Part shown: positions 1 to 31,813 of the stretch, one piece after another
Layout: every line of letters starts with the position of its first letter
Numbering within the stretch: the first letter of the stretch is position 1
Notes under the pieces: model-generated
What the model saw: only the letters and a program-made list of their open reading frames with translations
The model's database searches: none
What the model was told of the DNA's origin: nothing
Source of the DNA: a virus
Reading direction: 5' to 3' (one strand)
Virus record (IMG/VR): IMGVR_UViG_3300045988_099307
DNA length: 31,813 bases
Translations under genes and position numbers: made by a program

Positions 1-77
1 GCTCCGTCTATCAGCATAAGCGTATCAGACATAACGGCAAACTCCGTAAAGCTCTCTGCCTCCGCGTCTACAACGTG
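1..77. repeat. Terminal direct repeat, identical to 31737-31813 (circular-contig overlap or terminal redundancy)
   Basis: Read directly: the first 77 nt (gctccgtctatcagcataagcg...tctacaacgtg) recur exactly as the last 77 nt of the window. Confidence 0.95.
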
Positions 78-1587
78 CGATATATGGGACTATACAACGA
101 ATAACTGGGGCAGCTATAAGCAGTATTCGACCTCTGCGGGCACGAGCAACAGTATCACTATAACGGGGCTTTCCCCGAACACGTCTTATACTATCGCAGT
201 TAGAGCGCGAAAACAATATAATCACGTTGTCGGCTGGTCGGGCACAAAAACAATAAAGACACTCGGCGGCTCGGTGCTCTCCTCCGTAAGCACATTAACG
301 GCAGATAATGCGACAGCAAAAATAACGCTTTCGGCTACCGTCTACGATACGAGCTACAAACACAAGCTCGTATTAAAGGACGGCAGCACGACAGTTTTAA
401 CCCTTACGGGGCTTTCACTCTCGAACGGCTCAAATACAATTACACTTACAGCGGCGCAGCGCTCGTCTATCCTCGCGGATATGGCGGCAAAAAAGAGCTT
501 TACGGGCACGTTTAAGCTTTCGACTTTCAGCGGCTCCTCGCAAATCGGGAGCACCTCAACCAAAACGGCAACGGTACAAACGACCGCGGCAAACTCTGCG
601 CCGACGTTTTCGGGGTTTACCTATAAGGACACGAACACCACCGCGGCGGGAGTTACGGGAAATAATCAAATTTTGATACAGTCAGTATCAACGCTGCAAG
701 TTATCGCGTCAGCGGCAACAGCCAAAAACGGCGCGACCATTTCAAGCTACTCCGTTTCTGCGGGCGGCTCGACCGCCTCAAGCACAACCGTAACGCTGAA
801 CGTCGGCAAAATATACACCTCGGGCACGGTGCCTATAATCGTTACCGCAATCGACAGCCGCGGCTACACCTCCTCGGCTACGGTAAACATTACGGTTATA
901 GCCTATAAAAGCATAGACATAACAACTGCAATTATGCGGCGTGTAAACGAGATTGAGGACGTAACGCAAGTAACCCTTGAGGGAGATATTACACCCGTTA
1001 AGGTTAATAACGTCAATAAAAACACGCTGCGAAAGCTCTATTATCAGTATAAGAGGACAGACGCGAGCGCTTATAGCTCTTTGACCGATATAACGAGCTT
1101 TGCGACATTTAACGACAGCGGCTTTACGTTCACGTCGGACGAATGGTTAAGCCTGGACGCTAATTACTCCTGGTATGTGCGATTTTATGTTTATGATAAC
1201 CTAACGGGCGACACAGCAACAATAACCGTATCGCAGGGCACGCCCTTAATATCGTTCCGCCGAAAAAAAGTAGGCATAAATAAGCGGGAGCCCACCCAGG
1301 CGCTCGACGTTGACGGCAATATAGCCGCAAACGGAGTTATAGTCCTGGGATATGTAGGGCACGTCGAGGGCGACTTTAACAACTACAAAAACGGCGGTAT
1401 TTTCTTTGCGCCTACAACAAGCGGAATAAGCAACGCGCCGCCAGGCGGAGCGGGTTATCTCGAGGTACTCTCGACAACTGACGGCTTTAACCTTATTCAG
1501 CGTTACACCGCAACGGCGGCGGGCTGCAAGGTTTATATACGGTCATTTATCTTTAATACAAACTGGACTCCCTGGACGGAGAAATAA
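1..1587 (+). CDS. Tail fibre / distal tail structural protein, 3' part. It continues in frame from 31341-31813 across the circular junction. Contains an FN3-like domain and a C-terminal knob.
   Basis: Frame 1 is open from base 1 with no upstream stop and joins the ORF starting at 31341 in frame through the 77-bp overlap. APSISISVSDITANSVKLSAS...ITITGLSPNTSYTIAVRAR looks FN3-like. It sits directly after Tal. The 274 GTG start in the ORF track is internal. Confidence 0.75.
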   Translation, partial: APSISISVSDITANSVKLSASASTTCDIWDYTTNNWGSYKQYSTSAGTSNSITITGLSPNTSYTIAVRARKQYNHVVGWSGTKTIKTLGGSVLSSVSTLTADNATAKITLSATVYDTSYKHKLVLKDGSTTVLTLTGLSLSNGSNTITLTAAQRSSILADMAAKKSFTGTFKLSTFSGSSQIGSTSTKTATVQTTAANSAPTFSGFTYKDTNTTAAGVTGNNQILIQSVSTLQVIASAATAKNGATISSYSVSAGGSTASSTTVTLNVGKIYTSGTVPIIVTAIDSRGYTSSATVNITVIAYKSIDITTAIMRRVNEIEDVTQVTLEGDITPVKVNNVNKNTLRKLYYQYKRTDASAYSSLTDITSFATFNDSGFTFTSDEWLSLDANYSWYVRFYVYDNLTGDTATITVSQGTPLISFRRKKVGINKREPTQALDVDGNIAANGVIVLGYVGHVEGDFNNYKNGGIFFAPTTSGISNAPPGGAGYLEVLSTTDGFNLIQRYTATAAGCKVYIRSFIFNTNWTPWTEK

Positions 1588-1603
1588 GCAAGGAGGAAAC
1601 AAT

Positions 1604-3475
1604 ATGCAACTTACACACTCTATCGCGCTTGACTTTGGACGCGATACACTCCCTATTACGATTTTTGCAAAGCAGTACGACAAGGAGAGCCGCTTTGTTG
1701 AAATTGTGCCCCTCGAGTGCGGCAAGGATTACACGCTCGAAAGCGGAGTAACTGCTCGCTTGCAGCTTACAAAGCCCGACGGTCATACCGTACTCAAAAC
1801 GGCAACGATTGCAAACGGCGTTATCAAAGTCGAGCTCACGGAGCAAACGCTCGCCGTCGCGGGTACTGCCGTTGCGGAAATCGGGCTTTACAAGGGTAAC
1901 TCCCTTTTAAGCTCGCAAATTTTCTATATTGAAATTAAGCGAGCAGCTTATAACCCCGACGCACCCGCAAGCTCCGACGAATACCCCGCGTTAATTGACG
2001 CGCTCGGCAAGGTTGAAACCTCCGTAGGCTCTGCTAATTCCGCGGCAGCGGCAGCAAACGCAGCAGCAACGAAAGCGGAAACAGCGGCAGGCGGAGCCGA
2101 TACTGCCGCGCAAAACGCGACCTCGGCAGCGTCAGCGGCTAATAATGCCGCAAGCGGTGCAAATACCGCAAAAACGAACGCAAATAACGCAGCCTCCGCA
2201 GCGAATACCGCAGCGGGAGCGGCTAACTCTGCGGCAGCAGCAGCTAACGAGGCAGCAGAGGCAGCAGAGGGCGCGGAAAACGTTAATATCTCCGCTACGC
2301 AAACGACAACGGGAGCGGACATTACCGTTACCAACCGAGAGGGAGAACAAACGACCGTACATATTGACACGCTTACAGCGGTTAATACCTGGGAGGATAT
2401 TAAAAACGCCGTCCGCCTCGGACTCGGAGAAAAACTCTTTCCCGTTGGCTACGAGTTTACCACCCTCGACGCTGATACTACGCAAAATATTATATGGGTT
2501 GTGAGGGCGCACGACCACCATACAGCGGCAAATAATAAGCTCACGCATACAATGACGCTTGAAACAAAGAACGTTTACAGCTTGTCGAGCGGGGCGCAAA
2601 AGGCGGTACAGTACGACGCGACCGAGGCTTTTTATTTTGCGGAACTCGGACTCGCGGCGGGCACTTATAACATCACGATTGCAAATCAAGCCTGGTACAC
2701 CGCCGACAACGGCAAAACGTTTCAATTTGAGCTTACAAAGGCGCTCCCCGTGGGCGGTCAGCTCGTATTTGCTATGACCTATAACGCTACCCTCGAGGGC
2801 AAAAGCGTTAAAAGCTATGCAAATAAGACTACGACAACGGCACTTGAAACCGTTACTCTTACGGAGGGCTCCGAGGGTACAAGCCTCGGTACAACGAACG
2901 GGAGCAGCCCTAACGTAAACCATATGCACCGCGCTATTTTCGGCAGCAATAACTACGCTCAATCCGCCGTCCGTCAATGGCTTAATAGCGCCGCCGTAGC
3001 GGGCTCGGTTTGGACTCCTACTAACGTATTTGACCGTCCCGCGTCCTGGGCGACAAGCTATAACGGTTTTATGCACGGTTTGCCCGCTGACTTCCTGGCG
3101 GTTGTGCAGCCCGCCGTACTTGCTTGCCGTACAAATTCGCTCTTTGAGGTTGAAAGCCTCGACGGTACGGCTTTTGCTATCAATCAGCTTTACAGCCTTA
3201 AAGCGGATAAGTTTTTCCTACTCTCCCGCCCTGAAATTTTCGGGAATTGGGACAGCGAGAGTTACAAGGACGGTACGCAGCTCGAATATTATAACGGTTT
3301 GACGGCGACCGAGCGTATCAAACGCGACGCGGCGGGTACGGCGCGTTACGCTTGGTTGCGTTCTCCTAACCCGTCCAGCGCGATCAGCGCGCGCATTGTC
3401 TACTCCTCGGGCGAAGTGACCAACGACTGTGCGTACTACGGTCACGGCGTAGCCCCCGCTTGTATAATCGCATAA
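1604..3475 (+). CDS. DGR target protein 1: receptor-binding tail protein with a BppU-N-like N-terminus, an Ala/Asn-rich coiled coil, and a C-terminal lectin-fold (DUF6273/FGE-like) domain ending in VR1
   Basis: AGGAGG RBS before the ATG at 1604. The N-terminal 110 aa resemble a baseplate upper protein N-domain. The C-terminus ...YAWLRSPNPSSAISARIVYSSGEVTNDCAYYGHGVAPACIIA is homologous to the TR with adenine-only differences. Confidence 0.9.
   Translation: MQLTHSIALDFGRDTLPITIFAKQYDKESRFVEIVPLECGKDYTLESGVTARLQLTKPDGHTVLKTATIANGVIKVELTEQTLAVAGTAVAEIGLYKGNSLLSSQIFYIEIKRAAYNPDAPASSDEYPALIDALGKVETSVGSANSAAAAANAAATKAETAAGGADTAAQNATSAASAANNAASGANTAKTNANNAASAANTAAGAANSAAAAANEAAEAAEGAENVNISATQTTTGADITVTNREGEQTTVHIDTLTAVNTWEDIKNAVRLGLGEKLFPVGYEFTTLDADTTQNIIWVVRAHDHHTAANNKLTHTMTLETKNVYSLSSGAQKAVQYDATEAFYFAELGLAAGTYNITIANQAWYTADNGKTFQFELTKALPVGGQLVFAMTYNATLEGKSVKSYANKTTTTALETVTLTEGSEGTSLGTTNGSSPNVNHMHRAIFGSNNYAQSAVRQWLNSAAVAGSVWTPTNVFDRPASWATSYNGFMHGLPADFLAVVQPAVLACRTNSLFEVESLDGTAFAINQLYSLKADKFFLLSRPEIFGNWDSESYKDGTQLEYYNGLTATERIKRDAAGTARYAWLRSPNPSSAISARIVYSSGEVTNDCAYYGHGVAPACIIA
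2032..2285 (+). repeat. Low-complexity Ala/Asn/Thr-rich segment (putative trimeric coiled-coil stalk) inside target protein 1
   Basis: Translation is SANSAAAAANAAATKAETAAGGADTAAQNATSAASAANNAASGANTAKTNANNAASAANTAAGAANSAAAAANEAAEAAEGAE. The GCN-rich DNA also produces spurious long ORFs in other frames. Confidence 0.7.
3335..3463 (+). repeat. DGR variable repeat 1 (VR1)
   Basis: Ungapped alignment to TR 3962-4090 (offset 627) gives 12 mismatches in 129 positions, all at TR adenines: 3974, 4005, 4011, 4014, 4028, 4047, 4052, 4055, 4056, 4064, 4070, 4086. Confidence 0.93.
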
Positions 3476-3483
3476 TCGCAAAT

Positions 3484-3501
3484 CCGCCTCGGTAGAGGCG
3501 G
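3484..3501 (+). promoter_or_regulatory. GC hairpin 20 nt downstream of VR1 (candidate DGR target-recognition hairpin)
   Basis: ccgcctc-ggta-gaggcgg: 7-bp stem with a 4-nt loop and no T-run. The same motif follows VR2 and is absent after the TR. Confidence 0.65.
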
Positions 3502-3528
3502 GAAAAGCGATTAAAAGGAGGTTTTTAT

Positions 3529-3936
3529 ATGAGTGTGCGAAAAGGCGACCGCGGCGAGGGAAAACTGCAAGTGCTTAACAAAGCGCGGGAGCTCAAGAAA
3601 TACACCCTCGGGCTGATAAAATCGGAGAAACATTTTCCGAAGTCTACACGGTGGATATATGCCTCTCCGATAGTAAACGAAATACGGGAGGCGTGCGTAT
3701 GTATTCGGCACGCAAACTCCGTATTTGTAACAAACGACGAGGAGTACACATACCGCCGTATGGAGCAAGTCAAGGCACACGCGCACCTCGACGCTCTTTT
3801 AGACCTGGCGGACGACGCATACGACGCGGGCTACATATCGGGAAATCAAGTAGAGTATTGGACGGGCTTAATACTCAAAACCGACGACCTCTTGAAAGCC
3901 TGGATTAAGTCGGATAAAGAAAAATATCAAAAATAA
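3529..3936 (+). CDS. avd: Accessory variability determinant (Avd)-like four-helix-bundle protein
   Basis: A 135-aa basic helical protein located between the target gene and the TR/RT. It has an AGGAGG RBS and resembles the Avd / 23S rRNA-IVS protein family. Confidence 0.8.
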   Translation: MSVRKGDRGEGKLQVLNKARELKKYTLGLIKSEKHFPKSTRWIYASPIVNEIREACVCIRHANSVFVTNDEEYTYRRMEQVKAHAHLDALLDLADDAYDAGYISGNQVEYWTGLILKTDDLLKAWIKSDKEKYQK

Positions 3937-3961
3937 ATCATAGGGCGGTTACTATATTTGC

Positions 3962-4090
3962 GGTACGGCGCGTAACGCTTGGTTGCGTTCTCCTAACCCG
4001 TCCAACGCGAACAACGCGCGCATTGTCAACTCCTCGGGCGAAGTGAACAACAACAATGCGTACAACGGTAACGGCGTAGCCCCCGATTGT
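3962..4090 (+). repeat. DGR template repeat (TR), non-coding template RNA region
   Basis: The region is rich in AAC/AAT codons (the virtual translation reads RSPNPSNANNARIVNSSGEVNNNNAYNGNGVAPDC). It is the invariant partner of VR1 and VR2. It lies between avd and the RT with no RBS or start codon of its own. Confidence 0.93.
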
Positions 4091-4178
4091 GGGATTAGTC
4101 AGTATTCAAGTAGTCGAAAGACCAAAGCAGCACAGCTCACACAAGGAGCGACCGTCCTAACTCCGAAAGGAGGAAATA

Positions 4179-5279
4179 TTGCGGGCGACAAAGGTACCTC
4201 GCGGGGTAGTCCTTTTATATGCGTCCGCTTTTCTTATGGCATACGAGCAAGTAATTTCCTTTGATAATCTGTATAAAGGCTTAAAAGAGAGCTGCCGTAA
4301 TATCCGTTGGAAAGATAGCACCGTAGGATATGAGGGTAACGCGCTTAAAAATACCTATCGTTTGCGGCAAACGCTGCTTAACGGTACGTACAAAATAGAC
4401 CGATACCAACATTTCACGATATACGAGCCGAAACGTCGGGACATTGTAGCCACAAGGTTAAAAGACCGACAATTTCAGCGTTCGCTCTGCGACAACGGCT
4501 TTTATGAGCAGATTACAAAATCCTTTATAACAGATAATTGCGCTTGCCTCAAGGGGCGCGGCGTAGACTATACGCTAAACCGTATGACCGCACATCTGCG
4601 GCGGTATTATGCCGCGCACGGTTGCGACGGTTGGGTGCTTAAATGTGATATACGGCATTATTTCCAAAGCATACGGCACGACATAGCAAAGGCAGCAATA
4701 TGCAAGCGGGTTACAGATACTCAAATTGCGGAGCGGGCTTGCGAAATTGTGGACTCTTTCGGGGAAATCGGGTTAGGGCTCGGCTCCCAGGTATCGCAGC
4801 TTGTAGCTCTCGCCGTCCTGGACGACCTCGACCATTTCATAAAGGAGCGGTTGAGAATAAAGCATTATATCCGATATATGGACGACTTTATTTTAGTACA
4901 CGAGGACAAAGAGTATTTGCGGCAATGCAAAAAGGAAATCGAGGCGCGCCTATTCGCCCTCGGCTTACAGCTCAACGATAAAACGGCGCTTTACCCATTG
5001 CGCCAGGGAGTAAAGCTCCTACAATGGCGGTTTATCGTTACCGATACGGGCGCGATAATCCGCAAAATGGGTAAAAAGAAACAGAGCAAGCAGCGCCGCA
5101 AGCTCAAAAAGCTATACGCAAAAGAGCGCCGCGGAGAGTATGCGCCAGGGACGGCGCACGAGTCGCTCGTTTCCTGGCTTGCAAATGCCGCCCGCGGAGA
5201 TACCTACCACGAGCGGCTCAAAATGATAAATTATTTTAAGAATATGGAGGCTACATACAATGCAAGAGAATATCTATAA
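4179..5279 (+). CDS. DGR reverse transcriptase
   Basis: An IRYMDDFILV (YxDD) box and RT motifs (IYEPKRRDI, GLGLGSQVSQ) are present. A TTG start at 4179 sits 4-5 nt after AAAGGAGGA. An alternative ATG at 4236 (MAYEQVISFDNLYKGLKE) matches typical DGR RT N-termini. Confidence 0.92.
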   Translation: MRATKVPRGVVLLYASAFLMAYEQVISFDNLYKGLKESCRNIRWKDSTVGYEGNALKNTYRLRQTLLNGTYKIDRYQHFTIYEPKRRDIVATRLKDRQFQRSLCDNGFYEQITKSFITDNCACLKGRGVDYTLNRMTAHLRRYYAAHGCDGWVLKCDIRHYFQSIRHDIAKAAICKRVTDTQIAERACEIVDSFGEIGLGLGSQVSQLVALAVLDDLDHFIKERLRIKHYIRYMDDFILVHEDKEYLRQCKKEIEARLFALGLQLNDKTALYPLRQGVKLLQWRFIVTDTGAIIRKMGKKKQSKQRRKLKKLYAKERRGEYAPGTAHESLVSWLANAARGDTYHERLKMINYFKNMEATYNAREYL

Positions 5280-5655
5280 AAGACTCGCACAGGCGGAGGC
5301 AATGGCAGCGGCGCAGAAAGCGGAAACAATGGAGGTACTGCAAGCGGCATATAAGCGAGCTTGCGAGGAACTCAACGAGGAGGACGCGGCAGCGTTTGCC
5401 CGCAAAATCCGCGATAAACTCCTTAACGAAACCGATAGCCGTGTAGCTCTCGACCGCTTTAATATCAGCGTGCCGAGCGGGACCTCTTTTACCGCCTGGC
5501 TTTCGTTCTTAAAATCGCTCGGAGAAATTATTACGGGAGCCTGGGCAATATATCGCCAGGCGCTCCGCGACCTCCCCGAACAAGAGGGCTTTCCGTTTAA
5601 TGTTACTTTCCCCGCCCCTCCCGAGGTTGAGAACGACGGGACAGAGGGCGAGTAA
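5260..5655 (+). CDS. Hypothetical protein, possibly a tail-fibre assembly or chaperone-like protein
   Basis: GGAGG RBS; the gene overlaps the RT stop. The RKIRDKLLNETDSRVALDRF segment resembles tail-fibre assembly/DUF4376-type motifs, but the resemblance is weak. Confidence 0.5.
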   Translation: MQENIYKRLAQAEAMAAAQKAETMEVLQAAYKRACEELNEEDAAAFARKIRDKLLNETDSRVALDRFNISVPSGTSFTAWLSFLKSLGEIITGAWAIYRQALRDLPEQEGFPFNVTFPAPPEVENDGTEGE

Positions 5656-5834
5656 TGGGAAATTATGAGCTTATAGAGGAGCTTTGCAGCGTGGCAAGGC
5701 TGCAAGCGGATATTATACAAAAGCAAGCCGAGGCTATCGCTCAAGCAGAAATTGCCGAAAGCGTAGCGGCTGACCTTGCCGAAATGAGAAAACAGGCAGC
5801 GGACACTCTCGCCCGCTGCGAAAAAGAGCTTTAA
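5655..5834 (+). CDS. Small helical hypothetical protein (59 aa)
   Basis: TAATG stop/start overlap with the upstream gene. Translates to MGNYELIEELCSVARLQADIIQKQAEAIAQAEIAESVAADLAEMRKQAADTLARCEKEL. It falls below the size cutoff of the ORF track. Confidence 0.45.
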   Translation: MGNYELIEELCSVARLQADIIQKQAEAIAQAEIAESVAADLAEMRKQAADTLARCEKEL

Positions 5835-5847
5835 GGAGGCGGAGGCT

Positions 5848-6162
5848 ATGTTAGATACGTTTTTATCCTGGCTTATACCGTTTCTTTGCGGCGGTGCCGT
5901 AACATTTGCGGGCACTATGCTAATTAAGCTCAAGGCAATTAAAAACGGCTTACAATGCCTTTTGCGAGCTGAAATAATCCGCTCATACGATAAGTATACC
6001 GAGCGCGGTTATTGCCCTCTTTATGCAAAAGAGGCACTCACAAGGGCATATAAAGCATATCACGCCCTCGGCGGTAATGACGTAGCGACAGAATTATATC
6101 ACGATATTATGGAGCTGCCGACAGAGCCGCACAAGGAGCAAACCGAGAAAGGAGGAAAATAA
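5848..6162 (+). CDS. Membrane-anchored protein at the start of the lysis cassette (possible holin partner)
   Basis: AAGGAGG RBS; a single N-terminal hydrophobic helix (FLSWLIPFLCGGAVTFAGTMLI); located immediately upstream of the holin. Confidence 0.5.
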   Translation: MLDTFLSWLIPFLCGGAVTFAGTMLIKLKAIKNGLQCLLRAEIIRSYDKYTERGYCPLYAKEALTRAYKAYHALGGNDVATELYHDIMELPTEPHKEQTEKGGK

Positions 6163-6166
6163 TACA

Positions 6167-6439
6167 ATGGAGAAAAAGAAAGTATCGGTTGAAACCGTAG
6201 TACGTACTATTGTGCTTGTGGTAACGCTGCTTAACCAGGTTTTAACTATGCTCGGCAAAAACCCGCTGCCCTTTGCAGAGGACGAGCTGTACTCTATGCT
6301 CACGGCTGCCGCCACCGTAGCGGCTACGCTTTGGGCTTGGTGGAAAAACAACAGCTTTACCTCGGCAGCTATCCAAGCAGACGAGTATATGAAAGAAATC
6401 AAGCACGAAAACGCGAGTTATACAGAAAGCGAGGATTAA
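6167..6439 (+). CDS. Holin, phiLC3-like family
   Basis: TIVLVVTLLNQVLTMLGKNPLPF...AATLWAWWKNNSFTSAA matches the characteristic phiLC3-type holin signature. Located just upstream of the endolysin. Confidence 0.8.
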   Translation: MEKKKVSVETVVRTIVLVVTLLNQVLTMLGKNPLPFAEDELYSMLTAAATVAATLWAWWKNNSFTSAAIQADEYMKEIKHENASYTESED

Positions 6440-6445
6440 AACAGT

Positions 6446-7450
6446 ATGAACATCATTACGGCATACGCAACAAAGAACGATTGCTACAAGGCGGCGCGGA
6501 AAATGAAACCCGCGGGCATTGTCGTACATAGTACGGGTGCAAATAACCCGTACTTGAAACGCTACGTTGACGCACCCGACGAGGTGGGCGTAAACCAGTA
6601 CGGCAACCATTGGAATAACCCCGCCTCGGTAATGAAACGCTCCGTTTGCGTTCACTCCTTTATCGGCTACGATAAAAACGGAGCCGTAAGGGTTGCAAAC
6701 ATTCTCCCGTACAATTATTGTTGTTGGGGCGTTGGGAGCGGCTCGAAAGGCTCTTATAATTACAACCCCGCATATATTCAGTTTGAAATGTGCGAGGACG
6801 GGCTCACGAACAAGGCGTATTTTGAGGCGGTGCGCGATACCGCTATTGAGTATTGCGCTTATCTCTGCAAGGAGTACGGCTTGTCGGTTGATAATATCGT
6901 AAGCCACCGCGAGGCGCACGCTCTCGGTTATGGAAGTAACCACGGCGACCCCGATAACTGGTGGAAAAACTTTTCCTACACAATGGATATGTTCCGCACC
7001 GCGGTAAAAGCAAAGCTCGCAGCACAAGTCAAGCCCGCAGAGCAGCCGAAACCCTCGGAGGATAAAACTCTGTACCGTGTGCAGACGGGGGCTTTCAGCA
7101 AAAAGAGCAACGCTACCGCCCTTGCCGATAAGCTCAAAGCCGCGGGCTTTGATACCTACATTGTGCAGAGCGGCAATCTCTATAAAGTCCAGGTCGGAGC
7201 CTACTCCGTAAAGGCAAACGCCGACACTATGGCGGCAAAGCTCAAGGCGGCGGGCTACGACACATTTATTACTACAAAGAGCGGTACGGCGGTAGGTGCT
7301 GACACCGCGCCGAAAAAGTCCGTTGACGAAATCGCCCGCGAGGTTATCCGCGGAGCCTGGGGCAACGGTGCAGACCGCAAAAACAGGCTTACAGCCGCGG
7401 GCTATGATTATAGCGCCGTGCAGAGCCGCGTAAACGCTCTGCTTAAATAG
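6446..7450 (+). CDS. Endolysin: N-acetylmuramoyl-L-alanine amidase (Amidase_2/PGRP) with two SPOR repeats and a C-terminal Cpl-7 (CW_7) repeat
   Basis: GIVVHSTGANN...SHREAH amidase motifs; two YRVQTGAFS/YKVQVGAYS SPOR-like repeats; DEIAREVIRGAWGNGADRKNRLTAAGYDYSAVQSRVNALL is Cpl-7-like. Confidence 0.85.
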   Translation: MNIITAYATKNDCYKAARKMKPAGIVVHSTGANNPYLKRYVDAPDEVGVNQYGNHWNNPASVMKRSVCVHSFIGYDKNGAVRVANILPYNYCCWGVGSGSKGSYNYNPAYIQFEMCEDGLTNKAYFEAVRDTAIEYCAYLCKEYGLSVDNIVSHREAHALGYGSNHGDPDNWWKNFSYTMDMFRTAVKAKLAAQVKPAEQPKPSEDKTLYRVQTGAFSKKSNATALADKLKAAGFDTYIVQSGNLYKVQVGAYSVKANADTMAAKLKAAGYDTFITTKSGTAVGADTAPKKSVDEIAREVIRGAWGNGADRKNRLTAAGYDYSAVQSRVNALLK

Positions 7451-7475
7451 TCCTCCTTAAATTCACATAGGAAAA

Positions 7476-7512
7476 GCGGCGGGATTGAGGGAAACCTCGC
7501 CCGCCGCTTTTT
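7476..7512 (+). terminator. Rho-independent terminator after the endolysin
   Basis: gcggcggg (7476-7483) pairs with cccgccgc (7500-7507), followed by ttttt. Confidence 0.75.
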
Positions 7513-7535
7513 CACTTTCCGAAAGGAGTCGAAGT

Positions 7536-8069
7536 ATGGCAAATAAATATAACATAACCTTTGTAGACAAAAGCGACGAGGCGAAAAAAACAATAATAGG
7601 GCTCTCAAAAACAGCTCTGCGAGCCTCGGGAAAAGTCGTGCGGAAATACTTACGCGAAAACGTGCCCGTCCGTTCAAAGCGTTTCAAAAACCATATAGGC
7701 ACCTGGGTTATGATAAATTATTCTACGGGGCAGCCGACGCTACAAGTCGGCTTTTACTCTTGGCAAAAAGTCAAGAAAAAGAATAAATTACCCTCGCACG
7801 CCTCGCCGCATTGGGTAGAGTTTGGAGTAAAACCGCATACTATGCCGAAAGACGGCAAACGGGCGTTTATGAGGTACGAAAACAATATATACGGTTTTCA
7901 CGTCAACCACCCAGGCACGAGAGCAACAAACGTATTGCGCGACACCGTGCAGAATAATATCGGAGAAATACGCGCAGCACAAGAGGAATACTTAAAAGAA
8001 ATGACAAAATCGTTTGAGGAGGCGGGCTTGAAAATAGACAAGGGCGACGAGTTCGAGGACGACGACTAA
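7536..8069 (+). CDS. HK97 gp10-family head-tail (tail-completion) protein, displaced from the structural module
   Basis: AAAGGAG RBS with an ATG at 7536 (the track start at 7485 lies inside the terminator). A VEFG motif and overall gp10-family pattern are present. Confidence 0.6.
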   Translation: MANKYNITFVDKSDEAKKTIIGLSKTALRASGKVVRKYLRENVPVRSKRFKNHIGTWVMINYSTGQPTLQVGFYSWQKVKKKNKLPSHASPHWVEFGVKPHTMPKDGKRAFMRYENNIYGFHVNHPGTRATNVLRDTVQNNIGEIRAAQEEYLKEMTKSFEEAGLKIDKGDEFEDDD

Positions 8070-8074
8070 AGCAA

Positions 8075-8107
8075 AAGGCGGGGGCAATAAGCCTCCGCCT
8101 TATTTTT
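8075..8107. terminator. Bidirectional terminator between convergent genes
   Basis: aaggcggggg / cctccgcctt hairpin flanked by an A-run on the left and a T-run on the right. Confidence 0.7.
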
Positions 8108-8438
8108 ATTTATAAATTTTTATGTGCATTGCTACACACAGCCCGCGCTCGGAGTTAATTATTTTTTCTACCGATACCGAGGCTTTATTATGGAGATATA
8201 AGCCCCGTATTTTGTTTAAGTCCTTATACCCTATAAAACCTATTTGCTCGTTCTTTTTAGTAAATACACCTATCGTATCGGGATAATCGGCAGTCGGCGC
8301 AGGGTGGAATAATAAATCGTCGCCCACCTTTAACCGCGCTATGTACGTTTGACGGCTCGTGCCGTTTTCGTTTGTGTATGCCGTACCCCATACGTCGCAA
8401 GAAAACTCGTCAATTACTTTTTTAGAAAACAACCCCAT
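8106..8438 (-). CDS. Stand-alone HIRAN-like domain protein (the only convincing minus-strand gene)
   Basis: The start at 8438 (MGLFSKK) lies 7 nt after GGAGG. The pattern VWGTAY...RLKVGDDLLFHP...DTIGVFTKKNEQIGFIG fits the HIRAN fold. The gene has its own promoter and terminator. Confidence 0.55.
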   Translation of the reverse strand: MGLFSKKVIDEFSCDVWGTAYTNENGTSRQTYIARLKVGDDLLFHPAPTADYPDTIGVFTKKNEQIGFIGYKDLNKIRGLYLHNKASVSVEKIINSERGLCVAMHIKIYK

Positions 8439-8452
8439 TTCCATACCTCCAT

Positions 8453-8622
8453 AAAAAAAGTGCGTGCAACTCGTCGCTGCACGCACGAAAAACGCAAGCT
8501 CCGAATTGCTACCACACTAATTCTATGTTTTACGCTATAAGACGCAAAAACGAGCCCGCATTTTTACCGAAGTAAAAAAAGCGCACTTACAGCATAAAAC
8601 AAATTATTAAATTAGTGTGGTA
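8453..8622 (-). promoter_or_regulatory. Candidate structured 5' leader / attenuator upstream of the HIRAN-like gene
   Basis: On the minus strand, a 13-nt perfect pairing (8622-8610 with 8522-8510) encloses 87 nt that include a UUCG-capped stem. This is followed by the hairpin gtgcgtgca/tgcacgcac (8486-8460) and a U7 run (8459-8453) directly abutting the RBS. Confidence 0.5.
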
Positions 8623-8627
8623 CCCTT

Positions 8628-8656
8628 ATTATATCAGAAAACCGCCGCGCTTTCAA
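8628..8656 (-). promoter_or_regulatory. Sigma70-type promoter (TTGAAA-17-TATAAT) driving the leader and HIRAN gene
   Basis: The reverse complement of 8651-8656 is ttgaaa and of 8628-8633 is tataat, with an exact 17-nt spacer. The predicted TSS falls at about 8620-8622, the first bases of the 13-nt pairing element. Confidence 0.7.
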
Positions 8657-8696
8657 TAATAATTGCAAAAAACCGCAAAAAGTTTTGAAAAAGGGC

Positions 8697-8725
8697 TTGA
8701 CAAATACGCATTAAAGGCGTATAAT
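8697..8725 (+). promoter_or_regulatory. Consensus sigma70-type promoter (TTGACA-17-TATAAT) for hicAB
   Basis: ttgaca at 8697-8702, a 17-nt spacer, tataat at 8720-8725; followed by the RBS gagaggag and the ATG at 8743. Confidence 0.8.
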
Positions 8726-8742
8726 ATAAACATAGAGAGGAG

Positions 8743-8925
8743 ATGATACAAACGAAAAGAGCAGACCTCATAAAGCTACTCGAAAAAAACGGTTGGTACT
8801 TAAAAAGAAACGGAGGCGGGCACGACATCTACACCAACGGAAAAGAGAGCGAAACAATCCCGAGGCACAGAGAATTAAAAGAAAATCTCGCAAGGGCAAT
8901 AATTAAAAGGCGGGGGCTCAAATGA
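8743..8925 (+). CDS. hicA: HicA-family toxin (mRNA interferase)
   Basis: A 60-aa protein: LIKLLEKNGWYLKRNGGGHDIYTNGK...IPRHRELKENLARAIIKRRGL, a typical HicA sequence. Confidence 0.85.
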   Translation: MIQTKRADLIKLLEKNGWYLKRNGGGHDIYTNGKESETIPRHRELKENLARAIIKRRGLK

Positions 8926-8974
8926 GCCCCACGCCGCCCGAGCTTAATATATATTTTATTGGAGGTAACTATAT

Positions 8975-9370
8975 ATGAAAAATTCATATCCTATTTTGCT
9001 TATACCCGAGGATAAGGGCTTTACGGTTTATATTCCCGATTTTGATATTAACACACAAGGCGAGGATTTAACCGACGCTATCGAAATGGCGCGGGACGCT
9101 ATCGGCTTAATGGGTATTGATATGGAGGACGACGGAAAAGCGCTGCCTACACCCCGCAAGCTCGATACTGTTAAAACGGCGCAAGGAGAAATCGTAACGC
9201 TTGTAGACGTTGACTTTGCAGAATATCGGCGCAAAAACGAAATGAGAGTAGTTAAGAAAAATTGCACTCTCCCGAGTTGGCTTTGCTATGCGGCAGAAAA
9301 GGCAAATATTAACTTTTCCCAGGCTTTACAAGAGGCACTCAAACGGGAATTGAAAATAACAGACAAATAA
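8975..9370 (+). CDS. hicB: HicB-family antitoxin with a C-terminal RHH-like DNA-binding tail
   Basis: YPILLIPEDKGFTVYIPDFDINTQGEDLTDAIEMARDAI is a HicB N-domain. The gene is adjacent to hicA and has a GGAGG RBS. Confidence 0.8.
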   Translation: MKNSYPILLIPEDKGFTVYIPDFDINTQGEDLTDAIEMARDAIGLMGIDMEDDGKALPTPRKLDTVKTAQGEIVTLVDVDFAEYRRKNEMRVVKKNCTLPSWLCYAAEKANINFSQALQEALKRELKITDK

Positions 9371-9385
9371 GCAAAAACACACTTT

Positions 9386-9426
9386 AGCCCGTCCCCTTTT
9401 GAGAGGGAGCGGGCTTTACTATTTTT
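9386..9426 (+). terminator. Probable terminator after hicB
   Basis: agcccgtcccc / gggagcgggct imperfect hairpin followed by a T-rich tract. Confidence 0.55.
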
Positions 9427-9429
9427 ATG

Positions 9430-9453
9430 ATAAAACGGAGTGATTTTATTATG
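9430..9453 (+). repeat. Gene-junction repeat, copy A (ataaaacggagtgattttAttatg)
   Basis: Shares ataaaacggagtgatttt and ttatg with copies B and C, and ends in the start codon of the transposase. Confidence 0.85.
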
Positions 9454-10497
9454 GGTACTTGCTACAACCACCTTACATTTACAGACCGTCTACAAATCGA
9501 GGCTTGGCAAAAAGCGGGCATAAGCAAGGCGCAAATGGCGGAGCTGCTCGGCGTGCATTTAAGCACTATATATCGGGAATTAAAGCGCGGAGTATATACA
9601 CGCCTCAACAGCGACTTAACCGAGGAGGAGCGATACAGCCCCGATATAGCCGAGGAGAAATACAGAGAAAACCTCAAGGCAAAGGGAGCAGGACTCAAAA
9701 TAGACCACGACCACGAATACGCTACATATCTTGAATACAAAGTATCGGCAGAAAAATACGCCCCTGGTGCTGTCCTCGGCGAAATAAAAAGAAAAGGTAT
9801 AGAATTTAATACCACCATTTCAAAAACGACTTTTTACCGATATATCGAGGACGGCGTTTTTCTCACGATAACAAACAAAGACCTACCCGTTAAATGCAAC
9901 AAAGACAAGCAGAAATACGATAGAGTAAAACCGAACAGGGCACCCGCGGGTAAAAGCATTGAAAAGCGCCCCGAGGAAGTCGCGGAGCGCGATACTTTCG
10001 GTCATTGGGAAATGGATTGCGTCGTAGGTAAAAAAGGCACAAAGAAAACTTTTCTTGTCCTTACCGAAAGATACAGCCGCTACGAGATTATCCGCATTAT
10101 GAAAGACCATACCGCCGCAAGTGTAATAAAAGCTCTTAACGGAATAGAGCGGAGCTACGGAGCGGGCTTGTTCTCAAAGGTTTTTCAAACTATAACCGTA
10201 GACAACGGCTCGGAATTTTCCGACTATGAGGGACTCGAGCAGAGCTGCCGCAAAAATGACTCACGCACAACGGTTTATTATTGCCACCCGTACAGCTCGT
10301 ACGAGCGCGGCTCAAATGAAAATCAAAATAAAATGGTGCGTCGTCATTATCCGAAAGGTATTAGCCTTGATAAAGTTACCCCCGCAGATACCCGAAAACT
10401 CGAAAAATGGATTAACGACTATCCGCGGGGAATTTTTGATTATTACAGCTCTGCGGACATATACGAGGCTTGCATAAACAGCATATTAGCCGCTTAA
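9451..10497 (+). CDS. IS30-family DDE transposase/integrase
   Basis: N-terminal HTH (LTFTDRLQIEAWQKAGISKAQMAELLGVHLSTIYRELKRG) and a DDE core (HWEMDCV...ITVDNGSEFS...YERGSNENQNKMVRR). The start at 9451 (MGTCYNHL) follows the junction repeat. Confidence 0.85.
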   Translation: MGTCYNHLTFTDRLQIEAWQKAGISKAQMAELLGVHLSTIYRELKRGVYTRLNSDLTEEERYSPDIAEEKYRENLKAKGAGLKIDHDHEYATYLEYKVSAEKYAPGAVLGEIKRKGIEFNTTISKTTFYRYIEDGVFLTITNKDLPVKCNKDKQKYDRVKPNRAPAGKSIEKRPEEVAERDTFGHWEMDCVVGKKGTKKTFLVLTERYSRYEIIRIMKDHTAASVIKALNGIERSYGAGLFSKVFQTITVDNGSEFSDYEGLEQSCRKNDSRTTVYYCHPYSSYERGSNENQNKMVRRHYPKGISLDKVTPADTRKLEKWINDYPRGIFDYYSSADIYEACINSILAA

Positions 10498-10541
10498 AGC
10501 ACGTCAAAATAAATTTTTTTGCACTTTTTCGCATTTACCCC

Positions 10542-10570
10542 TTGACTTTTCAGTTAAAAAGTTTTACAAT
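10542..10570 (+). promoter_or_regulatory. Promoter-like element (TTGACT-17-TACAAT)
   Basis: ttgact at 10542-10547, a 17-nt spacer, tacaat at 10565-10570. It directly abuts the left arm of the following hairpin. Confidence 0.45.
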
Positions 10571-10612
10571 AAGTGCGAAAGGTTTTTAAGACCTTACCGC
10601 ACTTATTTTTTT
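10571..10612 (+). terminator. Rho-independent terminator downstream of the transposase
   Basis: aagtgcg (10571-10577) pairs with cgcactt (10598-10604), with an inner aaggt/acctt stem, followed by T7. Confidence 0.7.
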
Positions 10613-10691
10613 ATGGCTTTTGCCTATAACGAGGATAGAGCAACGCAGAGGTGCGACTCGAGCGCGTTATAGGATTTTAGCATAAGGGAAT

Positions 10692-10715
10692 AGAGGGCGG
10701 GCGCGCCCGCCCTCT
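10692..10715. promoter_or_regulatory. Perfect 24-bp GC-rich palindrome (candidate operator or recombination site)
   Basis: agagggcgggcg|cgcccgccctct has perfect dyad symmetry. It lies 33 nt upstream of the 10748 start, and no T-run follows on either strand. Confidence 0.5.
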
Positions 10716-10747
10716 GCTCTCAAAACAAAATGAAAGGAGTAAACGTA

Positions 10748-11005
10748 ATGACGTGCCGATACCTCACATACGAGGACAGAAAGAGTCTCGAGGCTCTTTA
10801 CGCCGACAGCGTAAGCCTTACCGACATTGCCTCCGAGCTCGGAGTACACCTTGCCACCGTTTACAGAGAACTAACGCGCGGCGGCACGGGCGAACTTGAC
10901 AAAAACGGGCGTAGCGGTTACAGCGCCGCACTCGGTCAAAAGCGCGTTAGCGAGAATTTCAAACGCCGCGGCAGACGAGCGGCAAATAATAATAAAACGG
11001 AGTGA
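10748..11005 (+). CDS. Stand-alone IS30-type HTH (HTH_38-like) DNA-binding protein
   Basis: The start at 10748 lies 8 nt after AAAGGAG. CRYLTYEDRKSLEALYADSVSLTDIASELGVHLATVYRELTRG is paralogous to the transposase N-terminus. There is no DDE domain. Confidence 0.7.
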   Translation: MTCRYLTYEDRKSLEALYADSVSLTDIASELGVHLATVYRELTRGGTGELDKNGRSGYSAALGQKRVSENFKRRGRRAANNNKTE

Positions 11006-11017
11006 TTTTGTTATGAA
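10984..11017 (+). repeat. Gene-junction repeat, copy B (34 nt identical to copy C)
   Basis: aaataataataaaacggagtgattttgttatgaa contains the stop codon of the upstream gene (NNNKTE*), an RBS-like ggag, and the ATG of the downstream gene. Confidence 0.9.
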
Positions 11018-11243
11018 CAAGGTACGCAGAAAAGAATTGCAGGAACTCTACGACATTATCTCCGAGGCAAAAGACCGCCTCGAGATGTTGCACGACGAGG
11101 AGGAGGAATACAAGGACAATATGCCCGAAAACCTCCAAAGCTCGGAACGCTACGAAAGAGCAGAGGCGGCGGTAGACGCTCTCGACTCTGCCGTATCCTC
11201 TCTTGAGGAGGCACTCGACTACATAGAGGAGGCGCAAGAATGA
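11013..11243 (+). CDS. Small acidic helical hypothetical protein
   Basis: ATG at 11013 within the junction repeat; codon usage is coherent; ATGA-type overlap with the next gene. Confidence 0.55.
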   Translation: MNKVRRKELQELYDIISEAKDRLEMLHDEEEEYKDNMPENLQSSERYERAEAAVDALDSAVSSLEEALDYIEEAQE

Positions 11244-11791
11244 CAGAGCAAAAAGAGCGCCTCAAGAAACTATATGCCCTCGCCTTGCGCGGCGTTGGCG
11301 GCGAAAAAGAGCAAGCCCAGGCTATATTCGATAAATTACTTAAAAAATATGCTATGACGCTTGATGACCTCGACGACGAGGTTATACAAGAGTACGACCT
11401 CGAATATCACGGCAAAGAGCAAGACCGTATTTTAATGCAGACCGCATATAAAGTTACGGACGATAAAAACGCGTTTAACCACTTGCAATATAACCATAGC
11501 GGCAGAGCTTGCCGTACCCGCCTACGCGTGCGCTGCACCGCTGCTCAAAAGGCAGAGATAGAGTTTTTGTTTAGCTTTTATGTAAGGCTTTGGGAAAAAG
11601 AAAAAGAGGCTTTGTTACAAGCGTTTTTTCAAAAGCACCGAATTTTTGGAAATCTCAAAGACGGAGAAAGCGGAGCGGAGCTTTCTCCCGAGGAATTGTT
11701 AAAGCTCGAGCTTATGATGAAAGGGCTATCGGACGAACAGCCATTAAAGCAGCTCACGGACGGAGCAGAAAATAATAATAAAACGGAGTGA
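11240..11791 (+). CDS. Hypothetical protein with a DUF2786-like N-terminus
   Basis: GAGGAGG RBS. LKKLYALALRGVGGEKEQAQAIFDKLLKKY resembles DUF2786. The C-terminus ENNNKTE* is encoded by junction repeat C. Confidence 0.55.
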   Translation: MTEQKERLKKLYALALRGVGGEKEQAQAIFDKLLKKYAMTLDDLDDEVIQEYDLEYHGKEQDRILMQTAYKVTDDKNAFNHLQYNHSGRACRTRLRVRCTAAQKAEIEFLFSFYVRLWEKEKEALLQAFFQKHRIFGNLKDGESGAELSPEELLKLELMMKGLSDEQPLKQLTDGAENNNKTE

Positions 11792-11803
11792 TTTTGTTAT
11801 GAA
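11770..11803 (+). repeat. Gene-junction repeat, copy C
   Basis: Identical 34-mer to 10984-11017. Confidence 0.9.
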
Positions 11804-12194
11804 ACACGAGCGCTACATAATCAACGACGCGGAAATAGCGTTACTTGAGAAATACGAGGGCACATTATCCCAAACAAAAGACCCTCATAGGTACGATACA
11901 TTCGATAAAAAAACTCTTGCCGCCTTGTGCAGATTGAAAGACCGTAGCAACGATATGTTTTTCAAACGTTATCAAGCCGCTTGTGAAGTTATCGACATAA
12001 TAGCAGAACAAGTCGGCATAAACCCCGATAATTCAGGCTATTGGCTATATGCTCCCGATTACGACGACTCAAGCCCGATTTTAAGACGTATAGAGGAATG
12101 GATTAGCCGAAGCGGCGAAAAGGCACAGTTAAAACGCCGCGTGCAAGAATTAGAACAGGAAAACGCAATTTTGCGAACGCTGATACATAAGTGA
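11799..12194 (+). CDS. Hypothetical protein with a C-terminal coiled coil
   Basis: ATG within the junction repeat; 131 aa; no motif recognised. Confidence 0.55.
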   Translation: MKHERYIINDAEIALLEKYEGTLSQTKDPHRYDTFDKKTLAALCRLKDRSNDMFFKRYQAACEVIDIIAEQVGINPDNSGYWLYAPDYDDSSPILRRIEEWISRSGEKAQLKRRVQELEQENAILRTLIHK

Positions 12195-12203
12195 GGTGTC
12201 TGT

Positions 12204-12407
12204 ATGAACATTAAACCGAATAAACAACCTTGCCCTATTTGCAAAAACCACAAAGGCGGCACGCCGCTTATGATACGGGACGACAACGCAGAAAAACACC
12301 CGTACACACATATTTGTAATTGCCCTTATTGCGGACGCTTTCTTGCTGAAAACTACGAAAGCTCCGACGAAATCAAAGAGGAGGTATCACAATGTGCAAA
12401 CCCGTAA
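12204..12407 (+). CDS. Small zinc-ribbon protein
   Basis: CPICKN...CNCPYCGRF CxxC pairs; GAGGTG RBS. Confidence 0.55.
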   Translation: MNIKPNKQPCPICKNHKGGTPLMIRDDNAEKHPYTHICNCPYCGRFLAENYESSDEIKEEVSQCANP

Positions 12408-12838
12408 AGTGCCCGCAATGCGGACACGAATTTACACCCGAGCGGGCTATTAAATCGGGAACTTGGACTCCCGCGGAGGACGAGCTGTTACTGAACGGCT
12501 ACCAAAAGGAGCGGAAAACCATTGCCGAGCTCTCGGACGAGCTTAACCGTTCCCAGGACGCAACCCGCAACCGCTTATTTGTTCTCCGCGGCGGAGGCAA
12601 GCCCAAAGGCGTTACGGCAAGCGTGCAACTCACAGCGAAAGAATACGACGAAATGAGAGCGGCGCGCCAGGAAGTAAAGAGTGCCCGAAAGCTCGTAGAG
12701 CAAGCAAAGGACACCGAGCGCGAGCTCGCCGCCTTTTATGCCCTCGGTAAGCAGCTTATAAACGCAAGGCAAAACAAGCGAGTTATCGCCCCTCTGTTTG
12801 AGGAACTCGAGCGGCTCGTTAATGCCTACAAGTTTTAG
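12392..12838 (+). CDS. Zn-ribbon plus SANT/Myb-like HTH protein (putative DNA-binding regulator)
   Basis: An N-terminal CPQCGH motif, then WTPAEDELLLNGYQKERKTIAELSDELNRSQDATRNRL (Myb-like); GAGGAGG RBS. Confidence 0.55.
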   Translation: MCKPVKCPQCGHEFTPERAIKSGTWTPAEDELLLNGYQKERKTIAELSDELNRSQDATRNRLFVLRGGGKPKGVTASVQLTAKEYDEMRAARQEVKSARKLVEQAKDTERELAAFYALGKQLINARQNKRVIAPLFEELERLVNAYKF

Positions 12839-12848
12839 GAGGCAAGCC

Positions 12849-13082
12849 GTGCGAGAATACAGGCGTAAAGAATTACGCGAGAGGGAGCGCCTCGGCTACT
12901 CGTGTATATCGGCAGGGCGGCAATGCTGCTACATAATCAAACAAGCAGTCGCCGCAAAGCTACGGGACTTTCGCTCCCGCTTTAAGCTATGGACTACGAG
13001 AGGCAAAAGCTGTAAGCGTTGTTGCTTACGGTGTAAATATTTCGGCTATTGCAGCCCCGATTTTAATAACGATAAGGAGTAA
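12849..13082 (+). CDS. Small basic Cys-rich hypothetical protein
   Basis: GTG at 12849 lies 6 nt after AGGAGG. The track start at 12798 lies inside the previous gene. Confidence 0.4.
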   Translation: MREYRRKELRERERLGYSCISAGRQCCYIIKQAVAAKLRDFRSRFKLWTTRGKSCKRCCLRCKYFGYCSPDFNNDKE

Positions 13083-13087
13083 AAGTT

Positions 13088-13771
13088 ATGAACGACAATA
13101 TTTTACGCGCTATTGAGTCGCTTTGCAACGATATAGCCACCAACACAAACGCAGAGGACAACCAAAAGAGAGCAAATGCAATTTTAGCTCTTGCTTTCGG
13201 CGGGATATTCACGCCCGAGGAAATTGAGGAGGACTACACCGAGGACGACTCCGCAGCGGGAGCGGAAAAAGATAAAATCAAATTCCCGAAACCTGGCGAG
13301 CAATTCGAGTATAACGGCATTAAGTTTACCGCTCTCGGAGAGGAGCAGGGCGGCGTACTTGCCATTGTCTCGGAATTACTCGAGGACGAAATGCCGCTCG
13401 ACGAAAGCAATAAAAACGACTGGCGCACCTCCTCGCTCCGTAAATACCTTAACGGAGAATACCTCGAACAATTCAACCGCGGCGACCTCCTCCCGTTTGT
13501 ATCGGACTTGACCTCCGACGACGGTATGAAAGACTACGGCACCGCCGAGGATTACGTTTTCCTCCTCTCGTGCGACCTTTACCGCAAATACAGAGAGTCC
13601 GTGCCGCGCTTTAATAATTGGTGGTGGACGCTTACGCCCTGGACTTGCAGCCCGTCCAGCGCGAGCTTCGCGCGCATTGTCCACTCCTCGGGCGAAGTGG
13701 GCTACAGCAGTGCGTACAACGGTAACGGCGTAGCCCCCGCTTGTCTGTTCAATCCTAAAATCTTTGAATAA
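13088..13771 (+). CDS. DGR target protein 2: small lectin-fold (DUF6273-like) protein with an acidic N-terminus, ending in VR2
   Basis: AAGGAG RBS. NDWRTSSLRKYLNGEYL...DYVFLLSCDLY...WWWTLTPW...ARIVHSSGEVGYSSAYNGNGVAPACLF is paralogous to the C-terminal domain of target 1. The last 96 nt of homology match the TR with adenine-only differences. Confidence 0.88.
   Translation: MNDNILRAIESLCNDIATNTNAEDNQKRANAILALAFGGIFTPEEIEEDYTEDDSAAGAEKDKIKFPKPGEQFEYNGIKFTALGEEQGGVLAIVSELLEDEMPLDESNKNDWRTSSLRKYLNGEYLEQFNRGDLLPFVSDLTSDDGMKDYGTAEDYVFLLSCDLYRKYRESVPRFNNWWWTLTPWTCSPSSASFARIVHSSGEVGYSSAYNGNGVAPACLFNPKIFE
13649..13744 (+). repeat. DGR variable repeat 2 (VR2), remote from the cassette
   Basis: Ungapped alignment to TR 3995-4090 (offset 9654) gives 12 mismatches, all at TR adenines: 3996, 4005, 4011, 4013, 4014, 4028, 4046, 4047, 4049, 4053, 4056, 4086. 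DNA homology to the TR stops upstream of 13649. Confidence 0.9.
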
Positions 13772-13772
13772 T

Positions 13773-13790
13773 CCGCCTCGATAGAGGCGA
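13773..13790 (+). promoter_or_regulatory. GC hairpin 28 nt downstream of VR2 (same motif as after VR1)
   Basis: aatccgcctcgAtagaggcgAgaaa compared with aatccgcctcgGtagaggcgGgaaa after VR1. Confidence 0.65.
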
Positions 13791-13804
13791 GAAAGAGGGC
13801 AGCT

Positions 13805-14014
13805 ATGACAAACGAGGAATTAAAAGCCGCGCTCGTCAGCGGGTGCCCCGTAGAAAGCGGCGGAATTGTATATAAGTGCGTTTCGGCTATCATTTACCGA
13901 TACCGCAACGGGAAATTTGACATTTCCGCCGAGGTTACGGACTATTGCGGGCACAGTATTTCAATCATAAGCCCCGAGCGGGCAAAAATCGTAGATAGCG
14001 AGGTAACAAAGTGA
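13805..14014 (+). CDS. Hypothetical protein
   Basis: 69-aa ORF with GTGA overlap to the next gene. Confidence 0.5.
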   Translation: MTNEELKAALVSGCPVESGGIVYKCVSAIIYRYRNGKFDISAEVTDYCGHSISIISPERAKIVDSEVTK

Positions 14015-14610
14015 AACTAAAGCAAATCGAGGCAATATTAAAAGCCGAAAAAACAATAATTGTTTCCGAAACGTCCGCTTGTCAATGGCTCGGGAACGGC
14101 GCGGCATTTTATCCCGTATACAATCTCCCGAAACTCACAAAAGACAATATATTTACTATGTTTGATATTACAGAGGAAAAGCGGGACAAGTTTTATTTTG
14201 AGGAGCGCCCGCTCCCGCCACATATAAATTTTGAGGACGGCGACGACAGCGAGCAGTTACTCGAACGAGGAGCAATAACATTTTATGCACAAGGTAGAAC
14301 GCTTGAGCCGTTAAAAACCTCACAAGGTATAGCCTTTATAAACACTCGGTACTTAAAGCCGTTTTCCGATATTGACGCGGGGTATGAACTTTACGAGAGA
14401 ACGACCGCACAAGGGAAACCGTATATCGCGGTAAAGAGCGGGTTTATGTTACTCGGCATTATTTCCCCCTACGACCTCGTTAATGAAACTTTTATAAACA
14501 ACCTCGACGAAATATTGAAGTTATCGAGAATAGCTCTTTTTAACAAGCAGAAAGACGACTCGATAACAGATACCAACACTCAAGTAAAAATGGAGGATAT
14601 GGAAGTATGA
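14011..14610 (+). CDS. Hypothetical protein
   Basis: GTG start 6 nt after GAGGT; 199 aa; no motif recognised. Confidence 0.55.
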   Translation: MKLKQIEAILKAEKTIIVSETSACQWLGNGAAFYPVYNLPKLTKDNIFTMFDITEEKRDKFYFEERPLPPHINFEDGDDSEQLLERGAITFYAQGRTLEPLKTSQGIAFINTRYLKPFSDIDAGYELYERTTAQGKPYIAVKSGFMLLGIISPYDLVNETFINNLDEILKLSRIALFNKQKDDSITDTNTQVKMEDMEV

Positions 14611-14681
14611 ACGCAATTATTATAACGGCGATTATCTGCGCTACCCTGGTTTTGCTCACATTTATAAATAAAAAGAAATAG
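14607..14681 (+). CDS. Possible 24-aa hydrophobic peptide
   Basis: ATGA overlap with the upstream gene. Translates to MNAIIITAIICATLVLLTFINKKK, a single TM helix with a basic tail. Confidence 0.3.
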   Translation: MNAIIITAIICATLVLLTFINKKK

Positions 14682-14692
14682 GAGGCTTTGCT

Positions 14693-15400
14693 ATGACTTC
14701 GGCAAACGGAAACAGACAGCACAGGACAAGCTCGGCTCCGAGCGACAGCAAAAGAGCCGCTCGCGGAAAATGTAAGCGGCAATTTATTACCTTTATTATA
14801 TGTGTATTCCTCGTGGGAGGAATTGCAGGAGGGCTCATTGTCGGAGGGGTACAAGCCCTCGGCGGGAATGACGCAAAAGAGCAACCGCCCTACGGCACAC
14901 GTGACGGCAAAAGCGTAACAGAAAACGGCGAGCTTATGCTCATACAAGACGCGGCGGGTTTTACCCCTCTCGATTGCGAGCTTTCGGAGGAACTGCAAGA
15001 GTTTACATATTATATGTGCCGCGCCTATTATATCGACTTTGACTTTACTATGTCGCTTATGTTCTCCGAGTCCTCGTTTAATGCCGCTGCGGTAAGCCAG
15101 GACGGGCACGACTTCGGCTTAATGCAAATAAGGGACTGTAATAACGATTGGCTCAAAGAGGAGCTCGGCGTTACCGATATGCTCAACCCTTACGAGAATA
15201 TCCGAGCGGGTTTGTATATCCTCCGCGGGCTTTTTGAAAAGTACAACGACAGCTCAAAGGTTGTTATGGCGTACAAAATGGGCGAATATGGAGCCTCGGT
15301 GCTTTGGGACAAAGGCGTATACGAAACGACCGCCTCGCAGCGGGTGCTCGCCCAGGCGGACAAATTTGCCGTAGAGAGGAACGGCAGCAATGAACAATAA
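14693..15400 (+). CDS. Membrane-anchored lytic transglycosylase (SLT domain)
   Basis: N-terminal TM helix (FITFIICVFLVGGIAGGLIVGGV). SLT catalytic motifs FSESSFNAAAVS...GLMQI...YENIRAGLYIL. AGGAGG RBS. Confidence 0.8.
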   Translation: MTSANGNRQHRTSSAPSDSKRAARGKCKRQFITFIICVFLVGGIAGGLIVGGVQALGGNDAKEQPPYGTRDGKSVTENGELMLIQDAAGFTPLDCELSEELQEFTYYMCRAYYIDFDFTMSLMFSESSFNAAAVSQDGHDFGLMQIRDCNNDWLKEELGVTDMLNPYENIRAGLYILRGLFEKYNDSSKVVMAYKMGEYGASVLWDKGVYETTASQRVLAQADKFAVERNGSNEQ

Positions 15401-15842
15401 AATAATTCAGTCAATTCATCACGAGCACGGCGAAAATATCCTTAATGGCATAAAACGCTATGAAATAAGAAAGACCGCCCCCAAAAGCGGAAATTTCCCC
15501 TACATTATATACCTATATGAAACGCGACACCCATACAAAGGCTCGGGAGGAGTATTGTTTCCTGGCGAGGGAGCGGTTATCGGCTTTTATGTGTGCAAAG
15601 CGATTATAAAAACGAACGCTTTCGGCGCAGCCCTCTACAAAAGCAACACGCCCGAGGAGGCAGCAGCGAGAAATCGGATAGCATACACGGCGTGTTTAAC
15701 CGAAAAGCAGCTTGTAGAGTACGCGGGCGGCAAAGACATTTCCGTTTATGTAGTGAGCAATCCTGTACGCTTTCCGAAACCTCGCCCGCTCTCGGACTTC
15801 GGCTTAACACGCGCTCCGCAGAGTTGGCAATATTTGAAGTAA
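15390..15842 (+). CDS. ASCH (PUA-like) domain protein
   Basis: IIQSIHHEHGENILNGIKRYEIRK is a typical ASCH N-terminus. Confidence 0.6.
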   Translation: MNNKIIQSIHHEHGENILNGIKRYEIRKTAPKSGNFPYIIYLYETRHPYKGSGGVLFPGEGAVIGFYVCKAIIKTNAFGAALYKSNTPEEAAARNRIAYTACLTEKQLVEYAGGKDISVYVVSNPVRFPKPRPLSDFGLTRAPQSWQYLK

Positions 15843-15848
15843 ATAAAA

Positions 15849-15881
15849 AGGGCTTATCAAGCCGCAAACTTGATAAGCCCT
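15849..15881. terminator. 13-bp perfect hairpin at the end of the early operon
   Basis: agggcttatcaag-ccgcaaa-cttgataagccct. An A-run precedes it on the + strand, so the U-run lies on the minus-strand reading. The strand on which it functions is unclear. Confidence 0.5.
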
Positions 15882-16080
15882 GTAGCGCCTTTGTGCTACC
15901 GATTAACTACATATATAAGTATAGCACAACGGCAGCGAAAAGTCAATAGTTAAGCACGGAGCGAACGGCTCTATTTCGGGCTCGTAATGGATAATAACTT
16001 AACGACCAAACAGAGCACACGGCACCCCGAGGAAATAAAACCCGTCCTCCCTCAAAAAAATAAATATTCTTTTTGTGAGT

Positions 16081-16250
16081 GTGGAGAGAGGCGGAGGAGT
16101 GAGGGGGTGCTCGCAGCGTTGTTGAAAGAGTGTGTAAACTCGTAGAGTTTTCCACGCTTTCAATAATGCGGAGAGTAGGGGGAGAGAGGAGGTGCCTCTC
16201 TCTTTAAGGCGGGCTCCGTCCCGCCGCTCTCTTGCTCCTCTCTCCCCCTT
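16081..16250. promoter_or_regulatory. Candidate replication origin: polypurine tracts and a nested hairpin
   Basis: A 15-bp perfect stem, agggggagagaggag (16177-16191) paired with ctcctctctccccct (16235-16249), encloses the inner hairpin ggcggg-ctccgt-cccgcc (16208-16225). A related purine tract ggagagaggcggaggagtgaggggg lies at 16083-16107. The region sits within a gene-free stretch of about 530 bp upstream of the Rep. Confidence 0.45.
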
Positions 16251-16414
16251 TATTGGCTTTGAAATGCAATTACCTTTTGAGGTTAGCGCAATTTTGTTAA
16301 TTCAAAGGTCGTCAGCGGCAAATGCTCGCTCGACAAATTCCCTTATGGAAAACTAAAGCGTTAAACCTCGGGGCTTGGGGCAGAGCCCCAAAAGGAAACA
16401 ACGGAGGTAAAACT

Positions 16415-17185
16415 ATGCGCTGTCTATACAGAGAAAAAATACATAAATGCGGCGAGTTTTTGGAAGTCGATATTTTCCCCGTTTTTGAATATCAGCGCGG
16501 GCGCAGCAAGAAAAGAAAACCGACAACGGAAACACAGCAGCGGCTAAACCAACGTAACGCCGAAAGAAAGCTCACGCGCCTACTGAACACGAATTTTACA
16601 AAGCACGATATACGCTTTGATTTAACATATAGCGACGAGAATTACCCTGAAACGCCCGAGAACGCACAACGGCAAATGCAAAATTTCCTCCGTCGCGTTA
16701 AGCGTTACCGCGCAAAGCATAATTTGCCCGAGCTTAAATACGTTGCCGTTACCGAGGTGGGAAAAGAAAACGGGCGACTGCACCACCATATCGTTATGAG
16801 CGGCGGCGTTGATATAAACACCCTTGCGGAAATATGGGGCAAAGGCTATACGACGGCAAAGCCGTTACAGTTTGACGAGTTCGGTATAACGGGCATTGCG
16901 GTATATCTCGTAAAAAGCCCGATACTCGGCAAGCGTTGGAGCGCGAGCCGCAACCTCGAGCAGCCGAAAACGTCCGAACGCGACGGCAGAATACCGCAGT
17001 ACAAAATACGCGAGTTTGGAAACAGCGGCAACGACAACCGCGCAGAGCTTGAGCGTCTTTATGAGGGCTACGCCCTGGCAGACTGCAAGCCGTATTACAA
17101 CGAAATCAACGGCGGCTATTATATAACCGTCCGTATGTATAAAAAGCCCGCTCCGAAACGGAGCAGAAAGCGAGGGAAACTATGA
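16415..17185 (+). CDS. HUH-superfamily rolling-circle replication initiator (Rep)-like protein
   Basis: The start at 16415 follows ACGGAGG. Motif I-like RFDLTYSDENYP, HUH motif GRLHHHIVMSG, motif III-like GIAVYLVKSP (Y..K). Confidence 0.6.
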   Translation: MRCLYREKIHKCGEFLEVDIFPVFEYQRGRSKKRKPTTETQQRLNQRNAERKLTRLLNTNFTKHDIRFDLTYSDENYPETPENAQRQMQNFLRRVKRYRAKHNLPELKYVAVTEVGKENGRLHHHIVMSGGVDINTLAEIWGKGYTTAKPLQFDEFGITGIAVYLVKSPILGKRWSASRNLEQPKTSERDGRIPQYKIREFGNSGNDNRAELERLYEGYALADCKPYYNEINGGYYITVRMYKKPAPKRSRKRGKL

Positions 17186-17349
17186 CGCAAAAACGAGAGG
17201 AGAAAAAGAAAATGTCAATGTATATCTTTCCCGCCGTCCTTATAGCGCTTGACGTGGGAGCGGCTGTTATGTGCTTTATCGGCAAGGACTACAAAAAGGG
17301 CGTATACTGGCTCGCTGCGGCGGTGCTGAATATATGCGTAACTTTTTAA
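17182..17349 (+). CDS. Small membrane protein (two hydrophobic segments)
   Basis: ATGA overlap with the Rep stop. Sequence ...MYIFPAVLIALDVGAAVMCFIGKDYKKGVYWLAAAVLNICVTF. Alternative starts at 17212 and 17218. Confidence 0.4.
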   Translation: MTQKREEKKKMSMYIFPAVLIALDVGAAVMCFIGKDYKKGVYWLAAAVLNICVTF

Positions 17350-17362
17350 CGGAGGTAAAACT

Positions 17363-17803
17363 ATGAATTACTTTAAGGCAGCGGAGCAAGTGCTCTCCTC
17401 TGTCCCTACTCTCGAGCGGGCATTGGAGAATTTACAGCATAGGCGCGATAGGCTGATAGAAAGCGGAGCTCCTCGGGAGCCTGGCGCGATTGATTACAGC
17501 AAGCCGTTTACGGACTCGCATTACGTAAGCGACACTCTTAACGAGCTTTTGGAGCTTTCCGAGTGCTCGCGCAATATTGCGGAAACGCAGCGCAAGCTCG
17601 CAGAAATTAAAGGCATTATCGACCAACTGAAAGACGAGTACAAAAAACTCGTCATTTTGTGGTATCTCGAAAAAAAGCCGAAAGAGACAGTTATGGAGGA
17701 GTTATACATACAGTCGTTAAGCACCGTTTATGACCTCCGTAACCGCGCCGTAGCGGAGTTTGCCCTGCTTTACTTCGGCGGCTCTGCCCTGGGCTCAATT
17801 TAG
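17363..17803 (+). CDS. Sigma-70 region-4-like / ArpU-RinA-type late transcriptional regulator
   Basis: 146 aa with a C-terminal LVILWYLEKKPKETVMEELYIQSLSTVYDLRNRAVAEFA helix-turn-helix. Located immediately upstream of the packaging genes. Confidence 0.55.
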   Translation: MNYFKAAEQVLSSVPTLERALENLQHRRDRLIESGAPREPGAIDYSKPFTDSHYVSDTLNELLELSECSRNIAETQRKLAEIKGIIDQLKDEYKKLVILWYLEKKPKETVMEELYIQSLSTVYDLRNRAVAEFALLYFGGSALGSI

Positions 17804-17962
17804 GCAATCGAAATAAAACCGTATAGAAACTTGCTTTAAGCCGTGCTAAACTGATACCGTAGAAATAGACGGTAAGGCGGGCGGCTTATAGCTGCTCGCT
17901 TTGTCGTTATATCGGGAGCAAATATAACTCACTATACGGCGGAGAGGGCGGGACGCTGTTAT

Positions 17963-18268
17963 ATGCAAGATTTCGCAAAGGCGTTTTATTTAAGCAAAGC
18001 CTGGCGCGATACCAGGGAATATATATACAAGCGCGATATGGGCTTATGCGTTCGCTGCGGTAAGGCGGGCGCAATAGTCCACCACAAAATATATTTAACG
18101 CCACAGAATATAAACAATCCCGCTATCACACTATCGGAGGATAACCTCGAGTTGCTATGCCGTGAATGTCACGCCATAGAACACGAGGGACAGCTACCGA
18201 CAGCAAGCGGGCTTATGTTTGACTCCGAGGGAAACCTCGTAGAAAAGGAGGGTAAGTATGGGAGCTGA
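17963..18268 (+). CDS. HNH endonuclease (packaging-associated)
   Basis: CVRCGKAGAIVHHKIYL...NLELLCRECHAIEH matches an HNH/zinc motif. The position upstream of the terminase genes is typical of HK97-like cos phages. Confidence 0.85.
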   Translation: MQDFAKAFYLSKAWRDTREYIYKRDMGLCVRCGKAGAIVHHKIYLTPQNINNPAITLSEDNLELLCRECHAIEHEGQLPTASGLMFDSEGNLVEKEGKYGS

Positions 18269-18509
18269 TGTATGCGAGCTCGTAGTATATACGCAGAACG
18301 GAGCAGTTACGTTCCAGGTCAAGGCTACGGCTGATAACTTCGAGGACAGAGTAGCCGAGGCGCTCGAGGAGGGCACCGTTATTCTCGAGCTTGTGGACGG
18401 CGGGAAAATTATTCTCTGCGCGATTAACGTTGTAGCAATCGAGGTACACGCAGCGGCAGAGGGCAGCAATTCCTCTGTAAAAAATTTCGCTGCTACACCC
18501 CCCACTTAA
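18258..18509 (+). CDS. Hypothetical protein
   Basis: AAGGAGG RBS; 83 aa; no motif recognised. Confidence 0.5.
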   Translation: MGADVCELVVYTQNGAVTFQVKATADNFEDRVAEALEEGTVILELVDGGKIILCAINVVAIEVHAAAEGSNSSVKNFAATPPT

Positions 18510-18614
18510 AAAAAGCTATATGCCTTTTAATGAACCGTGTTTAAGCCCCTTTTATGACCGCCCCAGGCGTGTATAACCCCCCTACCCTTACAGACGAAAG
18601 AAAGGAGAAACAGC

Positions 18615-18983
18615 GTGGACGATACATTATATGCGCGACAGAAAAAAGAGCAGAACAGAATTAAGAAATTGTATAAAAATCTGCCGAAAGATAAGCTCGA
18701 AATTGCAAAAAAACTAATGGAAAGAGCCGCCTATATGCTCGTTTCTCTCGAGGATATGGAGGAAAAAATCAACGAGGACGGGCTCGTAGTTAAAATGCCG
18801 CAGGGCTCCTACACTATCGAGCGGGCGCACCCGTTATTACAGCCGTATAACGCTATGGTTAAGAACTACAACGCCACCTTAAAACAGCTCAACGACCTAC
18901 TGCCGAACGCAGACGCAGAGGCAGCGGGACAGGCGCTTATGATGTTTGCAACCAAACCGAGCAGGGCGGCAAAATCGGGTTGA
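18615..18983 (+). CDS. terS: Terminase small subunit (P27-like)
   Basis: GTG start after AAAGGAG. Lies between HNH and TerL. The C-terminal half resembles P27-family TerS. Confidence 0.6.
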   Translation: MDDTLYARQKKEQNRIKKLYKNLPKDKLEIAKKLMERAAYMLVSLEDMEEKINEDGLVVKMPQGSYTIERAHPLLQPYNAMVKNYNATLKQLNDLLPNADAEAAGQALMMFATKPSRAAKSG

Positions 18984-20632
18984 ATTGGGTAAAAGAATAC
19001 TACCGCCGCATAGAGTGCGGCGACATAGTAACGAGTAAGCGGGTTAGAGCTGTTTACTCGCGGCTCGTTGCCGAAATGGACGCAGCTAACGACGACTCGC
19101 CGTATTATTTCGACGAGGAAACGGGCGAGCGTCCTATTTTGTTTATCGAAACATTTTGTAAGCAGTCCCAGGGCACCATAGGCGCGCCTCTTGAGCTTGA
19201 GCTATTCCAAAAAGCATATATACAACTGCTTTTCGGTTGGCTCGAAAAAGAAACGGGCTACCGCCGTTTCCGCGAAACAATGTTTTTGTGCGGACGCAAA
19301 AACGGCAAGTCTACTTTGCTTTCGGGCATTGCCCTTTATATGCTCATTGCAGATTATGAGGGCGCGGCGGAGATATACTCCGTTGCGACAAAGAAAGACC
19401 AGGCAAAAAAGGTATTGACCGAGGCTGTCAATATGGTTAAGCAGTCGCCCGAGCTGCGGGCGGTTGTCAAAAAGCGCAGAAATGATATTTATTTTCCCGC
19501 GACCTCCTCTATCTTTGAGGCGCTCGCGTCGGACTCCAACACCCTGGACGGCTTAAACTCTCACGCCGTTATAATCGACGAGCTGCACGCAATCCGCGAC
19601 CGCAATTTGTACGAGGTTATGAAACAGTCTACCTCGTCGCGCCGTCAGCCTCTCGTTGTTATGATAACGACCGCGGGCACCGTGCGCGAGTGCATTTTCG
19701 ACAATATGTACGAGCTTGCCGCAGACCTTGCGGACGGTAAGAAAAAAGACGACACCTTTTTGCCGATACTCTACGAGCTCGACAGCCGCGACGAGTGGAC
19801 TAATCCGCAAATGTGGATTAAAGCTAATCCAGGGCTCGGGAAAATCAAGCAGTATAAAACGCTCGCTAACTTTGTTGAGAGGGCGAAAAACTCGCCCGCA
19901 GACTTACCAGGCGTTCTATGCAAGGATTTTAACATACGCGAAAATGAAAGCGCCGTATGGCTTTCCTTTGAGCAGATTAAAAACGCGGCGACGTTTGCTA
20001 TTGACGACGTTTACAATACCTACGCTATCGGCGGTTGTGACCTCTCGGCTACAACCGACCTTACAGCGGCAACGCTGCTTATACGCAAGCCGAACGACAA
20101 AACGGTTTACGTTTTGCAGCAGTATTTTTTACCGCAAGCCCGCGTTGAGCACCTCGAGGAGAAAAACACAAACGAGGCACCCTATCGGATATGGGCGGAG
20201 CGGGGCTTGCTTACGATATGCGAGGGCAGCCGCGTAAACTTCTCCGACGTAACGGCGTGGTTTGTGCAAATGCGCGACGAGCATAAAATAGACGCTTTCA
20301 AGGTCGGCTATGACCGCGCGCTCGCGGGCTACTGGGTGGAGGAAATGAAAAGCAACGGCTTTACTATGGAGCCCGTAGCTCAAGGCGCTTTCACTTGGAG
20401 CCAACCTATGCGCGAAATGGGAGCGGCTCTTACCGACAAAATAGTTAATTACAACAATAACCCTATTTTGCTTTGGTGCCTATCAAATACCGCCGTTAAG
20501 AAAAGCGGCTTAAACAATATCCAACCCGTTAAGATAACCGATAAACGCCGCATAGACGGCGCGGTATCGCTGCTTAACGCGTGGGTTATCTACGTCAAAT
20601 ACTTTGACGACTATATGTATAACGTGGGGTGA
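18980..20632 (+). CDS. terL: Terminase large subunit
   Basis: 550 aa. Walker A-like CGRKNGKST, IIDELH (Walker B), and a nuclease-domain pattern. The TTG start overlaps the terS stop. Confidence 0.9.
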   Translation: MNWVKEYYRRIECGDIVTSKRVRAVYSRLVAEMDAANDDSPYYFDEETGERPILFIETFCKQSQGTIGAPLELELFQKAYIQLLFGWLEKETGYRRFRETMFLCGRKNGKSTLLSGIALYMLIADYEGAAEIYSVATKKDQAKKVLTEAVNMVKQSPELRAVVKKRRNDIYFPATSSIFEALASDSNTLDGLNSHAVIIDELHAIRDRNLYEVMKQSTSSRRQPLVVMITTAGTVRECIFDNMYELAADLADGKKKDDTFLPILYELDSRDEWTNPQMWIKANPGLGKIKQYKTLANFVERAKNSPADLPGVLCKDFNIRENESAVWLSFEQIKNAATFAIDDVYNTYAIGGCDLSATTDLTAATLLIRKPNDKTVYVLQQYFLPQARVEHLEEKNTNEAPYRIWAERGLLTICEGSRVNFSDVTAWFVQMRDEHKIDAFKVGYDRALAGYWVEEMKSNGFTMEPVAQGAFTWSQPMREMGAALTDKIVNYNNNPILLWCLSNTAVKKSGLNNIQPVKITDKRRIDGAVSLLNAWVIYVKYFDDYMYNVG

Positions 20633-20636
20633 CACA

Positions 20637-21938
20637 ATGAAAGAAAGACGAGGGCTTTTTGAGGCTATATTCGGGAAAAAGCCGCAGAAAACAGACGGCT
20701 ACACCGAGTACAAGCTCTTAAATTCCTATCAATCAAATTTTGTACCATTCTCGGGCAATGCCTGGGAGGTTAATATGGTGCGAGCTGCCGTCCATTCTTT
20801 CGCACGCCGCGCGGCGACGGTACAGCCGCGGCACATTAGACGCGGCGACGGAAAGGTGCTTGACGTAGAGAGCAGCACATACAACAACATTTTACAGTTT
20901 AAGCCTAACCCGACGACAACGGCTTATAAATTCTATTACCGCCTGGCGGCGCAGTACAAGCTATATAACAACGCGTTTGCATATCCCGTATGGAATGAGG
21001 CGACGGGCAGACTCGAGGCAATTTATAATATCAACGCCCAGGAGATTACCTTACTCGACCACGAGGGCGAGCTGTTTTGTAAATTCCGCTTTAATAACGG
21101 GAAATCGTACATTTTCCCGTATGCGGACTTGGTGCATATCGGCTCAATGTTTGCAGATAACGACGTTTTCGGCTCCGATAACGGAGCGCTTATGCCCGTT
21201 TTGAAAACGGCAAACACCTTTAACCAAAGTATGAGCAAGTTTGCCGAACTCGTAGCGGTTGTGCGCGGCATTTTGAAAGTGCAAGCCTCCACAAAAAACG
21301 AGGACTTAAACCGCCGCCGCGACGATTTTATACGGGACAACCTCAAAATGGAAAGCAACGGAGCGGGCGTTATCGTTACGGATAATAAGTACGATTACAC
21401 CCCGATTACCGACAAACAAACGCCGTTACCTACGGGACAGTTGCAGTATATCAAAGACGAGATATACGACTACCTCGGCACAAATGACGCTATCGTGCAA
21501 AACAAAGCCACACCCGAGCAAGAGGAGGACTTTTACGACGGCGAAATCAAGCCATTTTACGTACAGCTCGCCCAGGCGCTCACAAACTGCATTTTTTCCA
21601 AAAAGGAGCGCGGCTACGGCAACGAAATAACCGTAGAGGGTAACAAGCTGCAATTTGCAAGAACGAGCGACAAACTCGCCGTTGTAAAATACTTGTCCGA
21701 TATTGGCGGCTTAATGCTCGACCAGGCATTAACAACGCTCGGCTATCCGCCTATCGGCGGCGAGGAGGGCAAGCGCCGCGTACAGACGCTTAACGTCGTA
21801 AACGCAAACAAAGCCGACGAGTACCAGTTAGGCACCGACGCAAAGAAAGAGGAGCCGCCCGAGGACGGCAACGACAACGGAGAGGGCACCGCACCTACTG
21901 CGGCACCCGACGACAAGAAAGACGAGGAGGAAACATAA
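20637..21938 (+). CDS. Portal protein (HK97-type)
   Basis: 433 aa. Follows TerL and has an acidic C-terminal tail. The ATG at 20637 is preferred over the track start at 20604, which lies inside terL. Confidence 0.85.
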   Translation: MKERRGLFEAIFGKKPQKTDGYTEYKLLNSYQSNFVPFSGNAWEVNMVRAAVHSFARRAATVQPRHIRRGDGKVLDVESSTYNNILQFKPNPTTTAYKFYYRLAAQYKLYNNAFAYPVWNEATGRLEAIYNINAQEITLLDHEGELFCKFRFNNGKSYIFPYADLVHIGSMFADNDVFGSDNGALMPVLKTANTFNQSMSKFAELVAVVRGILKVQASTKNEDLNRRRDDFIRDNLKMESNGAGVIVTDNKYDYTPITDKQTPLPTGQLQYIKDEIYDYLGTNDAIVQNKATPEQEEDFYDGEIKPFYVQLAQALTNCIFSKKERGYGNEITVEGNKLQFARTSDKLAVVKYLSDIGGLMLDQALTTLGYPPIGGEEGKRRVQTLNVVNANKADEYQLGTDAKKEEPPEDGNDNGEGTAPTAAPDDKKDEEET

Positions 21939-22543
21939 TGCCATATAAACCGAACGAGCGGGAATACAGAGCGGCGGAGCCGTTTACACTTCCCGACGAA
22001 AACAACGCCGACGAGCTCGTGCTCCGAGGTACGCCTATTGTCTTTGATACCCCTACCGTGCTTTTTGAGGCGGACGGTATCGAGTATAAAGAAGTTATCG
22101 CCCGCGGCGCGCTTGACAGCTGCGATATGAGCGATTTTATCTTTAACCGAAATCACGGGCAGAACGACTCTACCGTATACGCCCGCACCCGTAATAATTC
22201 CCTCACTTACAACATCACGGAGCGAGGGCTCGATATTGCGGCTTTCCTCGACAAAGAGGACGAGCGGCACCGCAATTTACACCGAGATATTCAAAAACGC
22301 CGCGTTGACAAAATGAGTTTTTCGTTCGTTGTGCGTGAGTGCAGCTATGACCGCGAAACACACACTCGGACGATAACTAAAATTAAAAAGCTGTACGACG
22401 TTTCGGCGGTGGATTTTGCCGCATACAACGAAACGAGCATTACTACGGCAAGGGACTTTTTCTCCGCGGAGCACGAGAAAGAGTTTAAGGAGCAGGAGCA
22501 GCGCCGCCGCCGTCAAATGCTGACAGCAAAAACCTACTGTTAA
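21938..22543 (+). CDS. Prohead maturation protease (HK97 family, S78/U35)
   Basis: Lies between the portal and capsid genes. LRGTPIVFDTPT...FNRNHG...KMSFSF pattern. Confidence 0.85.
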   Translation: MPYKPNEREYRAAEPFTLPDENNADELVLRGTPIVFDTPTVLFEADGIEYKEVIARGALDSCDMSDFIFNRNHGQNDSTVYARTRNNSLTYNITERGLDIAAFLDKEDERHRNLHRDIQKRRVDKMSFSFVVRECSYDRETHTRTITKIKKLYDVSAVDFAAYNETSITTARDFFSAEHEKEFKEQEQRRRRQMLTAKTYC

Positions 22544-22568
22544 AAAATCAAAAAAGGAGTAAATCACT

Positions 22569-23711
22569 ATGAAAGAACTTATTAAGAGAATGGCAGAAAT
22601 CCGCAGCCGCAAGGTAGAACTGCGCGGCGTACTGGAAACCGACGCAAAAGCAGACCTCGACGCTATCGAAAAGGAGCTCCGCGAGCTTGACGAGGAATAT
22701 ACCAACCTCGAAAAGAGAAAAGCGGTTATCGAGGGTATCGGAGCGGGCACCGTTCCCGTAAATGAAGTGCCTAACCCTATCAACAATCGCTCTGCGGACA
22801 ACTTCGACCAGGACAAGGAGTATCGCTCCGCCTGGCTCAAGCACGTTAGAGGGCTTGACCTTACCGAAAACGAACAGCGAGCACTCACTACTGGTACCTC
22901 CTCCGCGGGCGCGGTTATTCCGACCGTGACGCAGAATAAAATCATTGAAAAGGTCAACCAGTATTGCCCACTGCTCGACAAAATCGACCTTTTGCGCGTC
23001 CCTGGCGGCGTAAAGGTGCCCGCAGAGGGAACTACCGCAGACGCGGCGGTACATACCGAGGGCGCAACCATTACCGCAGACGGCGACACTCTCTCGAGCG
23101 TTACGCTTTCTGCCTACGAGGTTACAAAGCTCGTTACTATTTCAAAGTCCGTTGAAAAAATGGCGATTGACGCTTTCGAGTCCTGGCTCGTTAATAAGAT
23201 TGCCCGTAAGATTGCCGAAAAAATCGGTAAGCTGATTATTTTCGGCACGGGTACCAACGAGGCGCAGGGTATCAACGCCATTACCTGGGGCGCTACAAAC
23301 TCCGTAACGGTTGGAAAAACCGCCTCTCTTTCCGCCGCAAACGTGCAGGGCGCCGTTGCGCTGCTTAACGGCGGTTATGATAACGGTGCGGAGTGGCTTA
23401 TGTCGAAATCGACTTTCTTTACCGACTTCCACCCGCTTATGAACAACTCAAAGGACAATATCGTTACCGAGGACAACGGCGTTTACCGCGTTATGGGCTA
23501 CCCCGTAAACTTCGACGACCGTATGACCGCGCACGAGGCTATCCTCGGCAACCTTTACAGAGGCTACCTCGGCAATATGCCCGAGGACGTTACGATTACC
23601 TCGCAGTTTGTAACCCGCGAGAACGCCTACGACTTCCTCGGCTGCGCTATGTTCGACGGCAAGGTGCAGGCGACCGAGGCTTTCGTTAAAATCGTAAAGG
23701 CTACGGCTTAA
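22569..23711 (+). CDS. Major capsid protein (HK97 fold) with an N-terminal delta/scaffold coiled coil
   Basis: 380 aa. N-terminal KELIKRMAEIRSRKVELRGVLE... coiled coil, followed by a typical HK97-like core. Confidence 0.9.
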   Translation: MKELIKRMAEIRSRKVELRGVLETDAKADLDAIEKELRELDEEYTNLEKRKAVIEGIGAGTVPVNEVPNPINNRSADNFDQDKEYRSAWLKHVRGLDLTENEQRALTTGTSSAGAVIPTVTQNKIIEKVNQYCPLLDKIDLLRVPGGVKVPAEGTTADAAVHTEGATITADGDTLSSVTLSAYEVTKLVTISKSVEKMAIDAFESWLVNKIARKIAEKIGKLIIFGTGTNEAQGINAITWGATNSVTVGKTASLSAANVQGAVALLNGGYDNGAEWLMSKSTFFTDFHPLMNNSKDNIVTEDNGVYRVMGYPVNFDDRMTAHEAILGNLYRGYLGNMPEDVTITSQFVTRENAYDFLGCAMFDGKVQATEAFVKIVKATA

Positions 23712-23725
23712 CGGAGGGCTGAATA

Positions 23726-24025
23726 ATGGCGGATATTTCAATGCAGTACGTAGCGGGTATTCGCCAGTATCTACGCATTAACCATACACGTTTTGACGCG
23801 GAAATTACCGACCTAATAGGAGCGGCAAGAGCCGACCTCCTATTAGGCGGTATCTCCGAAAAGAAAGTAAACGACGAAAGCGACGCACTTATAAAGCGGG
23901 CTATCGTCGTTTATGTCAAAGCGGAGTTTGGACTCGATAACGCAGACGGCGACAAGTACCGCGAGAGCTACGGTATGCTCAAGCGGCATTTAATGCTTTC
24001 GAGTGAATATACCGAGGAGGCGTAG
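23726..24025 (+). CDS. Head-tail connector (gp6-like)
   Basis: 99 aa; IRQYLRINHTRFDAEITDLIGAARADL pattern; located after the MCP. Confidence 0.75.
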   Translation: MADISMQYVAGIRQYLRINHTRFDAEITDLIGAARADLLLGGISEKKVNDESDALIKRAIVVYVKAEFGLDNADGDKYRESYGMLKRHLMLSSEYTEEA

Positions 24026-24027
24026 TT

Positions 24028-24333
24028 ATGTTATGGCGAGAAATCGGGTATTTGTGCTCGGAAAAAGAAACGCTCGACTCTCTCGGAAAACCTTTTAAGA
24101 CTTTCGAGAAAAAAGAGGTTTTCTGCAATGAAAAGGGCGTTAAGCGAAACGAATTTTACCAGGCACAAGCCCAGGGCTACCGCCCCGAGCTTTGCGTAGA
24201 AATTAAGGCTTGCGACTATGCGCGAGAGGGACACTTTGAGTATGACGGGACAATGTACCGCGTTATCCGCACATATCCCGTAAAAAACGAGTGCCTCGAG
24301 CTTATATGTCAAGCCCTGGTTGCGGACGATTGA
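24028..24333 (+). CDS. Head closure / head-tail adaptor protein
   Basis: 101 aa with synteny; ...YRVIRTYPVKNECLELIC pattern. Confidence 0.65.
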   Translation: MLWREIGYLCSEKETLDSLGKPFKTFEKKEVFCNEKGVKRNEFYQAQAQGYRPELCVEIKACDYAREGHFEYDGTMYRVIRTYPVKNECLELICQALVADD

Positions 24334-24354
24334 CGCAGAGAGGAGGCGTTGCCT

Positions 24355-24738
24355 ATGGCAGCAAATACAACGGCGCTTATTAAAGCTCTGCGGGAGCGGG
24401 TTAATAAAATCCTCACGACCTATTACGAGGAGGCACCGTCGAGAGAGGCAGTATTTCCGTATGCGGTCATTAACGGAGTTAATATTATTGACCTCGCCGC
24501 GGGCGACCTTGCCTCTTTCTATCTCGATATATGGGTAGACGAGAAACAGCCGACCGCGACCGAGCAGCTCGAGAGCTTATGCGACACACTCCGTAATGAG
24601 CTTACGGGTGCCGTAATTGCCGAAAGCGGCGTTTTCGCCGCGCATATCGGCTTTGACAATCAAAACGCTATTGCCGACAGCGAATACGATATAGCGCATA
24701 GGCGTTTATCTATGTCGGCTCGAACTTTTTACAATTAG
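24355..24738 (+). CDS. Tail completion / tail terminator-like protein
   Basis: ATG at 24355 lies 8 nt after AGGAGG. Located immediately upstream of the major tail gene. Confidence 0.55.
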   Translation: MAANTTALIKALRERVNKILTTYYEEAPSREAVFPYAVINGVNIIDLAAGDLASFYLDIWVDEKQPTATEQLESLCDTLRNELTGAVIAESGVFAAHIGFDNQNAIADSEYDIAHRRLSMSARTFYN

Positions 24739-24752
24739 GAGGCAATAAAGAT

Positions 24753-25364
24753 ATGATTACCAATCTTACTACAAAGCAGATTGAGTCAATCCAAATCGAC
24801 GAGGGCGTTATTTTCCTCAATTACGGGGAAACCGACGAGCGGCTGCTCGCTCCCACCAGGGGCGGCGGAGAGTTTGCCGCGACCGTTACCGTCCGCGATA
24901 TTGAATTTGACGGACGACACGGAAAGACAACGGGCACCCAGGTTATCGAGGAGCAGGGCGCGTCCCTCAAGGTAACTACCCTTTGTATGAGCCAGGAAAA
25001 CCTCGCGCTTGCAATTCCGACTTGCACGATTGCGGCGGACGACGGAAAGACCATTAAAAACCCGCCTACGGGCGTTATCGGAGCGGATAAGTACCTTAAA
25101 AACGTTACTATGTTCGCCAAAACAATCGGCGGCAAGTATAAAAAAATCGCGATTTACAACGCTATGCACGAAACGGGCTTTAATGTTAAGGCGGTGCAAA
25201 AAGCGGAGGGCGAGCTCGCGCTCGAGTTTTTGGCGCACTACAAGCATAGCGACCTCGACGGCGACTTGTGGGCGGTTACGGAGATTGCACAAGCTCCCGA
25301 TATGAGCGAAAAGACAGCGCAGACTCAAGCCGCAGACGGCGCAGGAAAAGCCGTAAGCAAGTAA
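24753..25364 (+). CDS. Major tail protein
   Basis: 203 aa; lies between the connector genes and the chaperone/TMP genes; strong RBS. Confidence 0.8.
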   Translation: MITNLTTKQIESIQIDEGVIFLNYGETDERLLAPTRGGGEFAATVTVRDIEFDGRHGKTTGTQVIEEQGASLKVTTLCMSQENLALAIPTCTIAADDGKTIKNPPTGVIGADKYLKNVTMFAKTIGGKYKKIAIYNAMHETGFNVKAVQKAEGELALEFLAHYKHSDLDGDLWAVTEIAQAPDMSEKTAQTQAADGAGKAVSK

Positions 25365-25391
25365 TAATCGAATTTAAGGAGGAGCCAAACA

Positions 25392-25766
25392 ATGCTTACA
25401 ATCGGAACTATGCCTATTATGCTTAAAATCGTAGGAAAGCTCGATATTAAGCCTATTATCCCTATGTTGAAAAACCTTGATATTTTCGAGGAGCCGAAAG
25501 ACGCAGAGGACGCAAAAGACGCTCTCAAGAAACTTTCAAAAGAAAAGGTCGGCGTACTTGCTTGCGAGGTGCTCGCGGAAATTACACCGCAGCTCGGCAA
25601 GATTGCCGACGACCTCCCGCCGCTTGTAGCTGCATATAAGGGTATCAGCGTCGCAGAGGCGCAGAAACTCGACGCCGCGGAGGTCATTAACGAGCTCGTC
25701 AATGACGAGGGCGTGAGAAGTTTTTTCAAGCGTGCCTTGCGGAAAAAAGCAGGGCAAGAAACCTAA
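25392..25766 (+). CDS. Tail assembly chaperone (G)
   Basis: 124-aa acidic protein upstream of the TMP, with slippery sequences near its 3' end. Confidence 0.8.
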   Translation: MLTIGTMPIMLKIVGKLDIKPIIPMLKNLDIFEEPKDAEDAKDALKKLSKEKVGVLACEVLAEITPQLGKIADDLPPLVAAYKGISVAEAQKLDAAEVINELVNDEGVRSFFKRALRKKAGQET

Positions 25767-26083
25767 CACTCTTACACAAATATTATGACTGGCAGCTTAT
25801 CGAGAGCCTACCGCTTGCGGCTCTCGGTGGGCTGCTTTCTTTTGCAACCGAGGAGGAAAAACGGCTCGAAAAAGCCGAACAGGAAAAAAGGCTTTTCCCC
25901 CTATGGCTTGCAAATTATGCCCTTGCAAAGCTGCAAGGCTCGGAGGCTATGGACTACGAAACGTTTATAAATCAAACGTTTTCGGAAGTGCCTCCGCCCG
26001 CACCGAAAAAGGAAAAGTCAGCGGACGACATAACGGCGGAGTTTGCGCCGATAATCGAGGCTGACAGACGGAAAGGAGGCTAA
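25392..26083 (+). CDS. Tail assembly chaperone -1 frameshift fusion (G-T)
   Basis: The -1 frame encodes ...LLHKYYDWQLIESLPLAALGGLLSFATEEEKRLEKAEQEKRLFPLWLANYALAKLQG...EADRRKGG* with good coding character. It ends 3 nt before the TMP start. Confidence 0.55.
25721..25727 (+). promoter_or_regulatory. Candidate -1 slippery heptamer T TTT TTC (alternative: the A6 run at 25743-25748)
   Basis: The zero-frame codons are agt ttt ttc. The -1 frame is open from here to the TAA at 26081-26083. Confidence 0.45.
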
Positions 26084-26086
26084 CCT

Positions 26087-28270
26087 ATGGCAAGTATTTT
26101 TTCGGTTTTCGGAGAAATCCTTATCGACAATACAAACGCAGATAAAAGCATAGATACAACCACGAAAAAAGCCGAGAAAAGCAGTAAAGAGGTTGGCGTT
26201 TCTTTTTCGTCAATCGCTAAAGGTGCCGCCGCAGTAGGTACGGCGGTTGTAACGGGAGCGGCTGCTCTCGGCACAGCTGCTTATAAAATGGCAACCGACG
26301 TAGCGGACACGGCGGGCGCTATCGACGACGCGGCAAAGAAAGTAGGCACCTCGGCGGAGGAATACCAAAAATGGGCGTATGCCGCAAAGCTCGGAGGTAT
26401 GGAAACCTCAAAGCTCGAGGCGTTAATGGTAAAGCAGCAAAAGGCTTTTTCCGACGCAAAGGACGGCAGCGAGTCTATGTCGGAGGCTTACCAAAGACTC
26501 GGAGTAGATATATCCAAAATCGGAAACTCGGGCGACGCTTTCAATGAGGTTATAGCAAAGCTCGCGGATATGGAGGACGAAACCACCCGTAACGCACTTG
26601 CCAACGACATTTTCGGGAAAAGTTACGCAGACCTTGCGCCGTTGCTCGCGGAGGGCTCCGAGGGTATAGCCGCCTGGAAACAAGAGTGTGAGGACTTGGG
26701 CGGAGTAATGAGCGGCGATATGGTGGAGGCGGGCGCAGAGCTTGGCGACAGTATCGACCGTGTAAAAACTGCCTTTATGGGTATATTTAACTCGATAGGC
26801 TCGGCGGTTATTCCTATCGTAAAGCAGTTTGCAGACCTTATCGTATCGGCAATGCCTACGATACAAAGTATGTTTGCAAAACTTACGCCGATTATTACCG
26901 AGGTTTTCGAGCGGCTTATACCCCCGCTGTTTGAGCTGATACAAACTCTGTTCCCCGTGCTTATGGACTTAATAAGCTCGCTGCTGCCGCCGATTGAGTC
27001 TATTATTACGGCTATTCTGCCCGTAATAATCAATCTCATACAGCAGCTCGTGCCGTTTTTAATCCAAATAGTACAACAGATTTTGCCTATTGTCGTACAG
27101 CTCATAGAGGGGCTTATGCCTTTAATAACGGAAATCCTTAACACGGTATTACCCGTTATTATTCAGCTATTACAAGCGCTCTTGCCGCCTCTCATTGAGA
27201 TTATACAAGCGGTGCTCCCCGTAATAATTGAGCTTATACAGCTATTGCTCCCTCCGATTTTGCAAATAATCCAGGCAATCCTACCCGTTTTAATTAACCT
27301 CATAAATACGGTTATGCCGCTTTTAGTGCAGATTATCGAGGCGATATTGCCCGTAATCACTACGTTAATTGAAACGATTATACCGCCTATTTTAGAAATC
27401 GTGGAAATGATATTACCGATACTCACGGACTTACTTAATCAGCTTATGCCTATATTAACAAGTCTGCTCGAGGCGGTATTGCCCGTAATTATAAGCCTTA
27501 TAGAGCTTATAGCTCCTATTCTCAAACCGATACTTGAGCTTTTGTTTACGCTCCTCGAGCCTTTGCTCGACTTGCTTAACCTTATTCTCCCGCCGCTTAT
27601 CAGTCTTTTTACGGGGCTTATAAGTAAGGCTCTTACACCGCTTAAAGCGGCACTCGGGGTTGTGGCGGACGTATTGAATACGGTATTTAAGGGCGCATTT
27701 GAGGGTATCGGAAAAGTAGTAGGCAATATTAAAAACGTTTTCTCGGGTATTATCGACTTTGTAAAGAACGTTTTTACGGGTAACTGGCGCGGAGCCTGGG
27801 ACGCGGTAGTAAAGATATTCTCTAACATATTTGAGGGTATCAAAAACGCCTTTAAGGTGCCTATAAACTGGATTATTGACGGGCTTAACGTCTTTATTCG
27901 AGGACTTAACAAGCTCAAAATACCTGACTGGGTGCCAGGTATCGGCGGCAAAGGGTTAAACATAAAGGAAATATCCCGCCTCCGTATCGGTATGGAATAC
28001 GTGCCGTATGACGAATACCCCGCACTACTTCACAAAGGCGAGCGCGTGCTGACCGCAAGCGAAAACAAAGATTATACCAACCTCCAAAAAGCAGAAAAGA
28101 GCGCAGACAACGCCGAGGGCAAGTGTGTAATAAAAATCGAGTTCGGCGAAAAGTCAATTTACATTGACAGCCTCAAGGCTGAAAACCCCGACGACGTAAA
28201 CTCTTTTGTTGAGCTGCTGCTCGAGCTTATAGAGGAGAAAATAAGACGAAAGGGAGTTGTATTTGCGTAA
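26087..28270 (+). CDS. Tape measure protein
   Basis: 727 aa; located after G/GT; has a long helical repeat core. Confidence 0.9.
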   Translation: MASIFSVFGEILIDNTNADKSIDTTTKKAEKSSKEVGVSFSSIAKGAAAVGTAVVTGAAALGTAAYKMATDVADTAGAIDDAAKKVGTSAEEYQKWAYAAKLGGMETSKLEALMVKQQKAFSDAKDGSESMSEAYQRLGVDISKIGNSGDAFNEVIAKLADMEDETTRNALANDIFGKSYADLAPLLAEGSEGIAAWKQECEDLGGVMSGDMVEAGAELGDSIDRVKTAFMGIFNSIGSAVIPIVKQFADLIVSAMPTIQSMFAKLTPIITEVFERLIPPLFELIQTLFPVLMDLISSLLPPIESIITAILPVIINLIQQLVPFLIQIVQQILPIVVQLIEGLMPLITEILNTVLPVIIQLLQALLPPLIEIIQAVLPVIIELIQLLLPPILQIIQAILPVLINLINTVMPLLVQIIEAILPVITTLIETIIPPILEIVEMILPILTDLLNQLMPILTSLLEAVLPVIISLIELIAPILKPILELLFTLLEPLLDLLNLILPPLISLFTGLISKALTPLKAALGVVADVLNTVFKGAFEGIGKVVGNIKNVFSGIIDFVKNVFTGNWRGAWDAVVKIFSNIFEGIKNAFKVPINWIIDGLNVFIRGLNKLKIPDWVPGIGGKGLNIKEISRLRIGMEYVPYDEYPALLHKGERVLTASENKDYTNLQKAEKSADNAEGKCVIKIEFGEKSIYIDSLKAENPDDVNSFVELLLELIEEKIRRKGVVFA
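26880..27615 (+). repeat. About 22 tandem degenerate 33-nt (11-aa) repeats inside the TMP
   Basis: Units include LLPPLIEIIQA VLPVIIELIQL LLPPILQIIQA ILPVLINLINT VMPLLVQIIEA ILPVITTLIET and so on, with a conserved Pro at unit position 3-4. Confidence 0.8.
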
Positions 28271-28992
28271 TGGAAAAATTACCGTTTTTAATGTTTCGTG
28301 AGCATAGCTCCCTCGAGTATGCTTTGCTCATTTCGGAGAAAAGCTCTTACAAGGGAGCGGCGAGGGACGTAACATATACGAGCGTGCCAGGGCGCAGCGG
28401 CGACCTCTTGACCGACAACGGGCGCTATAAAAACATCACTATTCCGTATAAGCTATCGTTGCTCAATACGACCGACCGCAGCTTTGCGGTGCTCGCACAT
28501 CAAATAAAGGGTTGGCTGCTCTCCGAGGCGGGGTATTTCCGCTTGTGGGACAGCTACGACGGTAAATACTTCCGCCTTGCCTCTTATAACGACGAAGCGG
28601 ATATAGAGCAAGAGCTCCGCGAAACGGGTGCGCTCTCGCTCTCTTTTAGCTGTAAGCCGTTTAAGTATTCGTTTGAGGGGCAAACCCCCGTCGTATTCAC
28701 GGCGGGCGGCTCTTTGTATAATGCCGAGTTTTTCCCGTCGTCCCCGTATATCAAAATAACGGGCAGCGGCACGGTAACGCTCACTATCAATAATGCCTCG
28801 TTTACATTTTCGGATATAGACGAGTATATAGAGATAGACTCCGAGGCTATGAACGCCTACAAGGGCACCGTAGCCAAAAATAACAAAATGACGGGAGCGG
28901 GCTTTCCGACGCTCGCCCCTGGCAAAAACGTTATTGCCTGGACGGGAAACGTTACGCGGCTTGAAATCGTGCCGAGGTGGTGCTGCTTATGA
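28270..28992 (+). CDS. Distal tail protein (Dit)
   Basis: 240 aa; TAATG overlap with the TMP; synteny of TMP, Dit, Tal. Confidence 0.75.
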   Translation: MEKLPFLMFREHSSLEYALLISEKSSYKGAARDVTYTSVPGRSGDLLTDNGRYKNITIPYKLSLLNTTDRSFAVLAHQIKGWLLSEAGYFRLWDSYDGKYFRLASYNDEADIEQELRETGALSLSFSCKPFKYSFEGQTPVVFTAGGSLYNAEFFPSSPYIKITGSGTVTLTINNASFTFSDIDEYIEIDSEAMNAYKGTVAKNNKMTGAGFPTLAPGKNVIAWTGNVTRLEIVPRWCCL

Positions 28993-31328
28993 TACCCGCA
29001 CTCTACAACAAAAGCGAAACAACCTTTACTCATAACGGCGTGGGGCTGCTCTCCGAGGCTGTAAAAGCGACCGTAACGGAGGAGCGCAACGGCAGCTATG
29101 AGCTTTCGCTGCAATACCCTATTACGGGACGCTTTTACTCCGAAATTACAGAGGGCGCGATTATAAAAGCAAAAGCAAACGAAACGAGCGAGCCGCAGTT
29201 ATTCCGCATTTATAAGAGCTCGAAACCTATAAACGGTATCGTTACATATTCGGCGGAGCATATCTCTTACGACCTTAACGGTATACCGCTGCTCGGCTTT
29301 TCGGTAAAGAACGCAACCCCGCAAATGGCTTTAACAAAAGCTATCGAGGGAGCGGCTCTCCCGTGCCCGTTCACAGCGTATAGCAATATATCGACGCTGA
29401 ACAGCACGGAAATATTAACGCCGTGCTCGGTGCGGGCACTCCTCGGAGGGCAAACGGGCTCTTTGCTCGACGTTTGGGGCGGCGAGTATGAGTTTGACAA
29501 TTTTACAGTAAAGCTCTATTTACACCGCGGCAAGGATAACGGCGTAATTATCGAGTACGGTAAAAACCTTAAAGACCTAAAACAGGAAAGCAATATAGCG
29601 GAGTGCTATACGCATTTAATGCCGTATGCGGTATATACCGTCCAGGACGAAAGCGGCAACTCCGAGGAAAAGTACGTTTACCTTGCCGAAAAGGTTATAC
29701 CGCTTACCGAGGCGGAGGACATAGGACATTATAAAGCCTTTATTATGGACTTTTCCGACCGTTTCGGAGATAACGAGGAAATAACCGAGGAAAAGCTGCG
29801 AGCCAAAGCCACCGCATACGCTGCGGCGGCAGACCTCGGCACACCAAAAGTTAATATTACCGTTTCTTTCGTGCAGCTTTGGCAGACGGAGGAATATAAA
29901 AACATTGCGCCACTTGAGAGGGTTAAGCTTTGCGACACCGTTACCGTGCGTTTTTCAAAGCTCGGCGTAGCGGCTACGTCAAAGGTTATTAAAACCGTAT
30001 ATAACTCTCTGCAAGAGAAATACGAGAGCGTTACTCTGGGCGACGCTAAAAGCTCGTTTGCAAACACCGTAAACAAGCAGCAAGAGGCAATACAAGAAAT
30101 CAAAAGCTCCGTTAAAAAGGGACAAGCGGAGGCTACCGAACAGCTCAAAAAGGCAATAGCTAACGCTACGAGCCTTATTACGGGACATTCGGGAGGCTAC
30201 GTTGTCCTAAACCCCGCAGAAAAGCCACAGGAAATACTCATACTCGACACGCCGACAATAGACGAGGCGGTTAATGTATGGCGTTGGAATAGCGGCGGGC
30301 TCGGGTATTCCTCGACGGGATATAACGGCGAGTATTCGCTCGCTATGACTATGGACGGAGCAATCGTTGCGGATTTTATATCCGCGGGTATTCTCAACGG
30401 CGCGTTGCTGCAAGCGGACAGCGTGCAAAGCTCGGCTATCTCGCAGCACTACAAAGCCGAGGTAACAAACGAAATCGGAGAAACCGCAAGCAGCATAGAG
30501 CAAGCCTTTGTCGCTGCCGACGAGCAGTTATTAAGCCTTATAACGAGCGTTCAAACCGTATTAACGGGCGACGTGGAAACGCTCGAAACGACCGTTTCAC
30601 AACTGCGGCAGACGGTAGAAAGCCTCACGCTGTCCTACACGTCAAAGACGGCGGGCGGAATTAACAATATACGCAATTCGAGCGGCTTAAACGGCGTTTC
30701 GGACGATTGGAGCTATTCGGGCTCCGTCGTAGCACAGCAAACGGCGGAGGCTATCAACAACACCTCCTCGGGCTCTCTCTTTCGGCTGCGTATTGCTACA
30801 TTATCGCAGGAGATAACCGTACTACGCGGCAAGAAATATACACTCACTTTCCGCGCACGTGCAGCAACGAGCAACAGGTGCTACGCGCTGCTCAATAACG
30901 GCGGAAACGATACTAAAATTTTCGATACGCAAGCCTCGGGCTCCTGGACGGATTACGCGCTGACCTTTACCGCCTCGGGCGATACCGTAACTCTCACGGC
31001 GGGGACAACAGGTTATTATCTTTACGTAGCGGACTTTATGTTAGTGGAGGGCGAGCAAAAAACGCATTGGAGCCCAGCCCCGAACGAAATATATACCACA
31101 AACGTAAAGATAGACCGACGCGGAATTAACATTACAAACTCGGAAAGCTCGACCGAAACCATAATAGACAATACGCAGTTTGCCGTAAAGCACGCGGGAA
31201 ATATCGTGTTGACGGTCAATAAGGACTTAACAACATTGCGTAAAACGGAGGTTACGGACGAGCTAACAATAGGCAAAGGAAAGTTTGTGCCTCATACGGA
31301 CGGGCTTAACTTTGTACTGCTTGATTAA
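28989..31328 (+). CDS. Tail-associated protein (Tal; prophage endopeptidase-tail / minor structural protein family)
   Basis: ATGA overlap with Dit. The N-terminus MIPALYNKSETTFTHNGVGLLSEAVKATVTEERNGSYELSLQYP is typical of siphophage Tal. Confidence 0.8.
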   Translation: MIPALYNKSETTFTHNGVGLLSEAVKATVTEERNGSYELSLQYPITGRFYSEITEGAIIKAKANETSEPQLFRIYKSSKPINGIVTYSAEHISYDLNGIPLLGFSVKNATPQMALTKAIEGAALPCPFTAYSNISTLNSTEILTPCSVRALLGGQTGSLLDVWGGEYEFDNFTVKLYLHRGKDNGVIIEYGKNLKDLKQESNIAECYTHLMPYAVYTVQDESGNSEEKYVYLAEKVIPLTEAEDIGHYKAFIMDFSDRFGDNEEITEEKLRAKATAYAAAADLGTPKVNITVSFVQLWQTEEYKNIAPLERVKLCDTVTVRFSKLGVAATSKVIKTVYNSLQEKYESVTLGDAKSSFANTVNKQQEAIQEIKSSVKKGQAEATEQLKKAIANATSLITGHSGGYVVLNPAEKPQEILILDTPTIDEAVNVWRWNSGGLGYSSTGYNGEYSLAMTMDGAIVADFISAGILNGALLQADSVQSSAISQHYKAEVTNEIGETASSIEQAFVAADEQLLSLITSVQTVLTGDVETLETTVSQLRQTVESLTLSYTSKTAGGINNIRNSSGLNGVSDDWSYSGSVVAQQTAEAINNTSSGSLFRLRIATLSQEITVLRGKKYTLTFRARAATSNRCYALLNNGGNDTKIFDTQASGSWTDYALTFTASGDTVTLTAGTTGYYLYVADFMLVEGEQKTHWSPAPNEIYTTNVKIDRRGINITNSESSTETIIDNTQFAVKHAGNIVLTVNKDLTTLRKTEVTDELTIGKGKFVPHTDGLNFVLLD

Positions 31329-31340
31329 GGAGGCGACGCT

Positions 31341-31813
31341 ATGGCATTAAGCGGTAGTTTTTATAACTATCCCGTAAAATCATTCGGGCTATATTGTGAA
31401 TGGAGCGCAAGCCAAAGCGTTACGGGTAATTACAGCAATGTTACGCTGAAAGTTTACTTGTCTTACTGGGATTTATACGTAGGCGCAAGGGACGACGGCG
31501 TTATAAACATTGCGGGCAATTCGAGCAATTTTTCGACCGCAGCTATCAGCGAGTCCTCGAGCGGGTGGAAAAAGAAACTCATAGCGCAAAAGACCGTAAC
31601 AGTATATCACGACGGAAACGGCAACGCTAATTGTTACCTCGGCGCCTCCTGGCGATTTAGCGGCACATACTCGGGTACATCTATCGGGACGATTACGGCG
31701 GAGCAAACCGTTTCTCTCGATAAGTTAGACCGTTCGGCTCCGTCTATCAGCATAAGCGTATCAGACATAACGGCAAACTCCGTAAAGCTCTCTGCCTCCG
31801 CGTCTACAACGTG
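31341..31813 (+). CDS. Tail fibre protein, 5' part (continues through the circular junction into 78-1587)
   Basis: AAGGAGG RBS. Translates to MALSGSFYNYPVKSFGLYCEWSASQSV... and is open to the window end. It is in frame with 1-1587 through the 77-bp overlap, giving about 660 aa in total. Confidence 0.75.
   Translation, partial: MALSGSFYNYPVKSFGLYCEWSASQSVTGNYSNVTLKVYLSYWDLYVGARDDGVINIAGNSSNFSTAAISESSSGWKKKLIAQKTVTVYHDGNGNANCYLGASWRFSGTYSGTSIGTITAEQTVSLDKLDRSAPSISISVSDITANSVKLSASASTT
31737..31813. repeat. Terminal direct repeat, identical to 1-77
   Basis: Exact 77-nt identity with the window start. Confidence 0.95.

Follow-up and report, generated by a model that had tools for sequence, protein, structure and literature searches.

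Comparative evidence that a temperate gut phage carries an apparently active DGR whose single template serves two targets

The prototype diversity-generating retroelement (DGR), that of Bordetella phage BPP-1, has the order mtd-VR, avd, TR, Sp, brt, and pairing between its TR and Sp beside the priming site has been documented (PMC6182149). In the RTs of the DGR clade the motif [I/V/L]GxxxSQ replaces QGxxxSP (PMC7826257). Closer to the present case are the Faecalibacterium phages Lelie and Toutatis and the prophage CP11, which are temperate phages of gut Oscillospiraceae whose DGR has two VRs, one in a large and one in a small target; in both targets the VR is the C-terminal part of a DUF6273 domain, and the small one lies far from the RT (PMC11792537). 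For CP11, A-specific variation across genomes, evidence of the kind used below, has been published (PMC11792537). In the gut phages nd4 and nd12 a single TR also serves two different DUF6273 targets, "tentaclin" and tgt2 (PMC10743442).

The stretch of viral DNA analysed here, called the window (31,813 nt, IMG/VR record IMGVR_UViG_3300045988_099307), appears from comparative evidence to carry a functional DGR with one template and two targets in a temperate siphovirus-like phage of gut Oscillospiraceae/Ruminococcaceae, a reading to which we give a probability of about 0.93. The features are collected in Table 1. The design is already published, and the system adds a member rather than a new kind of DGR. 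As in BPP-1, the order is target-VR, avd, TR, a spacer of about 140 nt, and RT; the TR/VR differences are adenine-specific and the template is AAC-rich; the VR has a GC-rich IMH-type end and is followed by a GC hairpin with a 4-nt loop; and the 3' end of TR pairs with the spacer (PMC6182149, PMC7826257). Unlike in BPP-1, the target combines BppU_N with DUF6273 and is not Mtd-like (direct hhalign of the target-2 profile with Mtd, E = 0.24, below significance), Avd has diverged too far to be matched directly, a single-base TR/VR difference takes the place of the multi-base IMH/IMH*, the hairpins stand 20-29 nt past the end of the VR, a second target lies at a remote position, and the host is a Gram-positive gut anaerobe. 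The two-target arrangement of Lelie, Toutatis and CP11 is repeated here, down to the position of the small target about 3 kb upstream of a replication initiator homologous to that of Lelie. However, the RT and small target share only 31-39% protein identity with theirs and there is no nucleotide similarity; the genome is 31.7 kb rather than 53-55 kb, and an IS30-type DDE integration enzyme is found in place of the phiC31-like integrase of Lelie (PMC11792537). The RT of nd12 is 41% identical to the one described here. The large target of nd4 and nd12 differs in having its VR near the 5' end, with an N-terminal DUF6273 followed by Ig-like domains, whereas the large target here is a fibre anchored by BppU_N, with its VR at the C-terminus. 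When 12 kb of the window was compared with GenBank phages by megablast, the only match was 71 nt long; the phage itself is not deposited there.

Table 1. Positions of the DGR components and targets in the window.
Feature	Position	Strand	Basis or remark
Target 1, tail-fibre/receptor-binding protein of 623 aa with a BppU_N anchor, an Ala-rich stalk and DUF6273 at the C-terminus	1604..3475	+	Pfam, PHROG, gene context
VR1, 129 nt: residues 578-620 of target 1 (its last 43 codons)	3335..3463	+	12/12 mismatches at TR adenines
3' end of VR1, IMH-like: GGCGTAGCCCCCGCTTGT, a GC-rich tract and CTTGT	3446..3463	+	18-mer identical at both VRs
Hairpin downstream of VR1, CCGCCTC-GGTA-GAGGCGG, 20 nt past VR end	3484..3501	+	DNA fold
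avd, accessory variability determinant, 135 aa	3529..3936	+	phrog_3206
TR, template repeat, 129 nt	3962..4090	+	11 AAC and 1 AAT codons; hardly varies among 13 copies
IMH*-like 3' end of TR, GGCGTAGCCCCCGATTGT; A4086 differs from both VRs	4073..4090	+	one A/C difference
Spacer (Sp-like) non-coding RNA between TR and RT, 145 nt	4091..4235	+	covariation in 17 diverse relatives
DGR reverse transcriptase, 347 aa	4236..5279	+	RVT_1, PHROG, PDB match, motifs
Target 2, small DUF6273 protein of 227 aa: two helices at the N-terminus, then an acidic disordered linker and a globular domain	13088..13771	+	Pfam, PHROG, AF2
VR2, 96 nt, TR positions 34-129 in the same reading frame (residues 188-219)	13649..13744	+	12/12 mismatches at TR adenines
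IMH-like 3' end of VR2, same sequence as at VR1	13727..13744	+	18-mer comparison
Hairpin downstream of VR2, CGCCTC-GATA-GAGGCG, 29 nt past VR end	13774..13789	+	DNA fold, z = -4.4

The original prediction held that TR and VR1 align without gaps over 129 nt with 12 mismatches, all at TR adenines. Exact comparison reproduces every coordinate and substitution: A to T at 3974, 4011, 4028, 4055 and 4064, A to G at 4005, 4014, 4052 and 4056, and A to C at 4047, 4070 and 4086, with none of the 12 at a non-adenine position (hypergeometric P = 5.4e-9, given 31 A among the 129 TR bases). The template is indeed packed with AAC codons when read in the target's frame; 29 of its 31 adenines fall at codon positions 1 or 2, and a codon check of both VRs in the TR frame found that no substitution of a TR adenine can produce a stop codon. 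The stop-free capacity is about 4e16 protein variants for VR1 and 7e14 for VR2. One of the 12 changes, counted as mutagenesis in the original prediction, has to be set apart from the rest. Since an identical C is present at 4086 in 13/13 VR1 copies and in every VR2 having that column, mutagenesis is ruled out as its source, and on this comparison the mismatch is a fixed TR/VR difference of the IMH*/IMH type. The predicted extent of the system, 3335-5279, also needs correction: the cassette is there, but the system is larger because of a second VR at 13649-13744, whose 12 mismatches are likewise all at TR adenines (P = 4.9e-8). Neither this second target nor the spacer RNA was part of the original prediction. 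A whole-genome search found no third VR.

Turnover of the VRs can be followed across genomes. The cassette was compared in 13 copies, all nearly identical and drawn from viral contigs and from prophages of Oscillospiraceae, with RTs 98-100% identical. TR hardly varies among them, and VR1 differs from one distinct phage copy to the next (L004 and L084 are the same). Of 180 TR/VR1 differences, 174 are at TR-A columns, the outcome that the proposed population test predicts, here in its cross-genome form; the other six include four in L001. Where TR itself has non-A variants, these are mirrored in the cognate VR1 (the block GGAC..TACGT in L004/L084; C17A and C78A in L083). Since the non-A marks of variant TRs sit in their own VR1, the alignments show TR-to-VR transfer. 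VR2 is absent from the prophage loci collected around the cassette because the prophage end, at about 10552, separates the two and leaves VR2 near the opposite end once the element is integrated, and its loci were fetched separately. In the resulting set of 12 copies, 11 of them from relatives, VR2 is hypervariable at TR-A columns in the relatives and its flanks are conserved, and the VR2 of L163 carries a variant-TR block. In public data both targets form hundreds of single-member clusters at 90%.

The 3' ends of the repeats suggest how the direction of transfer may be set. The 18-mer IMH-like end, the same at VR1 and VR2, differs from TR by the single A/C difference and is kept in relatives. 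The hairpin predicted between VR1 and avd is present (-9 kcal/mol as a DNA fold, z = -4.2), and its stem is preserved by compensatory changes in L037, L041 and L093. The 19-nt hairpin motif has just two occurrences in the genome, one after each VR, and the genome has no third IMH or third hairpin. By analogy with the IMH of BPP-1, the IMH-like end of the VR may be a recipient mark, and the hairpin and the A/C difference would take part by the same analogy.

Covariation strongly supports a structured RNA in the spacer. In 17 diverse relatives 30 pairs can be drawn, with 96.7% of cells paired and compensatory double changes at 19 pairs, a score reached in 0/500 shuffles and far above that of slid controls. 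One helix (4088-4093/4136-4141) joins the 3' end of TR to an invariant CTCACA; others are predicted at 4098-4099/4132-4133, 4113-4115/4120-4122 and 4156-4158/4168-4170 and, on the 3' side, at 4182-4187/4222-4227 and 4190-4200/4203-4215. No Rfam family matches the spacer at gathering thresholds. A start for the RT at TTG 4179, the first in its ORF and preceded by AGGAGG, was rejected: it is not conserved, and the region has RNA-type covariation and no codon-type conservation. The ATG at 4236 is aligned in all relatives.

On the model of BPP-1, a transcript spanning the 3' end of avd, TR and the spacer would fold with TGTGGG, the 3' end of TR, paired to CTCACA. The RT-Avd complex would then prime cDNA from a nearby spacer adenosine and copy TR, with misincorporation opposite its adenines. 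The genome comparisons show the next step: the A-mutagenised copy replaces VR1, in the tip of the tail fibre, and independently VR2, in the tip of the small DUF6273 protein 9.6 kb away. Each VR would be marked as a recipient by the GC-rich end (CTTGT, against ATTGT in TR) together with the downstream hairpin, and transfer would be one-way because TR lacks both marks.

The DGR appears to be active in the light of these comparisons, but the same diversity might be a record of past activity, in which case the element was recently inactivated and homing no longer occurs in this genome. For Lelie and CP11, the analogous phages, read-level analysis in culture gave no activity signal (PMC11792537), which is in favor of such a view. 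Against it, no ORF is disrupted and the catalytic and signature motifs are in place; TR, the IMH-like ends, the hairpins and the spacer helices are likewise intact. Moreover, genomes 97-99% identical in the flanks have different VRs, so turnover must have been very recent. Recent inactivation is improbable.

The first target of this apparently active DGR directly follows genes for Dit, Tal and a DUF859 tail protein. It was predicted to be a modular protein with a BppU-N-like anchor, an Ala-rich stalk and a lectin-fold tip. The anchor and stalk are borne out: BppU_N is at the N-terminus (Pfam 1.1e-10, residues 18-128), the N-terminal part matches PHROG tail-fibre families, and the C-terminal end is DUF6273 (PF19789, 4.7e-15, residues 439-622; 56.3 bits against a gathering cutoff of 23.5). 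The lectin fold is only indirectly supported. A PDB sequence search with target 1 gave no match, and an AlphaFold2 model of its C-terminal 371 aa (pLDDT 34.5, from a shallow alignment with all homologues at least 74% identical) was left unused. Variation of target 1 may re-target receptor binding, and re-targeting of host or ligand binding is the likely benefit of the system as a whole. An ARAGORN tRNA-Thr call on the minus strand (2827-2918) is within the target-1 ORF and was treated as a false positive, being without Rfam support.

The second target is in the early/replication region, 9.6 kb from the first in this genome and 22 kb from it in the prophage. Its domain, a paralogue of that in target 1, is also DUF6273 (Pfam 2.6e-8, 34.4 bits against a cutoff of 23.5; phrog_9958, 1.2e-65), with VR2 forming the C-terminal end. 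No signal peptide is found, and the gene is about 2.5 kb from the prophage end. In the AF2 model (pLDDT 77.6) the VR-encoded part has beta strands at 194-198 and 204-208, a predicted beta-hairpin as in nd4 and nd12. Significant Foldseek matches of the model are confined to DUF6273 structures, with C-type lectins at E ~2. The sole significant solved structure is the N-terminal DUF6273 domain of the Thomasclavelia ramosa IgA peptidase (PDB 9qa6, E = 2.7e-7; PMC12402451), which is the same Pfam domain but in a secreted M64 metallopeptidase that is neither DGR-diversified nor a phage protein.

VR2 might be an accidental, tolerated recipient, created when a stray VR 3' end and hairpin recombined into an unrelated early gene. 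It is shorter than VR1 (96 against 129 nt), BLASTP finds no similarity between the two targets outside the VR, and target 2 is among early genes, not structural ones. Yet target 2 has a DUF6273 domain of its own with the VR in frame at the domain's C-terminus, its family is conserved (643 homologues), and no VR2 of relatives has a stop codon or frameshift. The DGR-linked small target also recurs in divergent phages (PMC10743442, PMC11792537): tgt2, which is small and has one domain flanked by helices, is a homologue of target 2 (tblastn, 38% identity and 2e-23 in nd12; 34% and 1e-21 in nd4), and homologues are found in Lelie (32%, 1e-13) and Toutatis (31%). An accidental origin is very unlikely, and target 2 is better read as a second genuine target of the published type, a small protein (about 200-300 aa) with DUF6273 as its single domain, a VR at the C-terminus and a gene far from the RT, here 9.6 kb from TR.

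The enzymes complete the picture. As predicted, the RT has an intact YMDD (at 214); it also has LGSQVSQ, the DGR signature, at residue 182 and, in EPKRR, an Arg equivalent to R74 of bRT. It matches RVT_1 (1.1e-11) and phrog_1423 (1.5e-105), its best solved-structure match is BPP-1 Brt, aligned full length (PDB 8ub7_A, E = 1.4e-22, residues 4-324), and known DGR phages are among the phages that encode homologues of it. The Avd-like gene predicted beside TR is supported by a full-length match to phrog_3206, "Avd protein of DGR" (3.1e-31). Against NCBIfam DivGenRetAVD the protein itself scores 22.5 bits (1.1e-4), under the 80-bit cutoff, and 13 of its 24 homologues match this model (best 1.2e-12) and 7 of the 24 match Pfam bAvd. 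Direct hhalign of the Avd profile with BPP-1 Avd was not significant, and PDB searches with the single sequence or a 24-sequence profile found no match. The cassette of VR1, hairpin, avd, TR and RT is thus complete as proposed, with all parts present and the family tests passed. That the repeats are an ordinary duplication or gene conversion with a coincidental A bias, beside an RT from a retron, group II intron or defence system, is hinted at by sub-threshold NCBIfam matches to group II intron, retron and Drt RT models but is already refuted by the P values for VR1 and VR2, the cross-genome pattern, the LGxxxSQ motif, the adjacent Avd and Brt as best structural relative, and no maturase, intron RNA, or Rfam retron or group II match was found.

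Two further suggestions are doubtful when taken jointly. Target 2 might be a non-virion, soluble DUF6273 binder, expressed early and possibly in the lysogen, and diversified not for adsorption but for another task, for example to recognise a molecule of the host or a competitor that itself varies. Separately, the spacer RNA might represent a DGR RNA family not yet in Rfam, with a priming site predictable next to the TGTGGG/CTCACA helix.

Existing knowledge of DGRs is left unchanged by these results. What they offer is a natural DGR with one template and two targets in a very common prophage lineage of the human gut, represented by thousands of sequences in public data. Because every cis element (the two VRs with their different 5' limits, the IMH-like ends, the hairpins, the one-base TR/VR directionality mark and the spacer helices) is mapped to the base, the system is useful for comparing how one cDNA reaches two distant loci. 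It bears on the role of the recurrent small DUF6273 target, and could aid the design of compact DGR tools.

A repeat search of the window returned a 129-nt pair of 91% identity, the template repeat (TR) and variable repeat VR1, along with a partial third copy around 13616-13744. Base by base, VR1 differs from TR at 12 positions, all of them TR adenines, of which there are 31 in 129 nt (P = 5.4e-9 for 12/12 mismatches on A). The mismatches and substitutions listed in the original prediction agree exactly with this comparison. Its reading of the mismatches as mutagenesis does not hold for A4086, which is a fixed TR/VR difference. Since the third copy matches TR positions 34-129 only, VR2 is the 96-nt stretch given in the table, where again 12/12 mismatches are at TR adenines (P = 4.9e-8). 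VR2 shares the TR reading frame and forms the C-terminal end of the target 2 ORF. In the target frame, TR has 11 AAC codons and one AAT codon, 29 of its 31 adenines occupy the first or second codon position, and none of the possible adenine substitutions yields a stop codon. In theory, VR1 can encode about 4e16 protein variants.

Features of the cassette, its targets and the surrounding genome
Feature	Position (nt)	Strand	Remark
Terminal direct repeat	1-77; 31737-31813		77 nt, exact
Target 1	1604-3475	+	623-aa tail-fibre protein
Repeats in target 1 stalk	~2020-2290		residues ~140-230; families D3, D10-D12
tRNA-Thr (TGT) call	2827-2918	-	ARAGORN, 92 nt; inside target 1
VR1	3335-3463		3' part of target 1
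avd	3529-3936		135 aa
TR	3962-4090
Helix 1	4088-4093 with 4136-4141		TR 3' end and first spacer bases with CTCACA
Spacer	4091-4235		between TR and RT
Predicted priming region	4136-4146		CTCACACAAGG
RT	4236-5279		ATG start
HicA toxin/HicB antitoxin	8743-9370
IS30-type DDE transposase	9427-10497		HTH_38 + rve
Stand-alone HTH_38 paralogue	10730-11005
41-nt stretch	10977-11017; 11763-11803		family D7; weaker third copy at 9415-9455
Target 2	13088-13771	+	227-aa DUF6273 protein
VR2	13649-13744		3' part of target 2
Replication initiator	16322-17185		PF23343, phrog_3584
Tape-measure direct repeats	27002-27506		families D2, D4

Natural variation was followed in relatives found by RT-protein scans, namely, eight viral contigs and seven prophages in Oscillospiraceae/Ruminococcaceae MAGs with RTs 98-100% identical. 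In the 13 copies holding both repeats, TR is identical or nearly so, VR1 is peculiar to each distinct phage copy, and 174 of the 180 TR/VR1 differences are at TR adenines, which is the variation that had been predicted for VR1. Non-A changes in TR recur in the cognate VR1, both in L004 and L084, one phage seen twice (block GGAC..TACGT), and in L083 (C17A, C78A). The same non-A bases in a variant TR and its cognate VR1 are a signature of templated TR-to-VR transfer. In VR2 of the relatives, fetched through the target 2 protein, the flanks are conserved and variation is concentrated at TR-A columns; in one of them (L163) VR2 carries the variant-TR block. Column 125 (A4086 in TR) is C in 13/13 VR1s and in all VR2s covering it, and is therefore a fixed difference rather than mutagenesis. 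Public data hold hundreds of distinct 90%-identity clusters for each target, many single-member. The VR1 with the most non-adenine differences from its own TR, four (columns 33, 70, 71, and 100), is that of the related locus L001 (9101-9229); point mutation, RT errors at non-A positions, or a chimera assembled from a mixed population could be the cause.

The RT matches RVT_1 and phrog_1423. It carries YMDD, as originally noted, and LGSQVSQ, a match to the DGR signature [I/V/L]GxxxSQ (PMC7826257). PDB 8ub7_A, which is BPP-1 Brt (100% identical to brt of NC_005357), aligns to residues 4-324 (E = 1.4e-22). The equivalent of bRT R74 is kept, and I181 is replaced by Leu, a substitution the signature permits. 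The phage homologues include RTs of known DGR phages: Bordetella, Vibrio VP585, Faecalibacterium Toutatis, Lelie, Brigit, and nd4/nd12. The start ATG is aligned in all relatives; an alternative upstream start, TTG 4179, does not align in all of them, and the sequence from 4179 to 4236 shows variation of an RNA rather than a codon type.

The gene called Avd-like in the original prediction matches the PHROG "Avd protein of DGR" (3e-31). Its match to NCBIfam DivGenRetAVD is weak (1e-4, below cutoff), and direct profile comparison with BPP-1 Avd gave no significant match. For 24 homologues encoded at the equivalent position of related loci, DivGenRetAVD was matched by 13 (best 1.2e-12) and Pfam bAvd by seven. 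Taken together, these results identify the protein as a diverged Avd.

In target 1, Pfam domains bear out the proposed BppU-N-like anchor (BppU_N, N-terminal), followed by the Ala-rich stalk and DUF6273 (residues 439-622). DUF6273 is common to both targets; outside the templated stretch they have no BLASTP similarity. The stalk is Ala/Asn-rich and internally repetitive, and target 1 is 545, 574, 585, or 623 aa long among near-identical relatives. This suggests that the number of repeats varies, and such variation would change the length of the fibre. The tRNA call within the gene is probably a false positive, having no Rfam tRNA match at the gathering threshold.

The predicted model of target 1 failed (pLDDT 34.5). 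That of target 2 (pLDDT 77.6) has two N-terminal helices, a disordered acidic linker and a globular domain, with the VR2-encoded residues in a predicted beta-hairpin (strands 194-198 and 204-208). Among solved structures, Foldseek with this model gave a significant match only to the T. ramosa IgA peptidase (E = 2.7e-7), whose N-terminal domain is DUF6273 (PMC12402451); many phage DUF6273 models were returned as well. C-type lectin CRDs recurred in the list only at E ~2-4, and hhalign of the target 2 profile to Mtd was negative. On these results, the C-type lectin (CLec) fold that the original prediction gives to the tip is a candidate assignment.

VR1 and VR2 end in an identical 18-mer, GGCGTAGCCCCCGCTTGT; its TR counterpart is GGCGTAGCCCCCGATTGT. 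A 19-nt motif, ATCCGCCTCGRTAGAGGCG, folds into a GC hairpin whose loop is 4 nt long. The genome has exactly two copies of this motif, one lying 20 nt beyond the end of VR1 and the other 29 nt beyond that of VR2; TR has no such hairpin. The stem is preserved by compensatory changes in diverged relatives. By analogy with BPP-1, the 18-mer and hairpin would make recipients of the VRs, while TR stays the donor.

The spacer RNA was aligned in 17 relatives with RT identity down to ~46%. The consensus structure has 30 pairs (96.7% of cells paired), 19 of them with compensatory double changes; its covariation score was reached by 0/500 shuffles, and all slid controls were far lower. No Rfam family matched. 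The CTCACA strand of helix 1 is invariant. In BPP-1, TR-Sp pairing adjoins the priming adenosine Sp A56 (PMC6182149; bioRxiv 10.1101/2023.10.23.563531), an arrangement paralleled by helix 1. The priming nucleotide is predicted within CTCACACAAGG, just 3' of this helix, and cDNA copying would begin at or before (5' of) G4085. Such priming and copying would explain why column 125 is invariant and A4086 never transferred.

The genome is a circular 31.7-kb assembly. The terminal repeat fits an assembly that is circular or terminally redundant, and in related loci the tail gene split here by the contig ends is uninterrupted. Terminase, portal, capsid, tape measure, Dit, Tal, and DUF859 tail protein genes precede target 1 and avd-TR-RT. 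After RT come a fibre-assembly-chaperone-like gene, lysis genes (Amidase_2, SPOR, CW_7 domains), HicAB, the transposase and the prophage end. Past it are the early genes, target 2 among them, then an SLT transglycosylase gene and that of a Rep of the rolling-circle type. This order places the core cassette in the tail-fibre module, as predicted, but not target 2, which is small and apparently non-structural. Since prophage homology ends at ~10552, the integrated VR2 lies ~22 kb upstream of TR, at the other prophage end.

No recombinase other than the transposase lies beside the prophage end; the HTH_38 paralogue is just across the junction (~10545-10570). Five prophage copies all end at ...CTTGACTTTTCA (~10552) with unrelated host flanks. 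The circular-form junction, ACTTTTCA-GT-TAAAAAGT, is a short imperfect inverted repeat with a 2-nt spacer, recalling IS30 circle junctions. These features suggest transposase-mediated integration without a fixed attachment site. HicAB, between lysis genes and transposase, is in a typical moron position. The 41-nt stretch (RBS and start codon; 95% identical) precedes two neighbouring early genes and, in the weaker copy, the transposase gene; a shared element for regulation or translation initiation is one possibility, a recombination seam another. Although the genome is otherwise siphovirus-like, its initiator belongs to the rolling-circle ORF2/G2P type. The tape-measure repeats, spaced by multiples of 66 nt, are ordinary tape-measure periodicity.

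The exact repeat comparison, family matches and cross-genome variation support the original DGR interpretation: the element is a complete DGR, active as judged from comparative evidence. Its layout follows the BPP-1 prototype, and it belongs to a known, published architecture. A DGR with a large and a small DUF6273 target is found in Faecalibacterium phages Lelie and CP11, with A-specific variation across genomes shown for CP11, and is mentioned for Roseburia phage Shimadzu (PMC11792537); phages nd4 and nd12 also have it (PMC10743442). Target 2 is a homologue of the small target in nd12, nd4, Lelie, and Toutatis (31-38% identity). In Lelie, as here, a Rep gene follows the small target ~3 kb downstream, and the two Rep genes are homologous. 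The phage itself has no record among GenBank phages. The contributions of the present analysis are the second target, the exact start of RT, the fixed base of IMH type, the hairpin present after both VRs, and a covariation-supported spacer RNA.

Follow-up and report, generated by a model that had tools for sequence, protein, structure and literature searches.

The minus strand of one virus genome (IMG/VR record IMGVR_UViG_3300045988_099307) raises the question of what is encoded between a strong promoter and the ribosome binding site (RBS) of a small gene, and of how this segment affects the gene that follows it. The stretch of DNA analyzed here, referred to as the window, is 31,813 nucleotides long, and the segment in question lies at positions 8453–8656. 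A first, sequence-only reading had interpreted it as a riboswitch-like structured leader with a terminator abutting the RBS of a HIRAN-like gene. Comparison with relatives of the window identifies a genuine, previously uncatalogued RNA family, the terminator-coupled leader of a prophage accessory-gene cassette.

The Promoter and the Boundaries of the RNA

The promoter of the RNA (8628–8656, minus strand) consists of a −35 box, TTGAAA (8656–8651), a 17-nt spacer, and an extended −10 box, TGATATAAT (8636–8628), and matches the consensus at 11 of 12 positions, in addition to the TG extension. This is the near-consensus TTGAAA-17-TATAAT promoter (8656–8628) already recognized from the sequence alone, together with a transcript start at about 8621. 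The start is predicted here at the same point (8621–8623), given that the TGnTATAAT box is found 6–8 nt upstream of the invariant 5′ end of the RNA, ACCACAC, in all of the sequence types (at least nine). The rest of the region upstream of the RNA diverges between the types, and the extended −10 box is kept.

The 182-nt stretch that includes the RNA has a minimum free energy of −70.7 kcal/mol, compared with −44.8 ± 3.7 kcal/mol for 200 dinucleotide shuffles (z = −6.9), none of which folds as well (0/200). Conservation sets in at the predicted start site and does not extend beyond the U-tract of the terminator. When the window is compared with one of its relatives (L004), for example, identity is 94.7% in the RNA, 60% on the promoter side, and 72% in the coding sequence. 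In sequence comparisons, the RNA is an island of conservation between diverging flanks. Its predicted length is approximately 170 nt, divided into a 5′ rod, a 23-nt linker, and the terminator.

The Rod Domain and Its Covariation

The 5′ rod (approximately 112–114 nt) is composed of helix P1 (14 bp), an A/U hinge, helix P2 (20 bp), and a UUCG-capped helix, P3, all on the minus strand. The 5′ strand of P1, UACCACACUAAUUU (8609–8622), in which ACCACAC is invariant in all types, pairs with the 3′ strand, GAAUUAGUGUGGUA (8510–8523). The perfect 13-nt closing helix with 8522–8510 described in the sequence-only reading is present in all its pairs, and its true length is 14 bp (8622–8609 with 8523–8510). 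Eight of the pairs are invariant, as is the base of the helix, CCACAC/GUGUGG, across the types, and three pairs have compensatory changes from U-A to A-U. Covariation of this helix among homologues had been set beforehand as one test of the structure, and P1 does covary.

The hinge (8602–8608) is an asymmetric, A/U-rich internal loop, which throughout the types has 5–9 nt in its 5′ strand and 0–4 nt in its 3′ strand. Beyond it, the 5′ strand of P2 (8581–8601) pairs with 8545–8526, a 3′ strand (8526–8545) supported by covariation, and the helix encloses both P3 and a 15-nt unpaired segment. P3 (8561–8578) is a hairpin formed by a U-run and an A-run under a UUCG cap. The UUCG-capped AU stem (8578–8561) previously noted within a domain of 87 nt is therefore real, but the loose loop implied for this domain is not, and the rod is nearly continuous, because the 20-bp P2 sits within the closing helix.

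The same architecture emerges from the single-sequence folds of every type. A covariance model was built from two types and used to align the remaining copies, which score 71–169 bits on the promoter strand, against 16–40 bits on the opposite one; each locus has a single copy. A MAFFT-only alignment misaligned P2, and RNAalifold missed this helix, so the alignment based on the covariance model was used instead. In this alignment, standard pairs account for 95.8% of the cells of P1, P2, and P3, a value inflated somewhat by the fitting of the alignment to the structure, with which the independent single-sequence folds agree. Compensatory double changes are found in 21 of the 41 pairs. They affect 11 of 15 pairs in P2 (helix 3), where 98.6% of the cells are paired, and 4 of 7 pairs in P3 (helix 4). 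The sequence of P2 is wholly different between the types, and its pairing is always kept. None of 500 shuffles reaches any of the five measures of covariation applied to the rod, and slid controls pair at 38–54%. The G·U cells of the rod alignment outnumber the A·C cells by 92 to 34, and the molecule under selection is therefore the minus-strand RNA, not duplex DNA. This body of comparative evidence identifies a conserved structured RNA, the helices of which are backed by covariation in the homologues.

The Linker, the Apical Segment, and a Putative Pseudoknot

Two further segments are nearly invariant in sequence across the types, the apical segment, AAAAAUGCGGGCUCGUUUUUGC (8544–8565, minus strand), and the 23-nt linker, GCAAUUCGGAGCUUGCGUUUUUC (8487–8509, minus strand). 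They are complementary to each other in 12 of 12 types, through 14 contiguous pairs and a 4-bp helix. The core of the apical segment, GCGGGCUC (8559–8552), belongs to the putative 5′ strand, and GAGCUUGC (8501–8494) and a U-run (8492–8488) in the linker provide the putative 3′ strand. The predicted stability of this duplex ranges from −17 to −25 kcal/mol in the 12 types (z between −4.7 and −6.9 relative to shuffled linkers), and at most 1 of 500 shuffles does equally well in any type. The values for the window are −23.5 kcal/mol and z = −6.2, with 0/500 shuffles. The pairing would constitute a pseudoknot, given that the apical strand lies inside P1 and P2.

Natural variants never break the pairing of the core. 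One of its pairs runs through C-G, U·G, and U-A, and changes from C to U opposite a G have occurred twice (L022 and L056). The apical core differs in just one lineage (L156 and L158), which has GACU in place of GGCU in the apical segment together with AGUC in place of AGCU in the linker, a co-change that represents a single lineage and requires a one-base realignment. The terminator arm of this lineage carries GACU, and that of the B–E and L057 types, AGCU. In the column-wise analysis, 93.5% of the cells of the core are paired and 195 of 500 shuffles are as good, a non-significant result due to the near invariance of both strands. The complementarity itself indicates that the linker and the apical loop are likely to form a pseudoknot. 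This would need a 180° fold-back of the rod at the A/U hinge, a plausible movement that the similar lengths of P1 and P2 (14 and 20 bp) would allow.

The Terminator and a Candidate Antiterminator

The linker is followed by a hairpin (8453–8486, minus strand) with an 11-bp stem and a 5-nt loop (8486–8460), and a run of seven uridines (8459–8453). The stem has seven G-C pairs and a predicted stability of −18 to −23 kcal/mol. It is paired in 97.5% of the alignment cells, with compensatory double changes in four pairs, and none of 500 shuffles performs as well. A G+C-rich hairpin, a U-tract, and the conservation of the structure together define this element as a predicted intrinsic terminator. The sequence-only reading had the location and the U-run right, but gave the stem 9 bp rather than 11. 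Its observation that the U-run ends 2 nt before the GGAGG of the RBS (8450–8446) is correct.

That reading had also reported no convincing antiterminator. A candidate does exist, in that the linker bases of the putative pseudoknot are also able to pair with the 5′ arm of the terminator, with predicted values of −8 to −13.6 kcal/mol in most types, but covariation gives it no backing (85% of the cells paired, and 69 of 500 shuffles as good). In the window, this pairing is weak (−9 to −11 kcal/mol, z about −1), and in type H (L056) it is nearly absent (−2.1 kcal/mol). The pseudoknot is predicted to be much more stable than the candidate antiterminator, and because it outweighs this alternative by far, the switch may never flip, which would make the element a constitutive attenuator or the gene of a small RNA (sRNA).

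Two other arrangements were considered and rejected. A strand swap between the arms of P1 and the terminator, which have CAC/GUG-rich stems in common, would yield −4 to −11.5 kcal/mol, against approximately −20 kcal/mol for the native helices. A leader peptide initiated through the Shine–Dalgarno-like GGAG of the linker would have its GUG or AUG at a distance of 12–13 nt, and one copy (L026) has no start codon, and the reading frame is not conserved.

The Gene behind the Terminator

The gene gated by this leader (8106–8450, minus strand, from the GGAGG at 8450–8446 to the stop at 8106) encodes a protein of 110 amino acids with a predicted HIRAN fold. Its start codon is likely the ATG at 8438, located 7 nt past the GGAGG and opening the protein with MGLFSKK; the ATG at 8444 and the GTG at 8486, which begins the mechanically called open reading frame, are less likely. 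There is no space for a promoter of its own between the terminator and the RBS. With the U-tract touching the RBS, transcription could therefore reach the gene only by read-through.

The Pfam HIRAN model (PF08797) gives the window protein 22.1 bits, which is under the cut-off of 24.7 bits, and gives a membrane-anchored HIRAN paralogue 28.5 bits. The AlphaFold2 model of the window protein has a pLDDT of 90.5, and a Foldseek search with it recovers 3k2y and the HIRAN structures of HLTF (TM 0.57–0.68). The modeled structure is that of a HIRAN fold. The protein has 61 homologues in the protein collection.

The gene behind the RNA varies, and may encode the HIRAN protein, a membrane-anchored HIRAN protein (L016–L018, L007, L028, and L156), or the same anchor fused to a cysteine-rich domain. 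The RNA is the same regardless of the gene that follows it, and it is never found without a gene abutting the terminator, the RBS of which lies 2–13 nt past the U-tract in all copies, whichever gene this may be. Homologous proteins are also found without the RNA (L027 and L030). The nearest described relative of this cargo is thaL, the gene of a transmembrane HIRAN protein in a pneumococcal prophage (PMC12637031). Like the RNA-linked variants, thaL is an accessory gene, in this case of the lysogeny module, and encodes a membrane-anchored HIRAN protein; the passage on thaL mentions no leader RNA, and the protein of the window has no membrane anchor (PMC12637031). In the literature on HIRAN in connection with prophages or riboswitches, the annotation of thaL was the only record found.

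Distribution of the RNA and Searches for Known Families

A total of 56 copies of the RNA are available, in at least nine sequence types. The first scans, based on proteins and DNA patterns in IMG/VR, the GTDB genomes, and metagenomes, recovered 54 copies, 35 of them distinct, and L156 and L158 were added later. The copies come from the human gut and the rumen, and from metagenome-assembled genomes named Oscillibacter, Anaerotruncus, Ruminococcus, Ruminococcaceae, and Clostridia. The carriers of the RNA are Oscillospiraceae prophages of the gut and rumen, and the motif is confined to one phage lineage.

The region has no blastn match among the GenBank phages. Rfam 15 (4227 models, including all the riboswitch classes, the T-box, C4, 6S, and Y RNA) yields no match to the RNA, with nothing at the gathering score in the whole window and no hit at E ≤ 10 over 8453–8623 on the minus strand. 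The only overlapping match, to TeloSII_ncR43, is on the plus strand and has 17 bits (gathering score, 298). The initial impression that the sequence belongs to no recognized riboswitch class is upheld by this outcome of 0/4227 families. A resemblance to the T-box (AAUUAGUGUGGUA compared with AAUUAGGGUGGUA) was set aside, as its AAUUAG part is found only in the type of the window and the T-box model has no hit. Elsewhere in the window, ARAGORN reports a doubtful tRNA.

The Accessory-Gene Cassette and Its Surroundings

The lysis genes lie on one side of the cassette and a divergent operon on the other; the operon closes with the gene of an IS30-family transposase, after which no other gene precedes the host DNA. 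In the window, a divergent consensus promoter outside the RNA (TTGACA-17-TATAAT, 8697–8725, plus strand) would drive hicA (8743–8925), hicB (8975–9370), and the transposase gene (9427–10497), all on the plus strand, with hicAB in place of three small genes of the divergent operon. Most of the RNA-bearing relatives have no hicAB.

Of 40 further phage loci that share the divergent operon, 38 lack the RNA and have something else in the slot examined, and the RNA and the accessory gene thus come and go as a single cassette. In a related phage (L117), the slot is occupied by another cassette, which has no more than a promoter, a short hairpin resembling a terminator, and an RBS.

A 15-nt motif, present in the window as a degenerate copy, TTTGCGGTTTTTTGC (8661–8675, minus strand), has an inverted partner just past the transposase gene (10518–10532). 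The motif lies 38–52 nt upstream of the RNA start, beside the −35 box of the RNA promoter. The inverted pair is found at approximately −50 and −1860 relative to the 5′ end of the RNA in 10 of 13 loci, and the remaining three have a single copy. The motif is likely to be a transposase-binding inverted repeat.

A Proposed Mechanism and Its Rivals

The structured 5′ leader may well be a transcription attenuator, previously uncatalogued, of a prophage accessory-gene (“moron”) cassette. Under this reading, the RNA would start at about 8621, from the conserved extended −10 promoter, and the rod would fold. The linker would by default pair with the apical loop as a pseudoknot, with the rod folded back at the hinge, and a linker held in this way would leave the terminator free to form. 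The default output would be a stable, doubly capped RNA of approximately 170 nt, and little mRNA of the accessory gene. A factor (a protein, an RNA, or a small molecule) that acts on the apical loop or the linker would free the linker to pair with the 5′ arm of the terminator, and the RNA polymerase would then read into the gene; read-through would otherwise occur by leakage. A more ambitious and unlikely version of this reading is that the leader represents a new class of RNA sensor, in which a specific signal of cellular or phage origin, such as a small molecule, a protein, or the nucleic acid of a superinfecting relative, opens the pseudoknot and turns on the HIRAN proteins. If this were true, the cassette would be a conditional exclusion or defense module gated at transcription termination, and the proteins switched on would be prophage-encoded, often membrane-anchored, and DNA-end-binding.

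Part of the same evidence would be accommodated by a stand-alone, trans-acting phage sRNA of approximately 170 nt, with a target in the host or the phage, and with the downstream gene expressed by leaky read-through, a possibility that is improbable and still deserves consideration. The RNA is served by a strong promoter of its own and by a strong terminator, the 5′-terminal helix and the 3′ hairpin would protect its ends, and its order of 5′ stem, conserved middle, and terminator is that of a trans-acting sRNA. The conservation of the apical loop and the linker far exceeds that needed for their mutual pairing, which suggests a third partner, and the RNA is identical whatever gene follows. Despite this, there is no conserved target within the phage genome, no pairing around the start of translation downstream, where a c4-like interaction scores z = −1.6 to +0.5, and no copy of the RNA without a gene abutting its terminator; the would-be seed is, moreover, predicted to be sequestered in the pseudoknot. 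One potential phage target (17184–17197), a perfect 14-nt match to positions 70–83 of the RNA with a naive expectation of approximately 0.04, carries mutations in L085 and has been replaced in L092, both of which carry the same RNA, and the recurrent 11–12-mers considered as trans targets are explained by relatedness. A passive element, such as a 5′ stabilizer or a site for RNase III, with the terminator setting a low, fixed level of expression, is also doubtful. The position of P1 at the very 5′ end, the near-perfect 20-bp duplex of P2 maintained by compensatory change, the predominance of the pseudoknot over the antiterminator in predicted stability, and the simple cassette of L117 all agree with such a role, but it leaves unexplained approximately 45 nearly invariant unpaired nucleotides and the linker–loop complementarity of all types.

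A true metabolite or second-messenger riboswitch, in which a ligand sets the balance between the pseudoknot of the aptamer and the antiterminator, is rather unlikely. The layout is that of a riboswitch, with a promoter-proximal structured domain, a P1, a pseudoknot strand, and a terminator directly before the RBS, and the structured domain is supported by covariation (21 of 41 pairs, 0/500 shuffles). The conserved nucleotides concentrate in the loop and the linker, the stems covary, and the motif is an orphan, absent from Rfam. The genes that follow the RNA copies, however, encode prophage accessory proteins that replace one another and share no metabolic theme, and do not form a coherent, ligand-related set. 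Aptamers do not typically contain a perfect rod of 34 bp, the motif is limited to a single lineage of phages, no candidate ligand has emerged, and covariation does not support the antiterminator. The original interpretation of the locus as a riboswitch or attenuator is sustained, then, in so far as it refers to a structured attenuator leader, but not as a riboswitch in the strict sense, given the swappable genes and the atypical helices. It is highly improbable that the RNA is the antitoxin or partner of the protein in a pair similar to the type III toxin–antitoxin systems, with the terminator setting the ratio of RNA to protein. The order of promoter, structured RNA, terminator, and small protein gene is the same, and the locus adjoins the hicAB toxin–antitoxin genes in a prophage accessory region, but the RNA contains no tandem repeats (0 rows from Tandem Repeats Finder) or direct repeats. 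The protein has a HIRAN fold, not that of ToxN/AbiQ, three different proteins follow the same RNA type, homologues occur without the RNA in L027 and L030, and PADLOC returns no match. An element that acts at the level of the DNA, with the 13-bp repeat as an operator pair (bound by HicB, for example) or as the end or recombination site of an IS30-like module, can be virtually discounted. The inverted-repeat motif of the IS30 type 38–52 nt upstream of the RNA start and the invariance of the CCACAC/GUGUGG base of P1 would fit this idea. Against it, the inner helices covary with wholly different sequences, the excess of G·U (92 against 34 A·C) is strand-specific, the conserved stretch runs from the transcription start to the U-tract of the terminator, and the transposase motif is a different sequence that lies outside the RNA. 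An operator pair for HicB was rejected, given that most of the RNA-bearing relatives lack hicAB.

Comparison with Known Systems

The riboswitch classes based on pseudoknots, such as ZTP, preQ1, and SAM-II/V, and the terminator-type leaders of the Firmicutes are the closest in layout to the attenuator proposed here. Terminator-type riboswitches and attenuators likewise have a promoter-proximal domain closed by P1 and a terminator right before the RBS, and their 3′ strand pairs either with the domain, as a pseudoknot, or with the 5′ arm of the terminator, as would the candidate in the present case. They differ from the RNA of the window in its rod of 34 bp, its swappable genes, and the absence of an Rfam match at E ≤ 10.

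In ToxIN, CptIN, and TenpIN, the antitoxin RNA is made up of tandem direct repeats, and the toxin has the ToxN/AbiQ endoribonuclease fold. Loci of the ToxIN type share the sequence of promoter, structured RNA, terminator, and small protein gene, as well as the phage or defense setting, but the window has an RNA without tandem repeats and a HIRAN-fold protein, and the two are not specifically paired. The c4 RNA of P1 and P7 and the CI RNA of P4 are phage immunity RNAs encoded in leaders, and form the C4 family of Rfam. They are likewise small structured RNAs derived from the 5′ leader of an operon expressed by the prophage. The RNA of the window, in contrast, has no match to the Rfam C4 model, and is complementary neither to the region of the downstream translation start nor to any conserved site elsewhere.

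Other phage leaders include the put and EAR RNAs, of which the first is from HK022, which mediate processive antitermination, and the lambda N leader and sib, which are leader hairpins for RNase III. These are also structured RNAs that follow a phage promoter upstream of a terminator, with long, perfect duplexes. They have no similarity to the RNA of the window in sequence or model, and only a single short gene lies downstream of the latter; they are also not known to contain conserved unpaired segments or complementarity between a loop and a linker, both of which are found here.

Significance and Natural Deletion Variants

To our knowledge, hardly any structured regulatory RNAs have been described in temperate phages of the dominant gut Clostridia, and the present family adds to them a phage RNA with solid comparative support and defined boundaries. 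It also represents a plug-in cassette, re-used within the lineage, in which one of several accessory genes is placed behind a promoter, a leader, and a terminator. A gate responsive to a signal would show how prophages silence costly exclusion or defense proteins until the need for them arises. Without such a response, the RNA is still a strongly selected attenuator or sRNA with a likely pseudoknot, and merits an entry in Rfam.

Natural deletions have affected the RNA in three variants (L001, L036, and L065). Two of these, L036 and L065, have lost parts of the apical region. In L001, the deletion extends from P2 to the terminator, and the promoter-proximal part of the leader is fused to the RBS of a gene that is 100% identical, as would be expected of a derepressed variant.

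The Transposase Module and Its Inverted Motif

The integration enzyme of this phage lineage seems to be an IS30-family transposase of the DDE type, because in the related prophages the transposase gene is always the final phage gene, with host DNA lying directly beyond it. In the window, this gene (9427-10497, plus strand) encodes a protein of 356 aa that matches NF033563 with 226 bits, and its counterparts are located at 5970-7010 in L071 and 5986-7023 in L074, two of the related phage or prophage loci compared here. The module formed by the transposase and the adjacent small genes is flanked on both sides by an inverted pair of a 15-nt motif, TTTGCACTTTTTCGC, which was found in 10 of the 13 related loci examined. 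One copy lies on the minus strand at 8661-8675, 38-52 nt upstream of the start of the structured leader RNA, and the other lies on the plus strand at 10518-10532, a short way beyond the transposase stop codon. Conservation stops at ...CCCCTTGACTTTTCA (window position 10551), past which the window, L071, and L074 diverge from one another. A third inverted-repeat-like copy, found 17 nt past the end of the conserved sequence (10568-10580), may reflect the joining of the element ends.

The small genes of the module are themselves variable. The hicA and hicB genes of the window (8743-9370, plus strand) stand where most of the relatives have three small genes, encoding proteins of 43-45 aa, 55 aa, and 62 aa (RHH-like), as at 7088-7688 in L071 and 7089-7684 in L074. 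The divergent consensus promoter contains a palindrome within its spacer, and this palindrome differs between the hicAB and small-gene variants.

Cassettes and Deletions in the Adjacent Slot

The slot beside this divergent operon, in which the RNA and its accessory gene sit as a cassette, is also occupied by other sequences. Downstream of the RNA in L012 and L049, the HIRAN domain is replaced, behind the same N-terminal membrane anchor, by a Cys-rich domain of ~55 aa with the pattern VYHxxxxC...RRCxxC, for which no match was found in Pfam, NCBIfam, or PADLOC. In related phages that lack the RNA (L117, L119, L120, L143-L154, and L162), different cassettes fill the same slot, upstream of the 43-45 aa gene. 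One of these combines a promoter and an RBS with a short terminator-like hairpin, and another has a consensus promoter and a leader of ~180 nt, followed by an XRE-type HTH gene.

Internally deleted forms of the RNA also occur naturally. In L001 (1971-2040), the segment from helix P2 through the terminator has been lost by way of microhomology (GCGC/GCAC plus a T-run), while the HIRAN gene is retained and identical. The RNAs of L036 (235-327) and L065 (846-969) lack apical parts, and retain helix P1, the linker, and the terminator.

At the other end of the HIRAN gene, a strong hairpin of 11 pairs, eight of them G-C (8075-8101), with tails that are T-rich on the plus strand, separates this gene from a converging late gene of 176 aa, and acts as the common stop of both transcription units.

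Genome Layout and Other Features

The gene order of the window reads like that of one complete, circularly permuted phage genome of ~32 kb, with the tail-fibre and lysis genes at the start, the early genes after the transposase, from ~10.7 kb, and the terminase, portal, and tail genes extending to the end. Within the 623-aa tail-fibre ORF, ARAGORN called a 92-nt tRNA-Thr (2827-2918, minus strand), which is probably a false positive, given that the Rfam tRNA model had no match there. Also among the tail-fibre genes, a reverse transcriptase (RVT_1) adjoins a Phage_tail_APC gene (4179-5655, plus strand) in what looks like a diversity-generating retroelement, kept in the relatives (L071, 11053-12613; L074, 10782-12189). 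A perfect 24-bp palindrome, AGAGGGCGGGCGCGCCCGCCCTCT (10692-10715), found in L017 too, lies a short way upstream of a 91-aa gene with only an HTH_38 domain (10730-11005).

Follow-up and report, generated by a model that had tools for sequence, protein, structure and literature searches.

The DNA analysed here, a stretch of 31,813 nucleotides (the window), very probably represents a temperate tailed phage in circular form, with a 31.7-kb genome that behaves in its entirety as one giant IS30-type element and follows the integration cycle proposed below. The genome, which is that of a temperate phage of gut Clostridia, is a complete circle: the termini of the window overlap by 77 nt and a tail gene is intact across the join. 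The phage gene set is complete, with terminase, portal, protease, capsid, tail, holin and amidase. A rolling-circle Rep-like protein, presumably replicative, is encoded at 16322-17185. Neither a tyrosine or serine integrase nor another integrase was found by Pfam and PHROG scans of the window ORFs or in the Pfam tables of near-identical relatives, in agreement with the initial annotation, which had recognised no other recombinase.

The genome is a member of the IScream class (Wirbel, Hickey et al., Nature 2025, PMC12823448), described as prophages of gut Clostridia that lack a classical integrase, occur in diverse hosts and have detectable circular forms. To belong to the class, a prophage must carry, no more than 1 kb from one end, a full-length IS30 gene that faces outward and, no more than 1 kb from the opposite end, a gene derived from IS30 that faces inward (PMC12823448). 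In the prophage form of the present genome the transposase gene lies at the right end, facing outward, with its stop codon 55 bp from that end, and a gene encoding only the HTH part of such an enzyme lies at the left end, facing inward, with its start 193 bp from the end; in the circle the two genes are adjacent (Table 1). A tailed phage with a domesticated IS30 transposase as integrase has already been published (2025), so the headline idea is not new, and it was in print even earlier for Faecalibacterium phage Lagaffe (Cornuault et al. 2018, PMC5883640). When PMC12823448 and its preprint were searched for the corresponding terms, neither was found to speak of inverted repeats, a spacer, target duplications, target sites or promoters. 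What is apparently new are the duplications of 14-16 bp, the targeting of promoter-upstream sites, the predicted promoter built from the two ends, the left-end hairpin and the conservation of the HTH-only gene.

Table 1 Features around the joined phage ends (positions in the window)
Feature	Position	Strand	Description
Translation-start "boundary" sequence ATAAAACGGAGTGATTTTnTTATG	9427-9453	+	Recurs at 10989-11015 and 11775-11801, where two neighbouring phage genes start
IS30-family DDE transposase	9451-10497	+	348 aa, intact; Pfam HTH_38 and rve; NF033563; PHROG 4646
Right inverted repeat (IRR)	10525-10552	+	Prophage right end at 10552; core TTTCGCATTTA at 10527-10537; holds the -35 hexamer
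Junction promoter (predicted)	10542-10570	+	-35 TTGACT at 10542-10547 (IRR), 17 nt, -10 TACAAT at 10565-10570 (IRL)
2-bp spacer GT	10553-10554	.	Between the joined ends; outside the prophage and missing from integrated copies
Left inverted repeat (IRL)	10555-10582	+	Prophage left end at 10555; core TAAGTGCGAAA at 10570-10580; holds the -10 hexamer
Terminator-like hairpin	10568-10612	+	Stem 10568-10607, then seven T (10606-10612); 5' arm shares bases with the -10 box and with the core of IRL
Perfect GC-rich 24-bp palindrome	10692-10715	+	In the leader of the HTH-only gene; -27.7 kcal/mol, z -5.4
HTH-only paralogue of the transposase N-terminus	10748-11005	+	85 aa; Pfam HTH_38 only; PHROG 11420

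The transposase and the ends of the phage

The transposase was confirmed as an intact IS30-family enzyme, scoring 226.7 bits against NCBIfam NF033563 "IS30 family transposase" (cut-off 80) and matching PHROG 4646 "transposase" with an E value of 3e-138. Pfam places HTH_38 at residues 5-47 and rve at residues 184-282. Residues D189, D251 and E285, which from the family pattern we take to be the catalytic triad, do not vary when the protein is aligned with two phage homologues, and the enzyme is presumed to be catalytically active. No promoter of its own was identified for the transposase gene. Its start lies, as described before, in a sequence that is also used by two ordinary phage genes: AAAACGGAGTGATTTT has exactly three copies in the window, at 9432, 10994 and 11780, all of them 3 nt ahead of an ATG.

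The identical transposase protein is encoded on at least 10 long metagenome contigs, where the upstream phage genes are the same and the downstream host gene is different each time. Homology to the window ends on the right side at 10552 in 10 out of 10 integrated copies, and on the left side it begins at 10555. Altogether, at least 10 right and at least 20 left junctions in different host contexts break at exactly these positions. They coincide with the tips of two inverted repeats that match at 18 of 28 positions (counted by eye) and share an inverted 11-nt core, TAA[A/G]TGCGAAA, found in the whole window only at 10527-10537 (minus strand) and 10570-10580 (plus strand). The initial annotation had reported no terminal inverted repeats in the flanks of the transposase gene; in fact both IS30-type ends abut in its 3' flank, where they bracket the entire phage, joined in the circular form, instead of the transposase gene. 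The motif CTTGAC was kept in the right end of every lineage examined by eye.

Between the abutted repeats, independent circular contigs of the window's lineage carry GT, TT, AA or CA, and in a second group of lineages (nd12-type) 16 different dinucleotides were found among 63 circular contigs. Abutted repeats with a variable spacer of about 2 bp are what characterises a circle or dimer intermediate of the IS30 type. Since the prophage ends in integrated copies are IS30-style ends and inner repeats that would delimit an insertion sequence are missing, the comparison supports the view that the enzyme is the resident integrase of the phage and no hitch-hiking element. This role had been suggested from the window alone, and the differing host junctions, the variable spacer and the target duplications described next all agree with it.

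Target duplications could be measured in eight matched end pairs, which came from matches at the same site and from two prophages with internal deletions. Their lengths are 14, 15, 15, 15, 15 and 14 bp in the window's lineage and 16 and 15 bp in nd12-type lineages. A ninth candidate, a 9-bp overlap, was discarded as probably due to chance. The initial annotation had proposed to inspect integrated copies for IS30-like repeats and duplications of 2-3 bp; the repeats are indeed present at both prophage ends, but in all eight pairs the duplication is 14-16 bp instead of the length typical of IS30. A few IS30-family members with long duplications exist, such as IS1630, and a long duplication therefore does not exclude membership of the family. 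Searching IMG/VR with 15-mers for left ends gave no matched end pairs and returned mostly unrelated contigs, and a look-up of the 131-aa neighbour protein for the left ends of transposase contigs gave new sites and no pairs on the same contig.

An integration cycle can be proposed from these comparisons. The transposase would recognise the abutted repeats, cut at their tips and drop the 2-bp spacer, after which the ends would be attached to host DNA across a stagger of some 15 bp, and repair would produce the duplication of 14-16 bp. Linearisation at the joined ends would bring the HTH-only gene to the left end, facing inward, and the transposase gene to the right end, facing outward. During exit or copy-out, the enzyme would reconnect the ends, leaving in between 2 bp that derive from the flanking DNA.

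The HTH-only gene and the left end

The arrangement of two IS30-derived genes at opposite ends can also be read as a composite transposon, in which two IS30 copies sandwich the phage, the right one being active and the left, HTH-only one a decaying remnant without function. This is the interpretation of the 2025 paper, which reports a full-length IS30 gene facing outward and a truncated, non-catalytic one facing inward at the opposite end, the inward genes being variable, fused to other domains in some phages, and treated as a degraded copy (PMC12823448). The window fits the published description exactly, and a separate HTH-only gene had already been noted about 250 nt downstream of the transposase gene. 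The distance from transposase stop to HTH-only start is 250 nt, the motifs quoted in the initial annotation are present, and the protein is a paralogue of the transposase N-terminus, being 39% identical to residues 3-79; Pfam finds HTH_38 alone, plus a sub-threshold match to Sigma70_r4_2. However, without inner repeats neither of the two "IS copies" is a discrete element, and two complete copies, each with its own pair of ends, are not found. Furthermore, the gene looks conserved rather than degraded. Its product aligns end to end with an 82-aa phage protein family (PHROG 11420, E value 4e-37), all 41 distinct variants of the ORF are 76-92 aa long, in-frame stops occur in one variant only (L195), and conservation extends to residues past the HTH. 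The preserved length, the scarcity of stops, the conserved distal residues and the end-to-end family match indicate purifying selection instead of decay, at least in the lineages compared. The composite-transposon model may describe the origin of the arrangement; as an account of its present state it is improbable, even though it fares better than the other alternatives considered here. Candidate roles of the protein are those of a regulator, directionality factor or target selector, and our guess is a regulator or a cofactor in target selection with the same HTH as the first one in the transposase.

The perfect palindrome that had been seen ahead of the HTH-only gene is real and lies 33 nt before the start codon and 137 bp inside the left end. 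As dimeric HTH proteins often bind palindromic sites, its perfection over 24 bp and its position could mean that it serves as an attachment site or as an operator to which transposase and HTH-only protein bind, as had been proposed. Recombination, however, takes place 137 bp away, at 10552/10555, where integrated copies break, and the idea that the palindrome is a joined inverted-repeat pair was rejected for the same reason. A conserved operator is unlikely as well: the palindrome is absent from the leaders of the distant lineages nd12 and Lagaffe, and in sister lineages its place is taken by other GC-rich palindromes, with changes on both sides in 9 of 12 pairs. The recognition helices of the sister HTH-only proteins differ little by inspection, with the sequence HLAT[VI]YRE[LMF]. 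Unrelated palindromes with doubly changed pairs, despite such similar helices, favour a lineage-variable structural hairpin, for instance an RNA attenuator, terminator or stabiliser, and we consider a role of the palindrome as a protein-bound site quite unlikely.

The joined ends themselves appear to form a promoter. The predicted junction promoter is the best sigma-70-type match within 8900-11300 (10 out of 12 positions), its 17-nt spacing includes the 2-bp spacer between the ends, and the pattern TTGAC[TA]-17 nt-TAnnAT recurs in 33 of 35 circular-form contigs with transposases that are 54-100% identical; the two exceptions are Lagaffe (AATATT) and one odd contig (L066). The promoter is present only when the ends are joined, and it points into the HTH-only gene, which is the first gene downstream of it and the first inside the prophage left end, and into the plus-strand genes that follow. 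End joining would thus assemble a promoter from a -35 box of the right end and a -10 box of the left end, 17 bp apart, and integration would split it. Because the promoter is built from the two phage ends, integration would switch it off and circularisation would switch it on.

A short way inside the left end is a terminator-like hairpin with a folding energy of -22.4 kcal/mol (z -4.45). An equivalent hairpin with a U-run and with different arm sequences was found in eight other lineages (z -2.6 to -6.9). A consensus fold across 13 lineages (MAFFT and RNAalifold) gave no structure because insertions and deletions misaligned the arms, so that the evidence for conservation of the hairpin comes from folding single sequences and from inspection. 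Rfam at a permissive threshold gave only chance-level matches within 9300-11100. The hairpin may well block transcription that comes from outside the prophage. Assuming a start site about 7 nt past the -10 box, the transcript from the junction promoter would begin within the 5' arm of the hairpin and could escape termination.

Target choice in the host chromosome

The left junctions suggest that insertion is directed towards host promoters. Among 161 unique left junctions from two lineage groups (57 from the window's lineage and 104 of nd12-type), the register peaks 26 bp upstream of the -35 element of a host sigma-A promoter. In the window's lineage, a -35-like element with CAA at -29 to -27 stands at register 0 in 27 of the 57 junctions and at plus or minus 1 in 11 others; for the nd12-type junctions these numbers are 65 and 11 out of 104. 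Thus 38/57 and 76/104 fall in the peak if the adjacent positions are included, and every other register between -12 and +12 holds 0-3 junctions. A -10 box follows the -35 element after 16-18 bp in 90 of the 92 register-0 junctions, and about 30% of the junctions have no recognisable promoter at the fixed register. Since prophages can be inherited vertically, the junctions may not all be independent events.

The target promoter faces outward, away from the phage, whose end lies at about promoter position -61. The host start codon is found 86-107 bp from the left junction in six of ten contigs, and in 19 of 20 annotated contigs the closest host gene called beyond the left end is a minus-strand gene. 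Insertion at about -61 would leave the host promoter its upstream A/T-rich region. The phage thereby behaves as do the DDE elements that target sigma-A promoters; it is TnGBS-like in this behaviour, with a protein that is not of the Mutator-like family.

A pattern of this kind might also arise if random insertions into A/T-rich DNA survived only where they are harmless. The flanks are indeed A/T-rich and intergenic, and assemblies sample established lysogens only. Survival of harmless insertions cannot, however, give a register that is precise to a single base (27 and 65 junctions at shift 0 against 0-3 beyond plus or minus 1), nor can it explain the uniform orientation, and one target rule is common to both lineage groups, the transposases of which are about 55% identical. 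Analogous targeting by the Mutator-type DDE elements TnGBS and ISLre2 has been established from many insertions (PMC3942029). An origin of the pattern in post-insertion selection without targeting is therefore very unlikely, slightly more so than a binding function of the palindrome.

In this view, target choice depends on both position and orientation, the left end being attached 26 bp ahead of the -35 element of a host sigma-A promoter that is transcribed away from the phage. Two routes to such a choice can be envisaged. The enzyme may recognise promoter-bound RNA polymerase, or CTTGAC, the motif of the phage right end, may be recognised in the host by the first of the transposase's HTH motifs or by the conserved HTH-only paralogue. 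Nagy and co-workers are said to have assigned, in 2004, hot-spot recognition to HTH1 of IS30 and end binding to HTH2. In its most extended form, the proposal is that an IS30-family integrase reads host promoters, inserting the phage in a single orientation at about -61 relative to sigma-A promoters, with cuts staggered by 15 bp, that the end-built promoter is an integration-state switch contributing to lysogeny control, and that the left-end terminator shields the prophage. We advance this combination tentatively and give it a little less than an even chance.

Relation to known elements

That an ordinary IS30-family element merely inserted in the phage, irrelevant to integration and with the HTH gene as a fragment of a second copy, is extremely improbable: the protein is a bona fide IS30-family transposase, and DDE genes in phages that have another integrase are usually passengers (PMC12823448), but no other integrase was found here, no repeats and duplication surround a transposase unit of about 1-1.5 kb, the repeat core is confined to the phage-end junction and forms the prophage boundary in every integrated copy examined, the order transposase, joined ends, HTH gene is kept where transposases are only 53-58% identical, and both proteins have phage protein families of their own.

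A close parallel is Lagaffe (MG711461): in its GenBank record an HTH gene comes after the one annotated as "Integrase, IS30 Transposase family". The transposases of Lagaffe and the window share 55% identity. Like the window, Lagaffe has the motif at the right end, a promoter-like sequence at the junction and a hairpin at the left end. It differs in having a larger, 48-kb genome of the myovirus type and, by reading, 3 bases between the repeats in the deposited junction. Lagaffe is flanked by direct repeats that its authors found puzzling, and no target analysis was presented (PMC5883640).

IS30 of E. coli belongs to the same family as the window's enzyme, and both have abutted repeats with two flank-derived bases between them. 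IS30 has a strong junction promoter, a 2-bp joint and a circle or dimer intermediate with abutted repeats, and it makes 2-bp duplications at near-palindromic hot spots or next to its own ends (PMC9333248). Whereas IS30 measures 1.2 kb and duplicates 2 bp, the present element measures 31.7 kb, duplicates about 15 bp and is found at the upstream edge of sigma-A promoters. The junction promoter of IS30 drives the transposase; the predicted one of the window is directed at the HTH-only gene, and the transposase gene follows only after about 30 kb. In a chimera of lambda and IS30, the IS30 transposase could replace the lambda integrase (Kiss et al. 2003, as cited in PMC12823448 and PMC5883640).

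Promoter targeting is shared with the TnGBS integrative and conjugative elements and with ISLre2 and ISKra4 (PMC3942029), and TnGBS also resembles the window in being a large mobile element with a DDE transposase instead of a phage-type integrase. These elements differ in their unrelated, Mutator-like transposase, in a distance of 15-17 bp instead of 26 bp, and in being conjugative elements or insertion sequences, not phages. In Mu and Mu-like phages, as in the window, a DDE transposase is the integration enzyme of a tailed phage. However, replication of Mu is transpositional, host flanks are packaged with its DNA and its duplications are 5 bp long (as in Mushu, PMC5883640), whereas the present phage has ends joined in a circle, an IS30-family enzyme and a duplication of about 15 bp, which sets it apart from Mu-like transposable phages, and its relative Lagaffe has a cos site (PMC5883640). 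The family scans that were run gave no MuB-type partner. An IS30-like transposase also occurs in Spiroplasma plectroviruses (SpV1-type), the precedent named in the initial annotation; these are small filamentous viruses with single-stranded DNA, and small ssDNA filamentous phages are mentioned by Cornuault et al. as well (PMC5883640).

To the published concept, the comparison adds an anatomy: the ends are placed to the base, the joint is 2 bp, the duplications measure about 15 bp, a predicted promoter exists in the circle only, and the preference for the upstream edge of host sigma-A promoters is oriented and precise to a single base. If the targeting is true, it would explain how one phage can settle at many chromosomal places in several bacterial families without killing genes, a "safe-haven" strategy that was earlier documented in bacteria for Mutator-type elements. 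The splitting of the promoter provides a testable model of lysogeny control. The system further suggests a compact, programmable-looking insertion machinery for gut Clostridia, which are hard to engineer.

IS30-type integrase, HTH-only protein and genome content

The initial annotation held that the IS30-type enzyme may act as the phage integrase. This inference is correct yet not new, since the window fits the IScream phages of Wirbel, Hickey et al. (Nature 2025; PMC12823448), defined by a full-length IS30 gene directed outward at one prophage end and a truncated one directed inward at the other. About 1,780 candidates were listed in a gut virus catalogue, and circles and particles have experimental evidence in Blautia hansenii (PMC12823448). 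The homologue in Faecalibacterium phage Lagaffe (MG711461) is labelled 'Integrase, IS30 Transposase family' in GenBank, with an HTH gene after it, and this integrase was treated by Cornuault et al. (2018), who noted flanking direct repeats without explaining them (PMC5883640). Term searches of the IScream paper and preprint gave no mention of inverted repeats or promoters, nor of target sites and their duplication, and a literature search under the class name gave no later mechanistic work. The end structure, duplication length, conserved putative junction promoter with its proposed insulating hairpin, and target rule described below appear to be absent from the searchable literature.

The transposase gene is intact and the HTH-only gene separate, as first described (see table). 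The enzyme scores 226.7 bits against the NCBI IS30-family model (cut-off 80), is a full-length match of PHROG 4646 ('transposase'), and has D189, D251 and E285 invariant when aligned with the homologues of phages nd12 and Lagaffe. Tyrosine and serine recombinases were not found in the window, in line with the earlier reading. The HTH-only protein is 39% identical to transposase residues 3-79 and matches end to end PHROG 11420, a phage family of 82 aa. Across the loci found, 41 distinct HTH-only proteins measure 76-92 aa, a single variant (from locus L195) has in-frame stops, and conservation reaches past the HTH, for example in the motif YSAELAQ...RRG, which together indicate that the gene is under selection rather than an IS copy in decay. 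The recognition helix of the HTH-only protein is similar to that of the same phage's transposase, and sigma-70 region 4 is matched below threshold; the protein could plausibly regulate the putative junction promoter, compete with the transposase or assist in target selection.

The window holds one complete genome, circular and 31,736 bp long, since its termini (1-77 and 31737-31813) share 77 identical nt and a tail gene continues across the join once this overlap is taken out. It encodes terminase, portal, protease, capsid, tail, holin, amidase and HicAB. The HicA/HicB toxin-antitoxin pair lies directly 5' of the transposase gene and is followed by a terminator-like hairpin; in some relatives (L003, L007, L012) HicA is not among the genes called. 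In the diversity-generating retroelement, the 129-nt variable repeat forms the 3' end of a tail-fibre-like gene (1604-3475), the template repeat lies 5' of the reverse transcriptase gene, and all 12 differences between the repeats fall at template adenines. Besides HNH and terminase, the sole other nuclease-type DNA-processing enzyme found is a Rep-type protein, presumably the replication initiator. All genes read one way except a minus-strand ORF, which gave no informative family match and is, with a doubtful 64-aa ORF (8634-8828), the only plausible minus-strand gene seen. No classical repressor was recognised in the whole window.

Coordinates of features in and around the integration module and elsewhere in the window
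Feature	Position	Strand	Description
Transposase ORF	9451-10497	+	348 aa, intact; N-terminal HTH_38 and rve integrase core
HTH-only gene	10748-11005	+	85 aa, HTH_38 alone; start 250 nt downstream of transposase gene
Putative junction promoter	10542-10547, 10565-10570		-35 TTGACT, 17 nt, -10 TACAAT; spans the joint
Two-tier hairpin and seven T	10568-10612		right after -10 box; -22.4 kcal/mol, z -4.45
Perfect 24-bp palindrome	10692-10715		137 bp inside left end
Second leader inverted repeat	10623-10631, 10665-10673		CCTATAACG / CGTTATAGG
Boundary copies, ~27 nt	9427-9453, 10989-11015, 11775-11801		transposase gene and two neighbours
Diversity-generating retroelement	3335-3463, 3962-4090, 4179-5279		variable repeat, template repeat, reverse transcriptase gene
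HicA/HicB pair	8743-8925, 8975-9370		toxin-antitoxin
Terminator-like hairpin	~9389-9425		after HicA/HicB pair
Rep-type protein	16322-17185		rolling-circle Rep-type domain (REP_ORF2-G2P)
Minus-strand ORF	8106-8486	-	

Prophage ends, joint and target duplications

Many public metagenome contigs encode an identical transposase. Ten long ones carry the same phage genes upstream and ten different host genes downstream, and all ten follow the window to base 10552 (...CCCCTTGACTTTTCA) and diverge beyond it. Contigs with an identical HTH-only protein have ten different host genes upstream and agree with the window only from base 10555 on (TAAAAAGTTTTACAAT...). Because homology to these host-flanked contigs stops there, the prophage as delimited by sequence comparison is 10555 round the circle to 10552, with bases 10553-10554 (GT) outside both ends, the HTH-only gene pointing inward at the left end and the transposase gene outward at the right. 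The ends are imperfect inverted repeats, alike at 18 of 28 positions read from the tips (by-eye count), and an 11-nt core, TAA[A/G]TGCGAAA, occurs at these two sites only in the whole window. The earlier statement that the flanks lack inverted repeats was therefore wrong in detail, although none bracket the transposase gene alone.

Independent circular contigs of the window lineage have constant ends around a spacer of GT, TT, AA or CA, and 63 contigs of nd12-type circles (a second lineage group, with transposases about 55% identical) have 16 different dinucleotides in this place. Circularisation of IS30 makes the same joint, with ends around a variable 2-bp spacer; the IS30 joint also forms a strong promoter (PMC9333248). 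In the nd12-type contig L066 (~3590-3660), about 57 nt of unrelated DNA, with TTTCTTGAAAAT at both start and end, lie between the right and left ends instead of 2 bp, which could be due to tandem insertions at one site or to an assembly path via a duplication.

Matched left and right flanks gave target duplications of 14, 15, 15, 15, 15 and 14 bp in the window lineage and of 16 and 15 bp in nd12-type phages, whereas IS30 duplicates 2 bp (PMC9333248). Integrated copies carry IS30-like end repeats, one of the features that had been proposed for checking, but the duplication is 14-16 bp, not 2-3 bp. Two loci, L153 (both ends within 3.8 kb) and L164 (within 8 kb), are prophage remnants with internal deletions that have kept the ends, the HTH-only gene and a 14-15-bp duplication while most phage DNA is gone, and resemble non-autonomous derivatives. 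In L005, L026 and L150, which come from different samples, one host site (duplication GAAAAGCCGAATTTT) holds phages that differ in their modules: a 100%-identical transposase in one, a 78%-identical transposase in another, and the variant left end with an 83-aa HTH gene in the third. The pattern points either to end modules being exchanged in mosaic fashion or to a site that is used more than once.

Insertion upstream of putative host promoters

Contigs from metagenomes, IMG/VR and GTDB genomes supplied the left junctions, of which 57 window-type and 104 nd12-type ones remained after removal of duplicates. In reverse complement, the host flank reads as a sigma-A promoter in fixed register: TGTCAA terminates at a distance of 26 bp from the tip of the phage, with ATTATA 17 bp farther out and often, as judged by eye, the complement of an extended -10 TG after it. 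When the search position was slid from -12 to +12, a -35-like element was present at register 0 in 27 window-type junctions, at +/-1 in 11 and at any other register in 0-2; the nd12-type counts were 65, 11 and 0-3. The -10 box stands at 16-18 bp in 90 of the 92 register-0 junctions. In 19 of 20 annotated contigs, the gene call nearest to the left end on the host side has minus-strand orientation, and in six of the ten contigs with identical HTH-only protein its start codon is 86-107 bp away from the junction. The targeted sites look like real promoters that read outward into host DNA. Numbered as promoter positions, the joining point falls at about -61 and the 15-bp duplication takes up about -61 to -47, so that the A/T-rich upstream region is retained by the host promoter. 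The genome collection names as hosts Clostridia from several families, among them Acutalibacteraceae, Ruminococcaceae, Oscillospiraceae and Lachnospiraceae.

Selection following random insertion might account for a promoter-side pattern, but would not yield single-base precision and uniform orientation. Target choice upstream of promoters is apparently new; the only precedents found are the TnGBS conjugative elements and the ISLre2/ISKra4 insertion sequences, whose insertion points lie 15-17 bp 5' of -35 boxes (PMC3942029) and which are alike in this targeting but unrelated in transposase superfamily. Candidate modes of site reading are recognition of polymerase-bound promoter DNA and direct recognition of CTTGAC; CTTGAC is invariant in the phage right end in every lineage examined (by eye).

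Putative junction promoter, leader structures and module boundaries

The putative junction promoter is the top promoter-like match within 8900-11300. TTGAC[TA], exactly 17 nt and TAnnAT are found in 33 of 35 circular-form contigs, with TACAAT, TAGAAT, TATCAT, TAACAT or TATAAT as -10 box, and the tip sequences between the boxes vary among lineages. Where the two inverted repeats mismatch, one of them carries the -35 box and its partner the -10 box. Transcription would run toward the HTH-only gene and a long series of plus-strand genes behind it, and integration would part the two promoter halves. The hairpin that follows has equivalents with a U-run in eight other lineages, with different arm sequences (for example GTGCG/CGCAC, TTGCA/TGCAA, TGCAG/CTGCA and AGCAG/CTGCT). 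It would block transcription from outside; junction-promoter transcripts would bypass it, since a start about 7 nt past the -10 box would lie in the 5' arm, and a transcript from 10578 folds with only -9.4 kcal/mol, its leftover stem not adjacent to the U-run. This one-way block is our proposal, and the least secure one.

The palindrome in the HTH leader is present as first reported. Binding of both proteins to it had been proposed for testing; a role as a conserved operator or as the recombination site fits poorly with its position inside the left end, its absence from the nd12 and Lagaffe leaders and the occurrence of other GC-rich palindromes of 24-36 bp at the same position in sister lineages. 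Pairing is kept through two-sided changes in 9 of 12 pairs in an alignment of nine sister palindromes, a count in which pairing is partly built in because a palindrome finder chose the sequences. Lineage-variable sequence, kept position and paired changes favour a structural leader hairpin. The second inverted repeat of this leader reads CCTATGGCG in a sister lineage, where pairing is kept via G-U only, which hints at RNA structure; it has no Rfam match.

The transposase start codon had been said to share a junction sequence with two phage genes, and the exact 16-mer AAAACGGAGTGATTTT indeed precedes all three starts. A ribosome-binding boundary of about 27 nt precedes each of these genes, and the relatives L013-L022 have differing gene sets after the HTH gene, swapped at such a boundary. 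The boundary sequence may be a hot spot of module exchange, and recombination of its first two copies would remove the entire integration module of 1,562 bp.

Follow-up and report, generated by a model that had tools for sequence, protein, structure and literature searches.

The window, the whole stretch of DNA analysed here, comprises 31,813 nucleotides of a viral genome (IMG/VR record IMGVR_UViG_3300045988_099307). The first and the last 77 nt are identical, and one DUF859 tail gene runs across the two ends; the window therefore corresponds to a closed circle and the genome to 31,736 bp. Tail genes are followed by the gene of a large DGR target, avd, the template repeat (TR) and the reverse transcriptase (RT) gene, then by genes for a tail-assembly-like protein, a holin and an endolysin, up to a strong terminator at 8075. 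Beyond divergent consensus promoters (8628-8725) come genes for a HicB-like protein and an IS30-family transposase (9427-10497), small genes, a second and much smaller DGR target, an SLT-domain protein, a rolling-circle Rep (16322), an ArpU/DUF1492-like regulator (17363) and an HNH protein, followed by the terminase, head genes and, closing the circle, tail genes. No close relative was found among GenBank phages by megablast with 25 kb of the window as query. The coordinates of the elements discussed below are collected in Table 1.

Table 1. Elements of the DGR and of its two targets in the window, with the basis of each assignment
Feature	Coordinates	Strand	Description and basis
Large target, cassette-adjacent, 623 aa	1604..3475	+	BppU_N tail-fibre N-terminus and C-terminal DUF6273
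VR1	3335..3463	+	12/12 mismatches versus TR 3962-4090 at TR adenines
Hairpin after VR1, CCGCCTC-GGTA-GAGGCGG	3484..3501	+	DNA fold, z = -4.7
Avd accessory protein	3529..3936	+	phrog_3206 'Avd protein of DGR', E 3e-31
Template repeat (TR)	3962..4090	+	129 nt, 31 adenines; ungapped comparison
DGR reverse transcriptase (RT)	4179..5279	+	Pfam RVT_1; phrog_1423, E 4e-106
Promoter-like site across joined prophage ends	10542..10570	+	Consensus scan, 10/12 matches
Small DGR target gene, 227 aa	13088..13771	+	ORF list; Pfam DUF6273; phrog_9958
VR2, variable repeat, residues 188-219	13649..13744	+	Pairs with TR 3995-4090
IMH-like 3' end of VR2, GGCGTAGCCCCCGCTTGT	13727..13744	+	VR copies end GCTTGT; TR has GATTGT
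Hairpin CGCCTC-GATA-GAGGCG, 29 nt 3' of VR2	13774..13789	+	DNA fold

In the cassette itself, a cognate RT and Avd adjoin the TR. The RT shares 39-41% identity with those of Toutatis and nd12, and Avd also matches the NCBIfam model DivGenRetAVD weakly, under the curated cutoff. Four other genomes carry exactly this TR; where a genome has a variant TR, its own VR1 and VR2 follow the variant.

In the integrated form, the prophage boundary falls at 10554|10555, as set by at least 12 different host flanks, and the small target lies 3 kb from the left end of the prophage. Relatives of Oscillibacter sp. CAG:241 or Anaerotruncus are candidate hosts. The distance from the TR to this gene is 9.6 kb on the circle and about 22 kb in the prophage. 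In prophage-form loci, neither a TR nor an RT was found up to 10 kb to either side of the small target, which is expected because the cassette is ~22 kb off once the phage is integrated. Across the joined prophage ends, a -35 element (TTGACT) from the right end meets a -10 element (TACAAT) from the left end, and this junction site is a candidate promoter that, by its consensus match, would point into the small-target operon. Promoter and terminator assignments are consensus matches throughout, and the same type of scan revealed no plus-strand terminator-like site between 8366 and 14439. The small target lies 3' of the promoters at 8628-8725 and 10542-10570 and 5' of the genes for Rep, the ArpU-like regulator and the terminase; synteny and consensus scans suggest that it is part of an early/replication transcription unit, upstream of a probable late activator. 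The first-pass annotation of this DNA had placed the gene far from the cassette, among small early genes for DNA-binding proteins. Its remoteness and its early/replication surroundings are borne out by the 9.6 kb on the circle and by the operon context, and the neighbours are indeed small early genes, but their description as DNA-binding is loosely true, because only one of them (12392-12838) has a weak DNA-binding match.

The small target protein is laid out as a helical hairpin (residues 1-40), a disordered acidic linker (residues 41-62) and a DUF6273/C-type-lectin-like domain (residues ~70-227). Pfam DUF6273 is matched at residues 105-220 (E 2.6e-8), with the VR at the C-terminus of the domain, and phrog_9958, a family of unknown function, at residues 59-227 (E 1e-65). 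An AF2 model built from 53 relatives is of moderate confidence (mean pLDDT 74, pTM 0.63); helices 3-18 and 22-39 are confident, the linker has a pLDDT <50, and a mixed alpha/beta domain follows. Few parts of the family are as conserved as the first 40 residues, and a search with the N-terminal 50 residues as query returned short fragments alone, so that no alternative domain fusions were found. A Foldseek comparison with the PDB gave a single significant match (E 1.7e-5, TM 0.49), namely the N-terminal DUF6273 domain of the Thomasclavelia ramosa IgA peptidase (PDB 9qa6; PMC12402451). This best solved-structure match differs in that it comes from a secreted, cell-wall-anchored protease, is not diversified and, in the available part of the paper, has no ligand assigned. 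Among viral models, the best Foldseek matches are DUF6273 proteins of gut phages; snake-venom and other classical C-type lectins match weakly (E >0.1). Nothing meaningful came from a profile search of PDB sequences, an exact look-up of the protein gave no match, and neither PADLOC nor NCBIfam, defence and anti-defence models included, contained a match. The protein is strongly acidic (39 D+E versus 20 K+R). Neither a signal peptide nor a TM segment was found in its 227 residues, the maximum 19-residue Kyte-Doolittle hydropathy being 0.94; a membrane anchor at residues 29-41 was considered and rejected, as the hydrophobic run there is too short and is modelled as the second helix of the hairpin. 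An acidic helical N-terminus followed by a lectin-like domain, with no signal peptide, TM helix or tail-attachment domain, had been predicted from the sequence, and the model and the hydropathy profile agree with this picture. On the model, the small target is a soluble protein with its diversified surface at the C-terminal end of the lectin-like domain, and its conserved N-terminal hairpin is probably an interaction module tethered to that domain by the acidic linker.

Ungapped comparison of VR2 with TR 3995-4090 gives 12 mismatches, all 12 at TR adenines, which make up 28 of the 96 nt; the chance that 12 random sites would all fall on A is 4.9e-8 (hypergeometric). Homology to the TR ends abruptly at 13649, 5' of which the sequences are unrelated and not alignable, so that, of the 129-nt template, no more than the 3' 96 nt can be copied into VR2. 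The block is in frame with the ORF of the small target, and the transferable part of the TR offers 28 adenines, 11 AAY codons and 16 codons with a template adenine. VR2 is accordingly shorter than VR1 (96 nt with 28 adenines versus 129 nt with 31 adenines), and the substitutions in the two repeats differ, as in the codons ACC AAC GAC TGT of VR1 versus GGC TAC AGC AGT of VR2. The adenine-restricted match, the separate substitution set and the 5' limit of the homology had all been noted in the first-pass annotation; the ungapped and codon comparisons confirm them, and the TR that serves VR1 has in VR2 a genuine second target, not adjacent to the cassette.

The two repeats also share their 3' surroundings. 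Both VR1 and VR2 end in GGCGTAGCCCCCGCTTGT, and the TR, which reads GATTGT at its end, diverges after TTGT. The GCTTGT end is found in every VR copy retrieved from public contigs, and the GATTGT end in the cognate TR copies (those of the window lineage and of one relative); the exception is one divergent TR-like copy, L139, which ends GCTTGT. A GC-rich stem of 6-7 bp with a 4-nt loop lies 20-29 nt 3' of both VRs. Such a hairpin is present at every VR copy retrieved, and DNA folding found none after the TR or at its cognate copies. In divergent VR2 copies, referred to as type-B, the GCCTC/GAGGC stem is replaced by GCGCC-GATA-GGCGC, with compensatory changes that keep the pairing. Work on BPP-1 by Doulatov, Guo and colleagues reportedly led to the distinction between IMH and IMH* and to the description of a downstream cruciform. 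We take the GCTTGT and GATTGT ends and the hairpins to be the counterparts of these BPP-1 elements, and by this analogy the IMH and the hairpin may mark VR1 and VR2 as targets. On the BPP-1 scheme, the RNA of the TR (3962-4090) would be converted by the RT (4179-5279) and Avd (3529-3936) into an adenine-mutagenised cDNA, which would replace DNA bearing an IMH-type 3' end and a downstream hairpin. VR1 and VR2 both bear these marks, and in VR2 the extent of homology would limit the transfer to the 3' 96 nt.

Whether VR2 is rewritten at present can be judged from its relatives. The small-target family forms 643 clusters at 90% identity, two of which hold 2162 and 1447 members. Among 64 full-length relatives (roughly at least 88% identity), the Shannon entropy is 2.15 bits at codons with a TR adenine versus 0.20 elsewhere. 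Outside the VR, dN/dS ratios of 0.08-0.4 indicate purifying selection; inside it, dN is far above dS. At 51 loci of the same phage species, 34 distinct 96-nt VR2 alleles were counted, repeats being, for all alleles except one, the same contig fetched twice. Nearly all independent relatives carry a private allele and, in RT-carrying genomes, every contig does. A scan of metagenomes gave six further contigs with RT, TR, VR1 and VR2 together, in which 80 of the 82 mismatches between VR2 and its own TR are at adenines. In two of these genomes the TR is altered at non-A positions, and their own VR2 copies, 9.6 to 22 kb off, carry exactly those changes; information therefore passes from the TR to VR2. 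As a whole, these comparative data are best explained if VR2 is a currently active second target of a single phage DGR, a reading to which a probability of about 0.85 is given.

Two other origins of VR2 were weighed. Both target genes contain a DUF6273 domain, and the likeness of VR2 to the TR and VR1 could in principle come from ordinary homology, or conversion, between paralogous genes rather than from retrohoming. However, gene conversion does not produce differences restricted to template adenines; moreover, the nucleotide similarity begins abruptly at 13649 and ends at the IMH, and the two genes are not alignable outside this block. Conversion between paralogues, already contradicted by so sharply bounded an A-only block, was rejected and has a negligible chance of being right. 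VR2 could also be a fossil, left by past homing or recombination and no longer diversified here, as a frozen allele of the same gene persists in relatives that lack RT and TR, and the gene persists in unrelated phages in whose 32-34 kb contigs no matching TR was found. Against this stand the private alleles of RT-carrying genomes, the adenine restriction of differences from the own TR, the copying of non-A changes and, in the window itself, the intact IMH and hairpin; the fossil reading is very improbable and was likewise rejected. It is the combination of A-restricted differences, TR-VR2 covariation and allele diversity that leads to the rejection of both.

The frozen allele is the sole VR2 allele common to many independent contigs (11 loci), and its protein is identical in >100 contigs at many chromosomal insertion sites. 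Two of these loci are L125, without RT, and L126, in which the segment equivalent to window 3782-5152 is deleted, that is, the 3' part of avd, the TR and the RT except for its last 41 codons. Loss of RT/TR is visible in these 2 of the 11 loci, the DGR region of the other nine lying out of view. The only two relatives seen without RT and TR are thus both carriers of the frozen allele, an observation that is new here.

A remote second target is not in itself new, contrary to what the first-pass annotation implied. Many non-adjacent DGR targets inside prophages were recorded by Wu et al. in 2018 (PMC5758913), with the same arrangement of one RT-adjacent target and one elsewhere in the prophage, <50 kb away; that survey differs from the present analysis in giving the second targets no functional or positional analysis. 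The closest published cases are small proteins of gut Clostridia phages. Baykov et al. in 2023 (PMC10743442) described, in the text available, 'target 2' of nd4 and nd12 as a 234-294-aa protein with a single C-lec/DUF6273 domain and a shorter VR, and proposed for it an Mtd-like receptor-binding role. As in the window, the domain is flanked by short helices, the VR is at the 3' end, the TR is common with a second, cassette-adjacent target, and 10-12 kb separate the gene from the RT, with small early genes and an IS30-family transposase preceding it. The nd4 and nd12 proteins are 34-38% identical to that of the window, and re-verification of nd12 target 2 gave 13/13 mismatches at A. Differences concern the partner target, which in nd4/nd12 is a tentaclin (N-terminal C-lec and Ig domains, according to the accessible part of the same paper) and in the window a BppU_N fibre with a C-terminal DUF6273; the phage type, nd4 and nd12 being small myoviruses per their authors in that text; and the N-terminal region, the hairpin and acidic linker of the window protein being not alignable, with tblastn matches beginning at residues 54-60. 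The window protein cannot be called a tentaclin either, as it is without Ig-like domains and its lectin-like domain is C-terminal.

A similar pair of 'large and small' DUF6273 targets was reported in 2024 for the Faecalibacterium prophages Lelie and CP11 (PMC11792537), with the function left open in the portion available; Lelie is an inducible phage. For Toutatis, the accessible text of the iLund4u preprint (bioRxiv 10.1101/2024.10.15.618418) places a second VR gene 17,480 nt from the TR, presents it as a core gene found in 98.8% of 173 phages and kept where the DGR is missing, and offers as a guess that its product, gp24, is an Mtd-like receptor binder. The small targets of Lelie, CP11 and Toutatis resemble that of the window as small DUF6273 proteins with a C-terminal VR, encoded far from the cassette (17.5 kb in Toutatis) by a core gene retained, as far as the published excerpts tell, when the DGR is absent; Toutatis gp24 is in addition set among DNA-metabolism and regulatory genes. 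Identity of the window protein to those of Lelie and Toutatis gp24 is 31-32%, and re-verification of Toutatis gp24 again gave 13/13 mismatches at A. These phages differ from the window in belonging to another genus (54-kb myovirus-type genomes), in their TR and in the partner target, a Hoc-like tentaclin. For the Lelie VRs, the available sections of the papers report no read-level variation, whereas the window lineage offers cross-genome TR-VR2 covariation. Matches of the window protein to nd12, nd4, Lelie and Toutatis gp24 cover residues 54-226 (tblastn E 1e-11 to 2e-23, 31-38% identity). With one lectin-like domain, short helices and 227 aa in a family of about 215-295, it fits the 'target 2' plan and is not a new kind of protein, but one more of the small 'target 2' proteins already described from gut Clostridia phages, each with a single DUF6273 domain. 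In the window, Toutatis and nd12, the gene neither adjoins the cassette nor belongs to the structural module; the accessible discussions of the three sources (PMC10743442, PMC11792537, bioRxiv 10.1101/2024.10.15.618418) contain no comment on this early-operon position.

The early location recurs in phages that have little else in common. Toutatis gp24 is found between prohibitin, methyltransferase and regulator genes, and nd12 target 2 follows small genes and an IS30 transposase. A third example comes from an unrelated lambdoid prophage, where VRR_NUC/DUF3850 and DUF4406/PcfJ flank the gene, the CI/Cro switch lies 5' of it and TerL is 10 kb further on. No neighbour gene is conserved between lineages. 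Ten IMG/VR contigs of unrelated phages share with the window the segment from 13064/13086 to 13784/13806 alone, at 82-90% nucleotide identity. The block starts at the RBS, takes in the ORF and the IMH and ends just beyond the hairpin; the shared segments indicate that these four elements form a self-contained cassette that has moved between otherwise unrelated phages. Three type-B contigs of 32-34 kb contain a single copy of the 3' motif, so that a matching TR may be absent from these phages, the rest of their genomes not being in view; no GenBank relatives of the type-B phages were found.

Phage DGRs are usually taken as host-range devices acting on tail fibres and, to our knowledge, DGRs are the only natural system of targeted protein hypermutation known in prokaryotes. 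Here, one mutagenic retroelement appears to serve two proteins, a tail fibre and a small, remote lectin-like protein. Small lectin-like second targets of this type form a whole family, which many gut Clostridia phages encode in their early region; they outlive the loss of the DGR and travel between phages as a self-contained cassette. To this family the window adds a clean case, with strong comparative evidence of present rewriting at a remote site, and a natural RT/TR-deletion lineage with its frozen allele. The TR-VR2 covariation and the joint mobility of the target and its recognition elements are new.

There is a little less than an even chance that the small target has an extracellular role, either in loose association with the virion or after release at lysis, and would there bind variable surface ligands; as an extracellular or virion-associated binder it is proposed tentatively, with the odds somewhat against. 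If it is a detachable receptor binder, this bears on host-range prediction in gut viromes. Like Mtd of BPP-1, the protein has a C-type-lectin-type fold whose C-terminal VR changes at template adenines, and its gene bears an IMH-like end followed by a hairpin as target marks. Mtd itself forms the trimeric tip of a tail fibre, has N-terminal beta-prism and beta-sandwich domains and is encoded beside its cassette in the structural module. In the AF2 model, the window protein has instead a helical hairpin and a disordered linker, without beta-prism or beta-sandwich domains, and Mtd is absent from the best 50 PDB fold matches given by Foldseek.

These differences weigh on the proposal that the small target is a virion protein, that is, an Mtd-like receptor-binding subunit or adaptor docked to the tail through its N-terminal hairpin and encoded outside the structural module. 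The proposal was made by Baykov et al. (PMC10743442) and in the iLund4u preprint (bioRxiv 10.1101/2024.10.15.618418), in the available parts of both, and it is in line with Mtd, the best-characterised phage DGR target, which binds a receptor, and with the annotation of most viral DGR targets as tail proteins (PMC8144416). The TR, and hence the design of the binding site, is common with a tail-fibre protein, and the N-terminal 40 residues are strongly conserved and predicted to be helical, as a docking module would be. However, besides the lack of Mtd-like attachment domains, at least four phage lineages that are unrelated and differ in tail type have the gene in an early operon, and its N-terminus is near-identical in phages without other nucleotide similarity. 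As the gene is common to otherwise dissimilar phages, the virion docking partner must then be conserved yet not detectably shared. A virion role is accordingly rated as possible but doubtful. On the sequence evidence, a non-structural role is plausible, as the gene is portable and its place in the early operon is conserved.

The first-pass annotation raised the idea of a hypervariable binder of intracellular host factors. It is rather unlikely that the protein works inside the host cell, as a non-virion, early-expressed hypervariable binder of, for example, a variable host defence or takeover target. The early-operon position, the lack of a signal peptide or TM segment, the strong acidity and the moron-like autonomy of a cassette whose neighbours are not conserved all agree with such a role. 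Against it, PADLOC gave no match among defence and anti-defence models, and the C-type-lectin-fold DGR domains characterised to date bind extracellular ligands. We also know of no phage precedent for an intracellular DGR target, which speaks against this reading. In bacteria, intracellular DGR targets do exist (PMC10907252 and PMC7517822, in the available excerpts). In phages, the Mushu tentaclin, another DUF6273 DGR target, is reported to be expressed in lysogens and secreted (bioRxiv 10.64898/2026.05.08.723808), and non-virion roles of such proteins therefore have a precedent. That the small target is no virion component at all, but an early-expressed, portable diversified-binder cassette whose product stays intracellular or is released, with the hairpin coupling variable recognition to a fixed partner, is considered unlikely. 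Should it hold, it would be the first case of a phage putting a DGR to a use that is neither receptor binding nor structural, and a non-structural protein would widen the view of what phage DGRs serve. The conserved N-terminal module, a further novelty of the window, is a defined handle for partner searches and partner tests.

The phage integrates by means of an IS30-family transposase rather than an integrase. The transposase, encoded within window 9427-10570, matches model NF033563 (226 bits), and in the retrieved public loci L122-L129, L009-L013 and L147-L160 the left end of the prophage lies exactly at position 10555, with at least 12 distinct host flanks at the prophage end. The two ends carry imperfect inverted repeats, as judged by eye (TAAAAAGT...AAGTGCGAAA versus TGAAAAGT...AAATGCGAAA). 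Host DNA was inspected over the 60 nt to the left of the prophage end in L122, L123, L127, L128, L009, L147 and L160. Most insertion sites are situated upstream, by 25-30 nt, of a host promoter that reads leftward (minus strand, TTGACA ... TATAAT), which suggests that promoter-upstream DNA is a preferred integration target; one such insertion is found ahead of the rimP-nusA-infB operon.

The termini of the window (1-77 and 31737-31813) are identical, forming a 77-nt overlap of the type produced by assemblers, and therefore the window represents the complete genome, a circle of 31,736 bp; a DUF859 tail gene runs across the ends of the window. In the circular form, joining of the prophage ends brings together two promoter-like hexamers with a spacing of 17 nt, and the resulting site, similar to IS-circle junction promoters, is directed into the early operon that contains the small DUF6273 target gene. 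Between this site and the first gene of the operon lies a hairpin that may act as a regulatory or attenuator structure.

Features of the early region and of the joined prophage ends (window coordinates)
Feature	Position	Remarks
Promoter-like site across the joined ends	10542-10570	Right end supplies the -35 (TTGACT), left end the -10 (TACAAT)
Perfect 10-bp GC hairpin	10697-10722	GAGGGCGGGC/GCCCGCCCTC; T-run absent
SLT lytic-transglycosylase-domain protein	14693-15400	Early region, apart from holin and endolysin
Protein next after the SLT-domain protein	15390-15842	N-terminus matches candidate defence model PDC-M11B (E 9e-10)
48-nt stretch	16116-16163	Directly precedes the gene for the rolling-circle Rep protein (REP_ORF2-G2P)

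Further into the early region, the 48-nt stretch shares 96% identity with Gokushovirus WZ-2015a (KT264833) and may be a replication-origin or nick-site motif common to both phages.

The diversity-generating cassette itself varies among relatives. A close relative (L126, positions 1-3000) has undergone a clean 1.37-kb deletion, equivalent to window 3782-5152, that takes out the 3' half of the accessory gene avd, the template repeat (TR) and the reverse transcriptase gene except its last 41 codons. Both target genes are retained. Other genomes possess variant TRs in which the block CTCCTCGGGCGAAGTG is exchanged for CTCGGACGGTGCGTTG or CACGGACGGCACATTG (L231, ERZ825324.1258; L232, VOFK01004251.1; also L005 and L032), and the same replacement is found in the variable repeats of their large and small targets (VR1 and VR2). 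The RefSeq entry for FP_Toutatis lists the TR as a 50-aa 'DUF6273 domain-containing protein' CDS, gp80 (NC_047915.1 49048-49200, corresponding to L145 9049-9201); this CDS is an artefact that arose when the TR was annotated.
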